Made by a program: the position numbers and the translations under genes
The notes under the pieces: model-generated
What the model was told of the DNA's origin: nothing
Seen by the model: only the letters and a program-made list of their open reading frames with translations
Database searches by the model: none
Shown here: in pieces, positions 1-64,000 of the stretch
Position numbering within the stretch: the stretch's first letter is position 1
Layout of the letters: each line of letters starts with the position of its first letter
NCBI GenBank assembly: GCA_965153355.1
Contig: OZ231126.1
Location: forward strand, 15,438,001-15,502,000
Source: Flaccisagitta enflata
Taxonomy: Eukaryota
Direction of reading: 5' to 3'
Length of the DNA: 64,000 nucleotides

Positions 1-86
1 AAGAAGAAGAAGAGAAGAAGAAGAAGAAGAAGAAGAAGAAGAAGAAGAAGAAGAAGAAGAAGAAGAAGAAGAAGAAGAAGACAGTT

Positions 87-1454
87 AGGGCCGTAGGCCT
101 TAGGAGACCATGAGCGAGACCTCCTCCAGACCCATGGAACCATAATTATGGTTCCATAGTCACCAGACATCTTAAAAACACTCCCCTCCTCGAACTCTCC
201 CATGGGTGGAGGAGGCAGAGGGCTTGAGGAGGGCTTGTGGAGGACTTTTGGAGGCCCTCTTTCTCCTCCATTGCTTGAGGCCTATATGAAAGCATCCCTC
301 ATATTGACCATGAAATCATTGTGAAATATTTTAGGAGGTGTTAGGAGTAAGCATTTAGGCAGTGGAAACATGATTTTCTGCATCTGTCACGACTTTGAAA
401 TCATGTTTTATCGCATGATTCTTAAGTGCCCAAATCATGATTTTTTTTAGATGATTCAATATAGAATTTCAATTGACAGATTAAAAACTTGACGTATTAT
501 TTTCTTTATTCCTTTAGCACTGTTACATCATTATGTGTTTGTTAAAGCTGATACAAATATAGATAAGTTGATGTTGATTTTTTTCTTCTATAGATTCACT
601 GTAAAATTCAGTAAAACTTTCATTGTAATTTTTTTTATCATTTTCTTGTAAGGAGACATATTTGTTCTTTTTTTTCTTGTTATACATTGTTATGATGATC
701 AGATACTAATTCAAAAGTTCCTGAAATGATAAAATTTTGAATAGATAGTGTATTCACTAATAGTAATTGGAAAACAATTTTAACTGATTCGGCATTTAAG
801 ATATGTAGCATCTATTCATTTTATATATATGTTTAAATTGTTCACCTTGGGAAGCAGATCTCCTATATTCACACACAGAAAGACAAACAGACAAACGGAC
901 AGAAAAGGAAAAAAAATGAGTGATAAAGAAAGAAACTTAATCAGGAAAAAAGTCACAGACAGTTATTTACTTGCAAATATAAGAAAGCATTTCAGTGAGC
1001 ATAACTGGTCATCTGGTTAAGTAATTTTGAGTATCTTAGCTCATCTAGCTCATTTGGCTCAATTTTTTTTTCTGTTTTTCAGTGCAATCAATACATACAA
1101 TTGCTGATCTAACAAATAAAAAATATGCAGTGATTGGAAATAAAAGCTGGGTGAAAAGTGACCAATACTCACAACTTTTTCCCAAACAACAACACCTGCC
1201 ATTACTGTTATGTCATAATTGGGCAAAAAATATTAAGAAAGTTATTTCAATTCTATGCAAAAACAAATAAAAAGACGGTACAGATAATTTGATGGTCAAT
1301 GACACACATCAAAACATGTTTTAATAGAGCGCTTCCAAGCCTTATCCCAGGAGGGTCTCGGAGAGTCTCGGAGAGTTGGAGAGCTCTCCAGGCAGTCTCT
1401 GAGAGTCTCGGAGACTTGGAGAGCTCTCGGGGGTCTCCTAGAGCTCACGGCCCT
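87..1454. mobile_element. Non-autonomous TIR element (hAT-like architecture) inserted between two (AAG)n tracts
   Basis: Imperfect 23-bp TIRs AGGGCCGTAGGCCTTAGGAGACC (87-109) and GGTCTCCTAGAGCTCACGGCCCT (1432-1454). Subterminal GAGAGTCTCG-type repeats near the right end. No clear TSD. Confidence 0.45.
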
Positions 1455-1648
1455 CACTCGAAGAAGAAGAAGAAGAAGAAGAAGAAGAAGAAGAAGAACA
1501 TAGGGGACTGACTAACCAACCGACCGACCAACCGACCAACCGACCGACATAGCGGGGTGTAGAGTTGCGTAGCACGCGACTAAAAACTGTCCAAAACAAG
1601 GTTAGAAACAAAGCTAGACATCAAGTGAGAAAGTCAGAGCTAAAAAAG

Positions 1649-1853
1649 AACAAGGTCGGATACACGGCTACCCCAGTCGCGTGCGGGTAGGCAGGGGCTG
1701 TATTTGAGGTCACTTGATCATTTGGGCAGGAGCAGGGAGGTCAAAGACCGCAAAAACCCGAAAAAAGTAAAGTGTGACGGACGGACCAACGGACGGACCG
1801 ACGGACCGACGGACCGCCAAAGCGGGGTGTAGAGTCGCGTAGCACGCGACTAA
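1649..1853 (-). mobile_element. DINE-1/HINE-like non-autonomous Helentron, family 1
   Basis: On the - strand: TTAGTCGCGTGCTACGCGACT 5' palindrome, (GTCY)n tract, 3' subTIR CACGCGACT, hairpin GCCG-TGTATC-CGAC and TTGTT end. Confidence 0.75.
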
Positions 1854-2384
1854 CTATGGCAAAAAAAACAACCGAACAACTTTTGAGAGCGCAAAAAAGT
1901 ATGAAGATGTTGACCAATTTGCATAAAATTTACAGTGAATGATAACCATGATATGGACTATGTCTGGTTATTTCATCAAAATTCGTTGAAAACTTTAGCC
2001 GTTATCACGTTTTTACTGAAGTCACTTCTTTTTTAGTCGCGGACAAGCGACTCTATAAGAGGCTTTGTCAATGTGGTCTACTTCCACTTCAAATTTCATC
2101 AAAATCGGACTAGATTTAGTATGGTTTTTTTAAGTTTGTTTATTCATTCTTAGTAAATTCTTATGTGTGTACATTGAATTTCTTTTCTTCTGACAAGCAC
2201 TCTTAAAAAATCTATAATTCTCAAACTATTTAGAGCAGGTCATTGATTTTTTCAGTGATGCTTAATGATACTAAAAAGTAACTTCAGTAAAAATTTCAGC
2301 ACGCTGGGTGAATTTTCAAAGGATTTATGAGCAAAAGAAGTAACTGTTCGGTTTTTTTTTTTGCCATAGTTAATAAGAAAAAAC

Positions 2385-2596
2385 TTTTTAGTCGCGGACA
2401 CGCGACTCTAGAACTTGCCGTGTCAGTCAGTCTGTCTGTCAGTTGGTCTGTCGGTCGGTCTGTCGGTCCATAACATTTTTGATTTGCGAGCGATTTCGGC
2501 ATTTCTGCCCCTGCCAAACAAAACGTGAGTGTATTTTTTGCTATACTGCTCCTGCCCACCCGTCCGCGACTGGGGGGGAGTGTATACGGCCTTGTT
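2385..2596 (+). mobile_element. DINE-1/HINE-like element, family 1
   Basis: TTTTTAGTCGCGGACACGCGACT 5' palindrome, GTCN repeats, CCGCGACT subTIR and GTGTATACGGCCTTGTT end. Confidence 0.75.
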
Positions 2597-2773
2597 CATG
2601 TTGATGTTGGAAAAAGTGATAAATTTTGAACTGGCAGTTCTTTAACGAGGAATTTTTGCGGTGACGTCGACGCAGACACTGAACGATACGCACATCGATT
2701 TGAATTTGGTCAAACGAACGCATCCTACTGAAGCATGATTAATCATCTATTAACTCAGCATTGAGTCAGCAAA

Positions 2774-3113
2774 TACTGAATTTCCTGTAATTAGCGCTTT
2801 TGAAATTGAAATGAAAGATTTTCGTTTTCAACCTGCAATTAGCGCCCCCTCATTCACTCATAGATAAATGAATTTATATGAAACTTTTTTTTTTTGTGAG
2901 TACATTGTAATTCAGTGCAATAACGCACTAAAACAAAGAATATTTTTGCATTGCATACCATATTTATGATTTTTTTGCCAATAGAAGGCTTTATTTGTAA
3001 TGAAGTTAGTAAGATTTGAAAAAAAAAATGTAGTCTTGTCACGAGCTCTCTCTTTCTTGAAAAGGGGGGGGGGCGCTAATTATAGGGTGGCGATAAATGC
3101 AGGAAATACAGTA
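2774..3113. mobile_element. TA-flanked MITE (Tc1/mariner/pogo-type)
   Basis: TACTGAATTTCCTGTAATTAGCGC pairs with GCGATAAATGCAGGAAATACAGTA. Internal inverted motif CCTGCAATTAGCGCCCCC / GGGGGCGCTAATTATAGG. Confidence 0.65.
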
Positions 3114-3675
3114 CCTTTGATTGTACAGTTAAAATGTTCATGTTGGTTTGATTTGGCTAAACTACTATAACAGGGCCTGATATACAGCTATTCCAGTTGC
3201 GTGGGGGTAGGCAGGGGAAGTAATATGGGAGGCCACATAGGCGTTTGAGGAGGAGCTGTAATGCAATGCCTGCCAAAAAATATGAGCTATAAAAGTGGGC
3301 GCTTGACAGACTGACCAACCAACAAACCAATGGACCAACCAACCGACCAACCAATGGACCAACAAAGCGGGGTATAGAGTTGCATGCTTGCTTTACCAAC
3401 GTTTGAGATCAAGAAGGTTGACAGGTGGACCTGGTGTATGATAATGAATTGGTAAAAAAATACGGCATTAATTTGGACATCATTATCTCTCAGTGAAATG
3501 AGGCCTCATCATTTAATTAAAACAAACAAGCAGCTCTTGGGAGGCCGTACACTCAGCAGAGTATTTATTGCATACGTCGATCGCATTCTTCTTTTTCTTT
3601 CAATTCAATCTTTTACTCACTTACTGTTCCTCAAGTTTTGATGCAACAGATGCATCAATAGGCAGTCTTGAAATC

Positions 3676-3886
3676 TTTTTAGTCGCGTGCACGCGACTCT
3701 ACACCCCGCTTTGTCGGTCCGTCCGTCCGTCCGTCCGTCTGTCCGTTGGTCCGTCCGTCACACTTTACTTTTTTGGGGTTTTTGCGGTCTATGGCCTCAC
3801 TGCTCCTGCCCAAATGATCTGGTGTCCTCAATTACAGGCCCTGCCCACCCGCACGCGACTGGGGTAGCCGTGTATCCGGCCTTGTT
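3676..3886 (+). mobile_element. DINE-1/HINE-like element, family 1 (intact reference copy)
   Basis: TTTTT-AGTCGCGTGCACGCGACT palindrome, (GTCC)n, 3' CACGCGACT subTIR, GCCG-TGTATC-CGGC hairpin, CTTGTT end. Confidence 0.8.
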
Positions 3887-4997
3887 CATAGCTTAAGCTT
3901 ATTCTTCCTGGTACAAACAAAGCGCTGCAAATTTTACGGAGACGTTTACCGAATCCTTACGTTAAGGTTCTATAACCACGTCTATGACTATGACTATGAC
4001 TATGACTATGAATGTAAGCCAGTTGAGTGCCGGGCGATATTTTGAAAGAAAAAGTGACTCGGGCTCACAATACCGTTGCATACGGATGGGCAGGGGCATA
4101 CAACCCCCATCCATACCCTCCTCCACCCCATGCTCACACACACAGGCAAACATAACTGCAGCATCATAAATGAGCATTTTCACACTGCCGGACGGACAAA
4201 GCCTCTTACAGAGTTGCGTGTCCGCAACTAAAAGCATAAGTAGGAAGATTTAGAATCATGTCAAGTTGCATCATTTTGGGCAGAGAACGAAAGGATTACC
4301 ATTGCATCATCAAGGAAATCCGAAGAAGAAAAGTATATAGGGGATTGCCATAAAACATGGTTAACGAAATTAACAAGCCCAGAATTTTCCATTTAAATCG
4401 TGACCCCCCAAAAAAACTTTTTTTTTCTCTGGTCTTTAAGCGAATTAAGAATTCATAAATATTGATGAGTGTACATCTTTAAATAGTCTTTTATATTCCT
4501 TTCTTCAAGAATTTTGTAGAAGGGTAGGAATCCGTGGCTGAGGATCAAGACCAAGGGTTGGTCCATAGTTCAAATGCACCCAATGTCTCCTCTTGAAAAA
4601 AACATAAGTCTGCATGTATCTTCAAAATCGAGTACCAGTGATTGAAATTCTAAAAAAAAACGAAAAACAATGCTTTATAAAGACAATGCTTTAAAAAGAA
4701 CAGGGTTACGGGCGCAAATGATTGCCAAATGTTGGTCTCATGTTTTTAGCATAGAGTTGAAGCACATAAAAGTTGAGATAGTCATACAATGAAAAAACAT
4801 ATGCGCATGTTCATGGTCACGGAAATCAATGGAGTATGAGAAGTGTATCAGGGGCACATTCGCAAAAGTGGACACTAACAAGTCGCTGCATCGTGATAGA
4901 TAGGAAGCACGGATCGAGAAATGGCTTGAAAAATTTCCTTCTTTTTCATTTGGAAAAAAAAAGTTCTTTTTGTTTTTTGTTTTTCTCTCATTTTTCC

Positions 4998-5206
4998 TTT
5001 TTTAGTCGCGTGCTACGCGACTCTACACCCCGCTATGTCGGTCCGTCGGTTGGTCGGTCGGTCGGTCGGTTAGTCCCCTTTTTACTTTTTTGGCGTTTTT
5101 GAGCTTTTTGAGCATACGGCTCCTGCCCAGATGCCCTAGTGACCTTCTCCAGCACTGCTCCTGCCCACCCACACGCGACTAGGGTAACCGTGTATCCGGC
5201 CTTGTT
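4998..5206 (+). mobile_element. DINE-1/HINE-like element, family 1
   Basis: Same termini and (GTCG)n tract as 3676-3886. Confidence 0.8.
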
Positions 5207-6095
5207 TTTATCAAGATAACAATTTTCGGCGTTTTCATTCTAAATGGCAGAATTCGGTAGAAATATTTGTGAAGTTGCCGCGAAAAGAGCTTCTTCATAA
5301 ACGTGGCAAATTTCATGCCGAGCTCGACCGTATCACAATATAATAACACTTGAAGAATCTGAATTTCTGTGGTTTGGACCATTCTGAACTCAGATGTACT
5401 TTGTGGCGGGAGAGAGAGAGAGGTATGTAATTCATCGTTAATGGGAGTCATTACATTCATAATGTATGTTTTCTCCATTTCATTTTCCAGAATTAACTAT
5501 TAAGATGTTGGCGAAGATAAAGAAGAAGAAAAGTGAGTATTTACGACTCATTTATTGGAATTTACACACTTTTTTCGGTGTACATTACACGGCTAAATAT
5601 AAATAAACGGCCTGGGATTGCAATTTTTTGGGTAAAAGATGTATGTATATATATCAAAAGATGAGGGGGAAGAAGATTCAGAAGTCCAGAGAGAGAGAGA
5701 AACAATATGAGACAAAACATGACAGAGAAACTGAGGGACAGGAATACAGATAGACAAAAAGGCAGACAGACAGACAGTGCGACCTACAGACAGACAGACT
5801 AACTGACAGTCTAACTGACAATCTGACAGACAGTCTTAAATAACGTCCAGGGAGTCAGACAAACTCAGTGACAGAAATTCAACTCAGACGGGATGAGACG
5901 AAAAATGATACGATGCTGATTTTTCATTCAAATTAATGGCAATCTTTCACGCACGCTACATGCCCCATTTGGCGTGATATAATGACAAGGAGTCTGACTT
6001 AAGGCAATGAAAAAGTACTCAATCAAGGCGCAATTAACTGATGAAACCCAATGAATAAAGTCTAATACCAAAATACAGACAGAAAAACGCAAGAT

Positions 6096-6469
6096 TTTTA
6101 GTCGCTTGCACGCGACTCTATAACCCGCTCTGTATGTTGGTCGGATGGTCAGTCAGATGCTTAGTTTTTTGGCGTTTTTGCACGACTGCCACTGCCCAAA
6201 TGTGTAATTAACCATTTTTTTTTATCACTGCCCATGCCCACCCGCACGCGACCTGGGTAGCCTGTATCATGCCCTCTTGTTTTCCTTCTGAAACAAACAA
6301 GGCCGGATACACGGCTACCGAAGTCGCGTGCAGGTGGGCAGGGGCCATATTTGAGGTCACTGGACCATTTGGGTAGAAGCAGTGAGGTCCAAAAATAGAA
6401 ATCATAAAAAAAGTAAAGTGTGACAGACCGAGGGACAAAGCGGGGTGATAAGTCGCGTGCACGCGACTA
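6096..6469. mobile_element. Two adjacent, oppositely oriented family-1 HINE-like elements (about 6096-6280 +, 6296-6469 -)
   Basis: Both carry the AGTCGC..GCGACT 5' palindrome and CACGCGAC 3' subTIR, arranged tail-to-tail. Confidence 0.7.
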
Positions 6470-7090
6470 GAAATCTGCGACGCCTAAGTTAAACAACAAC
6501 ATCCTAGAACCCAAAAATTTACGTCGATGTGAATTGAAGCCATTTAAGAAGGAGATTAAGATTCTCAAAAGAGTGAATGAATTATTGAATGAATGAATGA
6601 ATGAATGAATGAATGAATGAATGAATGAATGAATGAATGAATGAATGAATGAATGAATGAATAAATGAATGAATGTCTTTGTCTTTGCCCCATGCAAAGA
6701 TGCACCGACTGAAGCAAAATTCAATGGAAAAAATCCTGATGGACACATTAACGATCGACATATGGACAAACGGACCGACGGCCAGACAAAAAGACGGATA
6801 TGACCTCTCGTTTCGATGCGCCGTATCTCCATGGTAAAGAGACGAAAGAAAGAATATGATAACTTATAAAAGAGTTTTAAATTAAAGACAAGATTGTGGT
6901 AAGACCGTCACGCGCGCCCGCTCAGAGAGAAAAGGATTGACAATTTGTGAAAGGTTTTTGATCTTGGGGCTTTCTTGGCCTTCATCCTCCTTTTTTCCTT
7001 TTTTTTTTTTTTTGAAGCTCTTCTCAACTCATGAAAAATTCATTTCGTTTCCCTTTTAGACGTCGTTTAATCAACTTCTCTTTTACTTTA

Positions 7091-7400
7091 CAGTCAGCGG
7101 ACAAAACATAATAGGTATATATATCATATCATTGATTTTTATGAAACATGCTGATAGTAAATAAAATATTGTATGCAACAACCAGTGGTTTAAATAACAC
7201 CGGGCTGTAATGTTAGAAATTACAGCGTTACTGCTGGCTATAATTCTAATAACCTGTTGTTGAATATAACATTTTTTTTGTTACAACTGGCTGTAACTTG
7301 AGCAACTGATTGTTGCATACAATATTTTGTTTTTGAGCAGTATATTGAATCGAGGCCAGTTGTATGATATATATACCTATATTGTTTTGTCCACTGACTG
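7091..7400. mobile_element. Foldback MITE with CAG...CTG termini and 4-bp TSD (TTTA)
   Basis: CAGTCAGCGGACAAAAC...GTTTTGTCCACTGACTG with TTTA on both sides. Sister copy at 60933-61243. Confidence 0.85.
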
Positions 7401-7589
7401 TTTATTTGCTTTCTTTTTCTTTTTTTCCCCCCGATTTTGTCTTTTCTTCTGTTCCCGGTGCAACTGTGGAATGAAAAAATGGCAACTCACATTCCAGCGA
7501 GGATGCAATATGTCATAAACTTGCGGAAGAGAAGCAAACAAGTTAACATGGCCAATAATACCGATTCGTCCAAAAAGTCGCACCAATTA

Positions 7590-9006
<1,417 letters not shown>

Positions 9007-11610
9007 ACCAGACACGTTTAAAGTTTTGTTTTTTTTCGACGATCTTTTTACTTATTCGTCGCGTCATGTTGTCTTAGTGTTCACAATCCTAAATTAATGT
9101 ATGATCCATAGGCCATGGTGGCTATTCATTCATGATGATTACTCCATTGATTCAGTCATGATACTCTCAAAAATGGATGGTCTTGACCCTTGACATCTAG
9201 CATTTTTGCAGACAGGTAATCGGGTTGACGAACCATCTCTCAGAGATACGGTCACTTATCTAGAAATAGCTGCTGTCTGAACTATTTCTCCAGTAAAGAA
9301 AACTTGTTAAATGTTGAAAATTGTTGATCAGATGGTCACTGCCCAATAAACCAAGCCTCACGAATCACGATTCCACCATCTTCATCATACACAGAAACGT
9401 CAATTTGTGTTCTGGTTAATTGTTTGCTGACCAACAAGCCCAGTAGGGCAACGATACGTCCTCCTGTGAGTTCTGAGTAGAGGGAATTTAGGTGTCACGA
9501 CTAAACTTACAGATTAATCTTTAATATGTGTGATGAACTACCATTCAATTGAGGCAAAAAACAGGTCTTCTTGGTAAAGCTAAGAGATCTATGCTTGAGA
9601 TCTATGATGAGTTTTGCATACTGCAGTTCTAATCTTAGGCATTTGTAATCATGCTTACAAGGACATGTTATTAACAAAATTACAAAATACTATTAAGCAG
9701 TCTCCACAATAGACTTGATCTGCGGAAATCAGGCGCCTTTATGCGTTAACATTGACTAAGAATGATATAACTTGATAATGGTTCCTTCTAACAGTTTGAA
9801 ATTTTAGCTCTGTGCTCAGAATTTGATACTCTTTCAGGTCATGCCAAAACTATCATTTAAAGTCTTAGAATGTTTTCAACTATGTTAATTTTAATGATAA
9901 TCAGAGTAAGATAGGCGTAACAGGGTGATAACACATTAGGACCTTAATAGGACACTCTCTTCAAAAATCAATATCTCAGGCTAGAATCGAGATCAATGTC
10001 TGAAATTTGGCAGGTAACTTGGATTATGTCTGTACTAAGGGGGGAGAAAAGAGTATACTTCTACATGTCAAAATTATATAAATCATGTTTTTGACCAAAT
10101 CAACTATGAGTGAAATTTTCCCATTGAAAATGACCACTGGTCACCATCAGATTTTTTTGCGCGACTTTAGGGATTGCAATCAAACAAAAATGACCCATAG
10201 TTGGGTGGGCCTGATGATTTTTGGATGCCTTTATCATAGTGGTTTTGAGTGTGACAATGAAAACGTGCTGATTTTGCCCTGATATTGGCTACATAGCATA
10301 TCGAAATCTCAAATATGAAGGAAGGTAGTTTAGCACTTGATCCCAGGTAATGTCTTATAACAGCTTTCACCACCAAAAAACAAAATTGGCAGAAACAAAA
10401 AATGCTTTCTTGCCTGTTATATCATGGATTTCAGCTGGGCCGGTTTATCGTGGAATTGTGGCAACAGTCAACCAGCAAACGATAAAATATTTTTTTGAGA
10501 TGAATTGGTGAATACACACTGAGAGCAGAAGCATAACTTTCATAAGTTTTCGTAATGGAATGCAAACGGATTGGTTAAAAAAAAACGAATTCCGAAGGTG
10601 GGAGGGATGGGGGCAAGATGAAGGTTGGTGAATGATTTGAGATGGTGGGATTTTTGGAAAGTGGGTAACGGACATACAGACGGACGGACACATCTCTTAT
10701 AGAGATGCGGGGACGCATCGAAAAAGGGAAAGAAAATGCTTCAAAAAAGAGAAAACTGTCAAAACCTTTTACCTCAGCATCTAGAGACTAGAGTAGATGT
10801 CGTCAGGTCATGGAAATACGGGGACACACATTGTTTGGATATTAATTAGGCAGATGGATCCATAACTAAGAAGTATTACAATGATAGCGGAGGAAATTGC
10901 GCGCTTAAATACAGTTGCAAATATAGTTGATTATTCAACATTTAATCAAGGGTACTGGTAAGGGTCAGATCCATCCCCACTCGTCTAGTCGTCTCGAACA
11001 AATCTCGTCTCTGACCCCTCGAGCCTTTCAATTCTAAGATCTAACCTAACCTCCACCGTTAGTCCCGATCTTTCCCCTTTTTCAGCCCCCTCCGTTTTAA
11101 TTGTTCGAAATTAATACGAGGCATGCATCAAAATCTGAGACTACGTTCACGCTGACGCCATTTACAAAATGTTATCTCACTCCTCTTTAACTTACTCATT
11201 CTTCGTTGTATGTAGCGATTTCTTTTTAAGAACATGTTAAAAATTCCAAATGCTATCATTACTTTTAGGACGCAGTGTAAGATCAGATCCCTATTTTTTT
11301 TAATCTATTTTTCCTAGTGTCATTGCGATTCCCCTGTAGTCGATTCATTTAGCCTTGTGGCAACTTGCGGCCCCCTCGTAAACCAAGGTTTAGATAAGAG
11401 ATCTCTAGAGTCTAGCCTAAGATCTTGTGCGAGCCTACTAGTATGCTATCTTGCAAATGAGTATAGTGACAAAGTGCAGGATTGTTCAATTTTGAAATAT
11501 CTTTGAATAATTTGTTTGTAAAAGAAATAATGAAATACCTGAAATGCATTTGTACTGCAATCAGCAGTAAAATAGAGTGACATAGATCGGATAAATAGGA
11601 TGTTATCAGC

Positions 11611-11762
11611 AAACAAGGCCGTATACACAGCAGCATTAGTTGCGGACGGGTGGGCAGGTGCGGAAAACCTCGAAAAGTGACTTTGTTACGGACCGACCGA
11701 CCGACCGACCGACCGACCAACCGACAGAGTGGCTTATAGAGTCGCGTGTCCGCGACTAAAAA
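11611..11762 (-). mobile_element. DINE-1/HINE-like element, family 1
   Basis: AACAAGGCCGTATACAC...(GACC)n...GAGTCGCGTGTCCGCGACTAAAA. Confidence 0.75.
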
Positions 11763-11905
11763 GAATTGTACCGAATTTTAGCTAGTTTAGCATGAACGTA
11801 TCCGCGGAGTCTGGGTTGCCGGAACCCCCGGCGTTGGCTGATAGCGTGCTTCTTCCGCTCAGGTGGACATCCACAACATCCATTAAATTGAAACAGAAAG
11901 ACAAC

Positions 11906-11962
<57 letters not shown>

Positions 11963-12128
11963 TTTTCTATCTCTGTCAAATGATTTATGACAAAAGTGAC
12001 AAATGAACAATGACAGGTAAATGCAGAACAAATGAATAATCGTAAAGAGTTGTCGAAATGAGACAAAATTCTCCTCCCAAATTAAGTTCAAGAGTCAAGA
12101 ATTGATCATTTTCAGTTTTAAACGGAGG

Positions 12129-12167
<39 letters not shown>

Positions 12168-12185
12168 TCAGACAGACAGAGGGAC

Positions 12186-12234
<49 letters not shown>

Positions 12235-13243
12235 AACAGACAAACAGACAGACAGCGACAGAGAGACGGAGACAGAGACAGAGTAGACTTAGACTCGAAA
12301 ATTCTCCTAGGTCAGTCAGTAGTACAATCTTTTGCGTGGACCTGCTCAGCGCTTTCAATATTGCACGTTTCAAATTTCAAGGTTCTGGCTCAAATACTTT
12401 AGAAGTTATGAGCAGTTGTTTGAACCATATCAAACTGAAAAAATTCCACGAGAATCTTTAAACTTTCTTTTAAAGTATGGCCGACACAATAATTTTCAAA
12501 GTTTTAAAAAAAAATGAAATTACAAGATTTTAGATCTAGGCGAATCAAGCAATTTCCAATTGATTGCATCCCACTTCTAAAAAAAAAATCCTCATATAGG
12601 GCTTTTTTGGGGACCCCTAGGGGCCCCTGAGAAGTTCAAAATTTTGGTTAATGAGATGAACAGAGTTATGTGCATAGGTCACGGTATCTTTCAGGACCAA
12701 ATTCAAGCAGATTAATTCAAGCTAGAGCTCATGCCGTTACTATACTACCTTTGGACCGGCCGCATATAAAAGAAAAACAGGAAAATTCACAAGGACTCAG
12801 ATTTGGGATCTGAGATCAATCTTTAGACAGAGACATAGAAACCGAGACAGAGAGACAGGCAGATACACAAACAGACACCAATAGTCGACAGACAGACAGA
12901 CACTAAGACAGGCACACGGACAAGGGATAGCGTTTTGCAAATAGCATTCGCACCAGCATTTTCCAGCTTGCTGAGCAACTTTCCCCTCCCACCCACACGC
13001 CACTTACGTAAGACAATCGTGTATTCAGTCTTGGTTCATGAAGAAATTGAAGATTCTTTTCTCATTCTATAAAGATTCTTTATTCGCCAACAAAGGAAAA
13101 CTACCATCTCATATCGTAATTCCTGTTGTAATATTAAACGTTGACTTGGTATTAAATCGATTCATCTCTAAAAACGACCCAGATTCATTGGCGCTGATCA
13201 GATTAATGACGATTCCGAGTTCTTTTGACGGAAGACGGACGAC

Positions 13244-13676
13244 TTGCGCTTCAAGGACAATTCTTAAAATGTATATTTTCTCTTTTACATGCTTGAAGGA
13301 CAATTCTTAAGATGTATATTTCCTCTTTTATATGCTTGAAGGACAATTCTTGACATATATTTCCTCTTTTATGTGCTTGAAGGACAGTTGTTAAAATATA
13401 TTTCCTCTTTTATGTGCTTGAAGGACAATTCTTAAAATGTTTATTTCCTCTTTTAAATGTTTGAAGGACAATTCTTAAAATGTATATTTCCCCTTTTTAT
13501 TTGCATGAAGGACAATTTTTAAAACATGTTTCCTCTTTTATTTGCTTGAAGCTGAAGGAGAATTCTTAAAACATATTTCCTCTTTTATTTGCTTGAAGGA
13601 CAAGTCTTAAAACATATTTCCTCTTTCATTTGCTTGCAGGACAATTCTTACAATATGTTCCCTCTTTTATTTGCAT
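13244..13676. repeat. Minisatellite, 41-47-bp unit, about 10 copies
   Basis: Unit approximately TGCTTGAAGGACAATTCTTAAAATGTATATTTCCTCTTTTAT. Confidence 0.9.
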
Positions 13677-14459
13677 GCGCTGGGTTCAAGATGCGTTTGT
13701 AAAAGCTTGAGGCAGGCGGAATAGCTCTTCCGCCGTTTAAAAATACCCCCAGAAGGTAATTCGGAAGGGTTGTTAGTCAGAAAAATTTTTTGCTTAAACA
13801 AATAATTGTTACAGAACTGAACGGAACGATTTCGTGCGCTATCAAGCCTCAGAGCTGACACTATAATAAATTCAGTAGTATTGAATCTTACCGCAGTCCC
13901 TTGTCGGCATTAATAATCAATTTAAATGCTGTGTCTTGTCTCGACTGCCCAGAACCAACTTTCGTTTACTGTAAAAAATTGGGATTTACGTAAATACTGC
14001 AATATGCAAATTAGGTCTGTTTCTCGCATCGTAACCAAAGGTATCAGATCGTTGACAATATACTAATATCGGTTAAAACGAGAGAAGCAGAGTTGCAGAG
14101 AAATCTACGAATTAGATGGAGAAGTGATTTCTCTGTCGCATCTACTGTCCTAAACCCCATTGCAATCGTCGCGTCGGAAGTACTTATTCCGCAAGCATTC
14201 TAGTTGATGGTTGTTTTCGGGAATATAGTTATGCTTTCTTCTTCTTTTTTTTCTTCTTCTTTTTTCTACTTCTTCTTTTTCTTTTTCTTCTTCTTCTTCT
14301 TCTTTTTCTTCTTCTTCTTCTTCTTCTTCTTCTTCTTCTTCTTCTTCTTCTTCTTCTTCTTCTTCTTCTTCTTCTTCTTCTTCTTCTTTTTCGCATGCGA
14401 ATTATTGAAATAATATATCCTGCAATATTTTGAATATACGAAACGTCATAGCTTTGAAG

Positions 14460-15000
14460 AACAAGTGACGCGGGGTCACAATATTGTTGCGGACGGGTGG
14501 GCAGGGGCATCTAACCCCCAGCCTAACCCCACCCCCAACCACTCACACACCCGCACACACAATAACAACAGCAGTATCATAAATGCGCGTTTTTCGCGTT
14601 TTAAACTCCAGCCTGGCGGACGGACGGATGGACCAACGGACGGACGGACAAAGCCTCTTCTAGAATTGCGTGTCCACAACTAAAAACAAAAAACAAAAAT
14701 CGTCTGACGCAATTTCTGGTCTGATCACGAGTTTCTTAAACTCAGATCGCGGTCAAACCAATTTTCTTGGAAAAGAAAAAAAAGCCTTTTCTTGTTCTTG
14801 ATTTTCTATTTTTTATTACGTTGTGATTTTTTTCCATTAGTTTTTTTGTCGCGGACACGCGACTCTACACCTTGCGGTGTCGATCGGTCGGTAGGTCGGT
14901 CCGTCCGTCCGTCCGTCACATTTTTGAATTCCGAGCGGTTTTCGCATTACTGCTCCAGCCCAACCGTCCGCGACTGGATTGCCGTGTATCCGGCCTTGTT
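14460..15000. mobile_element. Two family-1 HINE-like elements (about 14460-14686 -, 14840-15000 +)
   Basis: Characteristic 5' palindromes, GTCY/GGAC tracts and 3' subTIR plus hairpin. Confidence 0.7.
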
Positions 15001-15535
15001 TTTATAACTCGTAGAGGACATGGCCAAGTAAGCACACCTGCACGACGATTCGCAATGCGTAGTAGACGAACGGACAGACGAACGGACAGACAAACGGACA
15101 GATGTACTGTCATCACCGCTTATCACCGCTTTCACGCACTTAGATATGTAATTCCTATTTCCCGATGCGATGGATCGATATCTTCTTTAATATAAATAAA
15201 AACTCGTGCCGCTGGGAGAGACTAGAAAAAGGTACCCTGCATATTCCATGATGTTTAAAATTTTTTTTTTTTTTTATTAAGTCAAGAGTGAAAGATGAAA
15301 GACAACAACTTCCTTTTTCCATCTTACATCACTCATTGATGTTTAAGATAATTATTTTTTTTTATTCAAAAACAGAGAATGTTTTGAATAGAAAATTGGA
15401 CCAGAGAAAGGCGATGTAATCAGAAGTTCCGAGTGTTTTAGTGGAACCTCGGAAGCCTCGTACATTGGAAATGAAACTTTCATGAATGAATAACACGCCT
15501 TTTAACTTCTTTAAAGGATGTTTATTGTTGGACAT

Positions 15536-16033
15536 TTGGGTGCTTCACATAGCAAAAGTTGGTTATTTCTCTTCACCTAATAATAAGTGGTTAATTTTAG
15601 GACTTAAGCTATTTTTCTTTTATTATTTGTCTTCTGTTTTTTAGCAAATTCATTTTGAGGACCTAATTTTCATAATACAGTGGAAGAAATCAATGTGCTG
15701 ACAATCTTTGAATTAGCTATTATTATTTCTTTCTTTATGAAATTGTTAATCTGCTTTTTAAGTAACCTCCTTAACAGTTTATGTTCTGACATTTTAGTCC
15801 ATTCTCTCATATACCGTGAATTTCTAAAACAAATAATAATCCATTTTGTAACAAAACTACACAGGATTTTACTGATTTCTTGGATTTTTGTGGGAACTTT
15901 GAGGCAAAAACAAAAACAGAAGGGAAAGGAATTTTGAAAAAAAGAAAATAGTCATCTTCTTAATTTTTGCTCCTCCATATTACTTAAGTAAGGTTAAGGG
16001 ATACTCCAAACTTTTGCTATGTGAAGCACCCAA
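15536..16033. mobile_element. MITE with 9-bp TSD (Mutator-like)
   Basis: TIR TTGGGTGCTTCACATAGCAAAAGTT / AACTTTTGCTATGTGAAGCACCCAA. Flanks GTTGGACAT (15527-15535) and GTCGGACAT (16034-16042). Confidence 0.75.
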
Positions 16034-16267
16034 GTCGGACATCTCAGCGATTTACGGACAAGGCTAACGGATACAGTATATGACGCAATTACTATAAATC
16101 ACAGAGATGTATGGGAGCCACAAAACATGCCATGTCCGCATTCAAATGAAAACAGAACCATACTTTTTTACTAAGGATATCATTCACAGAATTTTTGTTT
16201 CTCAGAATTCTTTTCCGCCATTTTGCATGAAATAGAAGGCGAAATTTTACTCCACAGTTTCAGATCA

Positions 16268-16984
16268 TTAGTCACGGACACGCGACCCTATACCTTGGTC
16301 TGTCGTTCGGTCCGTCCATCCGTAACATTTTTGAAATGCGGGCGGTTCTCGCGCTACTGCCCCTGCCGAACCGTCCGCGACTGTCCAGTCTTGTATCCGG
16401 CCTTGTTTTCATTGTAGCTTATATGATTATCTTTACTAAATAACTCATGATTCAAGATCAACTTAAATTCATGACCAACTCTTGGTTCTGGGACGTGGTG
16501 GACGTAGTGGGCCTCCCATACATCGATGGCGTTAATAAAAACAAGGCCAGAGTCGCGTGCGGGTGGGCAGGGGCCATATTTGAGGTCACCGGACCATCTG
16601 GGCAGGAGCAGTGAGGTCAAAGAAATAAAATCACAAAAAAAGTGTGACCAACCAACTGACCAACCGACCGACCGACCGACCGACCGACCGACCGACCGAC
16701 GGACAAAGCGGGTTGTAGTGTCGCGTGCACGCGACTAAAAACGAGGATTTGAAGCGAATATACTTAACATGGAAAAAGAATCAAAAGATGAAAATCAGCT
16801 GGTTTTCGAAACAGTGGTTTTCTTGGGATACATTGACCTTTTTTTCCCGTGCTTGGAAAAAATGTTTTACATCCGCGTGTGTCGTCTCGTTCGTTTTCGT
16901 TAATTGTTTTAAATCTATTTTAAAGTTTTCTTGTCATTTACAAGAATCGGCTGTCCTTGATTCTCTCCTCTTCTTCAGTTCATC

Positions 16985-17070
<86 letters not shown>

Positions 17071-17824
17071 AACCTAATCTTTTCTTGAGCAGCGTCCCTG
17101 GTGGAGCTAATGACCAACAATTCCTCACAGGCGACATACTTCACAAAGCAGGAATATGCAGGAACCAAGGAGCAATGAAAGCCGCGTTATCTACGGAAGC
17201 TAGAGCATAATGTTTTTATTTGTCGTCTTTTGAGTTTTGACCATGCCATCCATTTGAGAGTGATTTATCCGGTCGTTTCCATGGTATTCTGCGCCTTGAT
17301 CTTTAGTCGCGTGCACGCGACTCTATGACCCGCTCTTTCCGTCGGTCGGACGGTCAGGGCGTCAAGCTTAGTTTTTTTTTTTCGTTTTACGTCATTTTAA
17401 GTCATTAAATGTCATTTTAAGTCATTTCAAGTTATTCAAAGACAATTTACATTTAAATAGTCTTTTAGTCTTTTAGTCTTTTAGTCTTCCAGTCTTTTGG
17501 TCTTATGGTCTTAACAACCGCACGCGACTGTAAGGTGTTGGCCTTGTTCTATAGGAACATTGCTCTCCCATGCGTTTTTAAGAAAACTGTGATTAGAAAA
17601 GTCTGCTGAAAAAAAAGAAAGAAAAAGAGCGCGTAAAAAGCTTACCGAAAGAACCGTCAAAGATCATTTGCCATTTCTAGTCGCGGACACGCGACTCTAG
17701 AACTTGCCGTGTCGGTCGGTAGGTCGGTACGTTGGTACGAAATATTGTTAAATTGCGAGCGGTTTTCGCATTACGGCTCCTGCCCAACCGTCCGCGACTG
17801 TATTGCCGTGTATCCGGCCTTGTT
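16268..17824. mobile_element. Cluster of four family-1 HINE-like elements (about 16268-16407 +, 16540-16740 -, 17301-17548 +, 17674-17824 +)
   Basis: Each has the AGTCRCG..CGCGAC 5' palindrome and GGCCTTGTT end. The 17301 copy has internal AAGTCATTTT repeats. Confidence 0.7.
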
Positions 17825-18097
17825 TCTTTTGTTTGAAGAACCGCATTTGTGAAAGTGTAGGGTAATACCCCTAAGCCTAAGCTCTTGCAGTGAAACGATC
17901 TTTTGCTCATGAAACTATCACAGCTAGATCTTGATGCGTGAAAATGTTTCTGTGCGTCTTGTCATCCATACATTTGAATTTCTGCCTTTTTTGTTTCCTC
18001 TATGTCATCTATTCTGCTTCCCAGTCTGTCATATGCTTTCATTTACTTTGACTATGTACCATCTTGGCCATAAATATAAGCACAGCTTTAAAGTGTC

Positions 18098-18940
18098 ATG
18101 ATAGGTGGAACAACATCCCTCACTATACCCAAACTGAAATAAATGGAAGAGGGCCTTGTGAGCCCTCACTGACTAGTTACTACGCGCATCACTCCTAGTT
18201 TTCCATAAAACAGAATTTGATAAACATTTCCTCTCACTCTAACCCAAAAGAAAACTCCTCACCAAAATAGTTAAGGGCCAATGTCTGCTACCTTTGTTAC
18301 CAGAATTCAACAAATCACCCGAGGGTAACATTGTTAAGAAACCATACCCTTAAAGGATAGAATCGAGGTCAAGCTTACTGCGACCGCCGGACATTCCAAT
18401 CCAAGGTACTGAGTAGTATGATAGGTGGAACAACATCCCTCACTATACCCAAACTGAAATAAATGGAAGAGGGCCTTGTGAGCCCTCACTGACTAGTTAC
18501 TACGCGCATCACTCCTAGTTTTCCATAAAACAGAATTTGATAAACATTTCCTCTCACTCTAACCCAAAAGAAAACTCCTCACCAAAATAGTTAAGGGCCA
18601 ATGTCTGCTACCTTTGTTACCAGAATTCAACAAATCACCCGAGGGTAACATTGTTAAGAAACCATACCCTTAAAGGATAGAATCGAGGTCAAGCTTACTG
18701 CGACCGCCGGACATTCCAATCCAAGGTACTGAGTAGTATGATAGGTGGAACAACATCCCTCACTATACCCAAACTGAAATAAATGGAAGAGGGCCTTGTG
18801 AGCCCTCACTGACTAGTTACTACGCGCATCACTCCTAGTTTTCCATAAAACAGAATTTGATAAACATTTCCTCTCACTCTAACCCAAAAGAAAACTCCTC
18901 ACCAAAATAGTTAAGGGCCAATGTCTGCTACCTTTGTTAC
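18098..18940 (-). repeat. Tandem array, 320-bp unit, about 2.6 apparently identical copies, each with a twister-like ribozyme on the - strand
   Basis: ATGATAGGTGGAAC recurs at 18098, 18418 and 18738. Confidence 0.95.
18143..18206 (-). ncRNA. Type-P5 twister-like self-cleaving ribozyme (further copies at 18463-18526 and 18783-18846)
   Basis: - strand reads ATGGAA(P5) AA CTAG(P2') GA GTG(T1') ATGCGCGTAG(P1) TAA CTAG(P2) TC(T2) AGT GAGGG(P4) CT CAC(T1) AA GG(T2') CCCTC(P4') TTCCAT(P5'). Predicted U^A cut between 18179 and 18178. L4 has one extra C versus the usual 8 nt. Confidence 0.7.
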
Positions 18941-19853
18941 TCGCTCAATTTTAATCGCAGAGAGCTGATTTTTTTTCTTCAAAATTTGCATCTTCGAAAA
19001 ATCTATCAAATGAGACCAAGCCGGTTCCTGTATCTTTATTCGTTTAGAAATGACAGTAAAATGAATCAAACATTTGCCTTTTGCAAGTGTGGTTGGGCAG
19101 ATCTTTCTTAGTTTATGGAGAATGGTGCACTGGCACACTGCGCCAAACATACTGAAAGATCGACGAGTTAAGCTCGTCTAGGGTTAGCCCACATCAATTC
19201 GGATCTCAATCCAATTGAGAGTTCAAAGATTCAAGCGAAAAACCTGCAGAAACAGGGAAAAATAACATGCAGAGCAGGGCTGAAATGAATCCCATAAACG
19301 GTTTAAAACAACATCACTTCCAAGGACCTCCAGTGTCTCTACGTGTCAATGCGAAAGTGAATGCAGGCGGTGGTGGATGCCCATCATGGTCATACTAAAT
19401 ATTAGATGCAGTCTGATGTATTTGCTGCTCACTTCAAGTCAATAAATCAACTTACACACCCACTGTGCTTATGGCCAAGATGGTATTTCTCTTTCGCCTC
19501 CTTGTTTTGCCTGATTTTTCGGTTTGTCATCAACATTAGCTCTCGCTTTTAGTAATAAGGTCTGTTCGTTTGCATCTCAATCGATCTGTCTAACTGTAAC
19601 TGTCTATGTCATTGTCTGTCAATCCATCTGTCTGCCTGTTCGTCGATCTCATTTTCCCTCTTCCTCTTCCCTCCAGCCTCATATTTGGAAATCCCGCTCG
19701 GAAATTGCGTCATTTATTCATGGAAATAAACACAAATACTCAAATTCGCACGATCATATTGGGGCAAAATATTCAACGCCAAGCTTTATTTGTAGTAGAA
19801 GAGAAAGACTCCTTTTTTCTCCTATTTCTTTCTCTTTTTCATTGATTCTTTCT

Positions 19854-21560
<1,707 letters not shown>

Positions 21561-22210
21561 CTTTCCCTTCTTGTCTTTCTATTACCAAGATGGGTTCCCA
21601 GGAGACCCCACATAAGGTTTTCCGACATGCTCCCAATCCTTGTTGACGTGTGGAGTCTCCTTCTTGCGGCAAACTTATTTGTCAGAGGTTTTTTTCTTGC
21701 AAAAGCGCATCCATCCGTCTGTCTATCCGTCCATCTATCTGTCCAGTGTTCATCCATCCATCTACCCATTTGTCTATCCACTTGTTCTTCCGTCCAACCG
21801 TCCGACCAGAGATCGTTCTCTGCAGCTCACATTCGCGAGCTGTTCAAATATAAGAGAGTTATGAATTAGAAGAAAGTGATAGGGATAACAAACTGTGTTC
21901 CAGCGTTAATTATTTCAGCATGAATGATAAATAGAATTCCGTATTTAGGGTCACGTGGCTTGCGCGTGCCTTTTGCAAAAAAAGGAGGATTGTTCTCAAA
22001 AACACATTATAAGTCACGGAAACTACGTTACTTATTATCGCCAAAACTCTAAGTGTATTCTTAGCGAAGTATAAGATGAGCTTTATTGATAAGCTTTTAC
22101 CGCAATATGCAAATTAGCAATAGCGCCATCTGAAATGCTCACTTTATTAACATTAGCCTTTTCCAACACTGCTCCTGCCCACCAGAACCTGACTTGGGCT
22201 GCCGTGTTTG

Positions 22211-22554
22211 TTTTTTAGTCGCGAACACGCGACTCTATAAACCACTTTTTGGTCCGTCGGTCCGTCCGTCGGTCCGTCGGTCCGTAACAAAGTCCTTTTT
22301 TTAAGGTTTTCCGCTCCTGCCCACCCGTCCGCGACTAATGCCGCCGTGTATACGGCCTTGTTATGATCAAAATGCCCAGATTCAAGGCCAAATTGATTAA
22401 CTAAGGCCAAATTTTTAGTCGCGGACACGCTACTCTAGAACTTGCCGAGTCGGTAGGTCGGTAGGTAAGAAATATTGTTAAATTGCGAGCGGTTTTCGCA
22501 TTATGGTTCCTGCCCAACCGTCCGCGACTGTATTGCCGAGTATCCGGCCTTGTT
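22211..22554 (+). mobile_element. Two family-1 HINE-like elements (about 22211-22362 and 22412-22554)
   Basis: Typical termini. The second closely matches 17674-17824. Confidence 0.75.
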
Positions 22555-23341
22555 TCAGTCGCGTTTAAGGAAACGTCGCAATGAAACAGACCGACGATCT
22601 GGCCAAGTTAAAGAGGCTTACTTGTAAGTTACAATGATACAACTCGTCAGTGTTATAGTGTTATAAGTGTTATAAGTTGTTGTGACTCGGATGAGTTGCG
22701 CTATTATAACTGCGGGTGAAAGGGCGTTGCAGTACAAATGCAAATGAAGAAGCGGGGGTTTAAAAAAAAGGCAAAAGGGGATAAAAATGCGGATCGATAT
22801 TTCGTGTGTCGAATTTTTACCTCCCACCTTTGAAATGTGTCCATTTGTGAGGCTAAAGGAGGAGTTTAAATGACGATAAATAAGGCTAAGTATGAAATTT
22901 ATGATTTGCCCGATTCGACCTCGGCTCTGCTCCGCTGCACTTTTTTTTTCACTCTCAACCTTCGTCTCACAACTCCTTCTTCAATCTCTTGTTCATTTTG
23001 CGTGCCCGTAAACTTGTTTCGGTTTTGTTTTGTTTTGTTTTGTTTTGTTTTGTTTTGTTTTGTTTTGTTTTGTTTTGTTTTGTTTTGTTTTGTTTTGTTT
23101 TGTTTTGTTTTGTTTTCAAAGAGACACACATATCTATGACTTGTAGAAAAGGGACGTTAACTTTCAATATGTCAAAATCTTAAGAACATTCTGACTGATT
23201 CGTGACACTCATTCAAACGAGATAAAAAATTCGGGTTGGGCCTTTTTTTCACACCTGCGTGAAAAGGAAACGACGGGCAAAAGATGTGACAAATGTAATC
23301 ACCATAGTAGTCAAATGCTGGTATCGGAAATCTCATGTCCC

Positions 23342-23402
<61 letters not shown>

Positions 23403-24889
23403 CTGACGCGAGGGTCAATAACCTAATCCTATGTCAATTTTCCGGGTAATTTATCCTAATGAATAATTGAACAAGCCCGACCGGGCAAAGATGCGTCCTG
23501 ACCGTGTTTCTGCGTTTCTAGTCACAGACAATCGCGTTTTTAACGAGTCTCTCGGTCGCTCGCTACGTATGTTCGCTCGCACCGCTCACTTCGCTTACTC
23601 ACTATGCATCGTTAGGTTTGTTTCGCTCGCTCGCTCCAATCAAGGGCTTGCTCACTCACTTCGCTCACTCCCTCGTGGGGCAGTCAATATTCATGAATAT
23701 GTGTTTGAGCTGAAAATGTGTTTCACACGAAGAAACGCGTTTTTTTTTTGTCACTAGAAACACACCCAGGGAGATCGGAGATCACCAGACATCGTGAGAA
23801 AGCTAAACTCATTAATTCATAATCATTTGAATGAACGGAAAAGGGGCAAAAGGAGCAAAGCATCGATGAGACAAACCCTTCTGCACGGCACGAAGATGTC
23901 CAGAATGGTTGGATTGTCATTGCGGATTGTCTCTTTACTCTGGCGATGAATTGATGGGAAAGTGAGTAAGTTGAATGGAAAGTGGTAGTTTAGATTGACC
24001 GTCATGTAACATACGTTGTCCAACTTTCATATCTTAGTTGCTGCTTCGAAGTTAGCTCAGATCCCGTTAATTCTGATCAAATTTGTCTACACTATACACA
24101 AACAAACCAAAGCCATAAATCTGGAATACTTACAGTAGATGTGTGCTGTTAACACTTGCTTATGTAAGGTCCAAAGTACAGTATTAAAGTCTAAATTCGT
24201 ATTGGATGGCATGATCTTTGAAGCCGTATCGGGTAGGCCTCTGAAGATAAAAACAAGGCCGGATACACGGCTACCGAAGTCGCGTGCGGGTGGGCAGGGG
24301 CCTTATTTGAGGTCACTACACCATTTGGGCAGGAGAAGTCTTTGTATCTCTCTTGTACCTCCGTCTTCAGATCAATTTTTGCCTATGGATTTTATGTCCA
24401 TTTTCAGTACGGAAAAAAAATCGGATTTAACGAGCTTCCTGATTGTTGAATCCATTTCGATTTCCATCATCACAGATTTGCCGTTTGTCCTTTTGTCTTA
24501 TCGCCAGATTTACCTGAATAATCGTTCATCTGCCTTCTCTTCGTGAACACGGTCTCACAAGCTTGTTGACCGGAGTACGTGCGCACTCCATATTGATTCT
24601 GTGAGTTTTTCACCTCGAAAACGTTCAAGATGTGGTTTTTACTAAAACTTTGTTAGCGAAAAAAATCGATAAAGAGATAGAATCATTGTCAGGATTCAAG
24701 AATCAGTGAATTATTGAAAATTTGTTAATGCTGACACGGATCGACGCACCATCTCATAAAGTTGCGTACCCGCGACATGTGAATTGAGTGGTAGGCACGA
24801 TCTCAGTCGCGTCCGTCTCTTGATGCCCGGTTTAGTGGACCGATGCATGTCCAAACTGTCAACAGCTGTCACGGACAATTTGACCGCAT

Positions 24890-25058
<169 letters not shown>

Positions 25059-25271
25059 AAGGTGGATATATCGACCCATGGCAGTGCCATATGCGCGTTG
25101 GTCATTTCTTTTTCTCATCATCCCAGATAAAGCTACGCCTTAGAAACGCCATGGCAACCATTTGGACACAATGCGTACAACACCATCGCCCGGATCAGGG
25201 AAGAAGAAAAGCATGGCAGCAGCCGACATTAACAGTCCCATGCATTCTTTGGATTGTCGTTTCACACGTTT

Positions 25272-25783
25272 TTGGGCAGCGGCCCCGAAGAAGACGAAGT
25301 CCTGTAGAACACAGGGGACTTTTGTTCGTTCATTTGTTTGTCTGTTTGTCCCCCCCAGGCCCTCTCAGGCCTGAATTCTGTCCTCTCAGGCCTAAGATCT
25401 GCCTTCTCAGGCCTGAAATCTGCCCTCTCAGGCCTTGAATCTGCCCTCTTAGGCCTGAAATTTATCCTTTCAGGCCTGAAACCTGTCCTCTCAGGCCTTG
25501 AATCTGCCATCTCAGCCTTAAAATCTGCCCTCTCAGATTCAAGGCCTTAGAGGGCAGATTACAGGCCTGAGAAGGCAGATTTTAGGCCTAAGAGGACAGA
25601 TTGCAGGCCTGCGAGGGTCGGGGGGGGCGGACGGATGGACGGACGGACGGATGAACAAAAGTCCCCTGTGTTCTACAGGACTTTGTCCCCTTCGGGGCCG
25701 CTGCCCTGACTCTCATTCCGATTTTTAACCATGCAAAGCAGGGCAACGGGTATCGCTGACCCTTGGGCCCTTGGGCGACCTGT

Positions 25784-25784
<1 letters not shown>
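25272..25784 (+). mobile_element. HINE-like element, family 2, with internal about 21-bp minisatellite
   Basis: T-run then GGGCAGCGGCCCCGAAG...CCTGTAGAACACAGGGG. Inverted copy CCCCTGTGTTCTACAGG...GGGGCCGCTGCCC lies subterminally, followed by the tail GCAGGGCAACGGGTATCGCTGACC. Internal (AGGCCTGAAATCTGCCCTCTC)n. Confidence 0.75.
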
Positions 25785-25867
<83 letters not shown>

Positions 25868-25891
25868 ATTGTCGTTTCACATGTTTTTGTA

Positions 25892-26007
<116 letters not shown>

Positions 26008-26399
26008 CTCATTGTCCTTTTCATTCTCACATAAACAAACACCTCAAATCACACACACACGTAGCCACACCGCGGGAACGGAAATTGATCACAAAGTGAT
26101 CGTTTGACCGATGGCAAACCGAAGGATTTTTTTTTCTGTCAGTGAGGATTTCGGTCGCACGATGTCAGTTAATACGTTCATCATATTTTCCGTGCTCTGG
26201 TATGTGCGCGTCCATAACGTGTAGATTCGCAGCTCATAATTTGGGGTTTGTGACTTGTGGCTTGTATGATTGGTCCATCATAAGAATTTTGGGCCTCGAG
26301 GCTGGGATCTGGAACTTTGCGGCCGGATAATTCGGCCAGTGCTGGTGAGGTCACGGGTATTCTTGGTTATTTGCAATCCAAATCTCGTTTCTTTCTCTT

Positions 26400-26730
26400 T
26401 CTTTTTAGGTGCGACAAAACACCTCTATAATTGGCTGTGTCGGTTGGTCGGTCGGTCGGGTAATGCCTTCGTTCGACGATCCACACGTCGCATCTTGTTG
26501 GCCTACTTGGCCTTGTTTTTGTTGCGGACACGCAACTCTTAAAGAGGCTTTGCCCGTCCGTCCGTCCGTCCGTCCGTTGGTCTGTCTGTGATGATTGAGT
26601 TGAAAACCGGAAAAAAACACTTTAGAAACTTTATGTTTACGTATCTATGTGGTGTGGGGGTTGGGGTGTGGATGGGGGTTGGATGCCCCTGCCCACACGT
26701 CCACAACGATATTGTGACCCCGCGTCACTC
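26400..26730 (+). mobile_element. Two abutting HINE-like elements (family-1 variants)
   Basis: 5' palindromes AGGTG..CACCT and GTTGCG..CGCAAC, GTCY tracts, and 3' ends matching 14460 and 4050. Confidence 0.6.
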
Positions 26731-26866
26731 TTTTCTTCTCATTTTTCGCCATTAGACAAGTTTTACGAAGATTTTGCTGGGATAGAAGTTTTTAAAGAAA
26801 TAAAGAACCGCGAAATTTTTGACAGTTTTCGGTAAATGCAGCGTCAAAAGACAGAAATACATCAAA

Positions 26867-26960
<94 letters not shown>

Positions 26961-27395
26961 AGAAAGAGAAAGAGAAAGAGAAAGAGAAAGAGAGAAAGAG
27001 AGATGTTGATGTAAAGAAAAGAGAGAGAAAGAGAAAGAGAATCAAACAAAATTCTTGCCTGCAAAAAGTTAAGAAAGAATTCCTGTTTCAATTCCAAAGA
27101 TCAAACTATGATATGAAGGATTTTGTGGGCTTCCAAGAAAATCTTTTGTTTGATGCGGATCTTTTGTTTTTAAGGCAGAGATTTAAGCCTCGTCCGCATA
27201 CCACGTCGAGTCGCTTTGATCGAAACAGAGAAGGGAAAAAAATATTTTAATTTATTCCGTCTCCGCTTAATTCTGCGACGGAAGTGTCTGTGTGTGTGTG
27301 TGTGAGTGTGTGTGTGAGTGTGTGTGTGGATGCAAGACAGTCTCGCCGCCACAGGAATAAAAAAATGTGATGGGATCATTTCTTTTTTTCGTGTT

Positions 27396-27426
<31 letters not shown>

Positions 27427-27587
27427 GTATTTTCATTTCGATGGAGGTATGTCAGCGTTTCATCATCAATAACCGCTCCTACATTATGTTTCATTGTGGA
27501 GAATACAAATATAGTTTGAATTAAAAAAAAACTATCAAAATGCCCAACCAAGGAGCGGATGTAAACACATTCTAGTTCTTAGAGAGA

Positions 27588-27651
<64 letters not shown>

Positions 27652-27851
27652 GAGAAAGAGGAAGAAGAAAGAACATCTAGAGTAAGGCAAATTGTTTTTT
27701 GATGTCCAGTGAGTCGAAAGAGGAAGCGGAGGGCTCTATCAAAACAAACTCACCTATTCATCTTAAACTTCGGCGTCCTTGTCTCAAGAAAAGGGGTTCT
27801 TTTGGATGCACTGTTGTCGACGGCGCTCAGAAGAAAATGCTGAAACACACA

Positions 27852-27957
<106 letters not shown>

Positions 27958-28893
27958 TTGATTCAATCAAATGGTCAGATGAAACGATCAAACTTCTTAT
28001 ACCTCTACAGTCTTCAATACACATCCTACTTACATCTTACCATCTACGATGATGATCAAATTTCATCCATTAATGGGTGATTGGAATGTTTATGTGATGA
28101 GATCTATCTTAAATAGCATGCATCCTTACTAGCATCAATAAACGTCGGTCAAACCAGGACACTGATTCGGCTTGTCACCTTTTTGCCAGTTAACTAGTTA
28201 GTAAACAGTGCTTTTTCTATCCACCTAATTTCTGAGACATTTGCATTTAATCAACATTAATGTGCACATAACATTTAGTATCTCAGGCGTAGGAACACGT
28301 GACCCAGAGGAACACGATTGACGCCCTTTAAATAATAGTTGAGATTGCCTTAACAACAGCTAAAGGTTTGAGCGGGGAGGATGCCGATTTTTCAATTTTT
28401 ATACTTTCTCTAAAATGTATGTAGAGATGTTAGTTGATAACCATCCATGCCTTAGCATTTGGTAAAAAGCCAGCAGTAAAGATATTGAGGTTCTTAGTTT
28501 GTCCCAGTATCGTTAATCACTTGAACTATAAATCCTTCCCTTTGTGTTGCAGGATAAACATACAGATATCAATTTCTACTTGATAAACTGCAAAATGCAA
28601 GGTACACATGGACGCAAAATACAGCGTGATGAGGCGCCAAAAGCCAAAAAAAATTTAGCACCCCCCACTACAGCCATATTGGCTGATTGAAAATTCTCAT
28701 AGAAAGTCATTTTGAGAAACTTAGGGGAATACAAATGGCGTCATTGGAGCGATTTTCGAGATTGTAATTAAAACCTTGAAATTTATCACTTTTACTCATA
28801 AAATACACACTCAAAGCCAGTCACAGACTGGGGTATCTGCTAGGACACCAATGAAGTATCCAATGGAACAAATCATCAGCCTCTAGTAAGTCA

Positions 28894-28973
28894 GCCTTCA
28901 TGGTCTAATGGTTAGAACACTTGCCTTCAGAAATGAGGGTCAAGGGTTTGAATCCAGGATGGGCATGAAGGTA
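28894..28973 (+). promoter_or_regulatory. tRNA-derived internal Pol III promoter (SINE-like head), present in every 298-bp unit
   Basis: A-box TGGTCTAATGG and B-box GGTTCGAATCC (GGTTTGAATCC in this copy) at tRNA spacing. GCCTTCA/TGAAGGT can form an acceptor-like stem. Anticodon and T stems are degenerate. Confidence 0.8.
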
Positions 28974-28974
28974 A

Positions 28975-29032
28975 CACAGGAGTTTGAGGGAGCGCTTAAA
29001 ACGCTGAGTCGGTCCCAAGCCCGACAACTGTG
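28975..29032 (+). ncRNA. Type-P5 twister-like self-cleaving ribozyme (9 copies starting at 28975, 29273, 32959, 33257, 33555, 33853, 34151, 34449, 34747)
   Basis: CACAG(P5) GA GTTT(P2') GA GGG(T1') AGCGCT(P1) TAA AAC(P2) GC(T2) TGA GTCGG(P4) T CCC(T1) AA GC(T2') CCGAC(P4') AA CTGTG(P5'). The GGUCCCAAGCCC core is the canonical twister P4/L4. Predicted cut between 28997 and 28998. P2 is one nt short. Confidence 0.82.
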
Positions 29033-29597
29033 GTGACTTACTATGCTGATGTAAAACAAATTGTATATCTCTGCTCATCGCATTCATTAAATGGTTCCTA
29101 CGTCAGACTCAAAGCCAGTCACAGACTGGGGTATCTGCTAGGACACCAAAAAAGTATCCAATGGAACAAATCATCAGCCTCTAGTAAGTCAGCCTTCATG
29201 GTCTAATGGTTAGAACACTTGCCTTCAGAAATGAGGGTCAAGGGTTCGAATCCAGGATGGGCATGAAGGTAACACAGGAGTTTGAGGGAGCGCTTAAAAC
29301 GCTGAGTTGGTCCCAAGCCCGACAACTGTGGTGACTTACTATTACGTTGATTCGGCGATTTGAATTCTTGGATTCTGTCATGTATCAAATGCTCTATCGG
29401 TCAGACATGACACACTGAGTTGAATTTACAAATCTTGCAGCCTTTTCATGACGGAACCCTCTGTCGCGGAGAAACCAATGCAGTGTTTGAGATTATGCAA
29501 TGTTTTTCTTACTCCTGAGTTTTCTCATTCTTCCAACTGTTTGACACTTGTGCCGCGTTGGTGAGAGACATCATCTTTTAGTATATCACTCACATAT

Positions 29598-30812
29598 CTT
29601 TTTAGTTGCGCTCACTTGCGCAACTCTGTAACCGGTCATGCCCATTGGTGTTTGTCAGTCCATCCATTGGTCAGTTGGTCTGTATCACTGCTTTTGCGGG
29701 TGGTTATTGCATTACTGCTGCTCCCCAAATGCTTTGTTAAATGTTTAATGGACTGCCCCCGCCCACCCACATGCGACTTAGCTATGTATCCGGCTTAGTT
29801 TTTATTGTATTTAGCATGTATTATTATCCTATATGTTTTTAGTTGCGTGCTACGCGACTCTGCACCCCGCTTTGTCCGTCCGTCGATCGGTCGGTCTCCA
29901 TTTTACTTTTTTGGCGTTTTTGAGCGTTTCAAGCTCATTACTCCTGCCCAAATGCCCCAGTGACCTTCTCCATCACTGCCCCTGCCCACCCGCACGCAAC
30001 TGGGGTAGCCATGTATCCGGCCTTGTTTAGATGCACGCACTCTTTAGCCTGCTATATCTGTTGGTCAGTCCATCACTGTTAGCTTTTTTTGGGCAGCGGC
30101 CCCAAAGGGAATGAAGTCCTGTAGAACACAGGGGGAATTTTGTTGGTCTGTTTGTTCCTTTGTTCATCCCCCCCTCATCAGGTCCCTCAGGCTTCAAATC
30201 TGGCCTCTGAGACCTCAAATCTGGCCTCTCAGGTCTCAAATCTGGCCTCTCAGGCCGCAAATCCAGCCACTCAGGCCTCAAATCCGGCCTCTCAGGCCTC
30301 AAATCCAGCCTCTCAGGCCTCAAATCCAACCTCTCAGGCCTAAAACCTGCTCTCACAGGTCTTGAATTAGGCTTCTCAGACCTCAAATCCAAATTCTCAG
30401 GCCTCAAACCTGGCCTCTTAGGCGTCAAATCAGCTATCTAAGCCTAAATCTATTACTCTCTGGCTTTCAAATCAGTCCTCTGACCTTTCAAATCTTAATC
30501 AAGCTCTCTCAAGCTTCAAGTCAGCCCTCTCAAGCTTCCGATTGGCATTATCAGGCCTTACATCAGGATGAAAAAAAGTCCCCCTGTGTTCTATAGGACT
30601 TCGTCCCCTTTGGGGCCGCTGCCCTGCTCCCCCTCACTCCAATTCACAATCAAAGCAGGGCAATGGGTACCGCTGACCACATATTGCCCTTGGGCGACCT
30701 GTTGGTATTTACAGGTGGTTTTCGCAATGAGCTCTTGCCCAAATGCTTGGGTTGGCCTATTCATGATTGCCCCTGCCCACCCGCACGCCACTTTGGTATC
30801 CGGCCTTTGTTA
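29598..30812 (+). mobile_element. Family-1 HINE-like copies (about 29598-29799, 29835-30027, 30030-30812), the last containing a family-2 copy (about 30085-30703)
   Basis: Termini as for the other family members. Family-2 internal 21-bp repeat AGGCCTCAAATCCAGCCTCTC. Confidence 0.7.
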
Positions 30813-30869
30813 AAACATTTTGTGGCCCTTTAAAGATGTTGTGATCTGTGACCAGAAGTAGAAACGCCC

Positions 30870-32494
30870 CCTATGTTAGGATCTGGTAGTGAGAGGGGAA
30901 GTGGCCCTGAAGAGGCCGGTGACCTCTAATTGGCTTGATTTTGAGCATGAAGGCTTGGGTTGAAGCGTCAAGGGTGGAATCAGAACTTTGATGGTGGGAT
31001 TTGAGCCTCAAGATTAGGTTTAAGTCTTGTGGCTGGTATTTGAGTCTCACAGCAAGAAACTGAGCCTCGAGGCTGTTATTTAAGCCTTGAGGCAAGGATA
31101 TGAACCTTGAGGCAGGAATTTGAACCTCAAGTTGAGTGTTAGCGCCTCGAGGTTTGCATTTGAGCCTCAAAGTGGGGATTTGTGCCTCAAGGGGGTGATT
31201 TGAGCCAATTGGCAAAGGAGTGAGCCTCAAGGCTGGGATGTGAGCCCTGAGGCTGGAATTTGAGCCTTGAAGCTGGGACTTGAGCCTCAAGGATAGGATT
31301 AGAGCCTCAAGGCTAGGATTTGAGCCTCAAGGCTGGGATTTGAGCGTTGGGACTGAAATTTGAGTCTCGAGACTGGAGTTTGAGTTTTGAGACTTTGAGT
31401 TTGAGTTTCGAGACTGGAATTTTGTTCTTAACAGGGATTTCAGCCTCTTGGCTGGAATATGAACCTTGAGGCCAGGATTTCAGTCTCAATGCTGGTACAG
31501 TTGATTTGAATCCCAATCTGTTAGATTTCAAGGGACTAAAACACGACTTAGTCGCGTGCACGCGAATCTACACCTTGCTCTGTTTGTTGGTCGGTTGGTG
31601 TGTCTGCTGGAATTTCAGCATCAATGAAATGCAACAAATGTCTCCTACTTACAGACAATGATCTGATGAGACCAGAAACTTGTAAAGAAAATGTTTGATA
31701 CAAAATCATATAAAAACAAGGCCGGATACACGGCAATCCAATGGCGGATGGTTGGGCAGGAGCAGTAATGCAATAGTCGCAAAAACGTCAGATGGTCAGC
31801 GGTACCCGTTGCCCCTATGTGAGTGTATGTGGGTGTGTGGTGGGTAGAGGGGCAGCGGCCCCGAAGGGGCCGATGACCTATGCTGTTTTTATTTGAGCTT
31901 CAAGGCTGGAATTAGGGCCTGGAGGCTGGGATTTGGGCCTCGAGACCAGATTTGAACTTTGAGGCTGGGATTTGAGCCTGGGGACTGGGATTTTAGCCTC
32001 GAGACTGGGATTTGAGCTTTGAGGCTGGGGTTTGAGCTTTGCGGCTGGGATTTGAGCTTTGAGGCTAGGATTTGAGCCTCCAGGCTGGAATTGGAGCCTC
32101 CAGGCTGGGATTTGAGCCTCCAGGCTGGGATTGGAGCCTCCAGGCTGGGATTTGAGCCTCCAGGCTGGGATTTGAGCCTCCAGGCGAAGATTTGAGCTTC
32201 AAGGCTGGGATTTGAGCCTCAAAGACTAGAATTTGGGCCTCAAGACTAGGATTTGGGCCTTGAGACTAGGATTTGGGCCTCGAGGGGGGGGGGGACGGAG
32301 AAGAAGAAGAAGAAGAAGAAGAAGAAGAAGGAGGAGAAGGAGAAATTTCCCCTATGTGTGAAAGCAAAGGTCATCGGCCCCTTCGGGGCCGCTGCCCAAA
32401 AACCGCGCAGATTTCAAAAATGTGATGGACGCACCGATGGACCTACCGCCCGACCAACACGGCAAGGTGTAGAGTCGCGTGTCCGCGACTTAAA
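30870..32494 (-). mobile_element. Degenerate family-2 copy (about 30870-31540) and a family-1 copy (about 31715-32494) containing a family-2 copy (about 31793-32401)
   Basis: 20-bp repeats GGCTGGGATTTGAGCCTCAA. SubTIR GGGCAGCGGCCCCGAAGGGGCCGATGACC and its inverse. Confidence 0.7.
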
Positions 32495-32722
32495 AATGAT
32501 TGACTCATAATGAGAAACAAAAACAAATCAATAATACAAAAGAAATCTTAAAAAAGTTGTTAGAAATTGTTATTTATGTCTTTTTTTTCGAAGCTCTGCG
32601 ACAGAGGGTTTAGGAAACTCACCATAGTCAGCTTTGGGCTGTGTGATATATTCACGGCGATTTACAAAATGAGCTATTGATCATGGTAGTGAGATGAAAA
32701 TAACCAAGTTTGACTCAGCGTA

Positions 32723-34943
32723 CTTACTATGCTGATGTAAAACAAATTGTATATCTCTGCTCATCGCATTCATTAAATAGTTCCTACGTCAGACTCAAAG
32801 CCAGTCACAGACTGGGGTATCTGCTAGGACACCAATGAAGTATCCAATGGAACAAATCATCAGCCTCTAGTAAGTCAGCCTTCATGGTCTAATGGTTAGA
32901 ACACTTGCCTTCAGAAATGAGGGTCAAGGGTTCGAATCCAGGATGGGCATGAAGGTAACACAGGAGTTTGAGGGAGCGCTTAAAACGCTGAGTCGGTCCC
33001 AAGCCCGACAACTGTGGTGACTTACTATGCTGATGTAAAACAAATTGTATATCTCTGCTCATCGCATTCATTAAATGGTTCCTACGTCAGACTCAAAGCC
33101 AGTCACAGACTGGGGTATCTGCTAGGACACCAAAAAAGTATCCAATGGAACAAATCATCAGCCTCTAGTAAGTCAGCCTTCATGGTCTAATGGTTAGAAC
33201 ACTTGCCTTCAGAAATGAGGGTCAAGGGTTCAAATCCAGGATGGGCATGAAGGTAACACAGGAGTTTGAGGGAGCGCTTAAAACGCTGAGTCGGTCCCAA
33301 GCCCGACAACTGTGGTGACTTACTATGCTGATGTAAAACAAATTGTATATCTCTGCTCATCGCATTCATTAAATGGTTCCTACGTCAGACTCAAAGCCAG
33401 TCACAGACTGGGGTATCTGCTAGGACACCAATGAAGTATCCAATGGAACAAATTATCAGCCTCTAGTAAGTCAGCCTTCATGGTCTAATGGTTAGAACAC
33501 TTGCCTTCAGAAATGAGGGTCAAGGGTTCAAATCCAGGATGGGCATGAAGGTAACACAGGAGTTTGAGGGAGCGCTTAAAACGCTGAGTCGGTCCCAAGC
33601 CCAACAACTATGGTGACTTACTATGCTGATGTAAAACAAATTGTATATCTCTGCTCATCGCATTCATTAAATGGTTCCTACGTCAGACTCAAAGCCAGTC
33701 ACAGACTGGGGTATCTGCTAGGACACCAAAAAAGTATCCAATGGAACAAATCATCAGCCTCTAGTAAGTCAGCCTTCATGGTCTAATGGTTAGAACACTT
33801 GCCTTCAGAAATGAGGGTCAAGGGTTCGAATCCAGGATGGGCATGAAGGTAACACAGGAGTTTGAGGGAGCGCTTAAAACGCTGAGTCGGTCCCAAGCCC
33901 GACAACTGTGGTGACTTACTATGCTGATGTAAAACAAATTGTATATCTCTGCTCATCGCATTCATTAAATGGTTCCTACGTCAGAATCAAAGCCATTCAC
34001 AGACTGGGGTATCTGCTAGGACACCAATGAAGTATCCAATGGAACAAATCATCAGCCTCTAGTAAGTCAGCCTTCATGGTCTAATGGTTAGAACACTTGC
34101 CTTCAGAAATGAGGGTCAAGGGTTCGAATCCAGGATAGGCATGAAGGTAACACAGGAGTTTGAGGGAGCGCTTAAAACGCTGAGACGGTCCCAAGCCCGA
34201 CAACTGTGGTGACTTACTATGCTGATGTAAAACAAATTGTATATCTCTGCTCATCGCATTCATTAAATGGTTCCTACGTCAGACTCAAAGCCAGTCACAG
34301 ACTGGGGTATCTGCTAGGACACCAATGAAGTATCCAATGGAACAAATCATCAGCCTCTAGTAAGTCAGCCTTCATGGTCTAATGGTTAGAACACTTGCCT
34401 TCAGAAATGAGGGTCAAGGGTTCGAATCCAGGATGGGCATGAAGGTAACACAGGAGTTTGAGGGAGCGCTTAAAACGCTGAGTCGGTCCCAAGCCCGACA
34501 ACTGTGGTGACTTACTATGCTGATGTAAAACAAATTGTATATCTCTGCTCATCGCATTCATTAAATGGTTCCTACGTCAGACTCAAAGCCAGTCACAGAC
34601 TGGGGTATCTGCTAGGACACCAAAAAAGTATCCAATGGAACAAATCATCAGCCTCTAGTAAGTCAGCCTTCATGGTCTAATGGTTAGAACACTTGCCTTC
34701 AGAAATGAGGGTCAAGGGTTCGAATCCAGGATGGGCATGAAGGTAACACAGGAGTTTGAGGGAGCGCTTAAAACGCTGAGTCGGTCCCAAGCCCGACAAC
34801 TGTGGTGACTTACTATGCTGATGTAAAACAAATTGTATATCTCTGCTCATCGCATTCATTAAATGGTTCCTACGTCAGACTCAAAGCCAGTCACAGACTG
34901 GGATATCTGCTAGGACACCAATGAAGTATCCAATGGAACAAAT
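32723..34943 (+). repeat. 298-bp tandem array, block 2 (about 7.4 near-identical units)
   Basis: Exact 298-bp periodicity, also visible as repeated 60-aa pseudo-ORFs in the track. Confidence 0.97.
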
Positions 34944-36036
34944 TTTTAGGTTCTAGGTACAATCTCAGAATTCCCTCTGATGACGGCCACTCATATTCCC
35001 CTTAGTGACTCAAAACAATTTTCAAAAGGAAATTTCATTCAGCCAAATTGGTTGTAGTGGGGGGTGCTAAAACTTTTGGCGCCCCATCACGCTGTATTTT
35101 GCGTCCATGTGTAGTGTTTGCGCATCGAGGGAGGCTAAAAATAATTACATCCGTTCTACTGGCTAATGAGAAACCAACTTCATAGACCGTCCACCATAGT
35201 AGTAACGCCATAACTAGGTACATCTGTTGCCTCAGCCAATTCAACACCCCGAAATCCGTTTTTTTGGCAAGAGACACCGAGGATCGTTTTTTGTCGAAGT
35301 CGTTATCGTCATCATCCTCATCGTCATCCTCATCGTCATCATCGCCGTCATCGTCGCCTATCTATGCGGCGTCATCGGCGTCGTTTTTTTGGCGCCGGAA
35401 AGGCGGGAGTTTCCCGGTAATTGCGCCTTTCTGTCTCGACGAAATGGTGTCTGTGGCGCCGTCAGTCTGAAGCGTCCCCAATTAGCGCCGTCTTGTGAGA
35501 CCGGCGCTCCTCGGCGTTCCTCCGGCGCTTAACCGGCGTGGTCCGGCCTGGCTAAAAAGAAGAAGAAGAAAAAAGGAGAGTGTGCGGGAGTTGTTACGAG
35601 TCGAGGCAAGTTTGATGAAAAAAAAAAAAAATATCCGGCGCTTATTCTGTCATCTTGACATTAGGGATGAACTCGATGGTCAACATTGGTGTGTTTGGCA
35701 AGTGTTGAAATGTCGAATACGAGTTATAGATCAATAGCCGTAAAAGCATCAGGTGGTCAGCGGTACTTGTGTCCTGCTGGAGTAGTTAGTGATTAAGTAT
35801 GAGGGAAGGCGCAGGGCAGCGGCACTGAAGGGGTCGATGACCTATGCTTTCATACAAATGTGGAATTTTCTCTCTCTCCTCCTCCTAGAAGCTGGGGGGA
35901 GAGGGGGAAATGGCTGAATTTAGCTGAATTTGGTAGAATTTGGCAGCAATTGGTAGTCGGTAGAATTTGGCAGAATTTAGCCGAATTTGTCAATATTTGG
36001 CAAAATTTGGCAGGATTTGAGTGAATTTGGCAGATA

Positions 36037-36625
36037 CAGTATGATTTTTTTGGAATGCAACATAAGAAACCTATATATATCCGCTCCTGAGCATCGTAGC
36101 AAGATGCCGATTGCACCATTGGATATAGCTCGAAAAACTATTTTTTCTATGTTTTTTCTAATGTCATGATACATCATGACATATGTCTACCACGATGCCA
36201 GTAAAGACGTTGACATCTCTAACATCAAGAAATTGGCTGTCTGATTCTCCCTCCAAAAAGAATGAGGAGGTTCAGTTGGTCAAATAATTGGCAATCAAGG
36301 GGCTTCCATGTGATTTTCTAGTCATACTTTAGAAAATAAATGTGTCATGATTCAGTTGGCCTCACGATCACCAATTATTTGATCAACAGATCTTCTTCAT
36401 CTTTTTTAAAAGGAGAATCAGAAACCCAATTTCGAGATGTTGAAGATGTCAATGTTTTTACTGACTTGATGGTAGAGATACGTCATATTGCATCATGACA
36501 TCCGAAAAGACATAGAAAAAATAGTTTTTTGTGCTCTATCCAATGGTGCAATCCGCATCTTGCTACAATACTTAGGAGCGGAGATATATAGGTTTCTTAT
36601 GTTGCATTCCAAAAAAATCATACTG
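36037..36625. mobile_element. TA-flanked foldback MITE nested in the 10-bp (TTGGCAGAAT) repeats of a family-2 remnant starting at about 35752
   Basis: TA|CAGTATGATTTTTTTGGAATGCAAC...GTTGCATTCCAAAAAAATCATACTG|TA. Arms pair over more than 250 bp. Confidence 0.85.
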
Positions 36626-36804
36626 TATTGGCAGAATTTGAGTAAATTTATTTTTTTTTTTGTCTTGGGATATTTAATCGATGATCAGCTATGCTCTAAT
36701 CAGGAAGAAAATTGAGTTTCATGACGCTAAACCTTGTTGTGGACAAAGTGGGCGGGGCTGTTCTCCTAAGTGACATTGAGTGTGGTTCGGCGGCGGCAAT
36801 GAGA

Positions 36805-37419
36805 CACTGTGCTTTCAAAAAGATTCTATGTGAAAAGTCACATAACAGTGGGTTTTACTGCATTTTTGCATAGTTTTGGGGTGTAATAACATGTAACTAG
36901 CAAAGATAAAATCATTCCTCGAGCGTTTTTTGAATAATCTTCAAAATAAGAAAAAGTTAGATCCATTTTTAATGCAGATTCTATTGAGTTGTATTGACTC
37001 ATTTTTCGATTCCATATTGTTATTCTATGCAAAATTCCCTTTCATTTGATAGGTCGCACTATATGGTTAGACATAGAAATAAGGTTTTTGTTTTTTGAGC
37101 CACCATTATTTTTTTAAAACGGTGACTCTAAAAATTAAATTTTTATTTCCTTGCAAAAGTATAGAGTGCAACCTATCAAATGAAAGGGAATTTTGCATTG
37201 ATAAACAATATGGAGTAAAAAAAAAATCTATACATCTTAGTAGAATCTGTATAGAAAATGGGTTTAATTTTTATCTATTTTGAAGATTACTCAAAAAGCG
37301 CCAGGGGAATGATTTTATTTTTGCTAGTTATATGTTCTTGCACTCCAACACTACACAAATATGCGGAAAAACTCACTGTTATAGGATTTTTCACTCGGAA
37401 TTGTTTTAAAAGCATAGTG
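36805..37419. mobile_element. Foldback MITE with CAC termini and 4-bp TSD (Chapaev-like)
   Basis: GAGA|CACTGTGCTTTCAAAAAGATTC...GAATTGTTTTAAAAGCATAGTG|GAGA, with long imperfect arms. Confidence 0.7.
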
Positions 37420-37620
37420 GAGACGCACAAATATTTGTATTTTGTAAATGCCAAAATTGATAATTATGCGTTAATGGAAATACAAATGTACAGGCCAACT
37501 GACTACTCGCGATGCTGTGGAGATACCGGAATGAGTTTCATAACGGTCTAGATCATCTCTACCGGAAAAGGTGATTAATACCGAGTCACTCGTCTATCTG
37601 GCGCCATTTAATGACGCTTT

Positions 37621-37760
<140 letters not shown>

Positions 37761-37964
37761 CATTTAATGATACCCGGGCTTCGTTTAATTGACACTCAAA
37801 GCGTCATCAAACGACCAGACGGGGATTTTTGCGTCGTACGCCCAGAGACGCCGATAACACCGGCAAAACCCGGCAACGCCGCACTTGCGGCCGTCGCCGA
37901 CGCTGAGAGCTTTATGATAGACTCCCTGGCTAAGCTCACATGTCTCTCTCTCTTTCTCTCCCTA

Positions 37965-38188
<224 letters not shown>

Positions 38189-38752
38189 CCGGGTTCCTAG
38201 GCAGCCGGCCACGTCGTTCCGTCAGCCCAGTTACGCCAACTGTCGGATGTTCTCATCGCGCGTAATGGCCGGCACCGGCCCGGAGAATATGGGCCAGACT
38301 AAAGAAGAATCATGTTCTGACTACGCACGGGGACGAGAGATTTCACAACTGTGGAGAGGACGGCGATGACGGTGACGACGATGACGACGACATCAGAGAC
38401 AACTCCAAAAGAAGTAGAAAAACAGTTTTTCTTTTCCACAATTTTCTTTTGCTTCTTTCGCACTATAGCTGGAAGGAGTGTTATTTTGTTCAAAAACTAA
38501 ATAATAGTAGAGGATAATTTTTTGCTCTTTAGTTGAACCCACAGTACTTAGAGATGTCTACTACTTCTACTATTTCTGTTAACAGCTCCCACACAATAAT
38601 TATGATTTAACAGTTCCTACTACGTGGTTTCGAGAATCATGAAACCCTACTCCATTAGGATAAAACATCATTAACACGCTTGGTTCGTGTCCCTGAAGTA
38701 ACACGGGTGTATCTCCCCACATCTGAATCATTCTTACAAAGATTGATTTGCG

Positions 38753-38829
<77 letters not shown>

Positions 38830-38834
38830 GCTCT

Positions 38835-39010
<176 letters not shown>

Positions 39011-39354
39011 ATTTCGATTTGCAAATTGCGGTTACCTCTTATAGGCGTTGATTGCCATACCTATCAGGACGTACTGATCGAGGAGTAGATTTTTTAAAAC
39101 TAACTCTAGTAGTTCTGCATTCTAGAATAAAGTCGAGCTATTGCATGACCTAATGGAATATCTGGATCGTTGTTTACAGTATAGCGCCGCAGGTCTGCGA
39201 AAAGTGTTTGCGAAGCCTTAAATTGTCAAAATATAAAAGATCAGTACTTGTATTATGCAATTACGGTAACAACTGTTTTGGTCAATTACTTTGAGAGGCG
39301 TCCTTGGTAGCCCTTGCCTGTGGGGCTCCGTAAATCAGCACCTTGATATTTTTT

Positions 39355-40840
39355 TTTTTAGTCGCGTGCACGCGACTCTATGACCCACTCTGTCCGTCTG
39401 TCTGTCGGTCGGTCCGTCGGTCACACTTAGCTTTCGTTAGCTTTTTTTTGTTGCTTTATGTTATTTTAAGTCATTTCAGGTCATTTTAAGTTATTCTTTG
39501 TCATTCTAAGTCCTTCTAAGTCATTCTAAGTCACTCCAAGTCATTCTAAGTCACTTTAAGTCATTTTTTGACTTTTGAAGTTTTTGTTGTTTTATGTCAT
39601 TTTAAGTCATTTTAAGTCATTTTAAGTCATTTTAAGTCATTTTAAGTTATTCAAAGTCATTCTAAGTCATCCTAAGTCATCTTAAGTCATTCTAAGTCAT
39701 TCTTAGTCACAAAGTCATTTTTTGACTTTTGAAGTTTTTGTCATTCTACACCATTTAAAGTTATTTCAAGTCATCTCAATTCATTTCAAGTCATTCTTAG
39801 TAATTCTAAGTTATTTTAAGTCTGGTTTGAGTCTGGTTAAGTCTGGTTAAAGTCTGGTTCAAATCTGGTTTAAGTCTGGTTTAAGTCTGGTTTAGTTCAG
39901 GTTTAAGTCTGGTTTATGTCTGATTCTGGTCTGGTTCATGTCTGGTTTAAGTCTGGTTTTAGTCTAGTATAAGTTTGGCTTAAGAGTTAAATCATTCTTA
40001 GTCATTCTGAGTCACTAGAAGTCATTCTGAGTCACTAGAAGTCATTCTGAGTCACTATAAGTCAGTCCGAGTCTGTAAGGTTTAGCATTTTTTCACCGTT
40101 TTATGTCTTTTCAAGTCATTTTAAGTCATTTTTAGTCAATCTTAGTCATTCTAAGTCATTCTAAGTCATTCTAAGTCAATTTAGGTCATTTTTTTTTTGT
40201 GATTGCAGTTTTTGTCATTTTTTGTCATTTTACATCATTCTAAGTCATTTGAAATCATTTTAAGTCATTTTAAATCATTTTAAGTCATTTTTAGTCATTT
40301 TAAGTCATTCTTTGTCATTCTGAGTCACTATAAGTCATTCCATTTTACATCATTTTAAGTCTGGTTTAGATCTGATTTAAGTTTGGTTAAGGTCTGGTTT
40401 AAGTTTGGTTAAGATCTAGTTTAAGTCTGGTTTAAGTCTGGTTTAGGTCTGGTTTAGGTCTGGTTTAAGTCTAGTCTGGTTTGAGTCTAGTTTGAGTCCG
40501 GCTTGAGTCTGGCTTGAGTATGCTTTGAGTCTGGCTTGAGTCTGCTTTGAGTCTGGCTTGAGTCTGGCTTGAGTCTGGCTTGAGTCTGGCTTGAGTCTGG
40601 CTTGAGTCTGGCTTGAGTCTGGCTTGAGTCTGGCTTGAGTCTGGCTTGAGTCTGGCTTGAGTCTGGCTTGAGTCTGGTTTAAGTCTGGTTTAAGTCTGGT
40701 CTAAGTCTGGTTTAAGTCTGGTTTAAGTCTGGTTTAAGTCTGATTTAAGTCTGGATTAAGTCAATGAAATGATACAATAAGGAGTCAGGTCAATTCAGTT
40801 ACCATCATCTCGCACGCGACTTAAAGGTGTTGGCCTTGTT
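39355..40840 (+). mobile_element. Family-1 HINE-like element expanded to about 1.5 kb by internal 10-11-bp tandem repeats
   Basis: Intact 5' palindrome and 3' CGCACGCGAC..GGCCTTGTT. Interior (AAGTCATTTT)n, (AAGTCTGGTTT)n and (GAGTCTGGCTT)n. Confidence 0.8.
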
Positions 40841-41581
40841 TTTTTTGAAATTACTGGTCATATTCACCCACTCATTCAATCTCTATTCGACTACAACATC
40901 CGTCCGTCGATCCCTATTTAGGTCCATTGCATTGTTCCTACAATGCGGTCAATTGTGCGACCGATTGACCGACTTACAGACAGATGGACAGACAGAAAGG
41001 CAGACTGACATTATTTCTTATGGACATTCTTTTTTTCTGCTGACATTAGACCCCTCAAGACATAGTGGATGGATCGGCGCCAGTTGGTCGAGACGATTCC
41101 ATAACGACAACTCTGGCGCCCGTCAGAGCGTCAGATAGCGTCATTTAGTCGCCCATTAACCGGTCGTTGTCAGCCACCCGGGCATCCTAGTCATCCACGC
41201 CGCTGCCGCTGCCGCTGCCGCAGCCGCAGCCACCACCACCGCTCCTGCCGCAGCCGCCTTCCTCACGCCCGGGTTCTTTTTCTTCTTTCGGCTCGACGCG
41301 TGATTAACAACTATTATTAACCGTCATTACTACGCGCGCGTGTCTTATATACTCAACCTCCTCATCCACAAATGTCCTACCTTCCTCTTCATCTTTCCGC
41401 TCAAAATCTCCATCTCTTTTTTTTTCCTCCTTCTTCACTTCCTTCTTCTCCTCCTTCTTCTTCTCCTTCTTCTCCTTCTCCTTCTTCTCCTTCTTTTCCT
41501 TCTTCTTCTTCTCCTTCTTCTTCTTCTTCTTCTTCTTCTTCTTCTTCTTCTTCTTCTTCTTCTTCTTCTTCTTCTTCTTCT

Positions 41582-41609
<28 letters not shown>

Positions 41610-41612
<3 letters not shown>

Positions 41613-42686
41613 TTTGGGCAGCGGCCCCAAAGGGCCGATGTCCTGAAGAACACAGGGGGGAATTTCCAGATGTCCGTCCGTCCTTCTGTCGGTCCATCCA
41701 TCCGTCCTTCCGTCCGTCCCCCCCCCCGTTCAAATTTGCCCTCCCAGCCCTCAATCTAGCCTTCGAGGCCTCAAATCAGCCTTCTAGGCTGCAAACCAGC
41801 CCCCCCCCCCCCCGCCTCAAATTTGCCCTCCAAAATTCAAATCTGCCCTCTATGCCTTTACTATCTAGAACAAAAGTATATCGGCAAGATCATTATCAGG
41901 CGTGTAATTCATCAAATGACTAGAAAAACCATAATTTAATCTTTGAGATTTTTTGTATGTATCATGTGAACAACAATAATGGCCCAAATTATCTTCACAT
42001 GCTCTTGAAGAGGTATTTGGAGAAAGGATGATATGGTCTTCCCTCACACTTGTAGAGCAGAATTTTTGTATCTATATCAAACGATGCGCGATACCTTCTC
42101 CTCAGCTGCTTACTTACCAACCATCTGATCTGAGTGATCTGAGTGACCATGGAAATGACAAGGCGATCCTATGGCATCACTCTAGCAGCCTAAAAGTTGG
42201 ACAACAATCTTTAACTAACAAAAAATAACACTTAGCCAAGTACCAAAAGCGATAAGAAATAGAATATAATTTTCAGCTATTTTCATTTGAAGTAGTAATC
42301 TTGTTTTGCCTGTCATTTCTAAACAAATTGAGCTACAAGAACGCGGTTGGTGGCACTAGATCAGAAATTCGATGGCCTTTCAGAATCTCACCGATATTTT
42401 ATATTATTTTTCATTTTCAGCAAAGATATGACCCAAAACGCTCGCCGATATATATATGTTCTAGATAGTATTCTGCCCTCCAGCCTTCAAATATGCCTTC
42501 AGTGGCCTAAATCAGTCATCTAAGGCCTGAAATATGCCCCCTCAGGACGTCTGGAAATTTCCCCCTGTGTTCTACAGGACATTGGCCCTTTGGGGCCACA
42601 GCCCTGCTCTCACTCCACTACTTCTCTGAATTAACCCCAGCAGGGCATCGGGTACCGCTGACATTGTGCGACCCCTGGATGATTAG
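41610..42686 (+). mobile_element. Family-2 HINE-like element with a nested TA-flanked MITE (41861-42468)
   Basis: Outer GGGCAGCGGCCCCAAAGGG / CCCTTTGGGGCCACAGCCC plus the family-2 tail. Inner TA|CTATCTAGAACA...TGTTCTAGATAG|TA. Confidence 0.7.
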
Positions 42687-43219
42687 TTCTTCTTCTTCTA
42701 CTACTTCTTCTACTTCTTCTCCTCCTCCTCCTCCTCTCCGCGCAATGATCCTGGGCCTCAAGCTTCCAGATGGCACCAGCCGACGCAGAATAGCGAATTA
42801 GTGATCTAAAGACTGGAAATAAAAATGCCAAAATCTCGCCATCTAGAAGAAGTTTTTTTTTTTTTTTCTGAAAGGGGGGGATTAAAACCTTGATTAACAA
42901 GGGCATACATACGGGAAACATTATGTAGATGGTGTTTGTATTCACGACAGTCCAAATTGGATGTCCAGAGAAAGCCAGGCACTGTGTTAGGGACAAACGG
43001 TACAAACCTACGGACCAACCGAATTTACTCGGCTCAAATCAAGTTATCAAGGTGGGTAAAGAATGGTTTTTTTTTCCAGACATCAAAATTTAGATAATAA
43101 ACATGGAGGATAAAACATCTGCATACAGTTCTTAGCCTCTAGAAATCTTCACAATCAAATCAGATGAAACACAAATTGCGCTGTTAAGTGTTTTCCTCCA
43201 GTCATAACCGGATTGAGAA

Positions 43220-44980
<1,761 letters not shown>

Positions 44981-45808
44981 GTATGTCATGAAACCCTAAT
45001 TTGCATATTGAAGCAACGAAGAACAACACCTTGTTTGAGCGAAAAATAAAAGTTTTTCCTATTGATTACTCGATTAAAGTACTTTTTTTTATCTTTTTGG
45101 ATTTACGCAAGTACTATCGACGGTTTTCAACATTTTTTCCGCAATAAACTGTCTCTTAGCTGACTTAAGCTAGTGGATTTTATGTTGGCGAAGCATTATA
45201 TAAAGAAATCCACACAATCAATGAGATGTAATAGTAAATTTATACATTATATTTCTTATCCTTCTTTGAAACGACCTGAGGATCGGGTAGTCGAATATCC
45301 TAGTTGCAACATCATCGAGGCGATGGGAGAGAGAATCCTTCTCAACTTGTTGATCCAAACCAGTTAAGGGACGGCAACATAGGAATGATGCGCAGTTTGT
45401 CACTTCCGCTTCCATTTTTGCAGTTCAAATACTAGTAGCTATCACATCCTACAAATTGGGAGCGCTCAACCGCTTCCATATCCTTAATCAGAACACAACA
45501 AATGACAGACGGGCCGATGGACGGACAATTCCTCCTACAGTATAGCCGGTCCCAAACAGAAAACTTTTCCTGAATTAATTCATAGATTTAGCACCGAATG
45601 ATCAAATGATTCAGTATGCGAATTATGAAATAGATTGAATTTTGAATCACCAATAGGTCCCATAAAGATTCAGCATGTATGCAACTTGTGAAGACGATAT
45701 CTGATTTGAAAGAGCCTCCCGGACTCACATCCAGCAAAACATGAAAGACCCACAGCAAAATAGAGAGCGTCGGGCTCGCGGGCTCGCGGGCTCGCTTTAA
45801 AATCAGGC

Positions 45809-45886
<78 letters not shown>

Positions 45887-47295
45887 AGTACAGTGAATCC
45901 GCCTAGATGTACACGGCTTTCAGTCGCTTGCGTTTTGGAGTGACTAGTTCCCCATGAAGATTGATGTTTTTAAAAGATTTCTTTCTCTGATATCATGACA
46001 ATTACAGGAAAGACTCGGGATTCAAGGTCCGGCGATCAATGACTTAGTTGATCAACCACAAACTCCGTGAAGGCGACAACATTAGAAAGACGTTGGCCAA
46101 ACTTGATACTACCCGGCCGGGGTATACTCCCCAATACCCTTATCATTTTCGGCCATAGTCGTCTTCGTCATGTTCGACAGCAAGTGCTAGTATTGAAGAC
46201 ACCAAGAAAAAAATGACATAAAGGAATTTTAGTTGTCAAGACATGTCTGCAATGATGAATGAAATTGTAAGTAGAAACTCGTAACATTTAGATAGCCTTG
46301 ATTGAATATACAGCTTAACTCGATGTCGTTCCACGGCCAGGATCTCTAAGTATACGAGTCCCTCAGTCCAACATTTGGTCTGTCCCTCTGTCTGTCCGTT
46401 CATCCGCTACGCAAGTTCAACTAGGAAAACTCTCTAGGTCGCAGGCGGTTGGGCAGGAGCCTAAAACTAACTTTGTGACAAAACTAACTTTGTGACTGAC
46501 CGATCAACCGACTAACCGACTCAAAACTGGCTGATAGAGTTGCGTGTCCGCGGTTAAAAATCTAACGCTGAATACAACCACGGGAGTCATAAATGAGCAC
46601 TATGAAACTATGTTCTTGCACCTCAAAAGGAAGGTTTGTCCATCTGCTAAATGTATATCGTTCGTCGATCAGCCTAGAACTGATTATTGCTTGGTCGGGC
46701 TTATGTCCCCAGTAAAGCTAAAATCCAGAGACCATAGCAGCTTCCATATCAAACTATCGTGACTTGATCGTGGGCTTGATGACTTGGTTTTGGACCAAAA
46801 GGCCTTTACAGGGTGTACCAACTCAGTTGTAACATAAAGAATCGATGTATCTCTGCTTCTAAAGAAGATAATCCCATTCTGAAAAAAGTTCCAAAGAGCT
46901 CTTAAAAAACAATTTTTGCTCATGCTAATAAAATTTTTCCGTCCAGAAAAGAATTTTACACATTCACAACCTAAAATGACGCAGCTATTTCTCAATTTGC
47001 AATTTTGGCTGACATTGCTCTTAGACACTTTTTCTTTAAGAGGCTCTCATTTCTAAACGGATTGAGCCAGAGACCTGAGATTGGTCTCAAATTGAAGATT
47101 TTTTGCAGTAGTTTTTAGCCCCATTAAAAGACAACCTCAAAATATTGAAGATATTGTTTTTTCTTTTTTTCAAAACCACATTTAAAAAAAACAGCTTGAT
47201 TTTCAGAAGCATGAATTTGGCAAATATCATGCTATCTTTTAAAAAAAATGTAAATTTTTCTATCAAATCTCTTTCACTATGCAGGATACCTTTAA

Positions 47296-48102
47296 CAGAC
47301 AGTGGACAAAACAAAATAGGTAGAGAGCTCACTCTGTTGGCTTTGATCCAACCTACTGTTATCAAACAGCAGGCTGTAAACAACAACTGGTTGTAAAAAT
47401 TACAGCCGGCTATCATGCTACAAATTTGGCAAAAATCCAACTTTCACCAAATAGAATGAGACCTGCAAATTCATAATCCTGGTGAAATTCTGACAAGTTT
47501 GATATGTAACAACATATACTTTTATATGAAAATAAAAATCTTTTATCAATGTTTGATAAAGTTATAATGCAATGTTAAAAGATTTTTTCTTATAAAAAGT
47601 ATGGTCTTGTAGTAGGAGAGTTAGCGTCCTTTTGTCTTTTGTTTTTAGCGGTCAATCACTTGAAAGCGGGTAACAAGTTAGGGTTAGGGGTAGGGTTAGT
47701 GTTAGGGTTAGGGATAAGGTCAGGGATAGTCTTAGGGATCAGGTTAGGGTTAGGGTTAGGGCTAGTGTTAGGGTTAGGGGTGCTTTAGAGCTTAATATCT
47801 ACTCGCCGATTGAAAGTTTGCTCTGGCGGAATTTTTGGGAAACTCAAGTGCGATACTTCATCTACAAAATGACCAAAAGTATTAAGTGTGACATGTCAAT
47901 ATTCTCAGAATTTCATCAGGATTATGAATATGCAAGTCACGTTCTATTCTATTTAGGTTGGATTTTTGCCAATTTTGTAAGATGACAGCTGGCTGTAATT
48001 TTCACAACCAGTTGTTGTTTACAGCCTGCTGTTTAATAACAGTAGGTTGGATCAAAGCTAACAGAGTGAGCTCTCTACCAATTTTGTTTTGTCCACTGAC
48101 TG
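47296..48102. mobile_element. Foldback MITE with CAG...CTG termini and TTAA TSD (middle element)
   Basis: TTAA|CAGACAGTGGACAAAACAAAAT...ATTTTGTTTTGTCCACTGACTG|TTAA. Confidence 0.85.
47603..47874. mobile_element. Merlin-like MITE carrying degenerate TTAGGG repeats (inner element)
   Basis: 8-bp TSD AAAAGTAT (47595-47602 and 47875-47882). Termini GGTCTTGTAG / CTACAAAATGACC. TTAGGG-like tract at about 47678-47780. Confidence 0.65.
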
Positions 48103-48704
48103 TTAATTTGAGTCCAACTCTTCATGTTTTATCAAATCATTTACAGATAATAGCTAAACAAAGAGTAATTGTCATAGGAGATCAATGAAAAATGGCAAAA
48201 TGGTTGCAAAAAGGCATGTACTTCCAAGCCATTTTTCCATGACTGTTAATAGTTACCTTCCTATCATTTTCCTCTTATTGAGCAAAAATCGTTTTTCAAA
48301 AGCTCTTTAGAACTTTTTTCAGAATTAGATTATCTTTTTTAGAAGCAGAGATACATCGATTCTTTATGTTACAACTGAGTTGGTACACCCTGTAGTTTAA
48401 TGCCTAAGGGTGTGTATGTGAAGAAAAAGGAAAAAGAAAAAGAAAAAGAAAAAGAAAAAGAAAAAGAAAAAGAAAAAGAAAAAGAAAAAGAAAAAGAAAA
48501 AGATAAAGATAAAGAAAAAGAAGAAAAAAAAACAACTGAAATATCTCTTTAAAGACTGTTCGTGGCTATCAGCATTCGAAAGAACATTTCTACATTAAGA
48601 CTTTCGCTGCCTATCATACCAAGGATCCAACTAATTTTGATTCCGAGCGGGTTTCTTCATAGGACAAGTCGAGCAGACACTTGACGACGTGTACTCGTTG
48701 TCAA

Positions 48705-48884
<180 letters not shown>

Positions 48885-49147
48885 ACATGCAAAACAGCAA
48901 ATTTCATTTGAAGTCCCATGGCCATACCTGGTGTAATTTTCCAAATCCCCTCCCCCTACTACTCCATGAAGCCAAAGAAAATGAAGAAACAGTAAAAGAA
49001 GAAAACAAACTTTGTCATTTATTTTGATATGCACGGACCATTTATCCTTCTAAAATAGCCAATTTAGTCAATACACCGGCGGCCACATAATCCAATAAAG
49101 AGTCAAGAAATCCATTAAAGAAAGAAAGAAAACACAAAAGAATCAAG

Positions 49148-60016
<10,869 letters not shown>

Positions 60017-60019
60017 GTG

Positions 60020-60066
<47 letters not shown>

Positions 60067-60067
60067 A

Positions 60068-60131
<64 letters not shown>

Positions 60132-60171
60132 TGTGTGTGTGTCTGTGTGTCTGTGTGTGTGTGCATGTGTG

Positions 60172-60237
<66 letters not shown>

Positions 60238-60932
60238 TGTGTGTCTGTGTGTGTGTGTGTGTTTTTCTGTGTATGTATGTTTCTGTGTCTGTGTGTGTCC
60301 CTGTGTCTGTCAGTGTGTGAGCGTGCGTGAGTGACAGTCTAACTGACAGAAGGACCGACATACAGAAACCGAAAGTAGTGCAGTCTGACCAACGGATGGA
60401 CTTGCGACCTTTCACAACCATTCTTCCATTTATCTTCTTCTCTTTAATGAATTCATACGTAATGTAACTTTTTAAGCCCATCGAGGAAAAAAGAGTAGGT
60501 TTTACCACCGGCAACTGTCGGTGGTGTCCCAAAAGTGGACGGAGACAGCACATTCACCATCACAACGGAAAAATAAAGAAAGCATGAAAAGATGCAACGA
60601 ATGATAATGAAAATGATTGAGTCATCATGGTTTAGAACCAACCAAAATTGAATTTCAAGCAGTCAATTTCCTTCTATAAATTGGATGATGTCATTTTAGC
60701 AAAGATCGTTAAGATGGGAGTTTTCTGACACACCTAGCTTTTAATGATGACTTCAATTTCAAGTACCATTTATCATAACTTTGCATGTGTACGCTGTTGG
60801 CTGCTCTTCACCAATTTTGCTTTTCTAATTCATTCTTCCTTTTTCATGAATCCTGTTTATTTTCATGGTCTCTAAACAGTTCCCTGTCGACCGTCTTGTC
60901 TTTCCTCCTCTTTACTCGTCAGTCTTTCCTAT

Positions 60933-61243
60933 CAGTCAGCGGACAATACATAAAAGGTATATATGTCATACCATTGGTTTTGATCCAACATGCTGATAGC
61001 AAACAAAATATTTTATGCAACAACCAATGGTTTAAATAACATCCGGCTGAAATGTTATAAAATTGTAACATTACAGCCGGCTGTAATTCTAACAACCCGT
61101 TGTTGAATACAACATTTTGTTTATTACAGCCGTCTGTAACTTAAGAAAATGATTGTTGCATACAATATTTTGTTTTTGAGCAGTATACTGGATCGAAGCC
61201 AGTGGTATGATATATATACCTATAGAGTTTTGTCCACCGACTG
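60933..61243. mobile_element. Foldback MITE with CAG...CTG termini and CTAT TSD (same family as 7091-7400)
   Basis: CTAT|CAGTCAGCGGACAATAC...GTTTTGTCCACCGACTG|CTAT. Confidence 0.85.
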
Positions 61244-61329
61244 CTATCTTTGCTTTCCGTAACATTTCATTTTTATTCGATGTTTCTCTCATTCCTGATA
61301 ATCCCGTTTCTTCTTTCTCCGGCCATCAG

Positions 61330-61524
61330 CGGCGCAGCGTCGCGCTGCCAAAGCCCTGATGCGTTATCGGGCCCAGTTGTTGTGGCACGCGGTCCGTCGC
61401 GCGCTTTTGTCGCCCGAAACCTTCGCCAAGTTTCCGGTGCCAAAACCGCCACCTAGTTACTATAAAATCAACCCGACTAAAACAAAAGCCTATCAGAAGA
61501 CAGCCAGTAATGACAAAACAGAGA
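61330..61524 (+). CDS. Candidate next or cassette exon of DNAI7 (phase 1-1)
   Basis: Pyrimidine-rich acceptor TTTCTTCTTTCTCCGGCCATCAG, and an open frame in the phase left by the exon ending at 59836 (AAQRRAAKALMRYRAQLLWHAVRRALL...). Possible donors after 61506 (gtaatg) or 61524 (gtttgt). No homology recognised. Confidence 0.45.
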
Positions 61525-61856
61525 GTTTGTTTATCTTTCATACCCCATAGCAAATAAAGTTTTGTTCTATCAATCGCGCAATGAGTGTTTTCGATCTAGT
61601 TTGTGTGTGTGAATATTTTGTGTTTGTGTCTTCAACTTTATCTTTTCTTTGTGTCTAATATCAGGAGAAGCCGAAAAGTGTAAAAAAAAAAGGACGCTTT
61701 TAAAAGATGGGGATTTGGTCTGAGCGATGGTCGAAAGGCCCAATTCTAAATCCTCTAAATCCATGTCTATAAACCATTGTTGACATTGTTGTCATCCTTT
61801 CACCAATTGGTAACATGAACTGTTTAACTTCACATGAGCTGCTTAGCTTACGTTTA

Positions 61857-62446
61857 CAGTCTATGGACAAAACGAGGAGAGTAGATTTTGCTGATCACCG
61901 GTATGATGCTAAGGACTGAAAGAATTAATGGAAGAACAATTGCGACCTGTAGTAATTGTTCAAAATATAGGCTTGTAATTACCTCATAGAAAATGACTGC
62001 GGACTGAAAGAAACTATTTCAAGAACGATTACTACAGGTACAGTGGAACCTCGCTTGAGCGCACCCGCTAATAAGGCATTCCCACCTAAAAAGCTTCTTA
62101 CTTATAGTCCTATGAGAGATTTTGTAGTTAATTCTATATTAGCAATAAGGCAGCTTCACTATATGGTATAATTTAGCCCAGTCCCTTGGCATGCGCTCTA
62201 GTGAAGCTCCACTGTAGTAATCGTTTTTCCGTTAGTTTCTTTCAGTCCTAAGTAATTTTTTTCGAGGTAATTACAAACCTATATTTTAAACGATTACTAC
62301 AGGTAGTAATCGTTCTTCTGTTAATTCTTTCAGTCTTTAGTAAATTTCTTTGAGGTTATTACAAACCTGCATCTTAAAATCAATTACGCCTAAACATCAT
62401 AACGGTGATCAGCAAAATCTACTCTCCTCGTTTTGGCCGTAGACTG
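61857..62446. mobile_element. Foldback MITE with CAG...CTG termini and TTTA TSD, containing a TA-flanked pogo/Tigger-like MITE (62041-62214)
   Basis: TTTA|CAGTCTATGGACAAAACGAGG...CCTCGTTTTGGCCGTAGACTG|TTTA. Inner TA|CAGTGGAACCTC...GAAGCTCCACTG|TA. The empty site ACTACAGGTAGTAATCG is repeated at about 62296. Confidence 0.85.
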
Positions 62447-63015
62447 TTTATGTACCGTAGGCGAGGAAAATGAGATCCATGAAGTTATTACTTGCTTTCA
62501 GCCAAATGCCTTTGCGTGAAGTTACAGCGTAACTCTTTGTTCTCACTTCTCTTCCACGCAAAAAATCCATGTTTCGTCACTGACGCCTCAATAGTACATC
62601 TGTTCATTCTGTTCAGGCCGCAGCCACACTTCCAACCTTTTTGCAACCCACACTCATTTGCATATTGTAGTTGGTACAAAATAGGAAGTCCGGGTCTTTC
62701 ATCACTAACTCATGAACGACAGTGAAATACCAAGCTTACTTTGGAGTGGATGTCCGAGTTAGGGTTGTTTTTTGTTTCTGTAATAAGCATGCTAAACACA
62801 ATAACTTGTATCTTTATTTTCAAGTAATGTTCGTTTTTAAGTGTAGACCGCATTATATAGTTTTAAAAAGTGGCGGCAACATGAGATGTTGGCAGATGAC
62901 GGCTCTCTAGGACTGCGCGATAGCGCTGAAGTACTCTTAAACTGTCACGTGCACATTCATATGACTATTACTGAAGTTTGACGGTATGTTCGTATTCCAC
63001 AACGCATCTCACATA

Positions 63016-63577
63016 CGCCGTCTTCGGATCTGACTGTAAAATGCAAAACCTTTATAGCTCCTAAACCGCTAGGAAAAAAGTCCTGAAATTTTCAGTGAAT
63101 ATTGGTAATATGTGACGGTTTTTGTATGTCAAAGCTCAGATCATAGTATGGAAAAGGTGAGGGGAAAACAAAATATTGAAAGAACATCTATATTTTAAGA
63201 AAAATTGTTTTTTTTTACATGTTTTTTTTTTTTTTGGAAGGTGCTGTTTTTTTCTCAGATTATGCAGCAAATAGATAATACATAAGTTAAAATCTGTTAC
63301 CAAAAATAAATCCTAAAGTTTTTGTTGAAATGCAAAGCAATTTCAAGCAGACAAATACAACTCCTACATAAGGAAATGAGGAAAAATTGATCTTGATTAA
63401 AAAATGTTTTTTCTTTCAATATTTTTTTTCCCTCACCTTTTTTATACTCTGATCTGAGCTTTGACAGGCAAAAACCGTCACATGTTACCAATATTCACTG
63501 AAAATTTCATGACTTTTTTCCAAATGGTTTGGGAGCTATAAAGGTTTTGCATTTTACAGTTCGATCCGAAGACAGTG
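63016..63577. mobile_element. TA-flanked foldback MITE
   Basis: TA|CGCCGTCTTCGGATC...GATCCGAAGACAGTG|TA, with arms pairing over about 170 bp. Confidence 0.85.
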
Positions 63578-64000
63578 TATGTCGCTATCGCATGTTATTG
63601 CACGATATAGGCACACACTGATGTTTAATGAACGTTGTTCATAATCATGTTTCAATGAAATCTAAATGAAACTGAACATTTTCTTTTTTCCTGCTATCAA
63701 AAAGAGGGTAAAAAGGGAACAGCCTCTGATTCGAAAGATGGAAAGGATCACGATAGAGACACAGCGGTGAGTTAAATGGAAACTCTGTGAAATTACTGAG
63801 AAGAAAATAATTTCATAACTACGCGTAAAAGAATTAGCAGTAGCTCAGAATTAGAAAGACCAACTTAGAGCAATAGAAATGAAGATCTGTTCCAGAAATG
63901 CCACCAATGACATGATTCTTGAATGAGATCCTGAAAAATCTTTGAAAAAAATCATCTATGCCAAAACTTTACCCAACACTTCCAAAAATAAGCTCTAATC

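What the first reader, a model, noticed from the sequence alone, without database searches (positions are those of the whole stretch)
18098..18940. Second, unrelated tandem array (320 bp) with a covarying P5-type twister on the minus strand
Seen: the unit shows no evident primary similarity to the 298-bp unit, yet has the same ordered elements with compensatory changes. P5 ATGGAA/TTCCAT replaces CACAG/CTGTG, P2 CTAG/CTAG replaces AAC/GTT, T1 CAC/GTG replaces CCC/GGG, T2 TC/GG replaces GC/GC, and P4 GAGGG/CCCTC replaces GTCGG/CCGAC. The UAA, GA and AAG core nucleotides are kept. The three copies appear identical (recent). This strand has several TTTT runs and no clear A/B boxes, so it is probably not Pol III-driven. 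Inference: two independent twister-repeat families within 10 kb suggest a diverse, abundant class in this genome. L4 has an atypical extra C.
Basis: partly seen in the sequence, partly recalled or inferred. Interest (0 to 1): 0.88.

Follow-up and report, generated by a model that had tools for sequence, protein, structure and literature searches.

The report
Divergent twister ribozyme in abundant repeat
A 320-base repeat in this marine eukaryote carries, on its minus strand, what looks like a divergent self-cutting "twister" RNA that standard models miss, and the repeat family is very abundant in the genome, so it may be a new twister-based cousin of the hammerhead "retrozyme" repeats.

Summary
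Window 18098-18940 is a 320-bp tandem array of 2.6 copies at 100% identity. Each copy carries a 64-nt motif on the minus strand (18206..18143, 18526..18463, 18846..18783) with every twister element in type-P5 order. All claimed pairs are standard pairs.

For a real twister:
- A strict descriptor finds only these 3 sites. By my estimate it expects about 2.6e-5 chance matches per window.
- Public contigs show a very abundant family: 15,405 contigs in one DNA run.
- The five listed variable positions of the motif avoid all catalytic and pseudoknot nucleotides. They include a G-C to A-U double change in P4.

Against:
- Rfam's twister models give no hit, even at E<=10 on 83 bases.
- Cleavage, strand and true transcription are untested, because all runs were contigs only.
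- No further copies could be fetched.

Best reading (about 0.55): an active, divergent type-P5 twister inside a retrozyme-like repeat family. I rate it a new variant of a known kind. Five literature searches found no twister-bearing tandem repeat or retrozyme in print.

The parts
18098..18940 (-). Tandem array: 2.6 identical units of 320 bp, 42% G+C. On the minus strand it starts inside a unit (18940) and ends at 18098. That end coincides with the 18417/18418-equivalent edge of the abundant core element.
   Evidence: TRF, 100% matches; G+C, T runs, no target-site duplication: the longest shared word in the 40-nt flanks is 5 nt; loose ends at 18416/18417.
18143..18206 (-). Twister-like motif, copy 1 (64 nt). 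P5 18206-18201 / 18148-18143; P2' 18198-18195; GA 18194-18193; T1' 18192-18190; P1 segment 18189-18180; UAA 18179-18177; P2 18176-18173; T2 18172-18171; linker 18170-18168; P4 18167-18163; L4 18162-18154; P4' 18153-18149.
18463..18526 (-). Twister-like motif, copy 2, identical to copy 1. This is the copy on which public contigs were laid.
18783..18846 (-). Twister-like motif, copy 3, identical.
18178..18179 (-). Predicted scissile bond U18179|A18178. The equivalents are 18499|18498 and 18819|18818.
   Evidence: Position of UAA between the P1 segment and P2. Twister cleaves at U-A of the UAA loop (PMC8501958 section 17). Cleavage was not tested.
18417..18526 (-). Most abundant core of the family: the twister motif plus a 46-nt 3' tail (18462..18417). 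Many contigs match only this part. Their flanks beyond 18417 are heterogeneous and AT-rich. Their flanks beyond 18526 share a different, semi-conserved upstream sequence.
   Evidence: table 2 (depth peak at 18417-18526 in X1 and X12) and table 7 (loose ends at 18416/18417/18425 and at 18526).
18527..18614 (-). Least abundant and most variable segment of the unit. It is skipped or replaced in some contigs, which gives unit-length variants.
   Evidence: table 2 (lowest depth) and table 5 (joints 18526>18584, 18526>18624, 18532>18629).
32722..34943 (+). Comparator: 298-bp tandem array (7.5 copies; a second array of 1.8 copies lies at 28809-29346). It carries a sub-threshold Rfam Twister-P5 match and a tRNA-like segment.

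Best explanation
Each 320-bp unit encodes, on the minus strand, a divergent type-P5 twister self-cleaving ribozyme.

Inferred mechanism:
- A minus-strand transcript that runs through the array folds P2, P4 and P5 plus the two pseudoknots T1 (GUG/CAC) and T2 (UC/GG).
- This places U18179-A18178 next to the general-base G of the 'GA' dinucleotide.
- The RNA cuts itself there. The products are unit-length 320-nt RNAs with 5'-OH and 2',3'-cyclic phosphate ends.
- By analogy with hammerhead retrozymes, a tRNA ligase can close these into circles, and a retroelement reverse transcriptase can copy them back into DNA. This step is analogy only.
- Rolling copying of one unit would explain arrays of identical units with one fixed end and one ragged end.

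Shown: the array, the motif and its pairings, the abundance and tandem organisation of the family, and the pattern of variation.

Inferred: folding, cleavage, the transcribed strand, circularisation and retroposition.
For: 1. All twister elements are present in type-P5 order, and all pairs are standard. They line up with the Rfam Twister-P5 consensus printed and with the element table of natural twisters in PMC8501958.

2. Every nucleotide that mass testing found critical is present: A1 and A2 after the cut, the general-base G, and the L4 AA (PMC11662667 section 32).

3. The deviations are of tolerated kinds. P1 is dispensable (PMC11662667; PMC5408937). U.G wobbles in the 2-bp pseudoknot are tolerated. 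L4 position 1 is tolerant.

4. Chance is low. The strict descriptor gives 3 of 3 sites in the array and 0 elsewhere in the window. It gives 7 sites in 1247 shuffled windows, none with a P5, so about 2.6e-5 expected per window.

5. One search lists five variable positions inside the 64-nt motif (18471, 18482, 18485, 18500, 18509).
- They fall in P4, at the extra L4 nucleotide and in the P1 segment.
- None falls in the 37 positions of UAA, GA, T1, T2, the L4 AA, P2 or P5. By my arithmetic, C(27,5)/C(64,5) is about 0.011.
- 18471 G>A and 18485 C>T are the two sides of P4 pair 3. Together they turn G-C into A-U.
- Both occur in the single X18 contig of depth 5.08.
- Their contig counts are similar: 83 and 73 in X1, 7 and 6 in X12.
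- 18471 alone gives G.U.

6. 18500 C>A and 18509 T>C co-occur in one X17 contig. They turn the A/G mismatch at the base of P1 into G.U.

7. Context fits.
- A second, unrelated tandem family in the same window has a 30.4-bit Twister-P5 match of the same permutation.
- Unit size (320 bp) and G+C (42%) are those of animal non-LTR retrozymes (PMC7229834).
- Unit-to-unit joints are seen in 31 X1 contigs and in all three RNA-labelled runs.
Against: 1. Rfam's twister models give no match: none at gathering score, none at E<=10 on 1 kb, and none at E<=10 on 83 bases, where an 11.3-bit hairpin match had E 0.28. By the curated covariance model this is not a recognisable member.

2. Nearest-neighbour folding prefers another structure. 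The MFE is -20.2 kcal/mol, with P4 extended to 7 bp. The nested twister helices give -12.2 kcal/mol before pseudoknots. The whole unit is not unusually stable (z -0.32).

3. The strict descriptor would still give roughly 0.4 chance hits per gigabase, so a genome-wide claim needs more than the descriptor.

4. Variation was read from a summary table. '10 more' rows were not shown, co-occurrence is proven for single contigs only, and subfamily structure of a repeat can mimic conservation.

5. Expression is not shown. All four runs were contigs, and the tool warns that DNA can be present in RNA libraries. No starts or ends were reported (table 6).

6. Neither array end (18098, 18940) lies at the predicted cut, and no target-site duplication was found.
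Confidence: 0.55

Rival explanations
1. The twister is real and active, but its job is end-processing of a dispersed non-LTR retroelement or SINE, as with the twister variants at the 5' end of Perere-3 RTE elements. The 320-bp array would be a by-product, for example of unequal crossing-over or a chimeric insertion. It would not be a unit that lives through monomeric or circular RNA.
For: - In one search the depth peaks over 18417-18526 only.
- Hundreds of X1 contigs stop matching at 18416/18417/18425 (113, 189 and 106 contigs) with heterogeneous AT-rich flanks. Read on the minus strand, two of the three consensus flanks are A-rich right after the element end.
- At 18526, 166 X1, 22 X12 and 1 X18 contigs continue into a different, semi-conserved upstream sequence.
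- So many copies are dispersed and are not units of this array.
- Twisters tied to non-LTR retrotransposons are documented (PMC8501958 abstract and sections 3 and 17; PMC7761336).
Against: - In those copies the motif lies about 110 nt from the element's 3' end and has conserved sequence upstream. It is not at a 5' end, and cutting there would sever the tail from the body.
- Tandem joints of exactly 320 occur in 31 X1 contigs, and near-320 variants also occur (table 5). Tandem organisation is therefore a family trait, not a one-off.
- No reverse-transcriptase or other coding ORF lies in the window.
Confidence: 0.2
2. The motif is a look-alike or a decayed relic that does not cleave. The array would be an ordinary satellite or segmental tandem duplication of part of an abundant repeat. 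The lack of variation in the 'core' would reflect recent amplification from a few master copies.
For: - No Rfam twister hit at any threshold tried.
- The alternative fold is more stable in the nearest-neighbour model.
- L4 has an insertion and T2 a wobble.
- The strict descriptor still expects about 0.4 chance matches per gigabase.
- In the 298-bp family, 2 of the 3 singleton variants among 9 copies in the window break pairs. Copies of such repeats do decay.
Against: - About 2.6e-5 expected per window for the strict match.
- All catalytic nucleotides are present.
- The deviations are of kinds found tolerated in mass testing, in which about 94% of tested natural twisters were active (PMC11662667 abstract and section 32).
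- There is a G-C to A-U double change in P4, and the five listed variable sites avoid the core.
- The Rfam model also scores the canonical-looking 298-bp twister below its gathering score, so it is strict for this minimal-P1 form.
Confidence: 0.2

Closest known systems
Type-P5 twister ribozymes (Rfam RF02684, clan CL00120)
   Same: Same order of elements: P2', GA, T1', closed P1, UAA, P2, T2, P4, L4 with T1-AA-T2, P4', and an open P5. Same conserved nucleotides. Same predicted U|A cut.
   Different: - No covariance-model match.
- T1 is GUG/CAC, not GGG/CCC.
- T2 is UC/GG, with a U.G wobble, not GC/GC.
- L4 has 9 nt, and the extra nucleotide is C or U across copies.
- P1 is only 2-3 bp around a CGCG loop.
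- P4 is 5 bp of different sequence.
Animal non-LTR retrozymes and newt/axolotl satellite repeats with type-I hammerhead ribozymes (PMC7229834; bioRxiv 10.64898/2026.07.22.740005)
   Same: Short tandem repeats (150-450 bp) of low G+C, from dimers to long multimers. One self-cleaving motif per unit. Very high copy number. Units also found in RNA libraries.
   Different: - The ribozyme here is a twister, not a hammerhead. No hammerhead match on either strand.
- Circles, unit-length RNAs and a Penelope-like partner are not shown here.
Twister T-variants at the 5' end of Perere-3 (RTE) retrotransposons of Schistosoma mansoni (PMC8501958)
   Same: A twister embedded in a highly repeated retroelement family of an animal genome, with a weak or unconventional P1.
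   Different: Those are type-P1 twisters at the element's 5' end, with P1 completed by the target-site duplication. Here the type is P5, P1 is closed, and the motif is internal to a tandem unit or about 110 nt from the 3' end of dispersed copies.
Asymmetric twister-bearing viroid-like circular RNAs from metatranscriptomes (bioRxiv 10.1101/2022.07.19.500677)
   Same: Small RNAs of a few hundred nt with one twister in one polarity, detected as repeats or circles in environmental RNA data. This unit is also held by marine RNA-labelled runs.
   Different: - Those were found with profile matches, and twister-P1 is the type named in the passages I saw. Here the DNA template is in a eukaryote genome and the profile does not match.
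- Whether any of those clusters corresponds to this family was not tested.
Schistosome SINE-like Sm-alpha repeats: Pol III promoter plus hammerhead, in tandem (PMC6765202 section 11)
   Same: This is the closest analogue for the neighbouring 298-bp family, which has a tRNA-like segment followed by a ribozyme, in tandem.
   Different: The 320-bp unit has no tRNA-like part (ARAGORN 0 genes; no Rfam tRNA match). Its ribozyme strand has four T>=4 runs.

Membership tests
Twister ribozyme (type P5) | Cleavage-site loop N|A-A (UAA) between P1 and P2 | tested here: met
   UAA at 18179-18177, directly before P2 CUAG. No listed variant at these positions in the family.
Twister ribozyme (type P5) | General-base G followed by A (GA) 3' of P2', then the T1 strand | tested here: met
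   CUAG-GA-GUG at 18198-18190. No listed variant.
Twister ribozyme (type P5) | Pseudoknot T1 (3 bp) between L4 and the strand after GA | tested here: met
   GUG/CAC, three Watson-Crick pairs. The middle pair differs on both sides from the GGG/CCC of the 298-bp family and of the Rfam consensus.
Twister ribozyme (type P5) | Pseudoknot T2 (2 bp) between the nucleotides after P2 and the end of L4 | tested here: met
   UC/GG gives U.G plus C-G. Wobbles there are reported as tolerated (PMC11662667 section 32).
Twister ribozyme (type P5) | L4 of 8 nt with conserved U-(T1)-AA-G-C | tested here: inconclusive
   L4 is CU-CAC-AA-GG: 9 nt with one extra 5' nucleotide, and the last C is replaced by G with a matching change in its T2 partner. 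The extra nucleotide is C or U in about equal shares of copies (18482 G>A, 46% of X1 depth).
Twister ribozyme (type P5) | Helices P2 and P4, plus the open P5 | tested here: met
   P2 4 bp, P4 5 bp, P5 6 bp, all Watson-Crick. P4 pair 3 shows G-C, G.U and A-U among copies.
Twister ribozyme (type P5) | Score at or above the curated Rfam gathering threshold (37.6 bits for RF02684) | tested here: not met
   No twister match at gathering score or at E<=10 on 1001 or 83 bases.
Twister ribozyme (type P5) | Site-specific self-cleavage | not testable with these tools
   Only contigs were available. No molecule ends were reported (table 6).
Non-LTR (animal-type) retrozyme | Short tandem repeats of about 150-450 bp with low G+C, dimers to multimers | tested here: met
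   320 bp, 2.6 copies, 42% G+C. Tandem joints in 31 X1 contigs.
Non-LTR (animal-type) retrozyme | Type-I hammerhead ribozyme in each unit | tested here: not met
   No hammerhead match on either strand at E<=10. The motif present is twister-like.
Non-LTR (animal-type) retrozyme | Expressed as unit-length linear and circular RNA | tested here: inconclusive
   6 RNA-labelled runs from 5 studies hold 35-55% of the sampled words. The three that were laid have contigs on the unit and across the unit junction. However, contigs show no ends or strand, and DNA carry-over was not excluded.
Twister at the 5' end of RTE retrotransposons (T-variant/Perere-3 type) | Ribozyme at the 5' end of an element with an RT/endonuclease ORF, with the target-site duplication forming P1 | tested here: not met
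   No RT ORF in the window. P1 is closed within the motif. Dispersed copies have conserved sequence upstream of the motif (table 7). No target-site duplication at the array.

The most novel reading that the evidence does not exclude
These are 'twister retrozymes' whose ribozyme is built to work as a pair. Both unrelated families in the window have a P1 with almost no loop and a self-complementary sequence.

- In the 298-bp family, P1 is AGCGCU, a perfect 6-nt palindrome that cannot form a hairpin.
- In the 320-bp family, P1 is AUGCGCGUAG, an 8-bp self-duplex of -11.7 kcal/mol.
- By hand pairing, not by any search, the linked variant G...U seen in 40-47% of copies would extend that self-duplex to 10 bp.
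- Two motifs cofold as a domain-swapped dimer at -54.7 kcal/mol, against -40.4 for two monomers.

As with the double hammerheads of newt and axolotl repeats, cleavage would be efficient in multimeric nascent transcripts and weak in the finished monomer circle, which would protect the circle.

Such genome-encoded units in an abundant marine organism would also be a source of 'viroid-like' twister circles in marine metatranscriptomes.
Probability: 0.12. Interest if true: 0.8.

Novelty: new variant of a known kind. Interest (0 to 1): 0.6.

Why it matters
- Ribozyme-bearing tandem repeats that live through small circular RNAs (retrozymes, newt satellites) are known only with hammerheads. If confirmed, a twister-based counterpart in a very abundant marine eukaryote would show that this lifestyle does not depend on the ribozyme class.
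- It would give twisters in animals a second retroelement context beside the RTE 5' ends.
- It would show that curated covariance models miss functional twister variants with minimal P1, altered pseudoknots and a 9-nt L4.
- It would warn that some 'viroid-like' twister circles in marine metatranscriptomes may be transcripts of host repeats.
- The palindromic P1 in two unrelated families makes a direct test possible: can twisters, like hammerheads, be regulated by dimerisation?

Tried and rejected
Searches that found nothing:
- Whole-genome search: no genome is held for this window. A genome-wide twister census and a covariation analysis were therefore impossible.
- More copies in the window: blastn (word size 7) and nhmmer found only the three array copies.
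- Copies in public collections: a 21-mer from the tail and a 23-mer from the core, with one IUPAC letter, gave 0 hits in metagenome contigs. The 23-mer also gave 0 in viral contigs and genome contigs.
- Earlier findings of this scan: nothing on this genome or sequence.
- ARAGORN: 0 tRNA genes in the window.

Limits of the public runs:
- In vivo ends: one search reports no places where molecules begin or end, and contigs cannot show them.
- RNA-labelled runs hold the repeat, but I could not lay a silent control stretch because the cap is 1 call. Transcription is therefore not shown.
- Runs with a share of 0.00 say nothing.

Other checks:
- My relaxed descriptor missed the 298-bp family's twister, which has a bulged U after P2'. 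It is therefore not an exhaustive twister finder.
- In one search I cut the 298-bp motif one base short, so its printed P5 and P2 pair lists are misaligned. Those two helices (CACAG/CUGUG; AAC/GUU plus one unpaired U) rest on a direct reading and the Rfam alignment.
- Third tandem array (58780-59723, period 316): no ribozyme match at E<=10.
- Coding context: all 54 stop-to-stop ORFs of >=130 aa look like translated microsatellites, by eye only, with no search run.
- Supplementary files of the papers were closed. The twister lists of PMC11662667, PMC8501958 and the cccRNA preprint may contain this family or organism, and I could not check.
Full report
**1. What is there**

Tandem Repeats Finder reports 18098-18940 as a 320-bp period with 2.6 copies, 100% matches and no indels. 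The sequence agrees. The unit has 42% G+C. Its minus strand has four runs of T>=4 and its plus strand has one.

No other copy of the unit, or of its 110-bp core, lies in the 64-kb window (blastn and nhmmer). The window is otherwise full of microsatellites. All 54 stop-to-stop ORFs of >=130 aa look like translated simple repeats by eye, and none looks like a reverse transcriptase. No target-site duplication flanks the array: the longest word shared by the 40-nt flanks is 5 nt.

**2. The motif**

On the minus strand each unit has a 64-nt stretch at 18206..18143, 18526..18463 and 18846..18783. It reads P5 AUGGAA, AA, P2' CUAG, GA, T1' GUG, P1 segment AUGCGCGUAG, UAA, P2 CUAG, T2 UC, AGU, P4 GAGGG, L4 CU-CAC-AA-GG, P4' CCCUC, P5' UUCCAU.

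A script confirmed that all claimed pairs are standard. P5 has 6 pairs, P2 has 4, P4 has 5 and T1 has 3, all Watson-Crick. T2 is U.G plus C-G, and a 2-bp P1 (U-A, G.U) surrounds a CGCG loop.

This is the order and the conserved-nucleotide set of the Rfam type-P5 twister consensus printed (cGCA-GAGgG-P1-UAA-UGCg-GC-Aagac-CGG-UCcCAAGC-CCGg). It also matches the element table of natural twisters in PMC8501958 (section 17).

**3. Is it more than chance?**

I wrote two descriptors from that consensus.
- The relaxed one allows P2 of 3-4 bp, P4 of 3-6 bp, a P1 region of 4-40 nt, an L4 lead of 1-2 nt and G.U in pseudoknots. It hits only the three array copies on both strands of the window. In 542 dinucleotide-preserving shuffles it gives 33 sites without a P5 requirement and 1 site with a P5 of >=4 bp.
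- The strict one requires P2 of 4 Watson-Crick bp and P4 of >=5 bp, which the motif satisfies. It gives 7 sites in 1247 shuffled windows, none with a P5 of >=4 bp.

A 6-bp P5 within 16 offsets has probability 0.0047 at the window's composition. By my arithmetic the expected number of equally good chance matches is therefore about 2.6e-5 per window. That is still about 0.4 per gigabase. The descriptor alone would not carry a genome-wide claim, but it does carry a claim about one 320-bp unit in one window. The relaxed descriptor missed the 298-bp family's twister because of a bulged U, so it is not exhaustive.

**4. The model search is negative**

Rfam 15 gives nothing in the window at gathering scores. 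It gives no twister match at E<=10 in 18000-19000, where the six matches listed are three DLEU2_3 and three Ocean-VII hairpin matches. It gives none at E<=10 on 83 bases around the motif, where an 11.3-bit match had E 0.28. The motif therefore scores very low, or fails the filters, against RF02684 and its clan.

Two things soften it.
- The canonical-looking twister of the neighbouring 298-bp family, with GAGGG, UAA, GC and UCCCAAGC, also stays below gathering: 30.4 bits against 37.6 in two copies and 23.3 bits in a third.
- In the mass test of natural twisters, a descriptor-plus-model pipeline recovered only 26% of active twisters that have a P5 (PMC11662667 section 35).

**5. Are the deviations tolerable?**

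From PMC11662667 (sections 24, 32 and 35 read):
- Imperfections in P1, P2 and P4 are tolerated.
- Wobbles in both pseudoknots are tolerated.
- L4 positions 1 and 9 are tolerant.
- A1, A2 and the general-base G are critical.

From PMC5408937 (passages): a twister without P1 cleaves at near wild-type rate.

The motif keeps A1, A2, the G of GA and the L4 AA. Its deviations are a minimal P1, one U.G in the 2-bp pseudoknot, and one extra nucleotide at the 5' edge of L4.

Against this, nearest-neighbour folding prefers a different fold. The MFE is -20.2 kcal/mol, with P4 extended to 7 bp. The nested twister helices give -12.2 kcal/mol before pseudoknots. The 320-nt unit is no more stable than shuffles (z -0.32).

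**6. The family elsewhere**

Twenty of the 24 listed public runs hold the array's words, and 15 of them hold half or more.
- They include two DNA runs of a coded 'organism A' (0.77 and 0.65 of the words).
- Most other holders are marine, seawater or estuary metagenome runs.
- Six holders are RNA-labelled runs, which come from five studies (0.35-0.55 of the words).
- In all, the holders come from 14 studies.

I laid contigs of X1 (DNA) and X12, X17 and X18 (RNA-labelled) on one unit, 18340-18659, at >=80% likeness.
- X1 placed 15,405 contigs on these 320 bases: 2157 at >=99%, 4459 at 95-99%, 6262 at 90-95% and 2527 below 90%. The family is very abundant and diverse.
- The joint 18659>18340 ('goes back 320') occurs in 31 X1 contigs, 2 X12 contigs, 1 X17 contig and 1 X18 contig. 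Near-320 variants occur too. Tandem organisation is therefore a family trait.
- Depth peaks over 18417-18526, which is the twister plus a 46-nt tail.
- Contigs stop matching at 18416, 18417 and 18425 (113, 189 and 106 in X1) with heterogeneous AT-rich flanks. Read on the minus strand, two of the three flank consensuses are A-rich right after the element end.
- At 18526, 166 X1, 22 X12 and 1 X18 contigs continue into a different, semi-conserved upstream sequence.
- So besides 320-bp tandem units there are dispersed copies that share only the twister-plus-tail core.
- The array in the window begins at 18098, exactly the equivalent of that core edge. Its other end, 18940, lies inside a unit. On the minus strand this is a fixed 3' end and a ragged 5' end.

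**7. Variation**

One search's table shows 40 rows, and 10 more were not shown. Inside the 64-nt motif it lists five variable positions.
- 18482 G>A is 46% of X1 depth and 52% of X12 depth. It changes the extra L4 nucleotide from C to U.
- 18500 C>A (40% in X1, 26% in X12) and 18509 T>C (47% in X1, 21% in X12) are the last and first nucleotides of the P1 segment.
- Together with 18482, they are the only three differences of one X17 contig (record 20, depth 7.02). They change the A/G mismatch at the base of P1 into G.U.
- 18471 G>A (4.4% of X1 depth, 83 contigs) and 18485 C>T (2.7%, 73 contigs) are the two sides of P4 pair 3. In X12 the counts are 7 and 6 contigs.
- Both occur in the single X18 contig of depth 5.08 (record 27). 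There G-C has become A-U. 18471 alone gives G.U.

No listed variant falls in UAA, GA, T1, T2, the L4 AA, P2 or P5, which together make 37 of the 64 positions. Five sites all falling in the other 27 positions has probability about 0.011 (my arithmetic). The 46-nt tail shows six variable positions.

Caveats:
- The rows are a summary.
- Co-occurrence is proven only for single contigs.
- The classes of positions were defined after seeing the motif.
- Subfamily structure can mimic constraint.

**8. What was not shown**

Transcription, strand, ends and circles were not shown. All runs were contigs, the tool reports no begin or end places, and it warns that RNA libraries may hold DNA. I could not lay a silent control. 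No related DNA could be fetched from the metagenome, viral or prokaryote collections, and no genome is held. No alignment-based covariation test was therefore possible.

**9. Comparison with the 298-bp family**

The two units share no primary similarity. Local alignment scores of 8 and 11 compare with shuffle means of 10.9-12.0. The best local alignment falls in the twister core itself.

Element by element:

| Element | 320-bp family | 298-bp family |
|---|---|---|
| P5 | AUGGAA/UUCCAU | CACAG/CUGUG |
| P2 | CUAG/CUAG | AAC/GUU (+U) |
| T1 | GUG/CAC | GGG/CCC |
| T2 | UC/GG | GC/GC |
| P4 | GAGGG/CCCUC | GUCGG/CCGAC |
| UAA, GA, L4 AA-G | kept | kept |

It compares two independent instances of one fold. 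It is not covariation within a family.

Both families have a near-loopless, self-complementary P1. AGCGCU is a 6-bp palindrome that cannot form a hairpin. AUGCGCGUAG forms an 8-bp self-duplex of -11.7 kcal/mol. Two 320-type motifs cofold as a swapped dimer at -54.7 kcal/mol, against -40.4 for two monomers. This recalls amphibian hammerhead repeats, which cleave well only as dimers (PMC7229834). Because P1-less twisters are active as monomers, I keep the dimer idea as a minority reading.

**10. What is known**

- Retrozymes and newt-type satellites carry hammerheads (PMC7229834; PMC7761336; bioRxiv 10.64898/2026.07.22.740005, abstract; that preprint has no occurrence of 'twister').
- Twisters in animals are tied to RTE elements' 5' ends (PMC8501958; PMC7761336 mentions the same as work in preparation).
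- Twisters occur in hundreds of viroid-like circular RNA clusters from metatranscriptomes (10.1101/2022.07.19.500677, passages).
- Five full-text searches found no paper describing twister-bearing tandem repeats or twister retrozymes. Subscription journals and supplements were not searchable.

**11. Verdict**

I judge a genuine twister fold likely, at about 0.8. I put the full reading at about 0.55: an active type-P5 twister that processes minus-strand transcripts of a retrozyme-like repeat family. The rivals are a retroelement end-processing role (0.2) and a non-cleaving look-alike or relic (0.2). The finding is a new variant of a known kind and of moderate to good interest. It becomes decisive only with a cleavage assay and stranded RNA data.

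Noticed in passing
window 28809-29346 and 32722-34943 (+): The 298-bp tandem family has nine motif copies in the window. Six are identical and three are singletons: one changes a P4 pair to U.G, and two break P4 and/or P5 pairs. Each unit also holds a tRNA-like segment just upstream of the twister (D-arm-like and T-arm-like boxes). ARAGORN does not call it, and Rfam matches it only spuriously (bxd_1). This is a SINE-like layout, like the schistosome Sm-alpha repeats.
   Followed up: partly
window 18180-18189 (-) and 32975-32980 (+): Both twister families have a GC-rich, self-complementary P1 segment with no room for a normal hairpin loop. AGCGCU is a perfect palindrome. AUGCGCGUAG forms an 8-bp self-duplex. 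This may be a dimerisation signal.
   Followed up: partly
window 58780-59723: A third tandem array of similar unit size: period 316 (or 155/161 half-units), 3 copies, 95% matches. No ribozyme match at E<=10 on either strand.
   Followed up: partly
window 18417-18462 (-): The 46-nt tail after the twister is part of the most abundant core. It ends where many dispersed copies end, and it pairs locally in the unit's MFE fold. It could be the recognition end for a partner reverse transcriptase.
   Followed up: no
window 18527-18614: This segment has 5- to 40-fold lower summed contig depth than the core. Some X1 contigs skip or replace it (joints 18526>18584, 18526>18624, 18532>18629), which suggests subfamilies with shorter units.
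   Followed up: no
window 47677-47779: An interstitial run of about 17 degenerate GTTAGG (TTAGGG-type) telomere-like repeats.
   Followed up: no
whole window: Extreme microsatellite load: 126 TRF rows, including (AAAG)354, (TC)n, (TCTC)146 and (TGA)216. No convincing protein-coding ORF in 64 kb.
   Followed up: no

What the first reader, a model, noticed from the sequence alone, without database searches (positions are those of the whole stretch)
28809..34943. Pol III promoter plus twister ribozyme in a 298-bp tandem array: candidate twister-based retrozyme/circRNA element
Seen: about 9.2 near-identical 298-bp units. Each has a tRNA-derived A-box/B-box head followed immediately by a permuted (P5-type) twister fold: P5 CACAG/CTGTG, P4 GTCGG/CCGAC, L4 UCCCAAGC, GA-GGG pseudoknot partner, U^AA site. 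The unit has no TTTT run on the + strand. Established: twister cleaves at N^A leaving 5'-OH and 2',3'-cyclic phosphate. Ribozyme-bearing tandem repeats of this size in animals (newt satellite 2, Schistosoma Sm-alpha, non-LTR retrozymes) use hammerheads and yield monomeric or circular RNAs. Inference: Pol III reads through the array, twisters release 298-nt monomers (AAAACGCUG...GAGCGCUU) that could be circularised by RtcB, and rolling-circle reverse transcription would explain the non-integer copy number. I do not know a described family combining a tRNA head with a P5 twister, but novelty needs checking. Caveat: P2 is one nt short.
Basis: partly seen in the sequence, partly recalled or inferred. 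Interest (0 to 1): 0.93.

Follow-up and report, generated by a model that had tools for sequence, protein, structure and literature searches.

The report
Twister ribozyme repeat with tRNA-like head
A marine eukaryote carries a tandem array of a 298-base repeat that joins a tRNA-like promoter region to a stripped-down twister self-cutting RNA motif, a twister counterpart of the hammerhead-bearing repeats known from flukes, newts and other animals.

Summary
There are 9.3 copies of a 298-bp unit, 97-100% alike. The array sits inside a TA-flanked inverted-repeat element.

Each of the 9 complete units has A/B-box-like motifs in a decayed tRNA-like segment, followed by a P5-permuted twister core. 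The core descriptor matches 9 times against 0 in 100 shuffles.

Rfam Twister-P5 scores 30.4 bits, below its 37.6 cut-off. Two features explain the shortfall: P1 is a loop-less palindromic hexamer, and one extra U weakens P2.

A second loop-less, self-complementary P1 twister with a different sequence turned up in an unrelated metagenome contig.

The unit occurs in 20 sequencing runs from 12 studies, 6 of them RNA libraries. In those, contigs close on themselves at 298 nt. This does not prove transcription or circles.

Best reading: a twister analogue of Sm-alpha or non-LTR retrozyme repeats, possibly cutting as a dimer. Self-cleavage, Pol III use, circles and retrotransposition are untested. 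An alternating variant pattern and the transposon host point to DNA-level amplification of this array. I rate it a new variant of a known kind.

The parts
28809..29342 (+). Array part 1: unit 1 (28809-29106) and the first 236 nt of unit 2
   Evidence: TRF period 298; blastn 99.7% and 98.7% identity to the reference unit
29343..32721 (.). 3,379-bp insertion that splits unit 2. It is not part of the repeat. Unit positions 228-236 (ACTTACTAT) are duplicated at 29334-29342 and 32722-32730 (8-9 bp target-site duplication), and the termini are short imperfect inverted repeats
   Evidence: Sequence; unit alignment; internal 20-21-bp minisatellites and inverted repeats
32722..34943 (+). Array part 2: the last 71 nt of unit 2, seven full units starting at 32793, 33091, 33389, 33687, 33985, 34283 and 34581, and a final 65-nt partial unit
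28893..28965 (+). Decayed tRNA-like segment of unit 1 (unit positions 85-157), with A-box-like TGGTCTAATGG at 28901-28911 and B-box-like motif at 28945-28955. The 7-bp acceptor-like stem is GCCUUCA/UGAAGGU at 28894-28900 and 28966-28972
   Evidence: ARAGORN finds nothing at default settings and a pseudo tRNA-Phe(GAA) only at the 80% threshold. The Rfam tRNA model gives no match at E<=10. A box plus 33 nt plus B box matches in 8 units against 0 in shuffles. GGTTCGAATCC is exact in 6 of 9 units
28975..29032 (+). Twister core of unit 1, P5-permuted: P5 28975-79/29028-32; P2 GUU 28982-84 (plus an extra U at 28985) with AAC 29000-02; GAGGG 28986-90; GC 29003-04; P4 plus loop L4 29008-29025. The same core starts (GAGGG) at 28986, 29284, 32970, 33268, 33566, 33864, 34162, 34460 and 34758
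   Evidence: Rfam Twister-P5 alignment, 30.4 bits; 8 of 9 units at E<=1 across the window; descriptor 9 against 0; intra-unit P5 pair probability 0.98
28991..28996 (+). P1 remnant: the palindromic hexamer AGCGCU (an A-U pair around GCGC, no room for a hairpin loop). It lies directly before the predicted scissile bond U28997^A28998
   Evidence: alignment (0 nt where the model has 14). The P1 segment is 14-32 nt in 69 of 72 phage matches. The hexamer self-duplex is -8.3 kcal/mol
28603..28784 (+). Left arm of the inverted-repeat (transposon-like) element that hosts the array. TA precedes CACATGG
   Evidence: Inverted repeats; blastn 78% over 182 nt to 35113-34940. Contigs in runs X18 and X19 diverge into different flanks at 28602/28603
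34940..35113 (-). Right arm of the host inverted-repeat element. Its inner end overlaps the array end by AAAT and carries a T5 run at 34943-34947, directly after the last partial unit

Best explanation
The array is a genome-encoded, ribozyme-bearing short repeat. It is the twister counterpart of the hammerhead-bearing Sm-alpha SINE-like repeats and of animal non-LTR retrozymes.

Proposed mechanism, with each step marked:
1. Transcription (inferred). It runs along the + strand, either from the internal A/B-box-like motifs by RNA polymerase III or by read-through. The unit has no T4 terminator, and a T5 run follows the array.
2. Folding (core shown by sequence; P5 pairing predicted by folding). 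Each 58-nt core can fold locally as a P5-closed twister.
3. Cleavage (inferred). It would fall between U189 and A190 of the unit (28997/28998 in unit 1). The product is a 298-nt monomer with a 5'-OH and a 2',3'-cyclic phosphate. The promoter-like motifs lie at positions 202-256 of that monomer, so only arrays or circles could regenerate a full unit, the logic described for Sm-alpha.
4. Dimeric cutting (inferred). P1 is reduced to one A-U pair around a palindromic GCGC. A real P1 helix of 6 bp can therefore form only between two copies. I propose the motif cuts best as a dimer, like newt, axolotl and Penelope hammerheads.
5. Circularisation by an RtcB-type ligase and spread by a borrowed reverse transcriptase (possible, not shown).

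This particular array grew at least partly by DNA-level duplication and now sits in a DNA transposon-like element.
For: - All conserved unpaired positions of the Rfam Twister-P5 consensus are present in order: GAGGG, UAA, GC and UCCCAAGC, together with a 5-bp P4.
- The core descriptor matches 9 times against 0 in 100 shuffles.
- The TAA-NNN-GC geometry is the same as in 69 phage twisters with a closed P1. In those, P2 pairs 3 of 3 in 66 of 69 and P4 pairs 5 of 5 in 69 of 69.
- T1 (GC with GC) and T2 (GGG with CCC) partners are present.
- Intra-unit P5 has a pair probability of 0.98 in a three-unit transcript.
- A review states that P1 is dispensable for cleavage (PMC5408937, passages).
- The -1 base is free and an AA 5' end is required (PMC8501958, section 19). 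This fits U^AA here and the U>C variant at -1 in run X18.
- A second twister with a loop-less, self-complementary P1 of different sequence (GCACGUGU) exists in metagenome contig L045. It has an intact 3-bp P2, a 6-bp P4 with compensatory changes and the same UAAAACGCUG, and it scores 34.8 bits.
- In the nested energy model, two separate twister folds give -20.4 kcal/mol and a strand-swapped dimer sharing P1 gives -31.9.
- Hammerhead precedent: helix III made of one base pair capped by a palindromic tetraloop, with dimeric constructs cutting much better (PMC7229834, passages; PMC6765202, passages).
- For the tRNA-like head, the B-box motif is exact in 6 of 9 units and a pseudo-tRNA is called at a relaxed threshold.
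- There is no TTTT on the + strand.
- The unit folds with z -5.27, as reported for retrozyme RNAs (passage).
- The unit is held in 20 of 24 listed runs from 12 studies, including 6 RNA libraries. In 4 of 4 RNA libraries laid, contigs cover the whole or nearly the whole unit, with a 'goes back 298' joint in 2 of them.
Against: - No Rfam match reaches the gathering score (30.4 against 37.6 bits). One of 9 units falls below E 1.
- P1 cannot form in cis.
- The three bases next to GAGGG are UUU against AAC, which pairs 2 of 3. A third pair (G-C) needs a bulged U. None of the 69 phage examples shows that bulge.
- A competing local hairpin uses the hexamer and the cleavage site and scores -21.0, against -10.2 kcal/mol for the nested twister fold.
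- In a three-unit transcript the inter-unit P1 has probability 0.
- Within the array there is no sign of selection on the core: 4 variable sites in 62 core positions against 10 in 236 others.
- The tRNA-like head is not recognised by ARAGORN at default settings or by the Rfam tRNA model. The A/B-box consensus I compared with is recalled, not tested.
- All sequencing runs were contigs. They cannot show RNA ends, strand or circles, and RNA libraries can hold DNA.
- The near-alternating TG/AA variant and the array's place inside an inverted-repeat element fit DNA-level amplification. No target-site duplication or A-tail flanks the array.
- L045 is a single copy, so its palindrome cannot act between tandem units.
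Confidence: 0.5

Rival explanations
1. Dead relic. A SINE-like sequence once carried a working twister. It lost the P1 loop and gained a U in P2, then was amplified as ordinary satellite DNA by unequal crossing-over inside a DNA transposon-like element. Its presence in RNA libraries would reflect read-through transcription or carried-over DNA.
For: - The Rfam score is below the cut-off.
- P1 has no loop and P2 is defective.
- The TG/AA higher-order pattern is present.
- The core is no better conserved than the rest of the unit in this array.
- The array is embedded in an inverted-repeat element, with microhomology at both junctions.
- Run X11 holds a diverged variant contig with an 8-nt deletion in the 5' part of the core.
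- Contigs cannot prove transcription.
Against: - Every conserved loop nucleotide, P4, P5 and both pseudoknot partners are intact in 6 of 9 units. The consensus seen in four other studies shows no change in the hexamer or P2.
- A second, unrelated loop-less palindromic P1 twister (L045) suggests the short P1 is a kept design rather than an accident.
- P1 is reported as dispensable.
Confidence: 0.3
2. Active, but as a monomeric mini-twister. The hexamer is only a short linker closing P1, cleavage needs no partner, and the palindrome is a by-product of a P1 stem whose loop was deleted.
For: - Twisters lacking P1 cut at nearly the wild-type rate (review PMC5408937).
- Local P5 closure is strongly predicted (0.98), while inter-unit P1 is not (0).
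- L045 is not tandem.
- Removing the loop from any stem automatically leaves a palindrome (my reasoning).
Against: - Two independent short P1 segments are both fully self-complementary (3 of 3 and 4 of 4 pairs). The other 8 short-segment matches (3 viral, 5 metagenome) lack P2, or lack both P2 and P4, at that GAGGG.
- The dimer fold is 11.5 kcal/mol better in the nested model.
- A hammerhead precedent exists for exactly this design.
Confidence: 0.15
3. The DNA copy of an RNA replicon. The unit would be a viroid-like circular RNA with one twister that replicates as RNA in a marine host, and the array would be an integrated cDNA.
For: - Asymmetric twister-bearing circular RNAs are common in metatranscriptomes (930 clusters; preprint 10.1101/2022.07.19.500677, passages).
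- The unit is widespread in marine RNA and DNA libraries.
- Both strands fold well (z -5.27 and -4.24).
Against: - No ribozyme match appears on the - strand at E<=10.
- The unit is held in many runs listed as DNA, at about the same identity.
- The tRNA-like A/B-box segment suggests DNA-templated transcription.
Confidence: 0.04
4. Chance resemblance to a twister in an ordinary satellite.
For: The score is below the curated Rfam threshold. The E-value is 0.022 for the whole window.
Against: - About 24 conserved positions lie in the right order and spacing, with complementary P4, P5, T1 and T2 partners.
- There are 0 matches in 100 shuffles.
- The three chance-type short-segment matches in viral contigs lack both P2 and P4, whereas this one has P4 at 5 of 5.
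Confidence: 0.01

Closest known systems
Sm-alpha / Sj-alpha SINE-like repeats of Schistosoma (as described in review PMC6765202, passages; the original paper PMC108972 is not held)
   Same: A unit of about 300 nt found in tandem. A Pol III-type internal promoter is followed by a self-cleaving ribozyme. The promoter ends up in the 3' part of the cleaved monomer, so only arrays can regenerate full units.
   Different: The ribozyme is a twister, not a hammerhead. The host is an unnamed marine organism, not a fluke. Dispersed copies, transcription and cleavage are not shown here.
Animal non-LTR retrozymes (PMC7229834, abstract and passages; preprint 10.64898/2026.07.22.740005, passages)
   Same: Tandem repeats of 150-450 bp with GC below 50%. 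They have no coding capacity and a stable self-paired fold. Unit-length RNAs would carry ends suited to RtcB ligation.
   Different: Retrozymes are defined by a type I hammerhead in every repeat, and none is present here. Retrozymes have no reported tRNA-like Pol III head. Circles are not shown here.
Newt/axolotl satellite and Penelope-like-element hammerheads that act as dimers (PMC7229834 and PMC6765202, passages)
   Same: The helix next to the cleavage site is cut down to one base pair capped by a palindromic tetraloop, which allows pairing between two copies.
   Different: The ribozyme class is different. Dimeric action is shown for hammerheads but is only inferred here. No dimeric twister turned up in my search.
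T-variant twisters at the 5' end of Perere-3 (RTE) retrotransposons in Schistosoma mansoni (PMC8501958, abstract and sections 3, 17, 19)
   Same: A twister with a weak or unconventional P1 tied to a mobile element. Cleavage leaves a 5'-AA end, and the -1 base is free.
   Different: Those are P1-open twisters with a P3 stem at the start of a coding LINE. Here the core is P5-permuted with P1 closed and loop-less, sits in a non-coding 298-nt tandem unit and lies behind a tRNA-like segment.
Asymmetric twister-bearing viroid-like circular RNAs from metatranscriptomes (preprint 10.1101/2022.07.19.500677, passages)
   Same: Small size, a single twister and a self-paired fold. The sequence is recovered from environmental RNA libraries as contigs that close on themselves.
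   Different: This one has a chromosomal DNA template with a promoter-like segment. The published clusters named in the passages I read carry twister-P1. Their supplementary lists were not available to me.

Membership tests
Twister ribozyme, type P5 (Rfam RF02684) | Score at or above Rfam's gathering cut-off (37.6 bits) | tested here: not met
   30.4 bits in 6 units, 29.8 and 25.2 in two more, and one unit below E 1
Twister ribozyme, type P5 (Rfam RF02684) | Conserved unpaired nucleotides: N^AA and GAGGG in L1, GC, and loop L4 UCCCAAGC | tested here: met
   All are aligned to the consensus. The descriptor is present in 9 of 9 units
Twister ribozyme, type P5 (Rfam RF02684) | P4 helix closing L4 | tested here: met
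   GUCGG/CCGAC pairs 5 of 5 (G-U allowed) in 7 of 9 units and 4 of 5 in 2 of 9
Twister ribozyme, type P5 (Rfam RF02684) | P2 helix directly flanking L1 | tested here: inconclusive
   The adjacent triplets UUU/AAC pair 2 of 3. GUU/AAC pairs 3 of 3 only if U177 bulges. Phage examples pair 3 of 3 in 66 of 69
Twister ribozyme, type P5 (Rfam RF02684) | P1 hairpin next to the cleavage site | tested here: not met
   There are 6 nt (AGCGCU) with no loop, against 14-32 nt in 69 of 72 phage matches. P1 is reported as conserved but dispensable
Twister ribozyme, type P5 (Rfam RF02684) | Pseudoknot partners T1 and T2, and a closing P5 | tested here: met
   GC/GC and GGG/CCC are present. P5 CACAG/CUGUG has pair probability 0.98
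Twister ribozyme, type P5 (Rfam RF02684) | Site-specific self-cleavage | not testable with these tools
   Only contigs were available, with no read ends
Animal non-LTR retrozymes | Short tandem repeats (150-450 bp) of low GC | tested here: met
   298 bp in 9.3 copies with GC 45.6%
Animal non-LTR retrozymes | A type I hammerhead in every repeat | tested here: not met
   No hammerhead match at E<=10 on either strand of 28700-29450
Animal non-LTR retrozymes | Unit-length linear and circular RNAs | tested here: inconclusive
   Contigs in RNA libraries close at 298 nt in X2 and X11 and cover the unit in X18 and X19. A circle, a tandem transcript and DNA cannot be told apart
Animal non-LTR retrozymes | Many loci in the genome | not testable with these tools
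   No genome is held. The unit occurs only in this array within the window
Sm-alpha-type SINE-like ribozyme repeats | Internal Pol III promoter (A and B boxes) | tested here: inconclusive
   The B-box motif is exact in 6 of 9 units. The A-box-like motif matches 9 of 11 positions of a consensus I recalled. A pseudo-tRNA is called only at a relaxed threshold. Promoter function is untested
Sm-alpha-type SINE-like ribozyme repeats | Hammerhead ribozyme | tested here: not met
   A twister is present instead
tRNA-derived SINE | LINE-type tail or A-tail and flanking target-site duplication | tested here: not met
   The array ends carry no A-run and no direct repeat. The junctions show only 2-5 nt of microhomology

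The most novel reading that the evidence does not exclude
This would be a natural dimeric twister. P1 has been reduced to a palindrome, so the full ribozyme forms only between two copies (neighbouring units or two RNAs). Multimers would be cut, while unit-length circles, which carry only one copy, would be spared. That design is convergent with double hammerheads.

The element would be the first genome-encoded twister circle family with its own tRNA-type promoter. It would imply that some of the single-twister 'viroid-like' circles in marine metatranscriptomes are products of plankton chromosomes rather than free replicators.
Probability: 0.22. Interest if true: 0.8.

Novelty: new variant of a known kind. 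Interest (0 to 1): 0.6.

Why it matters
Ribozyme-bearing tandem repeats that yield small linear and circular RNAs are so far a hammerhead story: newts, flukes and retrozymes.

A twister version with a tRNA-like promoter segment would show that the life style does not depend on the ribozyme class. It would give a natural counterpart to engineered twister-based circle expression. It would also offer a testable case for a dimer-dependent twister.

It further warns that circular-looking, ribozyme-bearing contigs in environmental RNA data can come from chromosomal arrays.

Tried and rejected
- **Rfam at curated thresholds:** 0 matches in the window.
- **ARAGORN at default settings:** 0 tRNAs.
- **Whole genome:** not held, so dispersed arrays could not be sought.
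- **Earlier findings of this scan:** none for this genome or sequence. The word search returned 8 findings (6 holding all three words), all phage cases that do not bear on this.
- **JGI metagenome scan with the fixed geometry of this core:** 0 loci.
- **Second metagenome scan, for short-P1 cores:** 7 loci. I rejected 6. In L047, L048, L050 and L051 the matched GAGGG lies inside an ordinary P1 hairpin. L046 and L049 lack P2, and L046 also lacks P4.
- **Prokaryote genome scan:** 0.
- **Viral contigs:** 72 matches in 44 loci. The 3 with short segments (L011, L024, L034) lack P2 and P4 and are chance matches.
- **Organism clues:** 10 long ORFs gave only sub-threshold, low-complexity Pfam matches, and the 40 most complex of 156 ORFs of 90 aa or more looked non-coding. 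The taxon stays unknown beyond 'marine'.
- **P1-type reading spanning two units:** it is the minimum-energy fold of an isolated 304-nt span, but it has probability 0 in a three-unit transcript. I do not claim it.
- **Sigma-70 and terminator scan:** irrelevant to a eukaryote and at shuffle level.
- **Coverage outside the host element:** the 38 nt left of it (28560-28597) had no cover in the four RNA libraries. For a single-copy stretch in contig data this says nothing.
- **Papers not held:** Roth 2014, Ferbeyre 1998 and Lunse 2016. What I say about them comes from reviews or is recalled.
- **Supplementary files:** closed. The T-variant lists of PMC8501958 and the cluster lists of the viroid-like RNA preprint might already contain such elements.

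Full report
**1. The observation**

Tandem Repeats Finder gives a 298-bp period at 28809-29346 (1.8 copies) and at 32722-34943 (7.5 copies). Anchoring on the unit start finds ten unit starts. blastn of one unit finds eight full copies at 98.7-100% identity and three partial pieces, and nothing else in the 64-kb window.

The two blocks are one array. Unit 2 stops at 29342 and resumes at 32722. Nine bases (unit positions 228-236) are present on both sides of a 3,379-bp foreign stretch whose ends form a short imperfect inverted repeat.

The consensus unit has 45.6% GC and no TTTT on the + strand. A T5 run follows the last partial unit directly.

**2. The twister part**

No Rfam family reaches its gathering score in the window. 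With E-value reporting, Twister-P5 (RF02684) matches at 30.4 bits against a cut-off of 37.6. The E-value is 2.5e-4 for the 751-nt search and 0.022 for the whole window, and 8 of 9 units are listed.

The alignment shows every conserved unpaired position: GAGGG, UAA, GC and UCCCAAGC inside CGG...CCG. Two things cost the score. There are no nucleotides where the model has a 14-nt P1 interior, and there is one gap in P2.

A descriptor of the core matches 9 times, all in the array, against 0 in 100 shuffles.

As a natural yardstick I collected closed-P1 twisters from viral contigs with the same descriptor, giving 72 matches in 44 loci.
- In the 69 with a P1 segment of 14-32 nt, the three bases before GAGGG pair with the three after TAA in 66 of 69.
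- In the same 69, P4 pairs 5 of 5 in 69 of 69.

So the TAA-NNN-GC geometry of this unit is normal. Its P4 is intact, at 5 of 5 in 7 of 9 units. P5 (CACAG/CUGUG) has a pair probability of 0.98 in a three-unit transcript. The pseudoknot partners are present.

Two real deviations remain.
- P1 is AGCGCU, six bases with no loop.
- The triplet next to GAGGG is UUU. P2 therefore has two A-U pairs plus either a mismatch or, with a bulged U, a G-C pair.

The alternative register (AAAC/GUUU, 4 bp) would leave a single A after the scissile bond. Single-A variants were inactive in the S. mansoni study, while 2A-7A variants were active and the -1 base was free (PMC8501958 section 19). The register must therefore be U^AA.

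**3. The short P1**

A review states that P1, although conserved, is dispensable, and that a twister lacking it cuts at nearly the wild-type rate (PMC5408937). The loop-less P1 is therefore not fatal.

It is, however, exactly one A-U pair around a palindromic GCGC. [quoted passage not shown] It is also the design of the Penelope hammerheads (PMC6765202).

A scan of metagenome contigs for closed twisters with a short P1 gave 7 loci. Six are ordinary hairpin twisters with an internal GAGGG, or chance matches.

The seventh, L045, is a credible twister.
- P2 is GUU/AAC, pairing 3 of 3.
- P4 is CCUUGG/CCAAGG.
- It scores 34.8 bits.
- Its P1 segment, GCACGUGU, is again loop-less and fully self-complementary, pairing 4 of 4 with G-U ends.
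- It shares UAAAACGCUG with the window unit but differs in P1 and P4 by compensatory changes.
- It is single-copy in a 1,388-bp contig of different composition.

Two independent self-complementary P1 remnants suggest a kept feature. A stem that lost its loop would also leave a palindrome, so this is suggestive, not proof.

In the nested energy model, two separate twister-compatible folds total -20.4 kcal/mol. A strand-swapped dimer sharing a 6-bp P1 gives -31.9. Two results count against this: a competing local hairpin is more stable than the nested twister fold (-21.0 against -10.2), and inter-unit P1 has probability 0 in a long transcript. Pseudoknots are not modelled in either case.

My search found no paper on a dimeric or palindromic twister. 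One search returned 11 papers holding the three terms, and none is on this by title.

**4. The tRNA-like head**

ARAGORN at default settings and the Rfam tRNA model find nothing. At an 80% threshold ARAGORN draws a decayed tRNA-Phe(GAA)-like cloverleaf at unit positions 85-157.

GGTTCGAATCC is exact in 6 of 9 units, and the A-box-like motif lies 33 nt upstream of it. The box consensus I compared with is recalled.

In the best fold this segment forms a long hairpin. Together with a 20-bp long-range helix it sits on top of P5, giving a compact branched RNA. The + strand has z -5.27 and the - strand z -4.24.

In the predicted 298-nt cleavage product the boxes lie at positions 202-256. The promoter would therefore be in the 3' part, as the review describes for Sm-alpha.

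**5. Surroundings**

The array lies between inverted arms at 28603-28784 and 35113-34940, which are 78% alike. TA flanks the outer ends.

In run X18 these arms are far deeper than the unit. Contigs diverge into different flanks at 28602/28603. At least one other copy continues with unrelated sequence after 28804. The host is therefore an abundant transposon-like family that does not normally carry the array.

Both junctions between the array and the host show only 2-5 nt of microhomology. There is no A-tail and no duplication.

Unit positions 44-45 read TG, AA, TG, AA, TG, AA, TG, TG, AA, TG along the array. This two-unit periodicity fits DNA-level duplication better than copying of a monomeric circle.

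Variable sites are no rarer in the core (4 in 62 positions) than elsewhere (10 in 236).

**6. Occurrence and RNA**

The unit is held in 20 of 24 listed runs from 12 studies. Nearly all are labelled marine or aquatic metagenomes, and 6 are RNA libraries.

I laid four RNA libraries from four studies.
- X2 and X11 hold contigs of 297 and 328 nt with a 'goes back 298' joint.
- X18 holds a 328-nt contig spanning the unit.
- X19 covers the unit with two 151-nt contigs. All are at 95-99% identity.

These contigs show AA at positions 44-45 and the exact B box. X18 has C at the -1 position. None shows a change in the hexamer or P2. X11 also holds a diverged variant with an 8-nt deletion in the 5' part of the core.

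All of these are contigs. They cannot show RNA ends, strand or circles, and DNA may be present in such libraries. Expression is plausible but not shown.

**7. Comparison and novelty**

The closest systems are listed here.
- Sm-alpha (a Pol III head plus a hammerhead).
- Animal non-LTR retrozymes.
- The dimer-dependent newt/axolotl and Penelope hammerheads.
- T-variant twisters at the 5' end of an RTE element (PMC8501958).
- Single-twister circular RNAs from metatranscriptomes.

The element fails the defining hammerhead feature of the first three. It differs in permutation and context from the fourth. It has a DNA template, unlike what is assumed for the fifth.

Several searches found no description of this combination:
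- twister with SINE and Pol III: 0 papers
- twister with satellite DNA: 11 papers, none on this by title
- twister with tRNA-like, circRNA and tandem: 2 papers, both unrelated by title
- twister with RTE and retrotransposon

The 2020 review mentions only truncated twisters in RTE elements. Supplementary lists and three key papers were not available to me.

**8. Verdict**

The twister ancestry is near certain. Activity is about even odds because of P2 and the competing fold. Pol III use, circles and retrotransposition are open. This particular array looks amplified at the DNA level. I rate it a new variant of a known kind, with interest 0.6.

Noticed in passing
window 29343-32721: A 3,379-bp non-coding insertion with an 8-9 bp target-site duplication and short imperfect terminal inverted repeats (TACGYTGA...). 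It is full of 20-21-bp minisatellites (30186-30431, 30932-31495, 31891-32285) and nested inverted repeats sharing GGGCAGCGGCCCC. It dates the array as older than this insertion.
   Followed up: partly
window 28603-28784 and 34940-35113: TA-flanked inverted-repeat element (Tc1/mariner-like by the TA; my recall) hosting the array. In RNA library X18 its arms reach word depths of 374-642, with many different outer flanks, so it is an abundant family. The left arm carries an extra CCAAAAAAAA relative to other copies.
   Followed up: partly
L045 381-425 (- strand) and 28-297 (- strand): A single-copy, loop-less-P1 twister lies a short way upstream (under 100 nt) of an 89-aa open frame whose end resembles the C-terminus of a tyrosine recombinase (Pfam Phage_integrase, E 2e-4, below the cut-off). 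This may be a twister tied to a recombinase-type mobile element of a eukaryote.
   Followed up: partly
window 32422-32500 and 15 other places (e.g. 1523, 2385, 11690, 14841, 17672, 50631): A dispersed repeat of about 70 bp, shared between the right end of the insertion and many other sites in the window at 72-92% identity.
   Followed up: no
window 56455-56694, 11901-12182, 25479-25598: Sub-threshold plant and animal microRNA-precursor matches on both strands (MIR2118, MIR533, MIR7533, mir-4650). They are most likely long palindromic repeats rather than microRNA genes.
   Followed up: no
window 28927-29043, as seen in run X11: A diverged relative of the unit in an oligo-dT RNA library. It has 8 base differences, a 1-nt and an 8-nt deletion at 28978-28987, and a different sequence upstream of 28927. 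At least one other, twister-damaged family member therefore exists.
   Followed up: no
window 28852-28853 and equivalents: TG and AA variants alternate from unit to unit along the array (a higher-order two-unit repeat). All four RNA-library contigs carry AA.
   Followed up: yes
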